64,000 nucleotides of DNA from Paecilomyces variotii (taxonomy: Eukaryota). How positions within the stretch are numbered: the stretch's first letter is position 1; each line of letters begins with the position of its first letter. Below the pieces are notes generated by a model. That model was not told where the DNA came from. It worked only from the letters and a program-made list of their open reading frames with translations, and made no database searches. The stretch lies in NCBI GenBank assembly GCA_004022145.1, contig RCNU01000004.1. One strand, given 5' to 3'. The position numbers and the translations under genes were made by a program. Shown here one piece after another: positions 1 to 64,000 of this stretch.

Positions 1-1457
1 AGGATTCTCAACTTGAGCAGAAGGGGCCATTGCGGTTTTTGGACTTTCAGATACCGCGATAAAATAAGTAATAATAATTTACTGAGAGAAGTAGATACCC
101 TGCAGAAATACCCCGCCCATTTATACTTAACATCCTCTCCATGAGTGGGATCCTTGTCATATGGCGATAGCTTCAAAACACATAACATTTACCCAAATTC
201 ATCACACTATGCATTACAAATCCTCCCGCATCTAGCCTTTCAATATCTATGGGATAATACGCTTTAAAAAGGCCCAGATACCATATCTGAGCAAATCAGC
301 TCGTTGCGAATACACCATATCTTCGCGATGGAGGGGGTTTTTCGGGCATTCGCCATATCATCATGAGATATTGCAATTGAGGAGTAAATCACGCCGCGCT
401 TGTGACCGGGATGGTATGAAGCGCGGGTTGGTTGATCGGGAATAACGGCATCTTTTTTTGTTTGATGTTGATGTATGAGAGGATTTCGGAGGTGGATTGC
501 GCAAGCGGTCCGAACTTGCAAACTTCCGAGTAAATAGTTCTGGAACACTTCACAACTGTCGATGATGAAGACTGGAGGACGTTTAGTATTATATAGAGAG
601 TAATATAACATGCTTAATCTAGTCTATAATAAACATATGGGAGAGAATGGTACGGAGAGTGATTGCTTAGGCACTTCCATATCCGGTAGAGTTATAAGTA
701 AACCACCTTAAAAGTCATAAGCGACAAACTTTCAGAGACAGAGGAAGTATACAGGTAGTAACATCTGATATGAGAATCAAAGAAAGGGTGATCTTTAATC
801 AATCTCGATCGAAGTCTACAACAATGTACTAAGCCTCGCACTATGATGAAAGGCAAGAAGAACTATGGCTCATTGTAGAATGGCATGTCAATGACAAACG
901 ATGCTATTAACAAGGGATAACGCAACACATACGCATATAGTTCCAAAGAACTCAGCTATAAGGCTGTGCATAGAAGCCATACAAAGAGGCTCTTTGAAGG
1001 CATCTATTGTTGATACTGTTGAACAGAAAAAAGTCGCCTGTGGTGCCGGTCAACGTAGCATATCTTTATCCTATCCTTTGACAGCTTTTCTTTGGCACTT
1101 CTATTCCGGGTGATAATGGCTCTTGTGCTGTCTATATTTACAGAGAATAAAAAGACGTGATGATACTGGTGAAAACTGGGCATATATTTCTGTAGTATCC
1201 CTTCGTTCTAAATGCTGTCAGAGACCTAGATCATCACGGCGAGTGAGCTGTTGAATTCCCTTTGCATAGGTTTAAGTGGAAAGCGATCGATCTCGACAGA
1301 CTCTATTCCTTATCGCACAGGGATTCTAAAACTCTTTGCTTCGATCAGCTCGAGCGTCTAGGCATTCATAGTCAGGGTTGTTTCCTGGAAACCGAACCTA
1401 CGCAGTTCTCTGGAAAGTTGTCGCCCACTGACACCGAAGCTTGTCTCGTCGGAAACA

Positions 1458-2198
1458 ATGGAGGACAGAAATATCCACAGACAACATCATAACACAAAGC
1501 GGGGTATCAATCCAAGTGGCAGTAATTGCCCCGAAACACCACTGTCTCCACGGTCTCAGCAGTCCTTCGAATATCAATTGGAGGCTGTACCAATATTGCA
1601 CTCGCTGCCACAATCACAATCACCATCACCATCGACTATAAGTGTGGCAGATAGAATAGCACATATATCCGAAGAACTGCCGTCATCCAACAAAGAGAAT
1701 CTAAACATAGCGTCTGGTGATATATGCCACCCCGCCTTCTTCCACGCTGTCAAACACCTCTCATCGCCTCTAGCTCCTCTCGTCTCAATCACGACGGGTC
1801 TCCCACATCGGGACTTTCCACGGACTCTACTGGCGTACCATCTCCTTACCTCCGATCAACTGGACGATATAGCTCGTCACTATCACCAAGTATGGCCGCC
1901 CATGCCAGAGACATTTGGCTATCCTATCCGGGTACCTGCCTGGGTCGGTACGGGAAGAGAGTACGAATTAGACATAGAGACGAAGCGGCGACGACTAGGA
2001 CGATTCATGGGATTAAGAGGGTGCGAGAGTCCGGTTGTTGATAATGCTCATACAGAGAATTGGCAGCGGGAGGCATGCGCCTGGGAGAGTGACGAGGAAA
2101 TGAAAGAAAGGATGGAGCGTGAGTGGCAAGCCGCGCTTCTGTGTGCGAGGAGTCAGGATAGTGATGAGGTTTTGAGGAAGAAGGCGGGAGGTTTTTGA
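1458..2198 (+). CDS. Conserved fungal hypothetical protein (246 aa)
   Basis: Single-exon ORF. Ser/Pro-rich N-terminus, then a segment (FPRTLLAYHLLTSDQLDDIARHYHQ...KRRRLGRFMGLRGCESP) that I recall from uncharacterised ascomycete proteins. Confidence 0.7.
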   Translation: MEDRNIHRQHHNTKRGINPSGSNCPETPLSPRSQQSFEYQLEAVPILHSLPQSQSPSPSTISVADRIAHISEELPSSNKENLNIASGDICHPAFFHAVKHLSSPLAPLVSITTGLPHRDFPRTLLAYHLLTSDQLDDIARHYHQVWPPMPETFGYPIRVPAWVGTGREYELDIETKRRRLGRFMGLRGCESPVVDNAHTENWQREACAWESDEEMKERMEREWQAALLCARSQDSDEVLRKKAGGF

Positions 2199-2367
2199 CC
2201 TTCAAGCCATCCCGGTTATAGGATTTCTTGATCATTTATGATGCGAATGGAGTCATGTATAGATTTCTGTGGAATATAGAGAATCACAATTGATCTTGCG
2301 ACGATATACAGAATCCACCCGCTAGTTGTTGTAAAGGGAGTTGGGATGAAACTATTGGATGCAAGAT

Positions 2368-4457
2368 CTAATGGCCCATTCCCCTCGCCCAGTTCTGGAC
2401 TACTAGATCCCAATATTTCTCTCGACTACGCTCTCTGAACGTCTTGCCCCATTTGATCATGATGAGGAACACAGCCGCACATGCCATTCCAATAAAGGCA
2501 GCTGAAATGAAACAGTTCTGGTATCCTAGGTTCTCGACCCATGGTGTGATTCTGGAATCATATTATTAGCTTCGGCTTTTTCTGCGAGGCGATCTGAGTA
2601 ACTATTGGCATCTTACCCGTAGCCAATCGCAAAAGACATTGTATTTCGGACCAGGATTACAGTGACCACCGCATCTCCGCTTAGCTCTCTGTAACTGTCA
2701 ACGAGATAGTTTACGCTCAAGGTTATTCCGCAAGTGTTGCAAAATGCTAGCGTGCACATGGCGACCAGCAGCCCGAACCAGTGGATATTATGGGCAGCAC
2801 CAACGCCCCACAAAATCAAGGATGCAGGAACAACAATGATGCATGCTGCGAAGGGCCAGAGGCGCTGCTCGGCTTCCATGATACCCTTGTTGCGTCTTGC
2901 TAGCTTGATTGTAAGCCAGTCACTGAAGCGGCCGGTAAAAAGCGAACTTGTGTTATCAGTTAGCAATCCATCTTATCCTTTAGGGGGCAAAAGGGTATCT
3001 ACGCTGCAATGGTTCCTAGACAACATGCTACATAGCTCAGTCCCACCATTGCTGAACTATACTGTTGTTAGCCTGGCTTCCGACTAGGGGGTCTGATAAT
3101 ATTGTACCTGAAGTTATATGGTGCCGAGCCTAAAACTATAGATGCGGTACCATTGAGTACATTGAACCAAATCAAGTACGAACCATACGAGAAACTGATG
3201 GACTCCAAGTTAGCATATTGCATCTCTCATGGGTTACGCTCGAGAGACGAGTGTCAGTACATACCCGGCGTAGAATATCACAGGCCAACCGAGGAAGTAC
3301 AAGGTCTGGTACACCCTATGAAACATGTTGTTCTTTCCTCTATTGGTATTGATGAGTGCTAACTTCTGGACGTAAGTTTTCTTCTTGTATACTACTCCCG
3401 CATCAAGATCAGCGGGCTCTTGCCTGTCTGTTGGCTTTGGTGTTTTCTCCTGGTCTTCCTCCGAACGAGGTGGTGATTCATCCCGCTCGCCATTCTCCAC
3501 AACACGGGCGGATGTCCGCACATAGTTCGTTTCTTCCATAAAGAAGAATAAGAAGACCACTGCAAATCCAATGAATATGCTTGGCCAATAGAATACCCAT
3601 TGCCAACCCTGGTATTGGGCGATGAAACCGCAAATCACAGGCGCGAAATAATTGCTTCCCGCTAGAAACAGAGCGTAGAGGCCCATGTATGTACCACGCT
3701 CATGCGTGAAATACTGCGTGCGTCCAGTAAGCATCCCTATGTTTTTGTTATCCCCATTGTACTGTACGTACCACATCCGTGACGCTAACTTCAGGGAGAG
3801 CCTCGGTTGGTGCCTCGAAAAATCCCAGTATGATACTTCGCGCAATCCATTGGCCATTTTTGTGCGCGTAAGGACTATTCCATTGTCAGCACCTTCTCCT
3901 CTTAAGCATCATTTCACACACTCACCCCCACATTGTCATGGCCTGATAAGCAGTCAGCTAGCTCCACTTGATGGTTCTGAGACAATTGCGCGTACCAGAC
4001 AACCCAACATTGAGACAATATATGTCAAACGCTTGCCATAGTGAAGTGCAAAAGGCTGCCAGAACAGAAGACCCCATCCTGCTAAGAGGAACATGTATCC
4101 GGTACCCTGGTTGAGAGTATCGACGGGCACTCCTGATGCCTCCGACAACGGAACAAGGACAGAGTATACGACTGAACCGGAGATTCCAGTGAATAGAGTG
4201 TATCTAGTATACACTTCCGTTAGTAACCACTCAATGCAATGCGTCTTTCAGGCATAACCTTACACGCTCACACATATCGTGGATAGCAGCTTCCGTCTTG
4301 GCGACCAGTTCAAGGGATCATCTGGATCGTCGGATGGGGTAGGGACAAGAAGGATATCCTGGTCTCCCCTGTCTAGATGACGCGCGGCTAAAACATGTTC
4401 TATATCTACCAGAGTAACAGTTCCTGGTACTGACTCTCTGTCAACAGTCGGCGCCAT
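2368..4457 (-). CDS. Major facilitator superfamily transporter (multi-exon)
   Basis: Exons give [16 protein letters not shown]...[38 protein letters not shown]...[16 protein letters not shown] and C-terminal [17 protein letters not shown]...GMGH*; GT-AG introns. Confidence 0.9.
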
Positions 4458-5512
4458 GATCCACGATGGCGAGGATCGTTCGTTGTATTGAGTTGTTGCG
4501 GTTCGCGCAGTAGGTATGGCTCACGAAGAACCCAGAAGTCGAGGTCACACAAAACCAATGATGCAATCGTAATGTGGATTTCCCAGACAGTAAAAAATAT
4601 GTCCGTTGCTTATAATATTCGCAATAACGGCTTCTCATGAGCAGATCATAGAGCTAGTCCACACTGCACTCAGAACATAAGAATATCTGTTCCTCGCCCG
4701 CCCTACGGAGTAAACTCATGATCTAGAGCTCTTCGGAAATCCTCCGCTGATCAACATCCGTTTTGGATGCGACGATGATGGTTACATGGACCGAGGGCAG
4801 CATACTTGATTGGCTTGACAATGCTGCTGATAAGCGGCGGTGTATCAATCTTGACACAGCTGCTGATCGACAGGGAGATAATAGATTAACCACAGATTCC
4901 GATAGCCAAAACTCTTCATACTGGCTGCAGAACCGACTCGATGTAGAATTTCGATTAGGCTGTAGCTACTATCTATCAGTCACAGTGACAAGTTGGAGAG
5001 ACCTATTCGTTTTGTTTCCCAGACCTTTACCCCGCTGCAATCTAGGGCCGTGTTGGAATTAGCCGATCATCATCGTCCAACAACAAGCAACGACTCTGTT
5101 GACATCTCGGTTTAGCCTCTATCTGATAGAGTTGGCCGAATACCTTGTAACTGATCACTCTCATTAGAATAAGCTTCAGGTACATGTAGAAGATTTGGGA
5201 ACGATCCCAGGTGGATTTTTGCAAGCACATAGATTCCAGACCAGAATCGAATATAGACTCTCAGCCATGGTGATTAGAGACCGGCAATAAAAATGTTGCA
5301 GAGAAGCTCACCGAGCAAGTTGCTGCAAGAATGGAGACTCCCTTCAACCATTCCTGAGATGGTGTCCCCTCACACGAATACCAACGTTTTCTGAGGTGCT
5401 TAATGTCTCATATGAGACTAGATACTCATAATCCAGTATGCTATATTGATTGGCGCTACATTTCAACAACAGTAGTCACGAAGCGAAATCTATTAAGTCT
5501 GAATTTATGATA

Positions 5513-6821
5513 CTATGACCCGAATTTCTGATCCACCAGCTTTTCGCTGAGCTCCCATAGCTGCTTCGCAGATTGCTCTCCGGCAGGGAAGTCAAGATTT
5601 GGAAGGGGGACGACGTGGCAATTGTCCAAGAAGGCACCGGATTTATCTCAGAGGAAGTCAGATATGAGCACGGCCGTGCCCAAAAGCCAGTACATAGTCA
5701 GAGGATACCCAGCTTACCTTCCAGAGTTGGATCAAGCAAAGCTCGCAGGACTGTGCCGCAACCTTGTGGGAGAGATTTGGGGGCTTGCTGCAAATTCAAC
5801 GGCGCTTCCTCTCCCGCTATCGTGAGAAACGCGGTAAGCCTTTTCCTCTATCATATAAATGTATAGAATTCCATACCGTCTTTCTTCTTCTGCAGCCATG
5901 TGTTAACCAATTCAGGGCTGAGATAGGTCTGAAGGTTGCTCTTTATATCTGATAACCGTGAGCGTATGCACTTGATATATTATCTTCTATTTTCATTAAC
6001 GGCTTACTTCCTGGATTCACAGAGAAAGCTGCTATTCCATCCTTCGAAAATGACTTGGCCAAAGACTTGGCGAATAGCACGTTTGCCAGCTTTGACTGCG
6101 CGTAAGCTTCCAATGGATGGTAGGTTTTCCCGTCCTAGGATGACAGTTGTCAATATTTCTGCTTTATCGGTTAAAATCAGGAGTGATTCCTTACGGAGAA
6201 ATTGTAATCATCGAAATTTGGTACTGGAGCATCGGGCCTGATGCTACTGGCCACCAAGACGACTCTCGTGCCTTTGCGTTTCGGCATAGCACCGAGCAGA
6301 GTATTGATCAGCAAGAAATGGCTCAAATAGTTTATTTGGAATTGGCACTCAATTCCATCGTCCGTCTTCTCGTACTGAAGTCCGGTGATGGTCTCGCTTG
6401 CGATAATGCCATCTACGGGAACATCCAATTCCCTGATAACCTTTGCGGCACCGCGGACCGACTCGAAATTACCGAAGTCTGCAGAGATAAAGAGGGTCTT
6501 TACCGTCGGAAACCTTTGATTTATTTCATCCACAAGAGGTTGCGCATCGCCTTGGGACTTTCCAACGAGTATAAGGCATGCTGGTTTAGCTTCAGCTAAC
6601 GCCAAAGCTATGGCTGCTCCAAGTCCTCCTTTGGTTGGCTCGGTGATGACAACTATGGCAAGTCAGTCAGACAGTAATTGTGACAGTCAATGGTGTTTTA
6701 ATGAGATCAAGCAGATTCTCAAATACTGCACAATGGAAAACATACACGTTCCATGTCTCACTGCATCTGGAAACGCAGCCACAACATCAGTGCCTTTCGT
6801 CTCATGTCCGAAATGTGCCAT
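5513..6821 (-). CDS. Short-chain dehydrogenase/reductase (retinol dehydrogenase/WWOX-like), multi-exon
   Basis: MAHFGHETKGTDVVAAFP start; Gly-rich ITEPTKGGLGAAIA; QFQINYLSHFLL; catalytic YAQSK; C-terminal AKQLWELSEKLV. Confidence 0.85.
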
Positions 6822-7772
6822 TTTCGCAAACAGGGCAGCCACAGTTGATTTCATTCCTTTGAATCGGGGACGAGACGTCTCAAGCTATAATTGTTGGAGA
6901 CATCTCCGGCAAACTTTCTTTTCGTCACTGTGAGGTTACGTACCGCTGTTTCTTCGCTGTGAACCTCCGACATAGTTAGATGACGATAGAGGAAAACTGA
7001 TTTCAACAGAGTATAAGTGCTCTTCAGTTTTGCACGCTTAATTACGCCTTGGATTTAACGAGATCCTGCATGTGCTAGATTGTTTTCTCTTTCTCTAGCT
7101 GCAGGTAAGTGAACACCATCTTGGAGCTACAATCGACATTGTTTAAACTTCGGGAGTACCGGATGGTGGCGGATCTTCGGCGTCATAGAACCCAAAGTCT
7201 GACATACTTCTTATTCGTCTTTATGAACTCCTTCGGAAATTCTGTCGTTTAGTTTCCATGAAAGCCCCTTGAAGGATATCATGCTGCTATTTCCCAGAAA
7301 GTTACTTGATTGGGTTGTAGGATGTCTGATAAGCTATCCCGCAATTGTGTGATATAGAGTCAAGCTACTATTATGCTATGCACATGCTAACAGTGGCCGT
7401 GCGGATTCTCTTATCTGGACTGAGATGGACACCGGATAGACATGAAAAACTCCAAGTCGGTCAGAGATCGGTTAACGAAGTGTTTATAGTCTATAACGTC
7501 AGAGATAGTATCGGTCGAGCCTATCAGACTAGGCATCGTATTCATTTCTATGAATGCTGCTGCATACCAGGCAGTAAGCATTTGATTGCATATACGGAAT
7601 CCTAGTCTCCTGCTTATCAGTAGCTGCGAGTGTTGAGTAGAGTACATAAGTGCTCGGTTGCTGTATCAATTTCTTACAGCTTTTTCTTGCTTGACAAAAT
7701 GCAGCACCTTTAGCATCATCTAGTCAAACGTACACGAACAACGCAAGATATTCGTTTTATATGGAACCCACC

Positions 7773-8470
7773 ATGGCAGCACCTTTCAAACCACCCATGT
7801 CCAGTGCTCGCAAACCTAGAGCTCCAAAGTGGACACCGCTAGAATCCACTAAGATGAGCCTGGGCCGACTTGCATACAATTGAATTATCATTGCTGGACT
7901 CCCCCAACCCAGATGTCATTGCGAAGGTCGTAGCAACAACAAAACAAGCAATCGAAGAGAATGGCTTCTTATTCTTAACAGACGACGGAGTCTCCTTAGA
8001 GGACCTCCATCGTGAATTCGATCTGTTCCAGTATCATCATCTGAATATCACAGAGGAGAAAAAGAAAGAGCTGCTCTGGGACCCGTTGACAGGAGTCTCT
8101 GCGAGATTCAAGCGAGCAACAGGCTGGAAACGAGAGGCAGGCAAATACGGCGGGATTGAGCAGTTTACTCTTTATTCCCCAGAATTCGAAGATCTTCAGA
8201 GAGTCCCGAACTGCATTCGACCGTTCATGGATGAGATCACTGCTTTTTGTGACTATATGGAAAAAATCGGTCACTCGTCACTTGTTGCAGTTGTTGTCCT
8301 TGGTTCTCGAGCTACCCAGCGACTGGCTATGGGATGCTTCAATTGTTGATTCTGACTGGCCTGTCTCCAGAAGCGGACACGGATGGCTTTTCTTGGCGAA
8401 TATGAATGGTGAGCATGAATTAAAATTCAGACTGCAGCACAGGCTGTCTGATGCAATAGTCTTTAGGTGA
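7773..8470 (+). pseudogene. Frameshifted, 3'-truncated 2OG-Fe(II) oxygenase (DIOX_N-type N-terminal half)
   Basis: ATG at 7773, frameshift near 7860 into WADLHTIELSLLDSP...AIEENGFLFL; second frameshift at the A-run near 8260 into SVTRHLLQLLSLVLELP; no HxD...H catalytic half before the next gene. Confidence 0.7.
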
Positions 8471-8806
8471 AGTAGATGATGAGCTGTTATTTCAGCCTTA
8501 TGAATATGGAATCCTTTCTTCATCGGAAATACGGATTCGGAAAGAATCCGCGATGAGTCAGGCATGAGTCAGCTTCTCCTAGGAAAATGAAGTTGCTGAC
8601 TCACCGTCGTAAGATCTGGTTGACATTTACCTAGTCGTATCCAGTTTGAGCTCCATCATCTGAGGTGACGACGAAAGAGACATTTCCACCTTCAAGGTGA
8701 ACGGCGATCAGACAGCAAAATGGAAAATTCTGCATTGTAGGACAACCTGGAATCAATTTCTATAATGAATTGGATTCCGCTGCTTATCTTATCTGACTGA
8801 GAATGG

Positions 8807-11216
8807 ATGCACATTCTATCAAACATGGCAGACGATCGAAAAGCAGGGCCTTTGCCGGGCTGGCGAATCTCCAAAGCATGCCAGGAGTGTCGCAAGCGAA
8901 AGATAAAATGCGATGGGGGGAATCCTTGCAAAACGTGCCGTGAGCGCAGCACTTCCTGTGTCTATCGTGATGTGATCCGGCAACGTCGGAAGAAACAGCA
9001 GCAGCAGCAGCAGCAGGAAAATCGCGATTCCAATCCTCACTGGGGCTCCGCAGAAGAGAGCGATATAGGTCGACCTCTATCTCCGGGGTCATCCCAGGGC
9101 GCAGGCTCTGCTGGCCGACGCAACGAACCAGTCATGTATACCTTCCATAACAGCGTCTCAGCAACACATATGGCGTCTCCGTCATGCAAGGTACAGCTGT
9201 ACTATGGCCCAACATCTCATTTTTCGCTGTTACAGCACATCTATCGAGATTTGGTTTCTGTCCCCAACCTGCCGCCAACAGAACCACAAGGCGAGGTCGA
9301 GCATGCAGATGCCGGGCTCGATCTGTTCAATTTCCGTCGAATCTTCTTTGGAAGCCTGGCAGAGACGCATGATGTTAGCAAGGACGCTTCCATGGGGAAT
9401 ACGCCGCTAATGTTCTTGCCGCGGGAGGTAGCGATGTTTTTTCTGGAGCGGTATTTGGCGACGTTCTATTATTTGACCCCGTTTTGGCCAAAAGAAACTA
9501 TACGGAGAGACGCAGAGAGACTATACGACCCTGACATTGGCTTGCAAATGGACCCTTCCGTTAAGTCAGTGATCCTGATGGCGATGGCATGTGGTGCCTT
9601 GGGAACTGAACACTATGCCTGGGGCGAGGTTCTTTATGAACGTGTCAAGGCATCTTCTAATTCTCTAGATGATGTTGTCAACCTCCAGACAGTGCAGACG
9701 TCATTGCTTATGATAAGTATATCCTATAACTCTATGATGACTAGGAGTATTGACGAGTTATTCTAGTGAACACGCCCATTATCAAGCCGACCAAGGTCGA
9801 CCGAACTCATCGTTTTTGCACCTAGGTGTTGCAACCCGAAAAGCATTCGCAGCTGGTCTGCATAAGGATGCGCCCGACAACGAAAGGGATGCTGACAGGG
9901 AAACGGTCGAAAGACGGCGGACAACCTTTTGGTCTCTATACTTCTATGAAAAGTAGGCTGTACTCTCTGATGTGTCGATATGCAGGTGCTAATAGGACCC
10001 TAAACAGTCTCCTGTGTTTTCACATGGGAAGACCAAGTTCTCTTACCGCGGATGATATCGGCACGGTCTACCCGGAGGACCCTTTCTTGTTGGCGCTAAT
10101 TCATCTTTCGAAAGCCATCTCGCGCTCTGCCAAAGAGATATATGGCAAAAGACACCAGTCCTTGCTGCAAATGTGGAAAGTCGCATTGTCGATATCGGAC
10201 GGATTGAGCGGTTACGAGTGTCGGATGCGAAAGGCAGTCGGCTTTGGACTGGAGAAAACTCCGCAGCCAGGGCATATCGGTGTTCAACAGACTGTTCTCG
10301 CTTTATGTAAGTGGACTGATATCTCTTGATGCTGGAGACCCTGCTGATTGCCTAGGCTATTACTATACCCTTCTTCTCACGTTCCGGCCGTTCTTGATCT
10401 TTCGAGGTCGATGGCGACAGAGCATGAAAACGTCTGCTCAAGCCCCTGCTGGAAATGACAATCGGCCACATGAGATCCCTTCTTGGCTGAATGAGGCTTG
10501 CGACTATGTCTTGTATACAGCGCGCAAGACAATCCACTATCTTTGCAAAGCTTCCTTAGTAAATGAACTTGTGAGAGTACGCATTTCTGTCTCGATAGCC
10601 GCTCCATGTGGAAATCGCACCGTTGAGCGGCATCAGCTTTACATTGGAGCCTTTTATCTGACCTATCTCACAGGAGCTCCGTTATCACACATTCTTTTTA
10701 AGCAGCGCTACGTTCACCATCATTTATGATGCGCTGCATGATGAGAAGGCAGCTACCACTCATCTCCCATGGGCACACGCGGCTTTACAATGTCTCTCGA
10801 CCATGCGCCCCGGTGACTCAGTGTCAACGTCTATTTCAGGCTTACAGTCCGTTTTGCAGCAAATGAATTTCCCGCTTGATTTGACAGCCGAACAGCAAGT
10901 TGACGGTGATTCTGGGAACCGTTGGCACTATGCCTCCCAGGGTACGCGTGGATGTGACCAGACGGGAAATAGCATGATACCTATCATCCCAGAAGCCAGT
11001 TCTGATACTGTCGGACTCACACCGCGGAATCTCCCCGTCGGCGATAACATTACGGTGAACGGCTTTAACAAAAGCATGGATAACAATGGAACCGCAGAGG
11101 ATCTTCTAGATCTCACGGAGGCCGATATGGGGTGGGGCTTTGATTTCTCGACAATGGACCTAGAGGGGTTCTTTTCCATATATCCGACAGTAGATACGAC
11201 TGTTCCCAGCTTCTAG
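8807..11216 (+). CDS. Zn(II)2Cys6 fungal transcription factor with fungal-specific TF middle domain
   Basis: ACQECRKRKIKCDGGNPCKTC...C binuclear cluster; RRRTTFWSLYFYEK and MGRPSSL motifs; acidic C-terminal tail; four introns. Start may be the ATG at 8825. Confidence 0.92.
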
Positions 11217-11633
11217 CCAATCGATACGTTATACTCAGTCATTCCTTCTTTCGGGTTATTTACATCGCGCGTCAAACTATATCGAGCTATATTCTACCCC
11301 CAGGGACTGTCCAGGTTCGTGTGTGGAACAGTTCGAGAACTGGCCAGACGAGAGATCAACGTGCACTGTCAGCTATTGTATGGACGCCCTAGTTCGCTAC
11401 TCTTCCCCACCTACGACGCGCAGTGGTGTCTCATGTTGTCTAGGAACACAGGTCTCGGGCCTGGAGCTTAGGCTCATTAACAATCCATGTCGCTTGGTAT
11501 GCCTTCGAGAACATGTCGATCCATTTAGCTTCCGACCTGTCCGGTTAACACCGTACTAAGTCCGCCCGCAGTTATCTTAGCGTCTCGCTCTGTCTTGTAA
11601 CTAGACGGGGTCACAGTTGAACGGACATACCTA

Positions 11634-11750
11634 CAGTTAAACGGGGTTACTACTAAGGGAGCTCAGCGTGGGTAGAAATCATCGGCCGAGAAAAGTCTTG
11701 GCATTTTTTTCCTACCCACTCTGAGCTCCCTTAGTAGCCCCGTTCAACTG
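11634..11750. mobile_element. Tc1/mariner-type MITE-like element (117 bp, ~40 bp imperfect terminal inverted repeats, TA flanks)
   Basis: TA|CAGTTAAACGGGGTTACTACTAAGGGAGCTCAGCGTGGGTAG ... CTACCCACTCTGAGCTCCCTTAGTAGCCCCGTTCAACTG|TA; CAGT...ACTG termini with a TA duplication. Confidence 0.7.
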
Positions 11751-12119
11751 TAGTTTAAGTTATGGTATGTCCTTTGGAAACTGATATATCCGCAGATTCT
11801 GCTGGTCTGGATCTCCAATTACGGAAAATTCCGCTGTGATTGTGTCATGATTATTGGTTGTGGCGATCTGATAAGATCCACTAGCGAAGCGATAACGGAA
11901 TTCCGGATATGGACGGTTTTTCGGCAATACGGATATATAGAGATGAACTTATATCAAGGAACTGCGAATAATAACCTCTGAAGAGAAGAGCTTATGATCT
12001 TTGATATACAGCTGAAAGATTATCTGGATCGCAGGTAGTCGGTTCGACTGTTGGGTGTTGTTGAAGTTGTAGTTCGGCATGAAGATTTAGTTTCTGGATT
12101 GGGACAAGGAATAGACTAT

Positions 12120-15100
12120 ATGGCGACTGAGCTTAGGACCCCGTCCGCGGGGGCTTCGTCTACCGACATCGAAAGGCAGCCTGATGGGCAGCCTGATGGC
12201 ATTCAGAAACGATTAACTGTTACGTTCCGCGATTTGAGTATACGAGTCACGGCTCCAGATGCAGCATTGGGCAGCACATTGTTATCCGCCGCCGACCCTC
12301 GACGCTTGCTGAATTTGTTTCAACGGAACAAACAGCCGAAAAGGGTACGAATCACCTGTTTAGCTCCATATTCGTGGTTATAGCTGATAGGGTTGATAGA
12401 CAATCCTCAATGAAATCAATGGACAAGTTCGGCCGGGTGAAATGGTACGTGTGGCTTCTTAACTCGATGTAGAGCTTTTGCCTGACGAAGAATCCAGTTA
12501 CTGGTCCTTGGCCGTCCCGGCTCTGGATGTACGTCTTTACTTCGAGTCTTGTCCAATGACCGTGCGGCGTTCGATGAAGTCATTGGTGAAACGCATTATG
12601 GAAGCATGGATCACAACGAAGCGAAGGCCTTCCGGCAGCAGATCATGTTCAATAACGAAGGTATGATACGCAGTATTTTTTTTTGGCTCACTACGCATTA
12701 TTAACACCTATTCTAGATGACATTCACTTTCCCACCTTGACTGTTAATCGTACAATGAAGTTTGCGCTTGGAAACAAAGTCCCCCGAGAACGGCCATCAC
12801 ATCTACAAAGACGCAGTGATTTCATCCGGGAGAGCAGGAACGAGATTTTGGAGTCGTTGAGGATAGACCACACGAAGAAAACCATGGTTGGAAATGAATA
12901 CGTGCGAGGTGTTTCTGGAGGCGAGAGGAAGCGTGTATCTCTGGCCGAGTTTATGGCTGGTCAGAGTCCCATTCAGTTCTGGGACCAACCGACGCGTGGT
13001 CTCGACTCAAAAACTGCATTTGAACTTGCCCGGTTGATGCGTCGCGAAGCTGAGCGCAAAGAACGGACTATTGTGGCCACCATGTATCAGGCAGGAAACG
13101 GCATCTACAATGAATTCGACAAGGTTCTCGTTCTGGCGGAAGGCCGAATTACCTATTACGGTTATCGCAATGCTGCCCGACAATACTTTGAAGATCTTGG
13201 ATTCGTCTGCCCAAAGGGTGCGAACATTGCCGACTTCCTGACTTCAGTTACAGTGGCGACAGAACGTGTGATTCAGCCTGGCATGGAGGAGAAGGTTCCC
13301 AATACAGCTGCAGAGTTCGAGAAGCGTTATAAAGAGAGCGAAGTCTTTACTCAGATGATGGATGAGATTGTTCCTCCGGAGAAGTTAACTTATGAGGTTG
13401 AAGACCTCAAGATGGCGGTGGCAAGTGAACAGCGAAAGCACCATATTCCAAGGAAACACAGCGTATATACTGCCGGACTCTGGGATCAAATTGTTGCATG
13501 CACTATTCGGTTCGTCCTCCACCCCGACGAGATACCTTCCCAACTGACGTTCCCGCAGCCAATTCCAGATTATGATGGGAGATAAATTGTCACTGGCTAT
13601 CAAGATAATATCGGCCATCATCCAGGCCCTTGTATGCGGCAGTTTATTCTACAACCTCAAAGACGACAGTACATCCATCTTCCTTCGACCGGGTGTTCTC
13701 TTCTTCCCCGTTCTCTATTTCCTCATGGAATCGATGTCGGAAACCACAGCCTCCTTCATGGGACGTCCTATCCTTTCCCGCCAAAAGAGATTCGGTTTCT
13801 ATCGTCCAACGGCCTTCTGCATCGCTAACACGATTACTGACATTCCGGTGGTGATCTGCCAAGTGACATGCTTTTCCCTCATTATCTATTTCATGGCTGC
13901 GCTCCAACTTGACGCAGGGAAATTCTTCACTTTCTGGATCGTCGTTATTGTCGAGACTCTGTGCTTTCAGCAATTGTTCCGTGCAATTGGCGCCGTGTGC
14001 AAGCACTTCGGGCTTGCCTCCATGCTGACTGGACTGCTGACCACAATATTCTTCGTCTACGGTGGTATGTATTCGCATAGTCTGCATTGGAGATATTGCA
14101 GTGATTAACTGATTCCTCAGGTTACTTGATCCCCTTCGAAAAGATGCATGTCTGGTTCAGATGGATCTTTTATCTCAACCCAGGTATGTACACTACTCCC
14201 AAAGGTATATATGATATCTGACTAAGAAACACAAGGTGCATACGCATTTGAGTCGCTTATGGCGAACGAATTCAGCGGATTGAAGTTGGACTGTGTTGCA
14301 CCGGATTACATTCCCTACGGAAATGGTTACTCGGACTCAGTGTCGCAGTACAGAGGATGCTCTGTTCTGGGAAGCAATGCTGAGGGAGTCATTGATGGCA
14401 ATACTTATATTCGTGAGCAGTACCACTACTCCCGCCACCATATCTGGCGCGGATTTGGTGTGATGATCGGGTTCTGGGCTTTCTTCCTTTTCGTCACAGC
14501 AGTTGGATTCGAACTCCATGACAGCAAAGGAGGTTCATCCATGCTTCTCTACAAACGTGGAGCAGGGAAGACAAAGCGTGATGAGGAAGTTTCTTCTCAG
14601 AAACAGGAAGAAGTGAAGGCCAACGCACTTTCTCAATCACTGAAGCAGTCCACCTTCACCTGGAAGGACCTAGACTATTATGTGCAGTACCATGGAGAGC
14701 AGAAGCAGCTCCTGAACAAGATATTCGGGTTCGTGAAACCAGGAAATCTTGTCGCCCTTATGGGAAGCTCCGGCGCGGGAAAAACCACGTAAGTGCTATA
14801 TATATACACGGCCTCTGCGTGCAAGGAAAATATTGATAAGTTAATACCCTAGGCTACTGGACGTGTTGGCGCAACGTAAAGACGCTGGTGAAATTCGCGG
14901 TTCCGTCTTAATTGACGGACGACCTCAAGGGATCAGTTTCCAGCGTACAACCGGCTATTGTGAACAGATGGATGTTCATGAGGGTACCGCTACCGTCAAG
15001 GAGGCTCTGATCTTCTCTGCCGTTCTCCGCCAGCCAGAATCTGTTCCTTACGAAGAGAAGCTAGCTTATGTTGAGCACATCATTGACCTGCTGGAGCTGA

Positions 15101-17004
15101 GGGATATTAGTGATGCGTTAATTGGACGTAGGTCGCTATTCAAATATCTCGATGCTCTATCAAATGCTGACAGTAATCAGAACCTGGTGCTGGTCTCAGC
15201 ATCGAACAGCGCAAACGTGTTACTCTCGGCGTGGAGCTCGTTGCGAAACCAACACTTCTCTTCTTGGATGAACCCACTTCTGGACTTGATGGCCAGTCTG
15301 CGTACAACATTGTTCGTTTCCTGAGGAAACTGGTCGACGGTGGACAGGCTGTTCTTGTAAGGAAGAGAGAGTCTCATTACTACTTGTCCAGTAACTGACT
15401 GCGCTTGCAGTGCACGATTCACCAGCCTTCTGCTGTCCTGTTCGATGCTTTCGACACTCTGCTCCTTCTAGCAAAGGGCGGTCGGATGACCTATTTCGGA
15501 GAGAGTGAGTTATTGTCTTTCTTTCATTAATGGAGCGGTCATGCTTACATAGAGTAGCTGGAAAGGAGTCCTCTAAGGTTCTGGAGTACTTTGCGAAGAA
15601 CGGCGCGCCTTGCCCGCCGGACGCTAATCCTGCTGAACACATCGTCGAGGTCGTCCAGGGAAACACTGACGTGCCCATCGACTGGGTTGAAGTCTGGAAT
15701 AACTCCGAAGAACGCCAACGGGCACTCACCGAACTGGAAGCGTTAGTCGGTGCTGGCAAAGCGGACCCGAACTATGTCGAGGATACTGCGGACTTTGCAA
15801 CATCGCGTTGGTTCCAGTTCAAAACCGTTAGCCATCGACTTATGGTCCAGATCTGGCGATCTCCGGTGAGCATCTTCTACGATACCACAGGATGTTGTGG
15901 AATATTTTTCTAACTGGATTTCCAGGATTATATGTGGAACAAAATCATTCTCCACGTCTTTGCGGCGCTCTTTAGCGGTTTCACTTTCTGGATGATGGGA
16001 AACGGCTCATTCGATCTTCAACTGCGCCTGTTCGCTATATTCAACTTCATCTTCGTTGCTCCCGGATGTATCAATCAGATGCAACCATTCTTCCTTCACA
16101 ACCGCGACCTCTTTGAGACCAGGGAGAAGAAGGTGAGTGCACTTGATGCGAAAGACTTCGTCTGACCAGTATTCTGACATAGTCTCGCCATAGTCTAAAA
16201 TTTACCACTGGGTGGCTTTTATTGGTGCTCAGGCAGTCTGCGAAATCCCGTACCTAATCATCTGCGCGACCCTCTACTTCGCTTGCTGGTACTTCACTGC
16301 TGGCTTCCCCGTTCGTGCTTCCATATCTGGCCACGTCTACTTACAGATGATCTGTAAGTTTCCCTTATTATCTACCAGATGACAGTCTATTAACGTGCGT
16401 TAATCTACGAATTCCTCTATACATCGATCGGCCAAGCCATCGCTGCCTACGCTCCCAACGAATACTTCGCCGCAATCATGAATCCCGTCCTCATCGGTGC
16501 CGGTCTGATCAGTTTCTGCGGTGTCGTCGTCCCCTACTCCCAAATGCAATACTTCTGGCGCTACTGGCTTTACTACCTCGACCCCTTCAACTACCTTGTC
16601 GGCGGCCTTCTAGGCGAAGTGCTTTGGGATGTCAAGGTGGAGTGCAAGCCCGAGGAACTCGTCCACTTTCAATCTCCTCCTGGCCAAACATGCGGAGAGT
16701 ACATGGCCAGCTTCCTCTCTGAACAAACTGGATATTTGCTCGATTCGAACTCCACTTCGTGCTCGTTCTGCCAGTATACGAGCGGAGCCGACTATGCGAA
16801 GTCGTTCAACCTGAATAAGAAATACTATTCTTGGAGAGATGTAAGAATTCAACAGTTGCGCTGTATTCATCGTGATGAAAAACTAATATTTTGCGTGTGT
16901 TGTAGACTGGCATTACGGCCCTCTTCTGCATCTCCTCATACGCCCTTGTGTTCCTGATGATGAAGCTCCGGAGCAAGAAGACGAAGAGCGCTCGCTCTGA
17001 GTAG
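12120..17004 (+). CDS. PDR/ABCG full-size ABC transporter (NBD-TMD)x2, 14 introns
   Basis: GRPGSGCTS degenerate Walker A1, [10 protein letters not shown] signature, [11 protein letters not shown] Walker A2, [27 protein letters not shown]; 13 of 14 introns are canonical GT-AG. Confidence 0.93.
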
Positions 17005-17822
17005 ATTCGCCCGCTTTAAGCGTGCGGAATCTACACCACAGAACCGAAACCAATCACCGAAGATGCAGTCTTCATGACGTGCAGCCATATTAATATTCGC
17101 AGCGCATCTCTTTAATCTATACAAGAGAATGTCTAGTAATACTTTATATCGTTAATCTTGCGTTTTTGGGCGTTGGAGGTCTTTCGGGATACATATACAC
17201 AGATAAACATAACTTATAGATTCTAGGAAGATATCAAATAGCAAGGTTCAATAATGTCTTGCTACCTATTTATTCAATCAAGTTATTTTCTTTTCTTTTC
17301 ATCATTAATATTTACCCAACTTGTCAGCTTGTTCAACACATCTTCAAAGTAACAAATCCCGAGCAAGGCATTCTATCTTTGCAATAGTTAATCCCATAGT
17401 TACTTACTTGGGATTTACTGCACGTGAAGGGCTCGGACCACTTCTTAGTTATCACTTTAAACTCGTTAGTAATAGTTGGTAGTTGAAAGAAGCGGTGAGA
17501 AGCTTTCTTGATTATGGTACTAGTTACGAGCCGGGCCGAGCCTACCTATGTAAGGTAGATCGTCTGGATCACGTGTCGCAAGTTAACAGGGCGACCAGCA
17601 GGAGTCCATGAGGGGGAATTCCGACAGTGGCGTTTGGTGGCGCACCACTTTATATATTCATCATACAATAATATTACAGGAATAATTTCGCGTTACTTAT
17701 GGAGCCCAGAGTAAGGTAAGTAAAAAAAGAACAAAGTTAAACTAACAATCTAAGTCTAGTAAACATCGATGCGTAACAATTTTACAGAATGTCATCCTCT
17801 ACACCGAGACGGCAGAGAGAAA

Positions 17823-19726
17823 TCACAGTCTGCTCTGGAGGAAGTAAGGGATGTTCTTGCCCTCGTAGATGTCCTTGTAGTCGGCCTTGATGATGTCGGC
17901 AGCCTTAAATATGTGTTAGTCTTTGTCGTCATGATATTTAGCAGGGTTGGTTTTGTTAACTCACCTTCTCTCCGATCATGTAGACGGAGTTCTGGATACG
18001 GCAGTCAGGGATGACGGGCATGATGGAAGCATCAGCGATGCGGAGGTTGCGGATTCCGTGAACACGGAGCTTGGAGTCGACGACACCCTGCTGGATGTTC
18101 TTGGAGAGACGGGCAGTACCGCAAGGGTCTATTAAGTACGTTAGTTAAGTTTCGTTGCAAGTCTTTGTGTCAGGGGGGAGGGGTCTTACGGTATCCAGTC
18201 TGGCTGCGGTCCAGAACAGCTCTCTTCATGTCCTCATCGGAGTGGAGAGGCATCTTGAAGGGGTACTCCTTGACGACAATGTCCTTGAAACCGGCACCGG
18301 TGGTCAGGACATCGTAGGTCCAGCGGATACCCTCGCGCATGGCCAGGATGTCCAGGTCGTTGGCGAAGAAGTTGAGGTTGATGTTGGGCTGAACCAGAGG
18401 GTTGGAGCTGTTCAGGGTGACCTCACCCTCGGACAGAGGACGGAGCAGGTCGACGATGACAGTCATGTAGCTGCCAGACTCGGGGACGGGGTAGTGCCAC
18501 TGGAAGGCAGTGCTGAACATGCCAACGAAGTCAAGCTCGAAGTGAGGCTGGCCAGCGGGTCCGAAGGGGTCCAGGCCACCGTTGGCAGCCTTGGCCTGGC
18601 GGTACTCAGGGTACTTCTCGAGGCGCTCGTCAATACGGGGGAAACCAACAAGCTCGAGCAGACCGGAGCTGATAGCACCAGTCTTGTCCTTGGCGTAGGC
18701 CTTGATGGCGACCTCGTTCTTAGGACCGGGGCGGAGGATGTGGTCGTCCAGACCGTATCCGTCCTTGACCTGGAGGACGAAAGGAACGATGGGGTGGTCC
18801 AGGAGATGCTGTCCAACGTGAGGAGACTCGAGGATCTGGGGGATGTTGTGCTTGGCCAACTCAGCGGCGGGACCGACACCGCTCAGCAGGAGGAGCTTGG
18901 GGGTCTCGAAGACACCCTGGGAAAGGATAACTTCGCGGGTGGCGTAGACACTGATCTCAGTGTTGTGAGCCTCGCTGATAACAGTGACACCCTGGCAGAC
19001 GCGGGTCTGGGGGTCGATGATCAGACGCTTGGAGTGAACGCCGTAGAGGATAGTGACGTTGGGCTTGTTCTTCAGGTAGAGGTAGCTTCCCTGGCGCTGA
19101 CCACCGTAGATGGTGTCAACACAGTGAGTGAGACCCTTCATCTCACCAGAGTAGATGTCCTCGGTCAGAGGCTGGCCCTTGGAAACCCAAGCCTGAGTGA
19201 GGGCGTCACGGAAAGGAGCCATCTCGGGAACCAGGTCGGCGTGGGCGATGTTGATGGGACCGCCAGTTCCGATCTTCTTCAGATCGGCAGGGTAGAGCTT
19301 CTCGTCATCGTGGTAGGTAGCGCACTTGCGGAGGTAGTCGACACAGTGATCCCAGTTCCACTCGGGGCCACCGAATTCCTCCCAGTCGTCAAAGGTAGGC
19401 TTCGAACCGGGAATCCAGGTGAAGTAGTTGGCACCGGAACTTCCACCAAGCATCTTTCCACGGGTGTTGGGCTTCTCAATTCGCTCGTAGTCGTCGCGCT
19501 TGACCATAGTAGACTTGTAGGCCCAGTCATGCTTGCTACCACGGAGGTTGAAGGCCTTGGAAGGGGTGGTGATCTCCTCGAACTGGTCAGGGTTGGGAAT
19601 ACCGGCCTCGACGACCAGGACGCGGACCTCAGGGTTCTCAGCGAGACGGCCGGCAACTGCGTTTCCAGCAGTACCACCGCCCACGACGATGAAGTCGTAG
19701 GAAGAGCCGTTAGAGACAGTGGCCAT
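17823..19726 (-). CDS. GMC oxidoreductase, formate oxidase-like, with C-terminal PTS1 (-SRL)
   Basis: YDFIVVGGGTAG FAD fold; RDDYERIEKPNTRGK, QPHFELDFV, GY/HPCGTARLSKNI and IPDCRIQNSVY match Aspergillus oryzae formate oxidase as I recall its sequence; two 3' introns; ends YFLQSRL*. Confidence 0.88.
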
Positions 19727-20085
19727 TGTTGTTGAAGGTGACTGTGATTGTTATGGGAGAACAATTAAATTGAAGGTGAACTTCAGTCACTGCTTGTCAG
19801 TGTCAACAGATGAGATTGTATGTATTGTGAGTGTGTGGATGTGTCAGATCAAAGTCGCAGCAGCTGAGATCAGCCAGGGTCTTTATATCTCTCCATCCTG
19901 TGTACAGTGTAAGTGTCATACTTGGAGACAAATCTCCCTTTCCGGGTTAAGAGCGAAGGCCGCGAGGACCCGAAGTCGCACTTCAAGCAGTAGTAGTACC
20001 GGATAGGGTTAGTTGATCTCATTCGTATGCGCGCCACGTGGAACGGATGAACTAGGGATAAACTAGTTCGGTCCGAGTTGATGTT

Positions 20086-20416
20086 CGTGAGGAGAAAAGC
20101 CGCATTCTCGAAGGATGTTGGTATGGGATGGGATGGAATGCCTCAGAAACCCCTGTGGCTGCGGCGGTGGCTAAGTAGGCTCGGCAATTACTCTGCGATA
20201 AGTCGGCCTCCCGCCCAATCTGGTTCCGGCCCTTTTCGCTGACGCTTTTTTTGGCATTTCTACCCCTCACGTCTTTCCTATAGTGTTGTCTTACCCCTCA
20301 CGGATCTAGTATAGACAGAATGCCTTTGCTTCGATGTTTCAGATCTGACCGGTGGATATCCCTTTGTGGCGCTGCCTCTGGTATTTTTTCGATCTGCTTC
20401 CGGCTTTCCCCTCACG
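20086..20416. promoter_or_regulatory. Repeated CCCCTCACG motifs in the bidirectional GMC/catalase promoter
   Basis: CCCCTCACG at 20263, 20294 and 20408; reverse variant CGTGAGGAG at 20086; contains the STRE core CCCCT. Confidence 0.5.
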
Positions 20417-20604
20417 GGATGATTATCTATACAACGGGATTACTTCGGGCTCTGCCCCCAAGTCTCGAACGTCATCGAAAACGTATTAATGTATAAATAT
20501 ATAATGAAACTAATAAAGGGCCAGACCCCCTTCCCCAACACTTAGGTACTGACCATTCAAACTACCCTCAATTGTCATTCAACTGGAGAAACCAAACAGT
20601 CGCA

Positions 20605-22380
20605 ATGTCAAAGCCTACCTTTACCCTGGCCGAAGGTGCGTTTGTGCAAGCTGACAACAAGACAATTGCTCTAGTTTTCTCTTCTGTTCTAACACGTAGC
20701 TACAGGCCAGCCCGTTAGAGACCCCTCTGTTAGCACCACGTTGCCTATCGTTGGCGGTGGTGGTATCACGACCCTGGGTGACACCCTCCTCCTTGAGACC
20801 CTTGCGCACTTTAACCGCGAACGTATCCCTGAGCGGTAAGAAACAATTGTCACGCGTCACTTGCGAATTCCTAGTTTCTGACGTTTTGAATAGTGTCGTC
20901 CACGCTAAGGCTGCAGGAGCATGGGGAGAATTCGAGGTCACCCAGGACAACTCATGGCTCACATCGGCCAAGTTCCTGAACGGTGTGGGCAAGAAGACTA
21001 AGGTGCTCTTCCGTCTCAGTACCACTGGTGGTGAGAAGGGTAGCTCAGACCTTGTCCGTGATGTGCGTGGTTTCTCCGTCAAGTTCTACACTGAGGAGGG
21101 TAACCATGACATTGTCGGAAACCACCTGGTAAGTTTCTACGCCATGTCCCTTGACTTGGGTTATGATCCATATTCTAACCTCTCCTCAGCCGGTTTTCTT
21201 CGTCCGTGACCCTATGCGATTCCCGGCCGTCAACAGAAGTCACAAGAAGCACCCTATGACCAACCGATCCGATTGGAATATGGTAAGTAGTAATATCTCA
21301 TTCTTCTTTGCCTGATGAAGCTAACTGTTTCAGTTCTGGGACTTCCACGTCAACCAGCCAGAGAGTGTCCACACTGTGATGCAGCTCTTCGGCTCTCGCG
21401 GAATTCCTAGCTCGATCCGTCGCATCAACGGTTTCGGTGTCCACACCTTCAAGATGGTTACGGCCGATGGCAGGTGGCGCTACGTCAAATTCCACTTCAA
21501 GCCAACTCAGAAGTTCGCCGGTTTCACTGGACAGGAGGCCAACAAGGTGCAGGGAGACAACCTCGATTACCATACCGAGGATCTGTGGAATGCTATTGCC
21601 CGTGGACAGTACCCTGTCTGGAGACTGTGTGTGCAGGTGATGGAGCCTGAGCAGGCCGAGAACTTCGGTCGCGCTCTCTTCGATATCACCAAAGTCTGGC
21701 CTCAGAAGGAGTTCCCTCTGATCGAACTTGGTCGCATGACCTTGAACAAGAACGTAAGATTACATTGTATTGGAAGACGATAAAGAAGCAAATGCTGACA
21801 AAACCACCTCCAGCCTGAGAACTGGTTCGCTGAGATCGAACAAGCCGCATTCTCACCCTCGAACATGGTCCCCGGTATTGCCATGACTCCTGACCCTATG
21901 CTGCAAGCCCGTATGTTCGCCTACCCTGACGCCCAGCGATACCGTCTGGGAGTCAACTACACACAACTTCCTTCCAACCGTCCTGTCTGCCCCGTCTTCG
22001 CGCCGTACGAGCGTGACGGTATGGGAACCATCACCCGAAACTACGGAGGTGAACCCAGCTACGTGCGCAACTCTCTCGGTTCAGGTGCCCCTGGCCAGAA
22101 CATCTCAGCAACGATGCAACACACCGAGCGTATCGAACGCAATGCTTTCCTCGGCCAGAACGAACTTGCCGTCACTGACGAGGACTTCGTTCAGCCACGA
22201 GACCTGTGGAACAGAGTCTTCGATGAGGATGAGAAGAATCTGTGGATCGGAAACGTCGCGGGAACCCTGGAAAGCGTGTACCCTGAGCTCAAGGACGCTG
22301 TCATTGCCATGTTCGGCAAGGTCGACCCCCAGATTGCTCAGCGGTTGGCCGCCAAGACGAAGGAGAGCCACCACCTTTAA
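20605..22380 (+). CDS. Monofunctional small-subunit heme catalase (multi-exon)
   Basis: [17 protein letters not shown] distal-His motif, [40 protein letters not shown] proximal-Tyr motif. Confidence 0.95.
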
Positions 22381-23195
22381 ACGACTAGAGTTCGTCACCA
22401 TCCTGTACACCAATGATTAATTAGAATGGAACAATGATGTTTACTACATATACTCTATCGCATTCAACAAGGACCAAAACGTAGTCATACTCCTTTCTTC
22501 TGCATCCAGTAATCTATAGATGCAGCTATCTATCTCAGATGTAGCTGTCATAGTAAAGACAATTCCGGCCTTGATTACGACTATTTACTTTTGCCCCAAA
22601 ATTAGTATTTCTGTATTAGGCAATACTAAACCCAACCTTAATTCTGTGGCGCAGATAAGGTTTCTTGGATCCCGGTACCCAATCAGAGACATTTGATATT
22701 TAACCCAAAATCCGATACTCAGGAACCAATCGGAAATTGCGGCTACTATATCCAAATCTGGTAGCCCGATCTCCGAATAACCATAATAATACGCGCATTA
22801 TTATTGTGATTGATTCGTCCAAGAGTGCAAAATAATAATAGGGAGAGAAATTGCTCATAACGAACTATATTTAGCCCTCTTGGGGTTGGTTTATCCTCGG
22901 AGGTGGCGGGAAGGGACTTGTCACATTCCTGAATATAACCGTGTAGTTAACTAGCTAACCCCTGAGCATATTATTATTATTACGGACCTCGGGATACCAT
23001 GTCTTCGTAGTTACCCCAATGCGGGGAGGGGGTAGATAGTTTGGGATTCTCCACTAAATCCAACCCGGACTCCCGGTGCCTCGATACGAATATCCGCTGC
23101 CATCAACAACATGACAAGGACGGTAGACAAGACTAATGGACGTTAATCGATCAGATATCGATTACATACCTACAGAGATGAAGAGAATCCATCAC

Positions 23196-23480
23196 TCATT
23201 TCTTAATAATACCCAGCGCGAGATTTATAACTATGTCATAATCCCAATAATAAACCCGTTTGGTCTTATTCTCCGAAATCTGCCCCCTTTTTTTCCCAAG
23301 TCAACAAACAGTAAAAAGGGTTGAGGATACTAAACGTACTTCATGCAGATCCTCGGCCGTCTTTCGCACTCTAAAATGCACGGTCGATCCCGCCACAATC
23401 CGAGCGGAGCCGCTTTGTCTCTCGAAGATCTCCGAGTCTTTGATGTCCACGACAAGGGAAATACTACTGTAATTGGCCAT
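23196..23480 (-). CDS. Candidate small two-exon protein (~74 aa), unknown function
   Basis: Exon 23480-23340, 60-nt GTACGT...GTTGAC...CAG intron (23339-23280), in-frame exon 23279-23196 ending in TGA. Confidence 0.35.
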
Positions 23481-23995
23481 ATGCACCCTCCAGTGTTGCT
23501 TGCATGCCGGACGGGCCGAAGACAGGAGCCGACGTATGGGAACGCCGGAGCTTCTATTCTGTCTAGTTCGGGAGATCCTTAGTCATGCGCCGCCCATGCC
23601 GCTAAAGTCGCGCTAATCCGCAGGCGTCGATATGTATACGTGATCGGCAGCGTAGAATGAAAATGCATGGGGGATTTGAATACAGCGAGGAGGGTGCTTT
23701 GCAGATGCCGTTATTGTAGAATAGATACATGGATACGGGAGGCATGCGCGGTTTCGTATATAATAATAATATGCAACTAAGGATATTGAGGCTGCTAAAT
23801 ATGTGAGCAAAAGAGGATGTAATTTCCCTTTTTATGTTTGTGTCTCAAGATGAAGATGTAGATTTCCTTCTTCCTGCCTATACGTACAGTACTACTTACT
23901 CTTCTGTTCTTAACGTCTCCTTGATTTAGCTAACCAGTTAGTTAACAATTTACTATTGCACTTTGCGCAGCTGATGAAATTGTCAAATGTTCGAA

Positions 23996-24265
23996 GAGCA
24001 CGGAAGCACGGGCTGATTTAAATAACCTTGAATTGCTTGCTTGATTCTAGTTCTAGGGGGTTTTGAACCCGTATTCACCTTTGTAACATATAAAGAATAT
24101 AGTAATCTATGAAGTTCTATCCTATATTATATAGGACATAGAATCTGCTGCAAACTGTCGAATCCTAAACAGCACGGAAGCAGGATTTGAATTGCTTGCT
24201 TGACTCTAGGTCTAGGGGGGGATTTGACCCCTTATTTATCTCTAGCATACAGAGAATCCAGTAGG
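23996..24265. repeat. Diverged direct repeat, two copies of ~95-105 bp
   Basis: AGCACGGAAGCA...TTGAATTGCTTGCTTGA(T/C)TCTAG(T/G)TCTAGGGGG occurs at ~23997-24100 and ~24171-24265. Confidence 0.65.
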
Positions 24266-25397
24266 TTCGATCCAATTCCATACGGGAACGTTGTGTAACA
24301 GATGATTGCAGATCACCTGGCGTTTGCTTTACACGCCGACACAAACGGACAATTAACATATCACCTAGATGTTCCCTCTGTGCGCCGATATAAATCTCTT
24401 GCCTATTTGGGCAGTCCCGCATCGTATCTTTAAAGGTGGCGAGTGGCGAGTGAAAAGGTCATTGGATAGTTACAAACGAAATTAGTACATGATTAATATT
24501 CGATTAGAGCACCGAGTGCTTTTTTCAAACAGTGACTGGATCTTCTCATGCTGGCGAATCCATTATATTTTCCTTTCTGCGACCGTACAGTAGGATACAC
24601 TTGCCATTTATATATAGCGGCAACACTGTTTCCGGGACGACTGCTGCACTGAGTATATTATTACAAAAGGGCGATACTATGTCAAGTCCAGGTGCTAGAC
24701 GGGCGCATTACAGTGCCCTGAGTGTTGAAATACGTATTGCTTTACCCCTAATGCAATCCAATACAGGGAAAAACACATCGTGAAATATGAATTCAAGCTC
24801 AACTTTCCCTGGCTTGATAAGAACATGTCTCCCATTCAGGTCGCGGACAGGCCCGCGAGGACAAGGAAAACATCCTCGACACTTCTTTTGCCGTGTGCCC
24901 TTGAGGTTAAAACCTTGACCAGAACATGAAACGCGCAGCTCACCATAGGTGATACAGGTCAACACTCATACATGCTGATGTACAATAGACACCCCAGTAC
25001 AGGAACAACTGACAGGAACGTACCTTTGTGGATGTCATCCCACCATGAACAAAGCTTTGACTCCGGATACAAAGAATTCCTCAACATCCTCTTTATCACT
25101 TTCGTCTCATATCCTTACCCCATACCCTTGTCCTTTACTTTATCTCCTCTCTTCCCCCTTTATCTTATTTCTTTATGCTTTGTGCCCCAATTCCCGTCCA
25201 TGTCGCAAGTAGTTGTCGGATCAAGGACAACGTGATGTATCAATGGAGACCGGATGCGCGTCGAATGGCTGTTGCGCGTTCGTTGTCGATGGCACAGGTA
25301 GATGGCGTAATAGTTGTTGGTGATATCCGAAAGGTGAGCCAGCCCCAGCTTGGTGTCGAATGATGCCATAGGGTTGAGGATACGTAAGAATCGTTCG

Positions 25398-25432
25398 GAG
25401 GAGGAGGAGGATGATGATGATGATGATGATGA
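25398..25432. repeat. (GAG)n(GAT)n compound microsatellite
   Basis: gaggaggaggaggatgatgatgatgatgatgatgat. Confidence 0.8.
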
Positions 25433-28013
25433 TAGAAGCCGTATCAATGGAGAGTGTTGATGCGCCGGTGAAGTCGTGTCGGTAAGTTCGGAGTCGGAAG
25501 TGGCATCTCCAAGCTGGGGCGGCGAATAGAGTTGGATCGTAGATCCGAAGATGAGAGCGATCTTGACATCTTGTTAGTATGCATATACATTGGAATAAAA
25601 GGACTCTTACATAGTAGGCTCTGGTCGTCCACTGCGGTGCGGATGGAGTTTAGCCAGTCTAGATCAGGGGTGGTCGTCAGTCACTATTCCAACATGAAGA
25701 CTGGATAACACTTACAAGCCCCGTGACTCACTGGGCCTGCCGCGATGCAGTGGGAATAATGAGAAGCTGCCCTCCAATCCTCCTACGGGAGGACTGGGCC
25801 TGGCGTGCATCACAAAAGCCCAGCTGTGACTACGATAGTACGTAGTGCACGCGGTCGCCTTTGGAGCTACTGACCCAGGTCTTTGCCATTGGTGCCGGTA
25901 CCTAGGAATATAGTCAGCAGAGTTCAAACGCAGTTCAAACGCAGAGCAAGAGAATGTTTCTTACAGCTAGCAGAGCTGGACCAGGCTGCCTGCAGCCCGT
26001 AGACACACGGTCTATTTTTTTATTTGGCGAGCTATGTTGCAGGCCATAAGGGCAGCTTCAGTATGTGCGTTTATACTCATGCAGGAGTATCCGTTCTCGA
26101 CTAAGGAGGTTGTCCTCGCGGTGTCGGCGAGGTTATCCTCTCAAAGGAGCTTTGCCACTTCCAACCTGGAGAAAAAGAAACTATGTGACGCGTTGTTAGC
26201 AAGTGCATGTATAATCAGAAATGACATAGTTCTTACAGTGGGAATGCCAGGTCGGAGCTTCACTGCGGAGCGGACTACATTTTTTTTAGCCAGCCTATAA
26301 CACAGTTAGCTTTCATCTGACTTGGAAGGCATGGAGGAATGGATAGCACATAGCACTTACAGGTTCTGCTATCTACTGGGCTATCCGCTTTATGCAGATC
26401 TGAGGCAGAAGGAGATCACGGTCCTGTGGCATGGTGAGCAGAAGGGACAAGGGGACATAGTTACCTGAAAACGAATCTGCGGTCCCGAGGACTGCGTGCT
26501 GGTCTCTGGAAAGAGTACAAGAGAGGATAATATGTGTAAAGAAGAAACGAATGAAGGAAAAGTGATTTATTTTCAAGCTGGAGCTGAGCTATAGGATGTG
26601 TTCTATGAAGGATGGAAGAATGACTGAGATGAATGTGAGAACAACACGCCGTGAGGAAGGAAAAGGTGAGGTGGAAGAGAGAAAGAGCAGAGGAGGGAGA
26701 ACAGGAAGGAGATGGCCAGTTTTATGAAAGGGGTGGCTGGTCGAAGTGGGAGGCCGCTGGCCATATGAGGGCGAAAGAGCATATGAGAGAAATAACACGG
26801 TACAAAACACGCCTGCTCACTGTGACGAAAGCAAAGAACCACCCAGCCCCCCCAGATATCTTGTCCAATTTCATGTGCTTAACACGGTGAAGCTTCCTGA
26901 TTGGACTTGCACTGCTCAATAGTGAACTCTCTTATCAAAAGTAGTATTTCACATGGCATAGCCCTGCTCCAGTCTGACAATCGGCGCCAGAGATGGTATC
27001 GTTACCCCCAGTCCATGAAGTTTCCCGTTCGAAGATGAACTACTGAGCTTTATATCTTCCTGGCACCAACATGTAGCCAGATGAGCCCAGTGAAAAGGCA
27101 AGAGCGCCCGATCCTTTTGGCTTCAGGCAACGTTCAATCCATCGCGAGTCGAATGATATCGTGGATGGCGTGAAAGGGCAGTGGCTGGGATCGAGGAAGC
27201 CGGAAAGAGCATCCCGATATCGTAGAAGAGCTCCTCCATCACATGCAGTCGAGAGTCTCGTCACTGGGAAAGGACGATGGAAACTATAGCTGATTGAGTC
27301 TGTCAGTGGGCAGTCGTTGTTCTCTGCCAGTAAGTCGAGGACAGGCATCTTTTCGAGAAAGGAGAAAACGATCTACAGTATAAGAAACAACAAGGTAATC
27401 ATAATATGTATAATTCTTTGACTGGGAATTGGTATATAGAGACCCGGACAAAAAGTTCGATATGCATGACATGATTTCACCGTGGCTCATACTCAACATC
27501 TAGACAAACGCCGCGTACAAGACCGTACACCAAAGAAACTCCTACCAACTTTTGATCCTTTTGAGGAAATGGGTATCAGATACAATGAAACAGTTGACTT
27601 GGTGACAATCACCCCGAGGGCCGGTACCCTACCAAGTTCGTAGGGAAGGCGCCTCGAAATCACTGCTCGGTGGCACATTCCGTCACGAATGACGCAAACT
27701 GCGAAGGAAAGGACAGCGAATATGAGCGAGTTGTCGCGTTCACCCCGAGCCTGGAGCAGGCGGACTGTTGTTGGACTCGGTCCAGACCCTGAGTTCAATA
27801 TTTCTCAGCTGATGACAGCAAACAGGACCAGGCCAGTGTCTTTATTACCCGCGGACCAGGTTGTCGGCGTGCAAGAACCGGCGACTGGAGACTCGTCTGC
27901 TTTTTCTGGATATGGGAACAGTGGACCGGTAACACCACTTCCATGAACCGAATCACAGACATCAACAGGTGGTCGACGATAGCGAAGGATTCTCCTTCCC
28001 AGCTTGCTCTCTC

Positions 28014-29225
28014 TCAGGCAATCTTTCTACCAACATTGCCAATACCCCGACCAACAACACTTATCACAACATCTCCATTCTCATTCTCTCCAGACGCATC
28101 CCGGATACCCCAGCCAGGAGCACCGAACTTGGTCAGGTCCCTTGCTAACTGTATCAGGTTCTCATCCGCAATGACCTCTCTTCCTAGCTGCAGACGACCA
28201 ACATCTTCTGATCCCATGGCCATGAGCGTCACCATTATAGGGGCTGATGCAGGAGGCACACATCCTCCTTTCGAGATAGTTTCGAGCAACTGGTATGCAC
28301 ACTGCTTTCCGATATCTTCGGGAGGAGTACCGCCGGATGGAGGCGACGCCAGGTCGGCGGAAAATAGACAGCCCGTGGAGGATTCAGCAACAAGGGAGAG
28401 ACCAAATCCAAGACCTGTCTTCTTCTTGGCTGAGGGGTTGTTCTTCTCCGGAGCCGACATCAGCGGCGCAGAAGATACGTCAGAGAAGATATATGTGTCG
28501 GGAACCAGTTGGTTAAGGACTCCTCTTGCGGTCTCGATCATTCTGGAATTGTTGGAACCAGCCACTCCAGTCGAGTATGCGACACCACGGATTCTCTTTA
28601 TCCTTCCCGGGTTCAGCAAGTGCAGAGTCTTCGGAAGGCGGACCTGGTGGCCAAAGACCAGCTGCACCTCTCCACCACCACCTCTTCCGTTGGGTCCGGG
28701 ATTAGAACGTTTGAGAACGCGCAGTTCGATATTGTTGAAAATTCCAAACTGGTTAAAGAGAGGGAGGACAGCGGTTCTGACGCTGTCCACAGACATATCA
28801 CCGGTCGGGGTACTGGAAGTGATAACACCAGGGCCGGTGAAGAGAACATTGACCGGAGCTTTCGAGAATGGAGCGAGCAGACATAACGGCAGCAAGAAAT
28901 AGCTAACTCCACGCGAGCAGTTGGCAGGAATTTCATGCCTAATCACACCATTGATGGCACCCGAGCCTTGTGCGCTTCCTGTGATCAAACCCGGTTTGTA
29001 GACGACGATTGTACCGGTGTAGGAAATTTCCATTTGGGAGCCATTGGTGACGGCTTCCAGTAGACGCAGAAAAGAGATTTCATGAGGCGCCAGACCAGGG
29101 TTGGAAGCAGATGATGGTCGAATCTGCGAGATATGAACGGCACGTCCGGTCAATGTCGCCAGAACCAAACGGTATACCAGGTTCCTGTGCGTCGTAAAGC
29201 GCACCGGAGGCTGAGGGGTTGCCAT
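28014..29225 (-). CDS. RCL1: 18S rRNA biogenesis protein, RNA 3'-terminal phosphate cyclase-like
   Basis: RLVLATLTG...IRP...PGL..HEISFLRLLEAVTNGS, GGGGEV, GRIKRIRGVAYS, PEDIG, SEDVGRL; single exon, 403 aa. Confidence 0.93.
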   Translation of the reverse strand: MATPQPPVRFTTHRNLVYRLVLATLTGRAVHISQIRPSSASNPGLAPHEISFLRLLEAVTNGSQMEISYTGTIVVYKPGLITGSAQGSGAINGVIRHEIPANCSRGVSYFLLPLCLLAPFSKAPVNVLFTGPGVITSSTPTGDMSVDSVRTAVLPLFNQFGIFNNIELRVLKRSNPGPNGRGGGGEVQLVFGHQVRLPKTLHLLNPGRIKRIRGVAYSTGVAGSNNSRMIETARGVLNQLVPDTYIFSDVSSAPLMSAPEKNNPSAKKKTGLGFGLSLVAESSTGCLFSADLASPPSGGTPPEDIGKQCAYQLLETISKGGCVPPASAPIMVTLMAMGSEDVGRLQLGREVIADENLIQLARDLTKFGAPGWGIRDASGENENGDVVISVVGRGIGNVGRKIA

Positions 29226-29553
29226 CTTCTCCCGGTTAGATGGCTAATTTAGAAATGAAGTGATACCCAACCGAAATATGCAGTTGAACTGAACTGTATT
29301 CGAGCTCTGCCTACCGCCGAAGAAAGCCTGCGGATTTGAAAAATTGACGACGAAATGTTTTTCCGAACCGACCGCCGCGATCTTTTCTTGGCATCGCCAG
29401 TTAACTCCGCAGTAACCCCGCCGCCTATCCAAATCGCATCCGCGGATTATTATTCACTATTGCGCTTTTCTTTCGCTGCAGCGCATCTTCTGCATACTAT
29501 CCTACTATTAGTCGACTTACCCAATTGATCCAAGCAATATAACAGCAGTCATA

Positions 29554-30261
29554 ATGCTTCCTCCAGCCTTGAACATTCCAAAATGGTATGGATGCTCGTA
29601 CAGTACATCAGTACCAACTTTGCCCCTCCCCCGCATTACTCCCATGGCAACCTGCAACCTGCGTAGCTATTCAACAAATCATGCAAGTCGAGACTAATGA
29701 GTATGGTGTTACAGGCTCGAAGCCAATTCTCATCTCCTTCAACCTCCAGTAAATAACTACTGCGTCTACCACCCGTCCTCCCCGGCCACAGCCGGCTACA
29801 CCGTCATGATTGTCGGCGGCCCCAACGCGCGAACAGACTACCACATTAACACCACCCCGGAGTTCTTCTATCAGCATCGAGGATCGATGCTTCTCAAGAC
29901 CGTCGACACATCCACTAATCCACCCACGTTCCAGGATGTTCCCATCCAGGAGGGCTCCCTGTTCCTGCTCCCAGCCAATACCCCGCACTCCCCCATCCGA
30001 TTTAAAGATACTGTGGGCGTGGTCTTGGAGATGCCACGACCTAAGGATGCCGTGGACATTATGCGATGGTACTGTCGGAAGTGTGGAGAGATCGTATGGG
30101 AGAAGCGCTTCGTGTGCACCGATCTGGGCACGCAGGTCAAGGAAGTTGTGGAAGAGTTTGGCGCAGATGAGGGCAAGCGAACGTGTAAGAACTGCGGAAC
30201 GGTGGCATCGACCAAGTACGCAGAGGGAGAAGTCGTGCAGCCACCGCGATTCCCGGAGTAA
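29554..30261 (+). CDS. BNA1: 3-hydroxyanthranilate 3,4-dioxygenase
   Basis: MLPPALNIPKW/LEANSHLLQPPVNN, MIVGGPNARTDYHIN, PANTPHSP, rubredoxin-like WYCRKC...TCKNC; one intron at ~29586-29714. Confidence 0.95.
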
Positions 30262-31163
30262 GAGAGAAAGGGTGCTGTTTATGTATAATTCCAGGGGCAA
30301 ACACCACTGGATTGTTCCATTATAGGTGGTAGTTAGTATGCGGGGTGATGCCGATGTAGTGTAGAAATAGAAAATATATAATACCCGTCTCGCTTCAGTC
30401 GCTTATGATGGATGTCCTCATGAGTACCTTGTGGTCATAAATACAAAGTACCATAAATAACCCTTGTAGATTGCAATGTCTACACAATGTCCAATCAGAC
30501 ATAGAATGCACAATGCATGACTCAATAATCCTGATGCACAGCCTATCCAACCCCACCACGTTCCATTTCGAGATAATACATAAGAACTTCAAGACCAATA
30601 TCCAGAGTACCTGGGCAAGAACAAGAGCAAGCACGACTCCAAACTTCAGCGAAATGAATTATATCTTACATTATTATCAACTATAACATACCCTCCAGTG
30701 AGGCTATTGAATCGATGCCCGAATGTGTCATCAGCGAGGGAACTCAGAAAGGCACGCATTCCACATTGCGTTTCCGGGAATAGAATCAGAGTAAAAGAAG
30801 GCAATGGGCAAGCATTGAGTAAAGAAAGTGTGAGGGTATCAAGATACGAATAAATCCAGTAACCCACCAGAATGGATGATGAAAGAGAAGGGGGCAGTTA
30901 AGTTACAGGACATGTGAGAATCGAATAGAAGTGGATTTTGAAGGCAAGGATGGGGGAAAAAATGAATGAGGTATCGAACCAAAGAAGAGATTGTACATGA
31001 TTGAATAAGCAGCCATCATCATCATTATCATTCAAGAAATGAAGTGATAAGCACAACACCGGTTTACGAAACGCTTCTGTGCTGTCAAAGCTGCATGCAG
31101 AAAGAAAGGAAAGGATATACATTTATATTGTCCTTCTCACATGAACACTGGGTAAATGCTCGA

Positions 31164-33218
31164 TTAATCCTCAAATGGGCAATCGATACTTTCATGGCCG
31201 TCACGTTCGCAGAGCGCGCACCATTTGCTCTCATCAACCACGCCAGATTCCTTTCCGGCGACGGGAGACATAGAAGATGTAAGACCGCCGATCCCCTTGA
31301 GGCCTTCAAGGACCGCGTCCCGGCCAGTGCGCTGAGAACTCGGGCTGCTCGCAAGGTTCTTACGGATGTTGAGACCACCTCCGCTGAGACCAATTTGGGT
31401 GACTGGGCCACCCACGTGAGGCATATCAGGCTCAGGAGTTACAGGCATGGCAGCGGCATTCTGCGTCTTTCCATTGGCATTGCCAAACATGTTTGTACAG
31501 GTGAGAATGTCGTGGCCGCTCATCTCGCAGATCTCGCACCAGGCTGCAGAAGAACCCGCATCAGAAGATTGGTTGTCAACTTCATGCATCGTGTCGAGTC
31601 TCCGCGGCATATCGTCACTACGGCCACGGACAAGCGCCGGACGCTGGGCAGTGTCATCCTTGCCATCGTTCCACTCGTTGGGAACCACAGTGCGGTCAGA
31701 GCGCTGGTGAGCGTGGTGAGGACCGTGAGGTACATTTGGATTGGTTCCATTTCCGGCACTGGTTCGTTTACTAACAGTTGCGCTGCGGTTACGGCCTGGA
31801 GCAGTGTCGTTCAGATGCATCTGTTCGAGTTGACGCTCCAGCTCCTCAATTAGGTTGTCCTTGAGCTCTGTGATACCCTCAAGTTGCTGGACACGCTCCT
31901 CTAGTTGAGCAACCTTCTCTGGGTTTTGGGACTCATGGTCTGCCCCCGACGCCCCGTCCTGGCGCAACACGGCCGGGTTCGCTTCTCCCCTGCTCAATGA
32001 GTGGATGATTGCTTTGAGCCCGCGGATTTCGTCCTCTTTCTGATCCAGTTCTTTGACGTGCCGTTGGCTATCTGAAGACGACTCCACATCCTTCAGAGCG
32101 GCTACGGCCTTCTCACGCTCCTGCTTCAATTCCAGCTTGGTCCTCTCTACTTCGCCGCGCAGGAACTCGACCTCTGCCCGGGCTTCGGCTTCTCCTCGTC
32201 GAGCGTCCTCGAGACCCTCCTCGAGCTCCGACACCAATTCTTCCAGCTGCTTCAGCTGCCTCGCGACGGTCTCCACATCTTCGCCGCGGTCTTGTAGTTC
32301 TCTGTTCTGTTGCATCAGTTCATCCAGTCTTCTCTCGTAGACTCTTTCCGTCTCCGATGCAGCTATCTCCAGCGTATCTAGAGTGCTCCTGAAATCGGCC
32401 CGGTGGCTGTCGAATTCCGCTGTCAACTGGGCAATCTTCTCATTCTTCTCGCGCAATTGAGCCCTGATAGAGAGAGCATCTGATCCCTCCAGCTCCGTGA
32501 TGCTCTTCTGGAACTCGGCTAGCGTAGCTGCTTGATCCTCCAATTGCTTGTCGCGATCCTTGAGTCGTGCTTCGAGTTGTTGAACCTTGTCTCTCAATTC
32601 CTGCAGCTCTGCCTGTGCAGCTCCTCCCGCTTGCAACCGGAGGGGATCGCTTGTTCGGACGGACGTTGGAGTGTCATCCTCTACACTCACTCGGGACGGC
32701 GGTCTGTCTGACAGGCGTGAGGGTGTCTTCATCGGCGATCTGGAGAAACCGTTTGTAGGTAATGTCCTCATCTGAGCGGACGGGGTTCGTAATCCCGCCA
32801 AGTTCAGTTTCGACGGAGGTGCTCCACGAGGAGACTCCGGACGATGTAGAGAAGGGCGTCGCATCCTGGGTTTAGGCACAGCAGGGCTAGGACCGACAGA
32901 CTTGCTGAAGTTCATCGTTGAGGACTTGATAGGAGACTTCACGGGCGATCTCACGGGCGTTGGCGGAGTGCTGACGAGGCGCTTCGTGACATATTTGTTG
33001 TTGTTTATCGGGACGAAAATCCCAGAGCCTGGAATAGATGTTTTGAAGTAGGTTCGTCCGTCGACATCTCCGTTATTCTTACCTCTGCTCGCATGTTCGG
33101 CGGCGAGCTCGACTCCAGCAAAGCGACCTGGTTTGCCAGCGACGGTACCAATAAACCGTACTGTCCCGTACATTCCTCCTGGCACGTTGACCAGGTCCCC
33201 GACCTGGATGTCGGCCAT
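31164..33218 (-). CDS. CAP-Gly microtubule plus-end protein (CLIP-170/Bik1/Tip1-like)
   Basis: N-terminal CAP-Gly (GTVRFIG...FAGVEL...GKNNGDVDG), long coiled coil, two C-terminal CCHC knuckles (WCEICEMSGHDILTC, WCALCERDGHESIDC). Confidence 0.9.
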   Translation of the reverse strand: MADIQVGDLVNVPGGMYGTVRFIGTVAGKPGRFAGVELAAEHASRGKNNGDVDGRTYFKTSIPGSGIFVPINNNKYVTKRLVSTPPTPVRSPVKSPIKSSTMNFSKSVGPSPAVPKPRMRRPSLHRPESPRGAPPSKLNLAGLRTPSAQMRTLPTNGFSRSPMKTPSRLSDRPPSRVSVEDDTPTSVRTSDPLRLQAGGAAQAELQELRDKVQQLEARLKDRDKQLEDQAATLAEFQKSITELEGSDALSIRAQLREKNEKIAQLTAEFDSHRADFRSTLDTLEIAASETERVYERRLDELMQQNRELQDRGEDVETVARQLKQLEELVSELEEGLEDARRGEAEARAEVEFLRGEVERTKLELKQEREKAVAALKDVESSSDSQRHVKELDQKEDEIRGLKAIIHSLSRGEANPAVLRQDGASGADHESQNPEKVAQLEERVQQLEGITELKDNLIEELERQLEQMHLNDTAPGRNRSATVSKRTSAGNGTNPNVPHGPHHAHQRSDRTVVPNEWNDGKDDTAQRPALVRGRSDDMPRRLDTMHEVDNQSSDAGSSAAWCEICEMSGHDILTCTNMFGNANGKTQNAAAMPVTPEPDMPHVGGPVTQIGLSGGGLNIRKNLASSPSSQRTGRDAVLEGLKGIGGLTSSMSPVAGKESGVVDESKWCALCERDGHESIDCPFED

Positions 33219-33980
33219 GTTGACGACTCAGACCTGGTCAGGGCCTTGTGTGTCCGTGTAGTTTTGTAGCTCAGAACCGTGACAGGCAACTCGAGGGACA
33301 GTGACAGCAAACTCCTCGCTTGGTGAGAATGAATAAACTGGACTGGAGTGACAGCGCTGCGATGCTGTGTTGTCGGAGAACATAGGATCTTCTTCGGGCC
33401 ACAGCTTTCAGCTTTAGTTAGTGCTGGCCTGGTTTCTGGGGCGTTCGTAGCCTCGAGGCCCGCTTGGGGCAGAACTGTACCGGACTGTCGGGCCAAAGGT
33501 TGGCTGCTAGAGGATCAAAGCAATCTCAGGATCGTGATACGGCGCACTGGAGAGCTCAAGTACTCGAGTAGTTTGAATAAGGAGAGGGGTTGCTGGGCAT
33601 AGTAGAGCAAGTAAACATTGAGCGGGCGCGGGATGAACCATGGAGCGTGCCTGGAAGTCTAAGAAAAGACGAACCGCCACGTCTCCACTGAGTCGCGGTT
33701 ACGAGTCAAGAAGAAGAATATTAATATCTTATCCCAGATCGATGGTCCTCCGTCAATGCGCCCCTTCTCCTATATCCACATTGTACTGTACAGTCTGCTC
33801 TACGGAGTGATATTATTCTCCTGTCGTAAATTCCAAAGCAGGCTCTCCTGATTGCTGGTCCGGGCGTGTGAAGCTCGAGCCTCGAGATCTCTCCGCGTAC
33901 GCTGCGACCGGACACCTGGCCCATCATACCAACACGAACACCAGTACACGGCTCTGTCTGCCCGACCTCATACAGGCAGG

Positions 33981-35391
33981 ATGGCGCAGTACTTTTTCGA
34001 TCTCCTTTATACCTTTACGGATTGCATGTGTTGCTTTCCGAACTCTCCGCAGCTCAAGATTAACAATCGCAGCTTCAAGCTGTTACGGTTACTAGGCGAA
34101 GTAAGACCATTGTCGCACCCATGGCACAACCGTGCAGAATGCATCTAATACAATTGCTTTGATCAGGGCGGCTTCTCATATGTCTATCTCGTTCAAGACA
34201 AGTCTACGTCAGAATTGTTCGCCCTCAAGAAGATCCGGTGTCCCTTCGGTCAGGAATCCGTGTCGCAAGCTCTGAAGGAAGTCGAAGCCTACAGTCTCTT
34301 CACCGGCACTCGAACTATCATCCACTCCATCGACCATGCCGTGGTGACGGAATCCGCGTCCAAATTCCGAGCCGACGGAGGAGACTCTGGCAAGACGGTC
34401 TACATCGTTCTTCCGTACTACCAGCGAGGGAATCTCCAAGATGCTATTAATGCGAACCTCGTCAACCACACACGGTTTCCGGAGAAGAGGCTCATGCAGT
34501 TGATGCTCGGAGTTGCGAAAGCTCTCAAGGCCATGCATCAGTACCGCGTGAACCGCAACGCACCGACCACCCGCAAAGCCAAGGCAATCAGAAAAGAAGG
34601 GGAGGACGCAGATGAAGATACTGCTGTCAAGGCTGGGAAACCTAAGCGACGACCTACTCGTCGCATGGAAGCAGAACCCGAGGAGGATGAGGAGGAACCT
34701 TTGATGGACGATGAAGTGACAAGGAGTCAGGAAGGCGTCCAAGAGGGTGATTTCCGCCCATATGCGCATCGGGATATCAAACCAGGTCAGCTCAGGCATC
34801 TACACCCACTTGCTCATGGAATACTAACTGGTTATTTTAGGAAACATCATGATCGATGACGATGGTCGCACCCCTATCCTGATGGACCTCGGATCTCTGG
34901 CACCCAGTCCCATCGCGATCACGTCCCGGTCCCTCGCATTAGCCGTTCAGGATACTGCTGCGGAGCACAGCACTATGCCTTACAGAGCTCCAGAACTGTT
35001 TGATGTCAAGACCGGCTCGATAATAGATACAAAGGTGGATATTTGGTCGCTGGGCTGCACTTTGTATGCCTGTCTCGTTGGCAAGAGTCCCTTTGAAGCG
35101 CGCAGCGAAGAGACTGGCGGCAGTCTGAGCATGTGTGTCCTTGGTGGAGATTGGCGGTTCCCTGATGAAAAAGCCGGTGCTGCCAAGGGCAAAGGAAAGG
35201 CGGGTGTTGCGCAGAATGGTGCATCGAACGACAACGAGCCGACTATTAGCGAGCCTGTGAAGGAAATCGTCAGGAAGTGTCTGCAGGTTGAACCAGCAGA
35301 GCGCCCTGACGTTGACGAGCTCATCCAGATGCTCAAGAATGTCATCCAGACCCTGCCTGATGATGAAGAGATTGGCAGTTCCTCTCACTGA
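33981..35391 (+). CDS. ENV7: NAK-family Ser/Thr protein kinase (Env7/STK16-like)
   Basis: N-terminal CMCCFP lipidation patch, LGE/GGFSYVYL, ALKKIRC, HRDIKPGNIM, MDLGS, YRAPELF, DIWSLGC; two introns. Confidence 0.88.
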
Positions 35392-36064
35392 TATGCATCT
35401 GTTACTCTTTATCTGCTTCCTGTTCCTTGCCGGTCGAGGGTTCTCAAGCCTTTTTCCTTTATTTATTATACCGTTTCATGATGGCGTTTTGGGTCATTGG
35501 AACTGATAGCGGACATCCTTTTACCGTCTCATTGACGGTGACTTGTACAGTTAGGCGAATGGAATGGGTATCGAGTCCCCATTATATACTGTCATATTGG
35601 AGTCTCCTCTTTCTTTGCGTGGGGAGTGTAGAAGCATATTCCAGACCGCGATAAGCAAGTAGTCTCAGTATACCACTAGAAGTTTGTAGCAGGACAATAA
35701 TGTCTTAGGCCTACGAGATGATCACGAACTGGTTGGCAGCGGTTGACAACCCAAAATGGACGGTCGCCAAGACCAACCACAATCCATCATGGCAGCATCA
35801 GCCTAGCGAGAATTGCAACAGTATCACAGGCAAGAAGACAATTAGGTCTCGTGGCAGACGCTCTGGATACTATCATGCCGATTCGACCGTCATAGAAAGG
35901 AGCTGGATTGTGACTGTCGAATAGTCTAACGGCCAAATATAGCTGAAGCTTCCACACCCGCCTTTTTTTGGACAACCTCAAGAGCCTGTTTGGCCATCTT
36001 CTATCTGCTACTACATCAGACAGACCAGTGATGTAATAATCTTTATATTCTTCTAAATCAGCAA

Positions 36065-38652
36065 ATGGCAACAGGCTCTGAAGATCGCCCAGATCCCATT
36101 TCTGGCAGCGACACGGCCGCTGTGTCCCCGTCCTCCGCTCAGAGCGAGAGGAGGCAGAGGCATTCTTGTGTCCTCTGTTCCAGACGAAAAGTGAAATGTG
36201 ACAAGCACCATCCCTGTTCTGCATGCACTAAGGCTCAAGTCCAATGCGTTTTTTCCTCCCCGGCTCCTTCGCGGAGACACAAGAGGAAACATGTCGAAGA
36301 GGATGTCTACGCCCGCTTGAGGCGGTATGAAGACCTGTTGAAGAAGAACAACATCGATACGAGCACCAATGATGGCTGGATTCATTACGGTGTTGAGTCG
36401 AGAGCAGCACGTCAAGTGCCTGCTACTTCTAACCAAGTGGCAACAGGGCAGAAGAGCAAGTCTGCTGAGAAGGAGAGGTATGCTGGCCTTGATTCTTATT
36501 CGACAGGTTAACAGTGCTGATGAGTCTTCAGCAATCTCTGGGTCTATCTGAGCGACGAGGTACGAGGAATGTTAAATGTGTTCCATATAAATCCATTCAC
36601 TGATTTTTACAATCCTTTTTGCAGCTTCGTAACCCTTCCCAAGATCGGCTTGCCAAAGCCTCACCTCCTCCAGAGACCATATCCCCCAACCGGGTCGGTC
36701 CAGCTGAACCGTCTCCGGACGGGAATTTCCTTTTGTTGGGATCGGTTCCGCCAGGCATTGACCTGGCATCTGCTCATCCACGGCCTTCGAACATATTTCG
36801 TCTATGGCAGATATTTCTGAATCAGATCCATCCTCTGACCAAAGTCATTCATGCTCCCACGGTCCAGCAGCAGATTCTGGAAGCAAGCGATGACATCCAG
36901 AATATACCGAAGGAGCTGGAGGCTTTGATGTTCGTGATTTACTACTTTGCTGCCCATGGCCTAAAACAGTCCGAGTGCGAAAACTTGTTTGGCGAGGACA
37001 AGTCGGTGCTTGTCTCGAGGTATTGTACAGCAGCACAGAAGGCACTGATTGCAGCTGATTTCATTTCGTCATCGAGTTTGACGACCCTTCAGGCATTTGT
37101 TCTGTTCTTGGTAAGTCTGATACATATTTCCCAGGCCGATCGTCACATGTATTGCTACATGCTACAGTAATCTTGTCTTGATAAATATTCTGACTTCACA
37201 AAGTTTGCAACGCATAAATCGAACTCCTTATTCATCCTTGCTGGCGTTGCCCTGAGAATAGGACAGCGACTCAATCTGACCCAGGTCCAGCCGGGTCCTG
37301 GCATAACTCCTTTTGAATCTGAGATGCGACTCCGCCTCTGGTGGCAGATTGCATTCTTAGATCTTCGCGCGTCGCGTGCTGTCGGGTTACACTCATCATG
37401 CTCCATGCAATTGCGTGCCTCGCGGCCGCTTGGAGCAGACCTGACGGATGCCGACGATGATGATGTCAGACTACCTCTTAATGTCAACGACTCTGACTTG
37501 TATCCTGAGATGAGCTCCCTGCCAATCGAACACTCGGGGCCAACTGAGATGATCTACTGTCTGATGAAATACGACGCCGCACTCTTTCTACGGCACTCGC
37601 CAACAGCCGCTCCGCTCAAGGGACGGCCGCAGGTACTAGCAACTCCAGCGCTTCCAATGGCCGTCAAGGATAAGATCCTCAACGAGCTCGAAGACTTGTT
37701 CAACCGAAAGTACTTGCGATATTGTGACCCGCGAATCCCACTGCATTTAATTACCATGACCATGGCGGGGTTGGCAATATCTCGACTGCGATTCCTCTCA
37801 CACCACCCACGCCAGTATCCTGACGGCCAGGCGTCGTTGTCACGGGAGGAGAACGACATGTTGTTTGCTATGAGCGTTAAGCTTCTTCAGTTGGACACTC
37901 AACTCCGCAGGATCCAATTCCTAGAATACTTTCCCTGGCATGGAAACGCTAAAGGACAACTCGACGCCTTTATTTATGCACTCAGTGACCTCCGTCGTCG
38001 AACTACAGGAGATATCGTCTCGAACGCTTGGGAGCAAGTCGAGATCCTCTTCGAAGAGCACCCGGAGTTGATCACTGATCGTGAAAACAGCCTTTATTCC
38101 GCTCTCCGTGAGCTGACCCTTTCTGCATGGGAAGCCAGAAAAGCAGAACTCGTCCGTCAACGACAGCATGATGCCTCAGACACTGGACCTGTGGATCCAA
38201 ATTTTATCACTCAACTTCTCTCGTACTCTAACAACACTCAACTCGATTCTCATCATAGTAATAGCACCACCAGCAGCAGCAACAACACCACCAACAATAA
38301 TAATAATAACAACAATCAGACACCACACACCGACATCCTACCCCCGGAAAACACAATGTCCATTCCAGCAATCATACAAAACCCACCACACCGTCCTCTT
38401 CAACGTACCGACCACCCATTGAACAGCACGGGCGGCAGCACCTTTCTGGACTTCCAGAATGAACGATCTGCTGCTGCTGCTGCCACTGAAGTCGGGCTAC
38501 CAATGAACAACAATGACGACATGGACTGGACGTACTGGGAGGATCTGATGCAGGGACAAAACCAGAATCAGAATTCGAATTTGATCTTCCAGAGCCTTGA
38601 CGGAGATTATTACGGAAGGCCGTTTTTCGAACAGAATCGGTTTTGGCAGTAA
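36065..38652 (+). CDS. Zn(II)2Cys6 fungal transcription factor
   Basis: SCVLCSRRKVKCDKHHPCSACTKAQVQC; HPLTKVIHAPT; EMRLRLWWQI...LPLNVNDSDL; Asn-rich and acidic C-terminus. Confidence 0.92.
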
Positions 38653-39168
38653 TATTCTTCAAAGGATAAGGATAGGGGGGGACGAAGAGAGTGTTCTAGT
38701 TAATTACTATATATGGGGTGATCCACGCACTTATTGTAACGTAGTTATCATCCTTAGAAATACCACAGAATCGAATATGGTGTATGGTGTACCAATTATC
38801 GGGAAAACAAGTTTTCATGTACTGTACATACATACATTCGGATGGTGAGGTGATATGGAGGCCTGCCTGAACCGTTGAAGGTACCTCTCTATCGTGTGAT
38901 CTAACCCAGTTACTGTATCGTCGCTCTTTAGTTACCGAACATGCATTATTATTAATTCTCCTTTCGATTGTCATTAAACACAAAACTCGTTATAATCCAT
39001 TCATCCCACATCTCGATATCCACCAGGACTTTTATGCAACAAACACAGAACAAATGCCGATCATGTCAAAAATATTAACAATAGCAGAGACTATTCTCCC
39101 GTTAGATACAACCATTACTTACTATATATAGACTGGGGAGGCTAGGGAGAGTAGGGGAATATTTCAAA

Positions 39169-42100
39169 TCAAATCAAATCCCTCTGCTGCCTCGCTTCGA
39201 TAATTTCCTCTCTCCCAATCGAACTCCTCTCACACATACCCCAGAAAACGCCCCCCTGGTCGAATAATTCGAGAGGCGTGCCCACTTCCCCGACACGACC
39301 CTGATCGATCACGCAGATGCGATCGTAGCCGATGATCGTCTTCAGACGATGCGCGATACAAAGTAGCGTCTTTCCCCTGAAGCCATCGAGGATGGTGCGC
39401 TGGATGCGACGATCTGTCTCGAAGTCCACGGAGCTGGTGGCTTCGTCGCAGATGATGATTTGGCTGTTTCGCACGAGGGCGCGGGCGAGGGCCATCAGTT
39501 GGCGTTGGCCGAGGGAGAAGTTCTGGCCTTGGTCGTCGACGGAGGTGTCGAGTGTGATGCGGTTCTGGGGTGCGGCATTGTTGTTGTTGTTGTCATTGTT
39601 GTTGTTTGGGTCGGCGTCAACGATACCTGCTTGGCGGAGGGCAGACCATAATTCGAGATCGGAGTGGGCGTTGAATGGATCCAGGTTCGAGCGGACGGTG
39701 CCTTTGAATAGAGTTGGGTCCTGAGGGATGATGGACATGCGACTGCGAAGATCGCTGAGTCCAACGGTGTTGATGTTGATGTTATCGATCGTGATGGAGC
39801 CGCCGGATAACTCGACTAGGCGGAAGAGAGCGCTCATGATACTGGATTTGCCAGCACCGGTACGCCCGACAATTCCGACTTTCTCGCCCGGTTGGATGTG
39901 CAGGGACAGCCCTTGAAGAACGAGGGGTAGTTCGGCACGGTATCTCATCTGGACGTTATCGAAGACGATCTCTCCGCGTTCGGGCCAGCTTTGGGGCAAA
40001 TCGACAGCAGTGTGCTCGGGGGCTTCCTGTTCGAGAGAGAGACCGTAGTAGTGCAATCTCTCGGCGGAGTTCATGTTGTTTTGCATTTCAGTGACTTGTC
40101 GAACGGTGAACTGGAGCATTTGCATTATGGATATAACGTATGAGAGAACCAGGCCGCTGATGCTAGGACTGATTTCGAAGCGCGATGTGACCACTAGCAT
40201 GCATACAATGAACGTGAGGATGATACCGATGGCATCAATTCGTACGTTCAGCCATCTCTGATTGGCAAAGGTCAGGAAATAAGCACTGTTCATGTCATCG
40301 ATGGCGTCGTTAAGTCGATCCGAGAACTGCTTCTGCAGACCATACGCCCTCACAGTCGGGGTGCCTAGGACGGCTTCATTGAAGCGAGCGAAGACGTGAC
40401 TGCGGAGGACGGCCTCGTGTCGGTTCACTTCTCTGGCGGATGGTCGGTAATACATGGCCATGATCACGTAGAGAGTAAACAGGGGCACAAGGGCGGCAGC
40501 AAAGTAGTAATAATAGGCAATTGTCAGGATGAAAATGGCGATTAGGGAGGCGATGGTCATGCAGGCCATTCGAATGCTGTCAGACAGGTTGTTGTCCATC
40601 GTGTCGACATCCTTGGATAGTCGATTCATCACTCGGCCCAGGGGCGTAGTGTCGAAGAAAGACATCGGAGCTCGAACAACACGCTGTAGAGCGCGACGGA
40701 GCATGCCTTTACTGGCTCTTGTGCCAAGGATAGAGACTGAGACGGCCCATGCGAAGACTGTGACGGCTGCGACAACACCCAGGGCGGCGTAAACACCTAT
40801 CTAGAGAAATAGTCAGTATAGCGGTAGGATGCTTGGGAGGTATCTTCAACATACGTAAGCACCTGTCGAGAGGCCAAACTTATCTGATGACCACCATGCC
40901 AGCCACAGACTCGTCAAAGTGTTTGCTCCTTGTGAGATGATCAGGAAGAATAGTGTCATAGGAGCAATCCAGACAGAGCCAGTAGACTTGCAATAATCCA
41001 CGTAAACGCTCATGGGGACTCCCTTGACTGCCCGGTCCTCCTGTTGCATCAGGGCATCAGCCGAATCGCCCTTCTGCTTTTTCGGTCCTCCGGCGACCAT
41101 GTTCTGATCAGTAGGCCTGTTCTCGACAACGGGGTCAGTTGTGTCGACCGTTTCCATGATACTCTGGAACTCCTCATTCTTCTCCATAAGAGCATCAAAG
41201 GTATCGAAGGCAGTAATATGGCCGTCCTGCATAATAATGATCCGGTCGCAGCGATTCAAGATGTGCAATTGATGTGTCGCAAGGATACGGCATTTGTCTT
41301 TGAGTAGACCGCAGATGGCATGTTGCATCAGGTGACGACCAACGTGAGCGTCGACGGCGGATAGAGGGTCATCCAAAAGCACGATATCGGCGTCAGAGTA
41401 AATGGCTCGAGCGAGAGACAGACGCTGCTTTTGTCCACCGGAAAGGTTGATGCCACGTTCTCCCACCTCTGTCAAGTTACCGTGCGGAAGCATCTCCAGA
41501 TCATGGCCAAGAGCACAGGCGTCAACAACACGATCGTACTTGTCCTTGTCAAATTCACTGCCAAAGGTGATGTTTTCCAGGATAGTAGCATTCTGAATCC
41601 AAGCCTGCTGAGGGCAGAACGCACGAGAGCCACTGATCACGGCGGACCCTCGCACCCGACGCATATCTCCCGCGATAGCAGACAGAAGCGAACTCTTTCC
41701 GGAACCAACACTTCCAATGACACCGATGAGTTCTTGTTTACCGGCGACCAAGTTGATATCAAGAATTTTGAAAGGTGGCTGTGGTCCTGGGGTCTCTTCG
41801 GAGGTGTCATCGGGAGTCACAGCCTGAGAGATGTCAGTGCTGCTGACGGGCATCTTTTCCGGGTCATGATCCGCGCTGGCTTTGGTCTTTTGTGCCTTCT
41901 TTGCTTCCTTCTTCGCCTTCTTCGCATCGAACTTTTTGTTGTTTCCCTGGCCGCCCTTTGCCTCTTCATCGAGGTTTGCTTCCCAGGTAAAGTCTGCGTG
42001 CTCGATGGCAACGGCGTCTAGGCTGTCCTTGCGGATCTCAATGTCATCCTTCTGGTCTTCGGCAAGTAGGAACTGCTCGATTCGCCCAATACCAGTGAAT

Positions 42101-43538
42101 GCATCAGCAACCAATCCGATGATCATAGGTAAAATGGTCAACGGCTGACGCAGCTGATTGAACAGCGCCAGCGATGAGAACACCGGTGCAGGGTTCAGCG
42201 GATGCTTGGAAAGCTGGAAAGTGATGAATGCCAACATGGATGCAAAGACCGGGATACAGACACCGAAAGCGTTGATACCATTTCGGGTACCAAGCAGCAT
42301 CTGTACCGATCGCAGCTCTTTGTTTCGAATGGCGGAGATACGCTGCAGAAAGTCGCGCTCCCAGTTGTAATACTTCACAAATCGGATTCCTTGAAGGATT
42401 TCCTGCGTGAGGCCGACTCTCTCGTCCGTGAACTTGTTGGCCTTGGCACGTCGACCGAGGAGGCTCTTGACCGCTATGCCCATTGTGGGCACGGCGAGGA
42501 AGAAGATGCCGATTCCAGGAAGCGCACTATAGGTCAAGTTGATCAGAAGCAAGATAATCGTGACGATGATAGACACTGGACTGCTCCAGGCCAGGTGAAA
42601 CCATCCAGACGCTTTGTCGATACGGTAGGTATCCATCGACATCAAGTTGATGATGCGACCATTGCTCCAGCCCTGGCTCTCGCGCGCCTTCTGCGCCTTG
42701 CGCTTTTCCTTCTCGTCATCACCGCTCTCTTGCTCCAGCTTCTTCGCATACCATTCCTTCTCCTCCTCACTTCCGGGTTTGATATCCATCGGCAGTTCAT
42801 CCAAGACTTTACCACCGGCCTTCGCTCTACCCGAGATGGTCATGGCCTTGTCAAAAATCAGCGCAGTCAACGCAGACCGGACCTCTCCACCAAACACCAT
42901 GCCGCGATACATGAAATGGTTCATGCCAACACTGCTGATAATCTGCATGCCGGCGATACAGAAGACATATCCAATACCTTTGCCGATCGGCGGGCCCTTG
43001 GTGTGCGTCTCGTCTGCCACAAAGGCTTCTGCCGCAAAGGCAATGAGGTATTTGAGCACGAACGGGATCAGCACTTGCGACATACTGGCCACTAGTGCGC
43101 CAATGGCCCCGATGGTGAAATCCATTTTAAAGGTCTCATAGATGGCGAATGCCAGGGGTCGTTTCGACCCGGCTTTGACGCGAGCGTTGAACCTTTCTTT
43201 CAGCTTTCCTGAAAACTGGCGCGCAGAACGGTCTGGGTTCACGAGCCAGATGTCGTTCAGTTCAATGGGACGTTTCCAGCCAACCTGTTCACATAGTCAA
43301 TATCCCGTATTCCTTGCTCGATTTTCTGTGATTTCGGGATATAGATATATATACGTACTGCCAAAAGTGGAGCAGTCCATTGGAAAGTCAGCAGACTAAG
43401 AAACCCGGCATTGTATTCCGGACATACTGTCCGTTCCTTGGGGACAGGCGGTTTTTCTTTTGACAGGATCGTCAGTGTCGGATACCACTTCTTGTGCTGG
43501 TGTTTCACAACATCTGGGCTGCTTGTCGAGTCCGCCAT
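39169..43538 (-). CDS. ABCC/MRP transporter, Yor1-like
   Basis: CPEYNAGFLSLLTFQW N-terminus, GSVGSGKSS, NLSGGQKQR, LLDDPLSAVD, FFDTTPLGR, GRTGAGKSS, FSLGQRQL, DEATSSVD; two introns. Confidence 0.93.
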
Positions 43539-44817
43539 TGTCACACCTCTGTCCCTTGTTTTTCTCGGCGATCTCAGACGGACAGAAATCTGCGCCTGGA
43601 TAAGTATCCTGGGGAGTCGATACGGCCGTCCGACTCTTGCGGTGGTCGGGCACTCACGTCACAGAATAACAGGACATGAGGAATGGCTAATTAATAAATC
43701 AACCAAGATGACTCGAAGACGAAAAAAGAGCCCTCGATGTCCTTTTAGACTCTAGATAAGCAAGAAAACTGGCCACAGAGTCACAGTACAAGCGTCCCCA
43801 CATCCAGCCCGTTTCTCCATCAATCTAGTAGAGGATCCGTATTATTCTAGGCTTCCATCTTTATTCTCCCGTCATTTGACTCGGAACCGAATCCGGGGGA
43901 CCTGGACTAGTTAGTCTCGACACAATCTCGATGCTACTTCGGATCAATGTGATGTACTGTTCTTGCTCCGACCTGCACGCGCAATTGGTCTTTCTTTCTC
44001 TCTTTCTTTCTGTCTTTCTTTCAGAGTCCAAATGTGTACGCAGATTCAGACAATCATCCAGTGCATCTCTCTTTTCCCCCCTCAAACTTCCCGGGCGTCA
44101 AATTCGTCCGATCCCGTTGGTCGAAACGAGCGTGTCGGGTCCGGTTCTTCCTAGTCAGGATTAGAACATCGGGTTGTCGGGCCCGAGGGTTCCTGTTATG
44201 GATAAGCGCATGGGTTTCTGCAGCAAATCTGGTGGATTATTCAGCACGGACAACCCGAAACGGCATTTCGGAGTCCCGAGTTACTCGATGGGGATGTTCT
44301 TCACTGCTCCAACTAAGGCTGCCTGGGCCTTTCGATTCGTATCCCATCGTTGCAAGGGATGGATAGGCCGAGATTAAGTACTTTAGTAACTATACGTTAT
44401 GTCGTAGTGAATTAACTATTATTAGTCCGTTACGTACTCGTTAGTAGTTACCTAGTTAACCAAGTTAACCACCTCGCACTGTCTAAGATCTGATCTTGTC
44501 TCTTCTAGAAGATCACAGTGGTCTTTATTTATTTATTCGATGGCTACTTGATATGGAAATTGTGATATTGATGCTTCTAGACCGCGAGATTGGCACGATC
44601 ACATCTCCGATTCCGATATAGGTCTGAAAGACCATTCTCTGGGGTGGATAGAAGACTGACTGATATGGTTTCATTCTATATAGGAAATATCATCATTCAA
44701 GTGAACGTCATTTTCAAACATTGTCGTGTCGTGGAATCAAGGGGTATTCATTGAGTCGGAAAATGGTCATAGCAGATATACTGTGCTGTACGTATCAAAC
44801 ATAAAAGAGACATGTCT

Positions 44818-47800
44818 TCATGCACCCATGTGGATGAACGGTGCCCACGACAGCACGTCCTTACTCCGAGCCACTCTTGGGCTCAGTCGGATTCTCTGAA
44901 GCGCTTGGTGCAGGCAATAAGCAATGTCATGACAGCGGGAAGTCGAAGGGTCACCTAGCCGGCGCCCAATTTCCTCGTAGAAGAGCTTAGCCACTTGAAC
45001 GGCGGCTTTGTCGCTGGTGTCCCAGAGGGTTCCAACTACATGCGGGAACCCAATCAGCTGGAAAGCACTGGCGACGTGGATGATTTCGTCCATGAGTTCC
45101 TCCGCAGAGTTCTCCGCCGTGGAGCAAGCAGATAGGTACGCCAGACGGGCGTCGTCGTGGTTGAGCATCGAGATCTCTCGAACGGTAAGCCGCTCAGGAT
45201 TTCCGTCATGGCCGGGTGCAAGCAGCAATGCCGCATCAGAAGGATTGTTTGGATCCGGAGACCCGTGGCATGCAAAGTGAATGAAATGGTGTCGGGGGAG
45301 TTCACGCAAGATATCCGTCTTGGACGGCATATCGAGGACTGTATATGTCACAGATCCCATACTTCTCTGGATCGCTTCAATCTCATCATGTGTCTTCAGA
45401 CTAGGCTTGCCCATGGTCTCAGGCACAGGAACGATTAACATCTTTACATCTGCGTCCGGCGGGGAAGGTCGCTGTCCTTTCTCGCGGGAGAAGCGGAGTC
45501 CTTTAAACGTGGGCGTGTAGCTGGAGATAACGTAGTCCATAGTCACAGACTGCTCATCCCCAGCTGCGTGTAGCGGAAACAGACCCATATACCCGCTGGC
45601 CACCCACCATAACCGCGGAACATGGTGTTCAGGCTTGGTCGACATGAGCCCCAAATGTAAGAGAACCGGCCGCACCGCTGCTTCCCACAACCACTGCATT
45701 ATATCCCGGAGTTCTTTGTTCCGTTTTGCCTTGGTGCTCGGCTTGCCACGAGATAGCCGTTCATTCCCTACCAGACGTGCAGCATTGCGTTTCAGTTCAT
45801 CCAAGGATAGGTCAAGAGGGATGCTAACAATACCCCTCTTGGTCGCAATCAAGGCGTCGCTTCGGTATTCGGTAACATTGAACGCTGCTACAGGGCCTTT
45901 CTGGGCAAGTTCGACAAAGTCGGCCGCCGATAATGGAACGCGGAAATGCTCAAACCCGGAGATAGTCCGAATCTTCTGCTCAATGGCTTCAAGTTCCTTC
46001 ATACTCTCCGTCCGTCGTGAGATAGCATTCGAAAAGTTAGTCTTCAGCCCTTGGAAGTTCAACGATCCGGGGGTTCGCTGATGCTTGAGCGTGTCCGCAC
46101 TGGGTGCCATGCCATTGCCGGACGGAAGCAAAATCTGTCGACGCAGTTGTATGTATTGATTGTACAGCAGCGGGTCAATGCGCTGCAAGCCGGATATATC
46201 AGCGCGTAGATCGATGGTCAGACTGCCAATGACGCCCCGGCCAGCTTCCAACATCTCGACAGCCTCTGCGGCCGAGCCGCCCGCCTGGAGCACAGCAGAT
46301 GCAGCCAGTGATGAGAAATTGGTCATGTTCTTGATCAGGTGTTGCTGGTCATCACGATTCAACCAGCGGGGTACCAACCACGGCAAGAGCTGCACAACAT
46401 CTCTGGCTACAGTCGTAGCCTTAGCCCAGTCCTCTTTCCTAACATGACAGTCGAAGGCGTTTTGGCCGGCCTTGATGCGATCCAGAGGCGGCGCGTTGTA
46501 CTGTTGAAGAGCTTCGGTAAAAAGAGCGACGGGCTCTCGATTGCCAGTGATTATCTGCCCCCCTTGGACACATGGATCCCTGAGCAAGGAACCAAGGTGA
46601 TTTAGGTACATTGCACAGTTGGGATGTCCCTGGGGGGCTGCATCGACTGCTTGAGAACCCTTCCGAACAGCTTCCTGCAAGTCAGAGAGATGACCCTGAC
46701 TCCGAAAACGATCGAGAAGCCTGCAGCTCAGATTATGTAGTAAAACAGGACGGTCCGGGTGACGGTAGAGAATCATGTTCAACGCCTTTTGTCCGAGCAA
46801 GATTGCTTCGTTTAGGTCCGCAGTAGATTTAGTCTTGAGGAAACGAGCTCCAAGATGAACACTCAGACTGTTCAGAATGCTGACGCGAATCGGTTCATCC
46901 TCTCGAACTATTGCTGATGCTTGTTGTCCCATCTCGATCGCTCTGTTGAGATCACTCACAGTGTCCGTTCGTTTGTAAAGGCTACCGAATTGATTGCCAA
47001 GAGTGTATAGGAAGCTGACTCGGCAAGGGTGGTTGAAGGGAGTTAGATGAACAACCTTCTGCATGAGATAAATTGCTTCTTGCAGATCCACCAAGGCGCC
47101 AATTTGCTCAAACCTATGCGTCAGCTGAGAACTCAGACTGTACAAAAGCTCAGCACGGATAGGATCGTCCAGAGAAGCAATTGTTAGGGCCTCCTGACTG
47201 GCGCGGATTGCGGTTTCAAGGTCGGTCAACCAGCCGGTCCTCAGGAAGCTGATCTCCAGTCCGATGCTCAGTTCATTGAGGCAAATAGCACGGTTAGGAT
47301 TGGCGCGTGATATCCCATCCATAGCTTTCCGAGCGAGTTGGATCGATTCACGGATGTCCGCCACGGCCTCGGTCTTCATATAACGGTCCCGTAAACGACG
47401 GCTCAGTGCACACAGATTGACGGACCGCTCGGAATCATTTACAGGTCCCAGGTTGATTGCCTCCTCGGTCATCCTAATGGCCATGTCCAGATCCTCTATG
47501 CTTCCAAGCGTCTGGTATCGGTAATGGAGGTGATTACTCAATGTTAGCAGGTAATCCGTCCGCGAAGGATGGTCGTGGGGCGTGGCCTCTAGAAATCTGG
47601 TCTGGAGCTCAATGGCTTGTTCCAAGCTGGCCACTCTCGCCGGGGTTTCAGAATGGTATCCCAACCGTTCGGCCAGATATACTGGGATATCTGCAAAATC
47701 ACCCGCGTCGCTTGGGGTGGTATCCCAAGTAGCTTGTGCCAAGTAAGCAGAACTCCTTCGAGAGTCCATGTCGCTGTTTGGGCCGAACGACAGGGAAAGA

Positions 47801-48633
47801 GGGCTGTCTAGACGCTTGAAGATCATCGATTCTTGTGCCATTGTCGCTTGTAAGGCCTCCTCCTCTTCGTCATCTGTCGGATCTGGAGTCTCTATCGCAT
47901 GAAGGTTCACCCCAGTACTATTGAGCCGATTTCCCAGTGGAGTATCCTGCCGTTCGATATGAATGGCTCCTCCAACAAGCTTGGTATCATTGGAGCTGTT
48001 GATTGTTTGCTTTGGCGTATCAAACGCATTGTCAGGCTCCAGTGCCTTCTCCAAGTCCTCGAAACTCTTCTGATAGCGGATCCCTAGATTGTTAAGATAC
48101 TTGATCCATCCCTGACGACTCCCGCTTTCGAACTCTACTGGCTCCTGTGTAACTTTGATGGTCTGATCCAGACCGCCCAGATCTTCCAGTCTTGAGAATG
48201 GATAGCCTCGATAAGAGCTAGGACTGTTTGGACAGCTAGTATGCGGCTCATCGATGGGAGAGAATGTACTCGATGCCTCCACTGATCGGGAGCCTTCGGC
48301 TGATCGGTCGTCTGGGGAATCAGATTCATCGTCGAGTATTCGTCTCGAGATCGTGCGACTTGCAATAATAGCATGCTGGGCGAGCTGCAGAGATTCCGAC
48401 AAGTCCTGAACCTTCCCTTCTCGCTCAAATCGCTCCCGAAGCCGCCTGCTGAGCTCACTGAGATAGGCTGGGCGCTCTGAATCTGAACATAGATCTACTG
48501 CCTGTCGTGCGAGTTTCACGGATTCATGAAGATGGTCTATGTTTCCGGTTTCGCGGTACAACCGCACAAGCTCGACGCCTAGGCGATCAAGGCGCGTCGC
48601 CTCCTGCACTTGGTCATGGCTGGTAAGATCCAT
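44818..48633 (-). CDS. TPR-repeat + CHAT domain (caspase-like/HetF) protease, 1271 aa, intronless
   Basis: About 45-aa HPxR..L..L...L..R....G...DL..AI repeats; CHAT motifs LWEAAVRPVL, LWWVASGYMGLFPLHAAG, SSYTPT, HFACHG (His), AYLSACSTA (Cys), GFPHVVGTLW, WAPFIHMGA. Confidence 0.93.
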   Translation of the reverse strand: MDLTSHDQVQEATRLDRLGVELVRLYRETGNIDHLHESVKLARQAVDLCSDSERPAYLSELSRRLRERFEREGKVQDLSESLQLAQHAIIASRTISRRILDDESDSPDDRSAEGSRSVEASSTFSPIDEPHTSCPNSPSSYRGYPFSRLEDLGGLDQTIKVTQEPVEFESGSRQGWIKYLNNLGIRYQKSFEDLEKALEPDNAFDTPKQTINSSNDTKLVGGAIHIERQDTPLGNRLNSTGVNLHAIETPDPTDDEEEEALQATMAQESMIFKRLDSPLSLSFGPNSDMDSRRSSAYLAQATWDTTPSDAGDFADIPVYLAERLGYHSETPARVASLEQAIELQTRFLEATPHDHPSRTDYLLTLSNHLHYRYQTLGSIEDLDMAIRMTEEAINLGPVNDSERSVNLCALSRRLRDRYMKTEAVADIRESIQLARKAMDGISRANPNRAICLNELSIGLEISFLRTGWLTDLETAIRASQEALTIASLDDPIRAELLYSLSSQLTHRFEQIGALVDLQEAIYLMQKVVHLTPFNHPCRVSFLYTLGNQFGSLYKRTDTVSDLNRAIEMGQQASAIVREDEPIRVSILNSLSVHLGARFLKTKSTADLNEAILLGQKALNMILYRHPDRPVLLHNLSCRLLDRFRSQGHLSDLQEAVRKGSQAVDAAPQGHPNCAMYLNHLGSLLRDPCVQGGQIITGNREPVALFTEALQQYNAPPLDRIKAGQNAFDCHVRKEDWAKATTVARDVVQLLPWLVPRWLNRDDQQHLIKNMTNFSSLAASAVLQAGGSAAEAVEMLEAGRGVIGSLTIDLRADISGLQRIDPLLYNQYIQLRRQILLPSGNGMAPSADTLKHQRTPGSLNFQGLKTNFSNAISRRTESMKELEAIEQKIRTISGFEHFRVPLSAADFVELAQKGPVAAFNVTEYRSDALIATKRGIVSIPLDLSLDELKRNAARLVGNERLSRGKPSTKAKRNKELRDIMQWLWEAAVRPVLLHLGLMSTKPEHHVPRLWWVASGYMGLFPLHAAGDEQSVTMDYVISSYTPTFKGLRFSREKGQRPSPPDADVKMLIVPVPETMGKPSLKTHDEIEAIQRSMGSVTYTVLDMPSKTDILRELPRHHFIHFACHGSPDPNNPSDAALLLAPGHDGNPERLTVREISMLNHDDARLAYLSACSTAENSAEELMDEIIHVASAFQLIGFPHVVGTLWDTSDKAAVQVAKLFYEEIGRRLGDPSTSRCHDIAYCLHQALQRIRLSPRVARSKDVLSWAPFIHMGA

Positions 48634-49304
48634 GATAGCCAGTACGCGAAGGATAGATCTGAATCATAGCAAAGTGGTGGACACTCGAGTGGTAACACGC
48701 CGGCCTGGATTGGTGGTTCCCTGTGCGGTCCGGTCCGCGAACAAGAAAGAGCGGTTGCTGGCGTCGATTGGAGTCAATTGAATACTGTGAGCCTGTCGAA
48801 TGGCACGAATCGCGTCTCTTATTATCATATACACAAGAGAGATAGCGATTAGAGTTGAACCCGACTAACACCCGGATGCCGCAATCATTGATCTCCCTCC
48901 CGTTTGACAGCATGCAGGGCGTGCGATCCAGGCAATTCAATTTCTGGAACTTTCAGCATGACTCACGCTAGCACTAACCGGTTTAAAGGAACAGCTGGTT
49001 TGATTTTGATCTCTAAGTCGCGATGAATCTGGAGGACTGACTGCGGTGATCAGGTCACTATCCTGTCCGTGCTTCGATATGAAACACGACGGTCCCTGTC
49101 AAAGTGCATCAACAACGCGCAAGATCCGCACCCGTGACCCCTCACACGGCCCCTATTCTGCAACTGTAAACATCGGGTGAAGTTAGTTGGAACATGTGAA
49201 TAATTCGTTGAAGGGCTTCGCGATCTGTAGTCAAGACATTGCGCTTCCGCAAAAGTCGACCTTTCCACTGGCGGAGAGTCGACCTCTCTCATCTGAGCAT
49301 CGAG

Positions 49305-50171
49305 ATGGCTCCACGCTTAGCACTCGGCCATTGCTTCTTCTCCCATGATGATGTGGAGCTGGCGAGCCTAATTCCCAACATCCGGGACCCTGAACTAGAT
49401 GCGATGGAGAACCCTTACCCTCTGCAGAGAAGCGATTATACGGTGAAAAGAGTCCACGACTATTCCGCCCTCCTGCGCACGCAAAGGACCAGGAAGGGCG
49501 AAGCCGTTCTGTCGAAAGTCGTCAAATTTACATCAAAAAAGACTCGTCTGTCGAACATGCACCTCGAAGCGCGAACGGGGTATATCTACACGCTGCGGAA
49601 GCCATCGGTCTGGTTTCGGCGACTCTGCGAAGATAAGATAATCCGACACTGGTTGCAAGAACAGATCGAAGATGGAAACGTGGTCCACTTCGTGGTTGGA
49701 CTTCACACGCTCTTCGATGCGGCGACAAGCAGCAACGCGAATCTAGCCATGCAGCATTCCGGGGAGCTCACTATGCCAGTGAGCGATGCTGGTGGATGGT
49801 CCAATCTGTCTCATGCGGGCGACTTTAGTCTCTCGGGGGGGCAGTGGTATAATAAAGATTCCCAGAATGCGTGCAAGGCGCCCGGTGAACAGATCTTTGC
49901 GATTCGCGTGAAAAAGGTCAAGTTTCGCTTCTGGGATACCCATGACGTTGAGAACGTGCGTCTGGGCAAGAACAGCTACTGGAAAATGGCGTCGGACAAC
50001 AGAAGCGCCACCGAGGACGACTCAGAAATCGTGGAGGCATTCTTGGACAAAGCAGAAAAGGCGGAATCTGACAGCGAAGATGATGAAAAGTCCGACAAGT
50101 TTCCTGGGCGACTGAGTGACGATGATTGGAGCGATGACGAGCTTTATTTCATCGACAGTGATGAAGAGTGA
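49305..50171 (+). CDS. Fungal gasdermin-like protein (RCD-1/HET-Q1 family), ~288 aa, intronless
   Basis: Pattern LASLIPNIRDP...YTLRKPSVWFRRLC...WL..QIEDGNVVHFVVGLHTLFDA...PGEQIFAIRVKKV...YW; size near 290 aa; acidic C-terminal tail; divergent from a protease gene. Confidence 0.8.
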   Translation: MAPRLALGHCFFSHDDVELASLIPNIRDPELDAMENPYPLQRSDYTVKRVHDYSALLRTQRTRKGEAVLSKVVKFTSKKTRLSNMHLEARTGYIYTLRKPSVWFRRLCEDKIIRHWLQEQIEDGNVVHFVVGLHTLFDAATSSNANLAMQHSGELTMPVSDAGGWSNLSHAGDFSLSGGQWYNKDSQNACKAPGEQIFAIRVKKVKFRFWDTHDVENVRLGKNSYWKMASDNRSATEDDSEIVEAFLDKAEKAESDSEDDEKSDKFPGRLSDDDWSDDELYFIDSDEE

Positions 50172-51523
50172 AGTTGGAGGTAAATGGCAAGATAGCCTAA
50201 GGACCCAGGGCGGTGGAGCTGCCACAACTTGGGCCATTTCGCAGCCTGACTGTGTTTTACGTCGAGATACGCACTATAATGAGTTCTATGTTTTAGTTAT
50301 GAGCTGAGCGATTTGCTTCCTTTGCTTTGTACTGTACATCAAGTTATCTTTCCTTTACCCAGATGCGGATCTGCGCTATTTAATCCCATCTGGTTTGAGG
50401 TTTACAAATCTAACTACCTTACTTAACTGAACGCCTTCCAACCACTTGTGAGCTAATGCCTATTTTGTTATGGCATAAATTAGACTCTTAAAATTATTCG
50501 TCCATCTCCCTTCTAAAGGAATAATAATTTGCGTGGTTTATCTATATTTTATTAAAACTGTTCCGCGTTATTCAAAAATGCGAACTTAGGCATTGTTACC
50601 AAGCAATTTTGAAATTCTTTGAGGTCTGCAGGATTAAATGGATAAGTATACTTTGGTGTGAACTTTTCATCACCGGCACTGAGGAAGTGTTTAGTAGAAA
50701 ATTGCAGAAGTAGCCAGTGCTAACTAACGTTGCAAGGCAGACCCGACGTTGCGTACGGGATTCTTTCTTTGGACACTCAGAGCTGGTCTGAATCTCCTTT
50801 TTTACCGTCATGACGATGTCGCAATACCATATACGTTGTGGTCCTCGCGATAGAAGGCCTGGAGTCTGCTTTGTCCATCAACCTGGTGATTTTACATCAT
50901 TCCCAATGACACAGGTCTGCTAACCGTCTCAAATACTCCAGGCCTTGCGGCTGTACAAGCTCTCCCCAGAACGGAGAATCGTGCTGTCACAACATCAACT
51001 CGTAATCTACTTCGGTCTCTAGGCTCAGTAGTTGCCGTCTTCGAGTAGTTTTTATTATCCTGGTACCGCTAATGTCTCTGTGCTTTATAGGCAGTTTCTT
51101 CGTTGCTGATACGACGCTGAAAGGGGATGTGAAAGCAGAAAAGAAGCCATCAAGTGATAGTAGGGTCATGGAATCTTCGAGGATTGGGAAACAGAATATG
51201 TAAGAAAGAGACGGAAATTTTAATTCGTGGATGAATCAGCTGGCTAGGTACCTAGTCGATATCATGAAGATATTGCCTCCTTGTTAACAAGTGCGGAGGA
51301 AAAGGGGTGCCGTAAGCAGATATAGATATAGCCGATGAACATGAAACAATATTCTTCTAGATTGTTCATGCAATGCGCATGTTTATCACCGCATAATACC
51401 TACTGTAATCAATTATTCCATTGTTGTTTTGAACTAATCGACGATGACGTCGATAAACGCTGAAACGCCGAAATGTTCCTCCGAGCCGAGCGGACCGTCA
51501 GTCAGAAAGTCCGAACTTCCGGA

Positions 51524-51558
51524 GATTATTATTATTATCATTATCATTATTATTATTA
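51524..51558. repeat. (ATT/ATC)n microsatellite upstream of JAC1
   Basis: attattattattatcattatcattattattatta. Confidence 0.75.
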
Positions 51559-51691
51559 ACTTGAAGATCATAGAAATCTCTCCCTCTACCAGCAACGTCG
51601 CCTTTTGAGATTCGGTTATTTTACTTGCAGTATTTTCGTCGCTGTCTCTCTTCCGCTGTAGACATACGTATACGTATTCGGGACTACAACG

Positions 51692-52561
51692 ATGAGAGCC
51701 GCCGTCACATCTGGCAGGCTGCTCCGACAGCTCTCCACCAGCAGCAGGGCATCGCCAGCAACACTGACAGTACAACGGTCTCGATTCCCGGGAGATGTGC
51801 CTAACAACGTGTGTCTCCTATGTCAGCATTGGTCTGGAAGTGCTAGAATTACGCGCCCGCAGGCCCATCCTGAGCAAATAGGGCGACGGTTTGCTTCCAC
51901 AAGCAAAGACTCCGCCGCGACGCCCGCGTCCGAATCAAACGCGGATGGAGTTGAAGACAATGACTCCGTGGCTGGCATAATGGCCGTTAGTCCGGACGTC
52001 TCCAACTACTATAGCATTTTCCCCAAGACTCTCCCGAACGGTCCGCCGCCCAACTCTCCTTTCGACATCTCAGTTGCCGATCTTCGTCGCGAATTCCTTG
52101 CTCTCCAGAACCAGATACACCCGGATAAGCATGCCCCTGGCCATGCGAAGGAACGAGCAGAAGCCCTGTCTTCTCGCATCAATGAGGCGTACCGGACGCT
52201 GGCAGACCCGCTAGCGAGAGCACAATATATCCTCGCCCATTGGCACGGAATCGACGTGATGGCCGAGGACGGATCGTCTCAACATGCATTGGATCCGGAG
52301 ATGCTGATGGAAGTGATGGATGTGCAGGAGACCATCGAGGAAGTCGGGGCTGATCCTCAGGCGGAAGCGGAGATTGAGCGACTCAAGGGAGAAAATAATG
52401 CCCGACTGGAGGAGACGGTGAAGGCGTTAGGAGAAGCTTTCGACCACGGCGACATAGAGGCGGCAAGGAAAGAATGCGTTCGCCTCCGGTTCTGGTACAG
52501 CCTCGCACAAGCCCTGCGGGACTGGGAACCGGGCACAACGGAGCTTAGAATCGTGCATTGA
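51692..52561 (+). CDS. JAC1: Mitochondrial Fe-S cluster J-type co-chaperone (HscB)
   Basis: Arg/Ser-rich presequence, J-domain HPDK, INEAYRTLADPLARAQY, LMEVMDVQE HscB C-terminal domain. Confidence 0.93.
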   Translation: MRAAVTSGRLLRQLSTSSRASPATLTVQRSRFPGDVPNNVCLLCQHWSGSARITRPQAHPEQIGRRFASTSKDSAATPASESNADGVEDNDSVAGIMAVSPDVSNYYSIFPKTLPNGPPPNSPFDISVADLRREFLALQNQIHPDKHAPGHAKERAEALSSRINEAYRTLADPLARAQYILAHWHGIDVMAEDGSSQHALDPEMLMEVMDVQETIEEVGADPQAEAEIERLKGENNARLEETVKALGEAFDHGDIEAARKECVRLRFWYSLAQALRDWEPGTTELRIVH

Positions 52562-53896
52562 GTTGATGCGGATTTAAATACGATTTAGAAGATCGCTCCT
52601 CCATCGAGTATCAGCACCTTTTTTTTTTACCGTGAAAGGTGGCTGGGATCATGGACCTATTGCTGAATGAACGCAGCATCGGTGGCTGGTGGTGATCTGG
52701 AAGAATTTTCTTAGAACCACGTAGTTATATATAGCATGTATATTATGCCATATTTCGATACAGATCAGAATTACTCTAATAATGGATTCACCGTTTGATC
52801 TAGAAGGCCACAGCGAACAGGCCATGCTGGCAGACTAGCGGCATCTAATATGTAGGTTAAAAGGGATGAGGCGAAAACTCCATGTTTCGGTGACTAGATC
52901 CCTTCCTAATACTCCTATGGAAGCATTGCAGAGCTAGACCGGGTCGACTTGCGACAAGTCTAGGATGATTTCTTCTAGCGGAGGGGACTGGGGCGGCGTT
53001 TTGTATCATTCCGCCCAGTGTGAAGCTCTGGATATCTTTAGGATCAAGGCGTGTTCCAGCAGCTTTCCCCAGATGGGTTTCGTTTCTGCTGTAGTCTGAG
53101 CGCGGCGCCATTGTAAACGTCCCATCTGAATCTGACCGCAAGACACCAATGGGTCTGAGCAGTCAATGGCCGGTCCACCGTCGCGTCGTGGAGTATCGAA
53201 ACATGCAGCAGCCATCACCGCAAGGTCATCAGAACACAAAGACCTGGCCCGCAATTGGGTCTCCAACCGTCTGGGTTTCGGGCAACAACCGGTGGGGGTC
53301 TGGATACGGACGAGAAGGAGGATCGACTGGGAAAAGCTGTCATTGTCTCTGTGTGTGTGTTCATGTCCTGAGTGCTGAAGGGAGATCGTCGAGAAGGAAT
53401 TGGGCTGGTCAGTAGGTAGTGACGCAGGCCGCTATGGCACGACGGTTGAGATGCTTAACCAGCAGGTTCGCAAGACTCGACGGAGAGCCGTGATGTGGTT
53501 GAAATCCCCTCCAAGGCACGACCAGTTAACTCGTGGACGGGGCCAGCACGCCAGGAGTTTTAGATGCAGCCGTTTAGTGGAGGTGGCCGTTCACCACTGG
53601 CTGCCCTGTTGCGCTTACAAGACTCTGCGGTCGTTGGCATCGCCAGCGCTGCTCGCCCAGCAACCGCCAACGCCAGCGCCGGCATCGCCCATCATGTCCT
53701 CCCACGTAGCACCGCGCCTGACCCATATGAGTCGAATGCTCCGCTCGGGGGCTGGGGACGAGATAAGTAGGGGGCTGGAAGGCAAGATACAATAGAAAAA
53801 GAGCCGGTTGAGGGTCGTAGTCGTCGAGAGCAATCGACGAAAACCAAACAGCCGCTATATATATATATACACACGACCGCGAACGGGGAAAGCGGG

Positions 53897-55504
53897 ATGG
53901 AGTCTGCTCGGGAGTACAACAGGTACGTTCCGTTACCTCTCGAGAGAGCAGGTTTCGATTGAGGAGCATCGACTGCTCCAGGTCCAAAGACTTTCCGTTT
54001 CCCCGTAGAGATCATATACGCCCACACAAGGCTCCTGAGGAATATTTGCTGACAGACTGACTCATTGACTGGTCACAGTATCGTCCATTCGCCGTCCTTC
54101 ACTTTCCTCGTCGGACCCAACCACACCAGATTGACCATCCAGACTGCGTTGGCCAAACATGTCTCTAAACCGCTAGATCTGCTTATGAACAATGGGGAGA
54201 CCCGTGAATCCAAACACCGTATCGCTGTCCTGGAGGACGAAGAAGTCGAGGTCTTTGTGGCATTCTGTGAATATGCCTACACCTGCGATTACAGCGTACC
54301 CCTGCCTGGTTCGGACCACCATGGGGGTGAAAACCCATGGAAGGGAATGTTCCGCTCGGAGTCTGTCTCCTCCATCATTCCTCCGCCAGTACCTACACCT
54401 CCCCCCGGATCGATAGGGACTCCCGAGAGATTTGACCACAATCCTTTCCCGTCGGGCCATGAGCCATTCCCGAGTCAGGGTTCCGGACTTGCTGTCGAGG
54501 GAAACGATGCTCCCACTGAGGGTGAGAGACACCCTCCCGCCGACGATGGACCAGGAGAAAGCTCTGAGCCAGGCGGCAAGAAGAACAAGAAGGGCAAGAA
54601 AGATAAAAAGAAGCAGCGAGGCCCCGGTGGCGTATCTTTCGATGAATCTGCACTGAATCTGACACCCCCTTCGACACCGCCGCCCGAGCAAAGCGAGGAC
54701 TATGCTAAGCCAGCCGGTGTAGAGACTGCGGCAGCATCCTCTGCGATGGGGGAATGGTGGAATCAATCCCAATCAGCTGGAGGTGAGATGGTGAGGACAG
54801 ATGAGAAGGAAAAAGAGCCCGAGGAGCAGCAACAGCAACAGCAGCAGCAGCAGCAGCCGCCTTTCCCCCCTGAGGCCTTGACTACATCGTTTGTTCCTCA
54901 GAACTTTAACCCCCTTCATCCCAAGGAAATCAACATCTGGGACGAGTTCTCCGGGCTCGATTATCCCTTTCAGAAGCCCGTGAAGGACATCTCTCGACTG
55001 GGCTCAGGACCAGGAGTGGACCTCCCATATATCCTTTTTCACGCCAAGCTCTACGTCTTCGCGTCTCGCTACTTGATTCCGGCATTAGCCCAGCTGTGTC
55101 TCCAAAAGCTTCACAAGGACCTGGCTACACTGTCATTTTCGGCCTCTGGCAATGACAACCAGAGCCAGAGCCAAGACTACAACACCATGATGACGATCAA
55201 GGCGAAGATGATCCTGGACCTCATGCATTACACGTACACGAGAACGACTCGCTATGAGCCAGTGCATCCAAACTCACCCACCCTCCTGCGGGAAAACGAG
55301 CTACGCAAGCTGGTCACACACTATGCGGCCTGCAAGGTCAGGGAACTTGCAGCTTTCACCCCGATGCAACTCACCACATACCCTGCGATTCCCGGCCTGG
55401 ACGGCGCGGCCGTGGCGGGCCGATTCTCGACTGGCGGCGGCCTAAAGGACCTTCTTGATACCACGACCGAGCTGGCTTCAGACTTGGTCTTCCGAATGAT
55501 GTAA
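53897..55504 (+). CDS. BTB/POZ-like fungal protein with low-complexity insert
   Basis: Short exon MESAREYN (53897-53922), GT-AG intron to 54078, then SPSFTFLVG...SKPLDLLMNNG...FVAFCEYAYTCDY and HAKLYVFASRYLIPAL. Confidence 0.78.
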
Positions 55505-58500
55505 GGATCTCTTGCCTGATTTCAGCCTGTTTGCCCGTTTCTAACGATATCACAGAGCATAAGCCAAAAGCATCTAGATAGCATGGACGGAGCGTCGGAG
55601 TATTCTGGTTGAAAACGTCAAACACTCATAACGAATTTCTTTGGTCAACATTTGCATCCTTTCTGCCTATACTATGAACCGGATTCTGTGTTAAACTGCC
55701 GTGCGTATGCATTTATACGGTCCGCATATTCACAAGCTCTTTTCTTTTTGGAATTTTTGGGTCTCGCTTTCTTGGACAATGGCTTTCATGACTCTTGATG
55801 ATATGGCATAACAGAATGGCTGCCAGCCCCTGATGCATATTGGTCCTCTAATCCTTTTTTTTTTCCATGTATTGATCATATCTGAGGTGAATGCATACAA
55901 CTTGCATCGTCCTATAAAATTTTGTCATTTTCTCACATGCAGATTAAGTGTAGACAGATAATTCTAGACTGCACAAAAAAGAAACTTGCCGTTACCCACC
56001 AGAAACCGAATTTTCCCGAGTCCAGGAGGCTAAAAAAAGTAATGTTCTTCCGCCTTATTTTCAACATGAGGGTTAGTGTGGTCTTGTCCGAAGCTTATTG
56101 TTTCAGCACATTTGTGTCTGTTTGAACCAAGACTTTTATTTTGTGAGAATTCTTTTCTCTCTTCCTGTGCTGAAACTGGTGACAAGGTTTCGAACGAGCA
56201 CTTTTCTTTCTTCCAGAGCATGGGCCAGAAAACAGGACATCCATGAGGTATATGTCTTAACTTTTTTCAAGTTCAGGACTCAATTTTCCAAGAACGCAGA
56301 TTCTAGTCAGGCCTTCATTAGTTATATGCGGGATATATCTACTCATAATAATCTAGGAAAAAGAAAAAGTGGATCGCTACAGATCCTAGTTCAAGAACGC
56401 GTTCAGCACATGTCTGTGGATCAGCGAGTGATTTGATCAAACTTGTCGACATATCCCCATTCCGGGATGGAGACCATCACATGGGTATATGTTCCAGGTT
56501 ATCTCTGTGCAGCGTTGCATTGCCTACCATCAACGTGGTGGAACGAAAGAGAAGAAGGGGCCAGACTCTGATAGATCAGCAAAAAGCAGGGTTGATGCCG
56601 AGTATATCGGCTGCTTTAGCATGTTTCTGGGCCAAGGTCTGAGACGGGAGATAGACAGTTAGTTGGGACATGGGGGGAGAAAGTTTGCATCCGAGGAGTC
56701 GTATCATAAAGTCTGAATGGATAGACTTCGCGCGGGATCCCGGACCGATAGACTTGGTATGGGGGGTTTATAGAGTAAGATTCGGTGCTCCAGTGCCTCT
56801 GGGAGGATTTGTTATTGATCCAGTCCGCAAGCGGGTGTCTTTCACAGAACAGAAGATTTCACTGTTTCTTGGCGGATGGTATTTCTTGGATTTGACCGAT
56901 ACTCCGCTGGAGGGATCTGGTGGTCCTGGCAACAAGGTGTGACTGTATCGAAATGGAGGGCATCTGTTGAAACAGATACTGCCAAGATAAGTATCACTTT
57001 GTAGGTAAGTAGTTACTGAGAACGGAAATAATTACTATCGTTCTCGACTCCTTCTTCCTGGTCTAAGGAGAGCAACGCAGTGCTGCCATTGTCACAGACG
57101 CAATGGATGGCACAGTCAAGCCTTCACTGTTATCTAACAGTCAGTTGCTATGATGATCCAGAGTGGATTCTTGCACTTAACTATGTATCGTACTTATGTG
57201 AGTATGATTTATCAGTAGTAACTCTGGCGATACACGTCAGAATCCTCAAGAATGCCACGATGAGACAGATACAATGTCTTCTAGGCTGCAGGGAGGCTGT
57301 GTCTGATGACAATTTGATTATTCTTGTACTGTACTTTCCTTATCTCTGCTGGAGGGATGAAGTCGTTCTTGGCTTCTTGGCTTCTTGTCAGCTTGTGGCA
57401 CCGCAAGTGGACTGGATCTCCGAAGTTACCGCCAAGTATTGGGCAGGACGATTGTAGCTCCTGATAATGCTGTCTCGAGACAAATTTGTCTGCCAAGAGG
57501 GAGTCTTGAGAGCTATTGAGCGAGGACATCTTGGCGACGGCGTTGCAATATCGCGTCAGGGGGCGCGGCGGGCATAAGCCGCACAACGTGGGCGATCAGG
57601 TTCGTGCGCACAATCCTCAGGGGAGAAAGGGAATTGCAGAGGCCCTTTCTTGAGAATCTGAGATAGGTAGTGGATGGCTGTGCAGCTCAAACAGGATCGG
57701 GACGAGCAATTGCCAAGGTGCGGAACGTCCCTAGAGTCGTGTTGATGTGATACTGCGCATTGCGGTCTTGACTTATTCGGCATCTATTTACAGGGACCCG
57801 AATGGACGAAATAATAAACTCAGTGGATATCCCGGCTATCACCACCAACTGTTACAGTCCACTAGATACTCTTCCTTTGTTCCCAGGCCGAAAGACGTTC
57901 TGAGAACCCGATAGCGACCGGGAATCTTGGCAGCGGGCTGCTTTCGTGGACGTGAAGATCATCCCGGGAGAGAATGCTTGGCGATGTCTTCTTCTCATGA
58001 TGGTTCATGCCAAGCGGACAGTTGCGACAATCATGACCCTGCAACAGTGGAGAGACGAAGATGAGCCGGTCTGATCATGGCTCTTTCCGGCCATTATTCT
58101 ATTGATATTATTGTCTGGCTTTGTCTTCGGCCATGGATATTGAGATCCGCTGAAGGCCCGTCTCTGTCGAAGGGGGCAATATACCTTCTGCCCTTGGAGG
58201 CTTAGACGTACACAATTTCCCGGGCGTGCCAAGGACAACGTTAGGATCAATGATACTCTATCGACTTCGAGATCCTCGCAAGGAGCACGCTTGCGCTGGC
58301 ATGGCTGGGCTGCCAACGTCAGCCATTGTTATTATTGTCCGTTGACCGCTGCACTGCCGTCCTGGGCAAAGCTAAGCTTGTCGAGACATCGTCGTCACTA
58401 TCAGCAGCGGAGGTTACAAGAAGAGCCTGCCAAGGTCTTGGAAGATTGCTGCGGTGACCCGCGTGAATGCATAATCCTGCACAATTCGTGGTCTATTCTA

Positions 58501-59093
58501 GGCAAAAGAGACCAGTATCCACGCATCTTCAGATCCTGCTCCCTCTTTCGTCCAACTATGTAACGCATATCCAGCACAGTCTCCCGTAGAACAAGGGCAA
58601 AATTACGGGGCCCGAAGACTCTAGTACATCTTGGCGGGCGGTTATCTGGTGGCTTTCTTTGGAACCTTCTTCCCCTGATCTCCAACTAGTCCCGAAGTTT
58701 CCTGTCAATCGTTCCCTTGGCGTCAGGCTCTCGAGTCTCGACGAACATCTGTCGGGTAGATAGTCTCTGCGGCGAGATATGCGTGCCACCATAATAGTCC
58801 CCTTAGTTTCGCGTATCCTTCCAAATGGCACCTTGCTGGGGAATGTCCGTGTCTTGATCTTTCGGGTACTCCAAGATCTCGATCCCTTCGGAGCTTTATA
58901 AAGTCCAGTCTGCTCCTTTCACTATTTACTTCTCCATACGCAGATCCGATCGCTGTTTTTCATCTCCTTCTTATACGCTTTATACACTGTACACACATTA
59001 TTACCTATGACAATCGTTCATTAAATTAGTGAATATATTCATTTATCCAACGTCTTCCATCAGGGCAATAGGGCCAGAGAATCCTCTGCCATC

Positions 59094-60311
59094 ATGTTCG
59101 AAGAACATCTAATGGGGCCGTATCCCCGAGATGCACACTCCGCAGCGACCTCACAAAAAGATATGCTTAGTCGAAGGACCTCTATCGCCAGTTTGGAAAG
59201 GGGCTACAAATCTGAACAAAAGCTGGGCTTTAAGGATCGGATAAAGCATTTCACATGGGCCTGGTATACGCTTACTATGAGCACGGGAGGATTGGCTCTG
59301 CTCATTGCAGCGCAGCCAAATACTTTCAAGGGTTTGCGGGAAATTGGCCTAACTGTGTATATCATCAATCTTATTTTCATGAGTATTGTCTGCTCCTTGA
59401 TGGCTGCCCGTTTCATCATCCACGGCGGTTTCCTGGAATCCCTCAAGCATGAACGAGAAGGCCTCTTTTTCCCAACCTTCTGGCTCTCCATTGCGACTAT
59501 CATTACAGGTCTACACAGATACTTCGGTGACGAGGCTACGGAACCCTTCCTAATAGTCATCGACGTTCTCTTCTGGATCTACTGCGCCTGTACATTCACC
59601 GTCGCGGTTGTGCAATACTCGTTTGTCTTCTCCGCCCACTCATACGGTCTCCAGACCATGATGCCATCATGGATCCTGCCAGCCTTCCCCATCATGTTGA
59701 GCGGTACCATTGCCTCCGTTGTTGCTGAAGCACAGCCGGCTAGCCAGGCGCTCCCTATGATCGTTGCTGGAACCACCTTCCAAGGCCTGGGCCTATCCAT
59801 CAGCTGTATGATGTACGCTCACTACATCGGTCGACTCATGCAAGCCGGCCTGCCAAACCGAGAGCACCGTCCTGGCATGTTCATCTGCGTTGGTCCTCCT
59901 GCTTTCACAGCCCTAGCCATTGTTGGAATGTCCAAAGGCCTGCCGGATGACACGCCGCTCATCCATAGCAGAGATGACTCGGACGTGATCGAACTGCTAG
60001 CAGTCACTTCTGCAGCCTTTCTCTGGGCTCTGAGCTTTTGGTTCTTCTGTATCGCCGCTGTCGCTGTTATCCGCAGTCCTCCAACCGCCTTCCATCTGAG
60101 CTGGTGGGCAATGGTCTTCCCCAACACCGGCTGCACCATCGCGACTATCACCCTTGGCAATGCGTTCAACAGTCCTGGCATCAAGGGAGTCGGCTCAGCC
60201 ATGACTATCTGCATTATCTGCATGTTCCTGTTCGTCCTGGGCAGCCATATCCGTGCAATCATCAACCAATCCATCATGTATCCGGGCAAGGACGAAGATG
60301 TGGCCGACTAA
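59094..60311 (+). CDS. C4-dicarboxylate/malate transporter (SLAC1/TDT family, Mae1-like)
   Basis: RIKHFTWAWYTLTMSTGG, EGLFFPTFWLS, WILPAFP, RPGMFICVGPPAFT, FHLSWWAMVFPN, YPGKDED; ~10 hydrophobic segments. Confidence 0.92.
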   Translation: MFEEHLMGPYPRDAHSAATSQKDMLSRRTSIASLERGYKSEQKLGFKDRIKHFTWAWYTLTMSTGGLALLIAAQPNTFKGLREIGLTVYIINLIFMSIVCSLMAARFIIHGGFLESLKHEREGLFFPTFWLSIATIITGLHRYFGDEATEPFLIVIDVLFWIYCACTFTVAVVQYSFVFSAHSYGLQTMMPSWILPAFPIMLSGTIASVVAEAQPASQALPMIVAGTTFQGLGLSISCMMYAHYIGRLMQAGLPNREHRPGMFICVGPPAFTALAIVGMSKGLPDDTPLIHSRDDSDVIELLAVTSAAFLWALSFWFFCIAAVAVIRSPPTAFHLSWWAMVFPNTGCTIATITLGNAFNSPGIKGVGSAMTICIICMFLFVLGSHIRAIINQSIMYPGKDEDVAD

Positions 60312-61339
60312 ACTAAACTAAACTCATCTCTGATTATCATTCCTGATCCTATCTCATCTGGCGTCTACATCTACATCTACATCATCTACAGCGTTCAGGC
60401 GAATCTCGAATTTGGCTCGTTAAAACTTTATACTACCTCGTTCCCACTTTTACTACCACCATCGCTCACGTCTTCCTGGATTATTTCATTCAACCTTCCC
60501 CTCACACTACTCACACATACTTTGATGACACGATTCATTTCTCTTCTACCACTTTAACCACATCAGCCCTTTTCTAAAGACCAAAGACATCATAGCACAG
60601 AGGCAGGCACCTTGAACTATGGAATTAGTTTCTTGGAATCCCCAACCCCCCCCCTTTTTTTTATTTTACCGGTTCTTCGTCACTTTGTTCCACTGCTCAA
60701 AAAGTCTGGGATGCGAGCATTTATTCCTATTTCTCACACAGGACAAGACACACGACATGGACCTTTGGGATTAATTTTGTCCCTGATTTAAGCCGCTTGT
60801 TCTTTCCGGGTGAATACCTATATGGACTTGATTTGAAGGTTGGGAGTTTTGCATTATTAGCATTCTAGCATTAGCGTTGTCGTTTTTTTTTTTCTTCTTT
60901 GAATTTGGATTGGAATATGCGTTATGTGACTTTTTCACTATGATAGATTTCTCGATTAGACTTACTTGTCTTGTGTTGGGTCTTTTTGAAGTAGACGACT
61001 AGAATTGATATACGTGATATAGTTATATTGAGATAGCATGTTCTATTATTGGATAGTCTATTCTCACTTGTTGGTTTTGTAACCGGGGTTGGGAGTCGAT
61101 AAGAGTGGGTGGGTAGAGGGTGCCATTGTCCCGAATCAGTATGGAAGAACATCAGACCAATTAATATTCCGAACTGGAGCATCTCGAAGTGAAGCACCCG
61201 TTTATTAGATGAGTGCGTTTAATACCTAGTTTACTAAGTGTGTGATGTTGGAGGTAACAGTTGTGGGGTATCATAGCCGTTATTATTTGTGGCGCTTTCT
61301 AACGATATTATTATAAATACATTGAACCAGTTGAATATA

Positions 61340-63112
61340 TTATTCAATTCCCCATAGTTTCACTGTTCGATCGTGTCCACAACTAGCGATCCATCTGGCG
61401 TCGTCGCTGACATCGACGCTGAGAACGTTGCCTGAGTGTCCACTCAGGGTCTTCACCAGGGACCAGTCATCGGCGCTGAAGATGTTGATGTTCTTGTCGA
61501 ACCCACTTGAAACGAAGAAAGTGCCCGACTTCTTCGGTTGTGGCGTAGCTTGGCGCTTTTCCTCTATCGTTGGAGGAGCAGGGCTGTCAATGTCCATGGC
61601 ACCGTTGGCTGCAGCAGATGGGAGATAGGAATCAGAAGACTCTGTCCCCTTGTACCACCGCAGGTCTGAGACGATGCTTTTGTGCGCTCCAAGACCGCCA
61701 ATATTCCTGACCTGTCTCAGGTCCCAACATTTGATCCATCCATCGCCTGAACCTGATAGAACCCTGTAGCCGTCTACCCCCCAATCGAGACCGAAGATCT
61801 CGCGAACATGACCCTCGAGAATCATCACAGTACGCCCGGTGCGCAGATCCCAAATACGACCGATACTGTCCAGACCACCACTAGCTAACAAGGAGCCGTC
61901 ATTGTTGAAAGCAACCGTGTAAACCTCACGGGAGTGACCTTCTTGTAACAGAAGCTCTGTAGTGGTTTCCACATCCCACAACCGCCAAGTAGTGTCGTAC
62001 GAGGCTGAGGCCACATACCGACCAGAGGGGTGGAATTCGACACGACAGACTCGCCCAGAATGGCCTTCCATGGTCGCAAGAGGCTGTGACTTGTCCAAAG
62101 ACCAGAGAGCAACATTTCCTTCTCCGCCTCCGGAAACGAGATTGACTGAAGATTCAGACACGTTCGAGCCAGGCAACGTAGCGCCGGGGAACCACGATAG
62201 TCCTCCAACGCGGTCGTTATGACCGCGGAAATGAGCCTTCTCTTCCAAATTGGGCACTGACAACAACCTGATTCCTCCGGCCCAATTTCCCGCCGCGATT
62301 GTTTGTCCATCCGGTGAAAATCGTGTGATACTGACGGGTCGCTCGCCAGCAATCTGTGAACCGTAGAGGTCGAAACCCTGAAGTTTCTCCTTGATGGCCT
62401 TGCGATGCTTGATATGCGTCCGTAGAGGAATAGTCGACTCTTCCCTTTGCCTAGCAACCCGAGCCTTTGCTCGTGGTAGCGAAAAGCGAGCGATGTCTTT
62501 CCGTGCTTCAAGTAGCGCATCTGTTCCCTCTGTATAGAATTCCTCTTGCTCATCGCCCTTCTCCATCTCTTCCGCCTCCGCGGTCACGCTTCGCATCTCG
62601 ACATCTCCCTCTTCCTGCCTGTCCGCAAGATCTGTCAAAAGCTCTCGCAACCGATCTCTCCTGTCACCCGGACCTTCTCCGAACAGTGTGATTGGTTCTC
62701 CGAGTTCTCTCAACCGTGCGCGGACTCGATTATCGTCGGTAGGAACGGCGATGGCGGCAGCTCTGCGTTTCCGCGAGAACTGCTCGAGAATAGCAGAAGC
62801 TTTTTCGGGGGCGATCCCCGCAGCGCCCGTAGGAAGGTCATAGTTGCGATCGACAGCTGTTTGAGCAGATTGGTTAGAAGCGCTTCATAGACAGCATTAT
62901 GGTTTGGTTGTGTACTTACGAACATTGGCCAGATCAATGCCGGTGTCTACTTCCTATCATCCAGCCACAGTCAGCTAACAGCCTTAGAGGATCGCGATAT
63001 AGGGGCTTAGAGACAATGGGAATAGCAATGGTAAGTGAGGGGAGAAATGGCACCAGTGGACTCTTACCTCTGCGGCCTCCTCTACATACGCCTGCCTCGC
63101 AGGGTGCATCAT
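61340..63112 (-). CDS. PRP4: U4/U6 snRNP WD40 protein Prp4
   Basis: [12 protein letters not shown] first exon; [37 protein letters not shown]4 motif; WD40 repeats including [10 protein letters not shown]. Confidence 0.93.
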
Positions 63113-64000
63113 CTTGGCGATCTGGAAACTGTCCACTGTACCCAAACTATGCGACACGTAGTCTGAATGCGTAGTAATGAGACTAGTTTCTGGTCTCTAG
63201 TGTCTCGATGCACCTGTTGAGGCGCGTTGTGCTGAGGAAGTTGGCGTCTGGTAGGGCGATGCCGAGCTCTGGAGCTTTTTCTCGGGTGGCCGAACTGTCG
63301 GCGGGATGCTTGGCTGGCGGAACGTCATGTCCGCGCTAAGCGGCTGAGTACACCAGCACTTTATGTATATACATGGGTAAACAACCTGACTATAATTGAT
63401 GGAAAAATCTCACGTACTGTAGTGCCCGTGTGCATCTCGATGTATTTATTTCGAAGGTCAAAATAGCACGACAGAAGACTACAACTTGCCCGAACAGGAA
63501 ATCGCAAATAACTTCAGCGTCGGCTGTGAAGTCCGATCGATCGAGCTATCCGGATCTCGCTTAGCGTTACTGAATGTGCTGATAGAAAGTCCGATAAGGG
63601 AAAAAACATCAAATTCCACTAGGGCGGAACATCCCTCCTTGTTGGGGTTCGTTGGGCTTGATTCTCTGCATCTCACCTCCTTCATAGTACATACTACATA
63701 CACACTCTCCACTCATTCCTCTGACAGGCTGTGCGCGCATTACTGGGGCTGGGAGTACTTACGGCAGCGGCCGGCCGTGTTCATCAAATGCTCTTACAGA
63801 CCAACGAGCTATCACTGCTGCCGCCGGAGGGTCTTGAATTGCATGGGTAGAGACCCTGCAGTTACGAGCACGGTCATTAAGTATAGCAGCCGATGATCGC
63901 GCCGACTCTCACCAGCAGAGCCTGCAGTGGCCTGCCCGCCTCTGCCGTCTCCAGCTTCTGGAGTATCGCAAGCGGCACATCCTCATCAACGTGGCTCGAT

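Follow-up and report, generated by a model that had tools for sequence, protein, structure and literature searches.

The close proximity of a gasdermin-like gene and a divergently oriented TPR-CHAT protease gene in Paecilomyces variotii raises the question of how this gasdermin is held inactive and at which bond it would be cut for release. The pair lies in the window, the whole 64,000-nucleotide stretch of contig RCNU01000004.1 that was analysed, and its features are collected in Table 1. Annotated NCBI P. variotii proteins are identical (P0001) or 99% identical (P0002) to the 288-aa model, and the single-exon gene model therefore stands. The C-terminus of the ORF reads KNSYWKMASDNR233 followed by SATEDDSEIVEAFLDKAEKAESDSEDDEKSDKFPGRLSDDDWSDDELYFIDSDEE, exactly as quoted in an earlier sequence-only reading, which had described an abrupt turn to acidic sequence within positions 49975-50171 (residues 224-288 plus the stop codon). 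The turn is genuine: the 55 residues that follow Arg233 (234-288) contain 24 Asp or Glu and 5 Lys or Arg, for a net charge of -19, whereas the body contains 26 and 32, respectively, and when the protein was shuffled 100,000 times, the C-terminal 55 aa never became equally acid-rich (0/100,000).

Table 1. Features of the gasdermin-like gene and its TPR-CHAT neighbour (positions of the window; residue numbers of the respective protein).
Feature	Position	Strand	Details and basis
Gasdermin-like gene	49305..50171	+	288 aa, single exon; ATG 49305, stop 50169-50171; ORF and translation
Predicted pore-forming body, residues 1-233	49305..50003	+	Conserved core in the close (A1) and diverse (A2) alignments; net charge +6
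G8-H9-C10-F11-F12 motif	49326..49340	+	Cys10 is the earlier proposed lipidation site
Conserved basic strand R201-R208	49905..49928	+	Family consensus Y-R-K-V-K-F-K; overlaps the RCD-1-aligned block
W226-x6-R233↓S234, candidate P1-P1'	49980..50006	+	Candidate scissile bond between 50003 and 50004; conservation
Acidic linker, residues 234-241, variable length	50004..50027	+	Columns 236-241 mostly D/E; column 235 gaps in 33/104
First tail motif I242-V-E-A-F-L-D-K249	50028..50051	+	Candidate inhibitory strand
Polyacidic spacer, residues 250-275	50052..50129	+	Fast-evolving
C-terminal motif S276-E288, hydrophobic patch L280-Y-F-I283	50130..50168	+	Patch recurs family-wide
TPR-CHAT protease gene (het-Q2-like), 1271 aa, divergent	44818..48633	-	Uninterrupted ORF; Pfam CHAT E 3.6e-40, weak TPR_10
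CHAT protease domain, residues 977-1271	44821..45705	-	HFACHG and LSAC motifs; His1123 45265-45267, Cys1170 45124-45126
Divergent intergenic region, 671 bp	48634..49304	.	Coordinates; a shared promoter is inferred only

Sequence homology to solved gasdermins is weak. Against 177,635 PDB sequences, the profile of the diverse alignment matched only RCD-1 chains, with E values of 0.0035, 0.039 and 0.066, and a larger profile (A3, 133 rows) did no better (E 0.0098); HET-Q1 (PDB 9UV9) was apparently absent from the PDB set searched. Neurospora RCD-1-1/RCD-1-2 (PDB 8JYZ) are thus the only solved structures matched by the family profile, and the blocks that they have in common with the query lie around Y95-W116-G132 and G194-K206. 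RCD-1 differs from the Paecilomyces protein in being a pore-forming domain alone, without tail or cleavage. By extrapolation its chains end near query residues 223-233, and the chain of the tail-less RCD-1-1 near residue 233, a position that is approximate because it was extended without gaps from the HMMER alignment and tag residues may be part of the chain. Neither Pfam nor PADLOC assigned a family to the query or its 104 homologues: Bact_GSDM (PF26164) gave no match for the query at E <= 1 and does not occur among the families of the 104 homologues, the PADLOC bGSDM model matched 0/104, and the one match to the animal gasdermin domain PF04598 (1/104, E 0.034) is at noise level. Among ESM-Atlas feature neighbours, 6 of 30 for the whole protein are bacterial gasdermin clusters; for residues 1-233, 15 of 30 named clusters are Bact_GSDM, at 0.93-0.94, and PJVK appears at 0.89. 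Decisive for the assignment is a published orthologue. GAD94102.1 of Byssochlamys spectabilis No. 5 shares a 90% cluster with the query protein, and Dataset S1 of Clavé 2022, a catalogue of 1,884 het-Q1 homologues, has it entered and paired with the TPR-CHAT protein GAD94103.1 (PMC8851545). By this orthology the ORF belongs to the CHAT-linked clade of fungal gasdermins and to the published set of het-Q1 homologues, in support of the sequence-only reading of it as gasdermin-like.

A TPR-CHAT protease gene lies directly beside the gasdermin gene, at the spacing and with the Pfam match given in Table 1. The CHAT domain forms the last 295 residues of the neighbour and covers positions 2-289 of the 289 in Pfam PF12770, a peptidase family of clan CD; 1271-aa P. 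variotii models are 99% identical over residues 960-1271 (P0220). GAD94103.1 is typed TPR/CHAT in Dataset S2, and its printed N-terminus matches the neighbour ORF. The catalytic residues His1123 and Cys1170 occur in every aligned CHAT homologue (121/121) and line up with the Csx29 motifs CHG and GAC. Among solved structures, the domain is closest to type III-E Csx29 (E 8.5e-5) and separase (E 5e-3). These two proteases differ in cleavage specificity. Two acidic residues close to the catalytic Cys, D1182 and E1183, are conserved, yet they are present in Csx29 too and are therefore uninformative on P1. Across the family, a look-up in Dataset S1 of 12 homologue accessions from six 90% clusters gave 10 with CHAT, 1 with no protease, 1 absent and 0 with S8, and a search with the CHAT domain brought up partners whose locus tags adjoin those of the gasdermin in 4 genomes, as well as 13 gasdermin/CHAT match pairs on equal-sized contigs. 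A CHAT gene is reported to neighbour 19% of the 1,884 catalogued fungal gasdermins (Clavé 2022, PMC8851545). Since GAD94102.1 and GAD94103.1 are both entered there, the pair has already been catalogued, and it represents a known kind of system, the TPR-CHAT/gasdermin cluster. No relatives turned up in metagenome scans. Metatranscriptome contigs cover both genes and the intergenic region alike, one 7-kb contig spanning all of it, and so do not demonstrate transcription.

It is very likely that the gasdermin is under the control of its CHAT neighbour. In Podospora anserina, the gasdermin Q1-6 (Pa_6_6615) is processed by the TPR-CHAT protein Q2L-6 (Pa_6_6610), and the CHAT domain of Q2L-6 alone is reported to process Q1-6 in lysates and to yield a barrage reaction (Clavé et al. 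2022, PMC8851545). Like the Paecilomyces pair, Q1-6/Q2L-6 is a two-gene cluster of a het-Q1-family gasdermin and a protein with N-terminal TPR and C-terminal CHAT regions; the main text of Clavé 2022 gives no cleavage site for Q1-6. In Coccidioides posadasii, het-q1 (D8B26_007977) and the het-q2-like CHAT gene (D8B26_007976) were each knocked out with the same phenotype, an impairment of spore-chain maturation (bioRxiv 10.64898/2026.10.27.762035). Passages of this preprint assign the gasdermin a developmental role in enteroarthroconidial chain maturation, with localisation to the disjunctor cell, and map no cleavage site; a pair closely related to that of Paecilomyces is thus described as serving spore development, not allorecognition (10.64898/2026.10.27.762035). 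C. posadasii het-q1 is the closest studied relative of the Paecilomyces gasdermin (47% identity over 255 aa, E 6e-82) and shares with it a W-x6-R↓A junction, a SEIVEA motif, an acidic tail and an adjoining CHAT gene. Paecilomyces is not known to make spores of the enteroarthroconidial type. A different division of labour, in which the gasdermin is cut at Arg233 by some other Arg/Lys-specific protease, for example a fungal metacaspase, and CHAT acts upstream or on another substrate, strikes us as very improbable. It would draw on the cleavage of metacaspases and paracaspases after Arg/Lys (Johnson et al., 10.1101/2021.06.07.447441) and on the implication of metacaspases in fungal cell death, but the processing of Q1-6 by an isolated CHAT domain, the phenocopy of the gasdermin knock-out by the CHAT knock-out in Coccidioides and the tight gene pairing across the clade all speak for direct control by CHAT.

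Conservation around the acidic turn was read from two alignments. A phmmer search of 1.84 billion representatives yielded 558 relatives (E <= 1e-3), 150 of them listed; the diverse alignment (n = 104) is the query plus 103 near-full-length rows among the 150 matches listed of 558, and the set of close homologues has 29 rows. The 47 of 150 listed rows omitted from the diverse alignment are fragments and length outliers, and in 33 of these a permissive motif scan detected W-x5-9-[R/K] with acidic sequence after it; the other 14 are fragments that lack the C-terminus or, by eye, carry W-x6-R with a less acidic continuation, and P0124 has Asn there. A profile search of 90% clusters returned 36 proteins, acidic low-complexity words being suspected of swamping candidates. 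Within the diverse alignment, Trp226 is invariant (104/104) and Arg233 is present in 99/104, with a small residue at position 234 in 92/104 (G 72, A 11, S 9); among close homologues Arg233 is found in 29/29. W226 and R233 have column entropies of 0.0 and 0.3 bits against 2.8-4.0 bits in the flanks, and the intervening positions 228-232 are highly variable (3.2-4.0 bits), such that R233 stands out as an isolated conserved position, with the last conserved block on one side and an indel-rich acidic linker on the other. Variants of P. variotii show zero polymorphism at residues 226-249. The sequence-only reading had proposed cleavage after this Arg and pointed to its loss in CHAT-linked homologues as evidence to the contrary; with the residue conserved in both alignments, no such loss counts against the site. 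The five exceptions (K 3, L 1, M 1) are single leaves nested among Arg rows in a quick maximum-likelihood tree of the core columns, in which tip branches have a median length of 0.68 changes per site, and their contexts are K-G/T/S, L-G and M-M-G. Five of the six 90% clusters looked up in Dataset S1 have W-x6-R, and the sixth, from Fusarium oxysporum, has W-x6-M-M-G. Judged by these contexts, the L-G, M-M-G and K exceptions look like alternative P1 residues, not salt-bridge losses.

Across the diverse alignment, the sequence downstream of the Arg is 44 aa long at the median (range 24-89), with a median net charge of -14; its net charge is -8 or lower in 97/104 and zero or higher in 0/104, and the median charge of the body is +2. 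Judged from these sequences, an acidic tail characterises the CHAT-linked clade as a whole. Two segments within it are kept. Residues 242-249, which read as alternating hydrophobic and acidic, follow a family consensus of hydrophobic-hydrophobic-E-[A/V]-x-L-x-D, with E244 in 77/104, A/V245 in 96/104, L247 in 76/104 (plus I/V/F in 23) and D/E249 in 81/104. Near the C-terminus, a window with at least three hydrophobic residues in four occurs within the last 25 aa of 90/104 homologues, as compared with 4/25 spacers. The spacer between them has a mean identity of 0.14 across 28 close homologues versus 0.48 for the core, and it accounts for 8 of the 13 positions at which P. variotii variants differ. 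What appears to be new here is the family-wide combination, in 104 diverse homologues, of W-x6-R↓[G/A/S] with an acidic tail bearing two conserved hydrophobic motifs. Ahead of the best-conserved tail motif there is a single loop of variable length, and Arg233 opens it.

We consider it likely that the tail is an inhibitor that is removed for activation. HET-Q1 of P. anserina is a protein of similar make, 278 aa long and activated by loss of a 40-aa C-terminal tail. Were the tail instead an exosite for TPR-CHAT or a solubility or charge-repulsion element, the body would be controlled in some other way, as is the cleavage-independent RCD-1. RCD-1 does act without cleavage or tail, the tail is mostly fast-evolving low-complexity sequence, and no covariation signal between tail and core emerged (maximum z 3.9 among thousands of pairs, charge correlation rho -0.004); such a role nonetheless seems quite unlikely in view of the two tail motifs kept family-wide, the inhibitor role shown for the tails of HET-Q1 and bGSDM, and the processing of Q1-6 by its CHAT partner. 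Pairing of a tail strand with the basic strand 202-209 was also considered and is without support, as neither mutual information nor charge covariation gave a tail-core signal. In size, the median tail of 44 aa after the Arg is similar to the 40 aa taken off HET-Q1.

It is established, here or in print, that the protein belongs to the family, that the two genes are paired, that the catalytic dyad is intact and that the residues are conserved in the pattern described; we infer the role of the tail as inhibitor, that of the CHAT neighbour as protease, and the exact bond. In the mechanism that we propose, residues 1-233 would constitute the pore-forming body and residues 234-288 a cis-acting inhibitory tail composed of the acidic linker, the IVEAFLDK motif, the polyacidic spacer and the LYFI patch. 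Activation of the adjoining TPR-CHAT protein would be the upstream trigger, upon which its His1123/Cys1170 protease domain would cut the exposed junction at or beside Arg233-Ser234. The tail would then depart, and the basic body would oligomerise, insert into the membrane and kill the cell. Arg233, just before the tail, is on alignment grounds the most likely candidate for the CHAT cut; that the cut falls precisely between R233 and S234 we rate as evenly balanced.

The earlier argument for Arg at P1, by analogy to separase-type proteases, did not survive. The separase consensus is ExxR, with cleavage after Arg, and ExxR is absent from the family: the P4 column (230) contains S29, W18, A12, T10, L10 and D7, Glu is not among its six commonest residues, and the query reads S-D-N-R. 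A separase ExxR site is ruled out by this S/W/A/T/L column. The CHAT protease of Runella zeae cuts its bGSDM at Leu247-Gly248, in the loop just before the inhibitory peptide (10.1101/2021.06.07.447441). HET-Q1 is also processed after a hydrophobic residue, Phe238 (Phe↓Ala), in a system unlike the present one in that HET-Q2 is a subtilisin (S8) protease and the two are idiomorphic alleles, not neighbours. With Leu at P1 in Runella and Phe in HET-Q1, membership in the CHAT group does not predict Arg. Caspase-family proteases usually favour a polar P1 (Johnson et al., 10.1101/2021.06.07.447441). A caspase-like Asp site was considered and is unlikely, because no column in 234-262 exceeds 60% Asp. 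The main texts searched contained no mapped CHAT cut site in a fungal gasdermin. The Runella bGSDM/Roc-COR-CHAT system resembles the Paecilomyces pair in its CHAT cut before a short inhibitory C-terminal peptide and in a P1' Gly, as in 72/104 of the family; it differs in its P1 Leu, in a tail of ~21 aa that is not polyacidic, and in an N-terminal palmitoyl-Cys that is absent in the Paecilomyces protein. Two further likenesses may be recorded: the L-G exception in our alignment matches the Leu-Gly bond cut by the Runella protease, and the small P1' residue of the family mirrors the Gly of the Runella site.

These precedents raise the possibility that CHAT cleaves the junction or tail at another position that follows a hydrophobic residue (M228/A229, the end of the W226 strand, or L247), and that Arg233 is kept for a salt bridge, lipid-head-group binding or a protomer contact. 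By analogy with HET-Q1, in whose pore R15, R59, R213 and the new C-terminus contact neighbouring protomers and whose toxicity depends on the exact new C-terminus, the nearly invariant Arg233 could be structural or lie in the pore interface instead. HET-Q1 F238 would fall a few residues upstream of R233, an estimate made by rough offset from the conserved block 210-217 and not from an alignment, and position 247 is hydrophobic in 100/104. We nevertheless regard a hydrophobic P1 as unlikely. The residues at 247 are degenerate (L76, I11, V8, F4), as those of buried positions are, and L247 sits within the most conserved tail motif, which, as the presumed inhibitor, would be expected to stay on the C-terminal side of the cut. 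High variability also marks positions 228-232. Moreover, L-G and M-M-G in CHAT-linked members fit a P1 that follows its protease better than they fit a fixed salt bridge.

A cut after Arg233 may reflect a more general principle. We propose, tentatively and with somewhat less than even confidence, that CHAT-linked fungal gasdermins share one rule, a cut after a basic P1 at W-x6-R↓[G/A/S] that frees a two-anchor polyacidic inhibitory tail, with rare P1 switches to Leu or Met, in the direction of the specificity known from the Runella CHAT protease. Within the literature searched, a W-x6-R↓[G/A/S] activation rule for CHAT-linked gasdermins is not in print. If the rule is true, P1 would act as a lock-and-key that can evolve and that matches each gasdermin to its own protease, in a CHAT-linked set that amounts to about a fifth of all fungal gasdermins. 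With this signature, the site at which CHAT-controlled fungal gasdermins are activated can be tested directly. The conserved R↓G junction offers a handle for uncleavable and pre-cleaved alleles in model fungi, by which P1 could be tested as the determinant of pair specificity and the input of the TPR sensor could be probed.

The body upstream of the junction had been described as carrying three basic patches and a speculative lipidation site. RVKKVKFR (201-208) is conserved family-wide, with R/K203 in 94/104, K/R204 in 97/104, K/R206 in 59/104 and K/R208 in 68/104 of the diverse alignment; RTQRTRKG (58-65) and KKTR (78-81) are not conserved in the family. Lipidation of Cys10, proposed by analogy to bacterial gasdermins, is rejected because its column is unconserved: Cys occurs there in 1/104 diverse and 7/29 close homologues, and any Cys within the first 12 aa in 9/104 of the diverse set. 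In the HET-Q1 pore, H8 and F10 insert into the adjoining protomer, and the GHCFF motif probably corresponds, by analogy, to the HET-Q1 N-terminal segment that bears these two residues.

Among nine same-length P. variotii variants of the gasdermin, 10 of the 13 variable amino-acid sites fall within the 55-residue acidic tail, and none lies in residues 226-249, which include the W226-x6-R233 junction and the candidate activating cut at Arg233|Ser234. The protein in the window carries Trp275, a position occupied by Ser in seven of the nine variants. By eye, seven of the nine tail Ser/Thr residues (window positions 50004-50168) match the minimal casein-kinase-2 pattern S/T-x-x-D/E, a pattern that chance alone would produce in acid-rich sequence; phosphorylation of the tail could render it yet more acidic.

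Among homologues, natural replacements of the conserved Arg are rare. In P0172, a CHAT-linked homologue from a Fusarium oxysporum cluster, the junction reads W-x6-M-M-G, and in the homologue P0145 it reads W-x6-L-G. The bacterial CHAT protease of Runella cuts at Leu-Gly (10.1101/2021.06.07.447441), the same residues as those present in P0145. Two further homologues, P0073 (584 aa) and P0169 (487 aa), carry a PNP_UDP_1 (phosphorylase superfamily) domain N-terminal to the gasdermin-like domain. They could be genuine fusion proteins, or adjacent genes may have been merged in the gene models; PNP_UDP_1 domains are common on fungal NLRs.

The gasdermin/CHAT pair is set among ordinary genes, and its neighbors listed in the table show no sign of a variable or repeat-rich region.

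Coordinates of the variable tail portion and of the genes neighboring the gasdermin/CHAT pair
Feature	Position in window (nt)	Basis
Variable tail portion, gasdermin residues 252-287	50058-50165	comparison of nine same-length P. variotii variants
ABC transporter halves	39172-43242	
HscB/DnaJ-type co-chaperone	51692-52558	
SLAC1-family channel	59094-60308	
PRP4-like WD40 protein	61343-62713	

In metatranscriptome run X9, one contig (depth 4.8) lacks 51 nt (49368-49418) of the gasdermin 5′ coding region; read on the minus strand, the missing segment is bounded by GT..AG. This single contig may derive from an antisense RNA that has undergone splicing, or the CHAT gene may have a long 5′ leader. 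The CHAT gene (44818-48633, minus strand) is a single uninterrupted ORF of 1271 aa, and gene models from other P. variotii strains (P0220) have the same length, whereas its orthologue GAD94103.1 is catalogued at 978 aa, probably a gene-model difference. Inspection by eye also revealed a Ser/Asp/Pro-rich stretch at approximately residues 95-330 of the CHAT protein, flanked by TPR-like helices.
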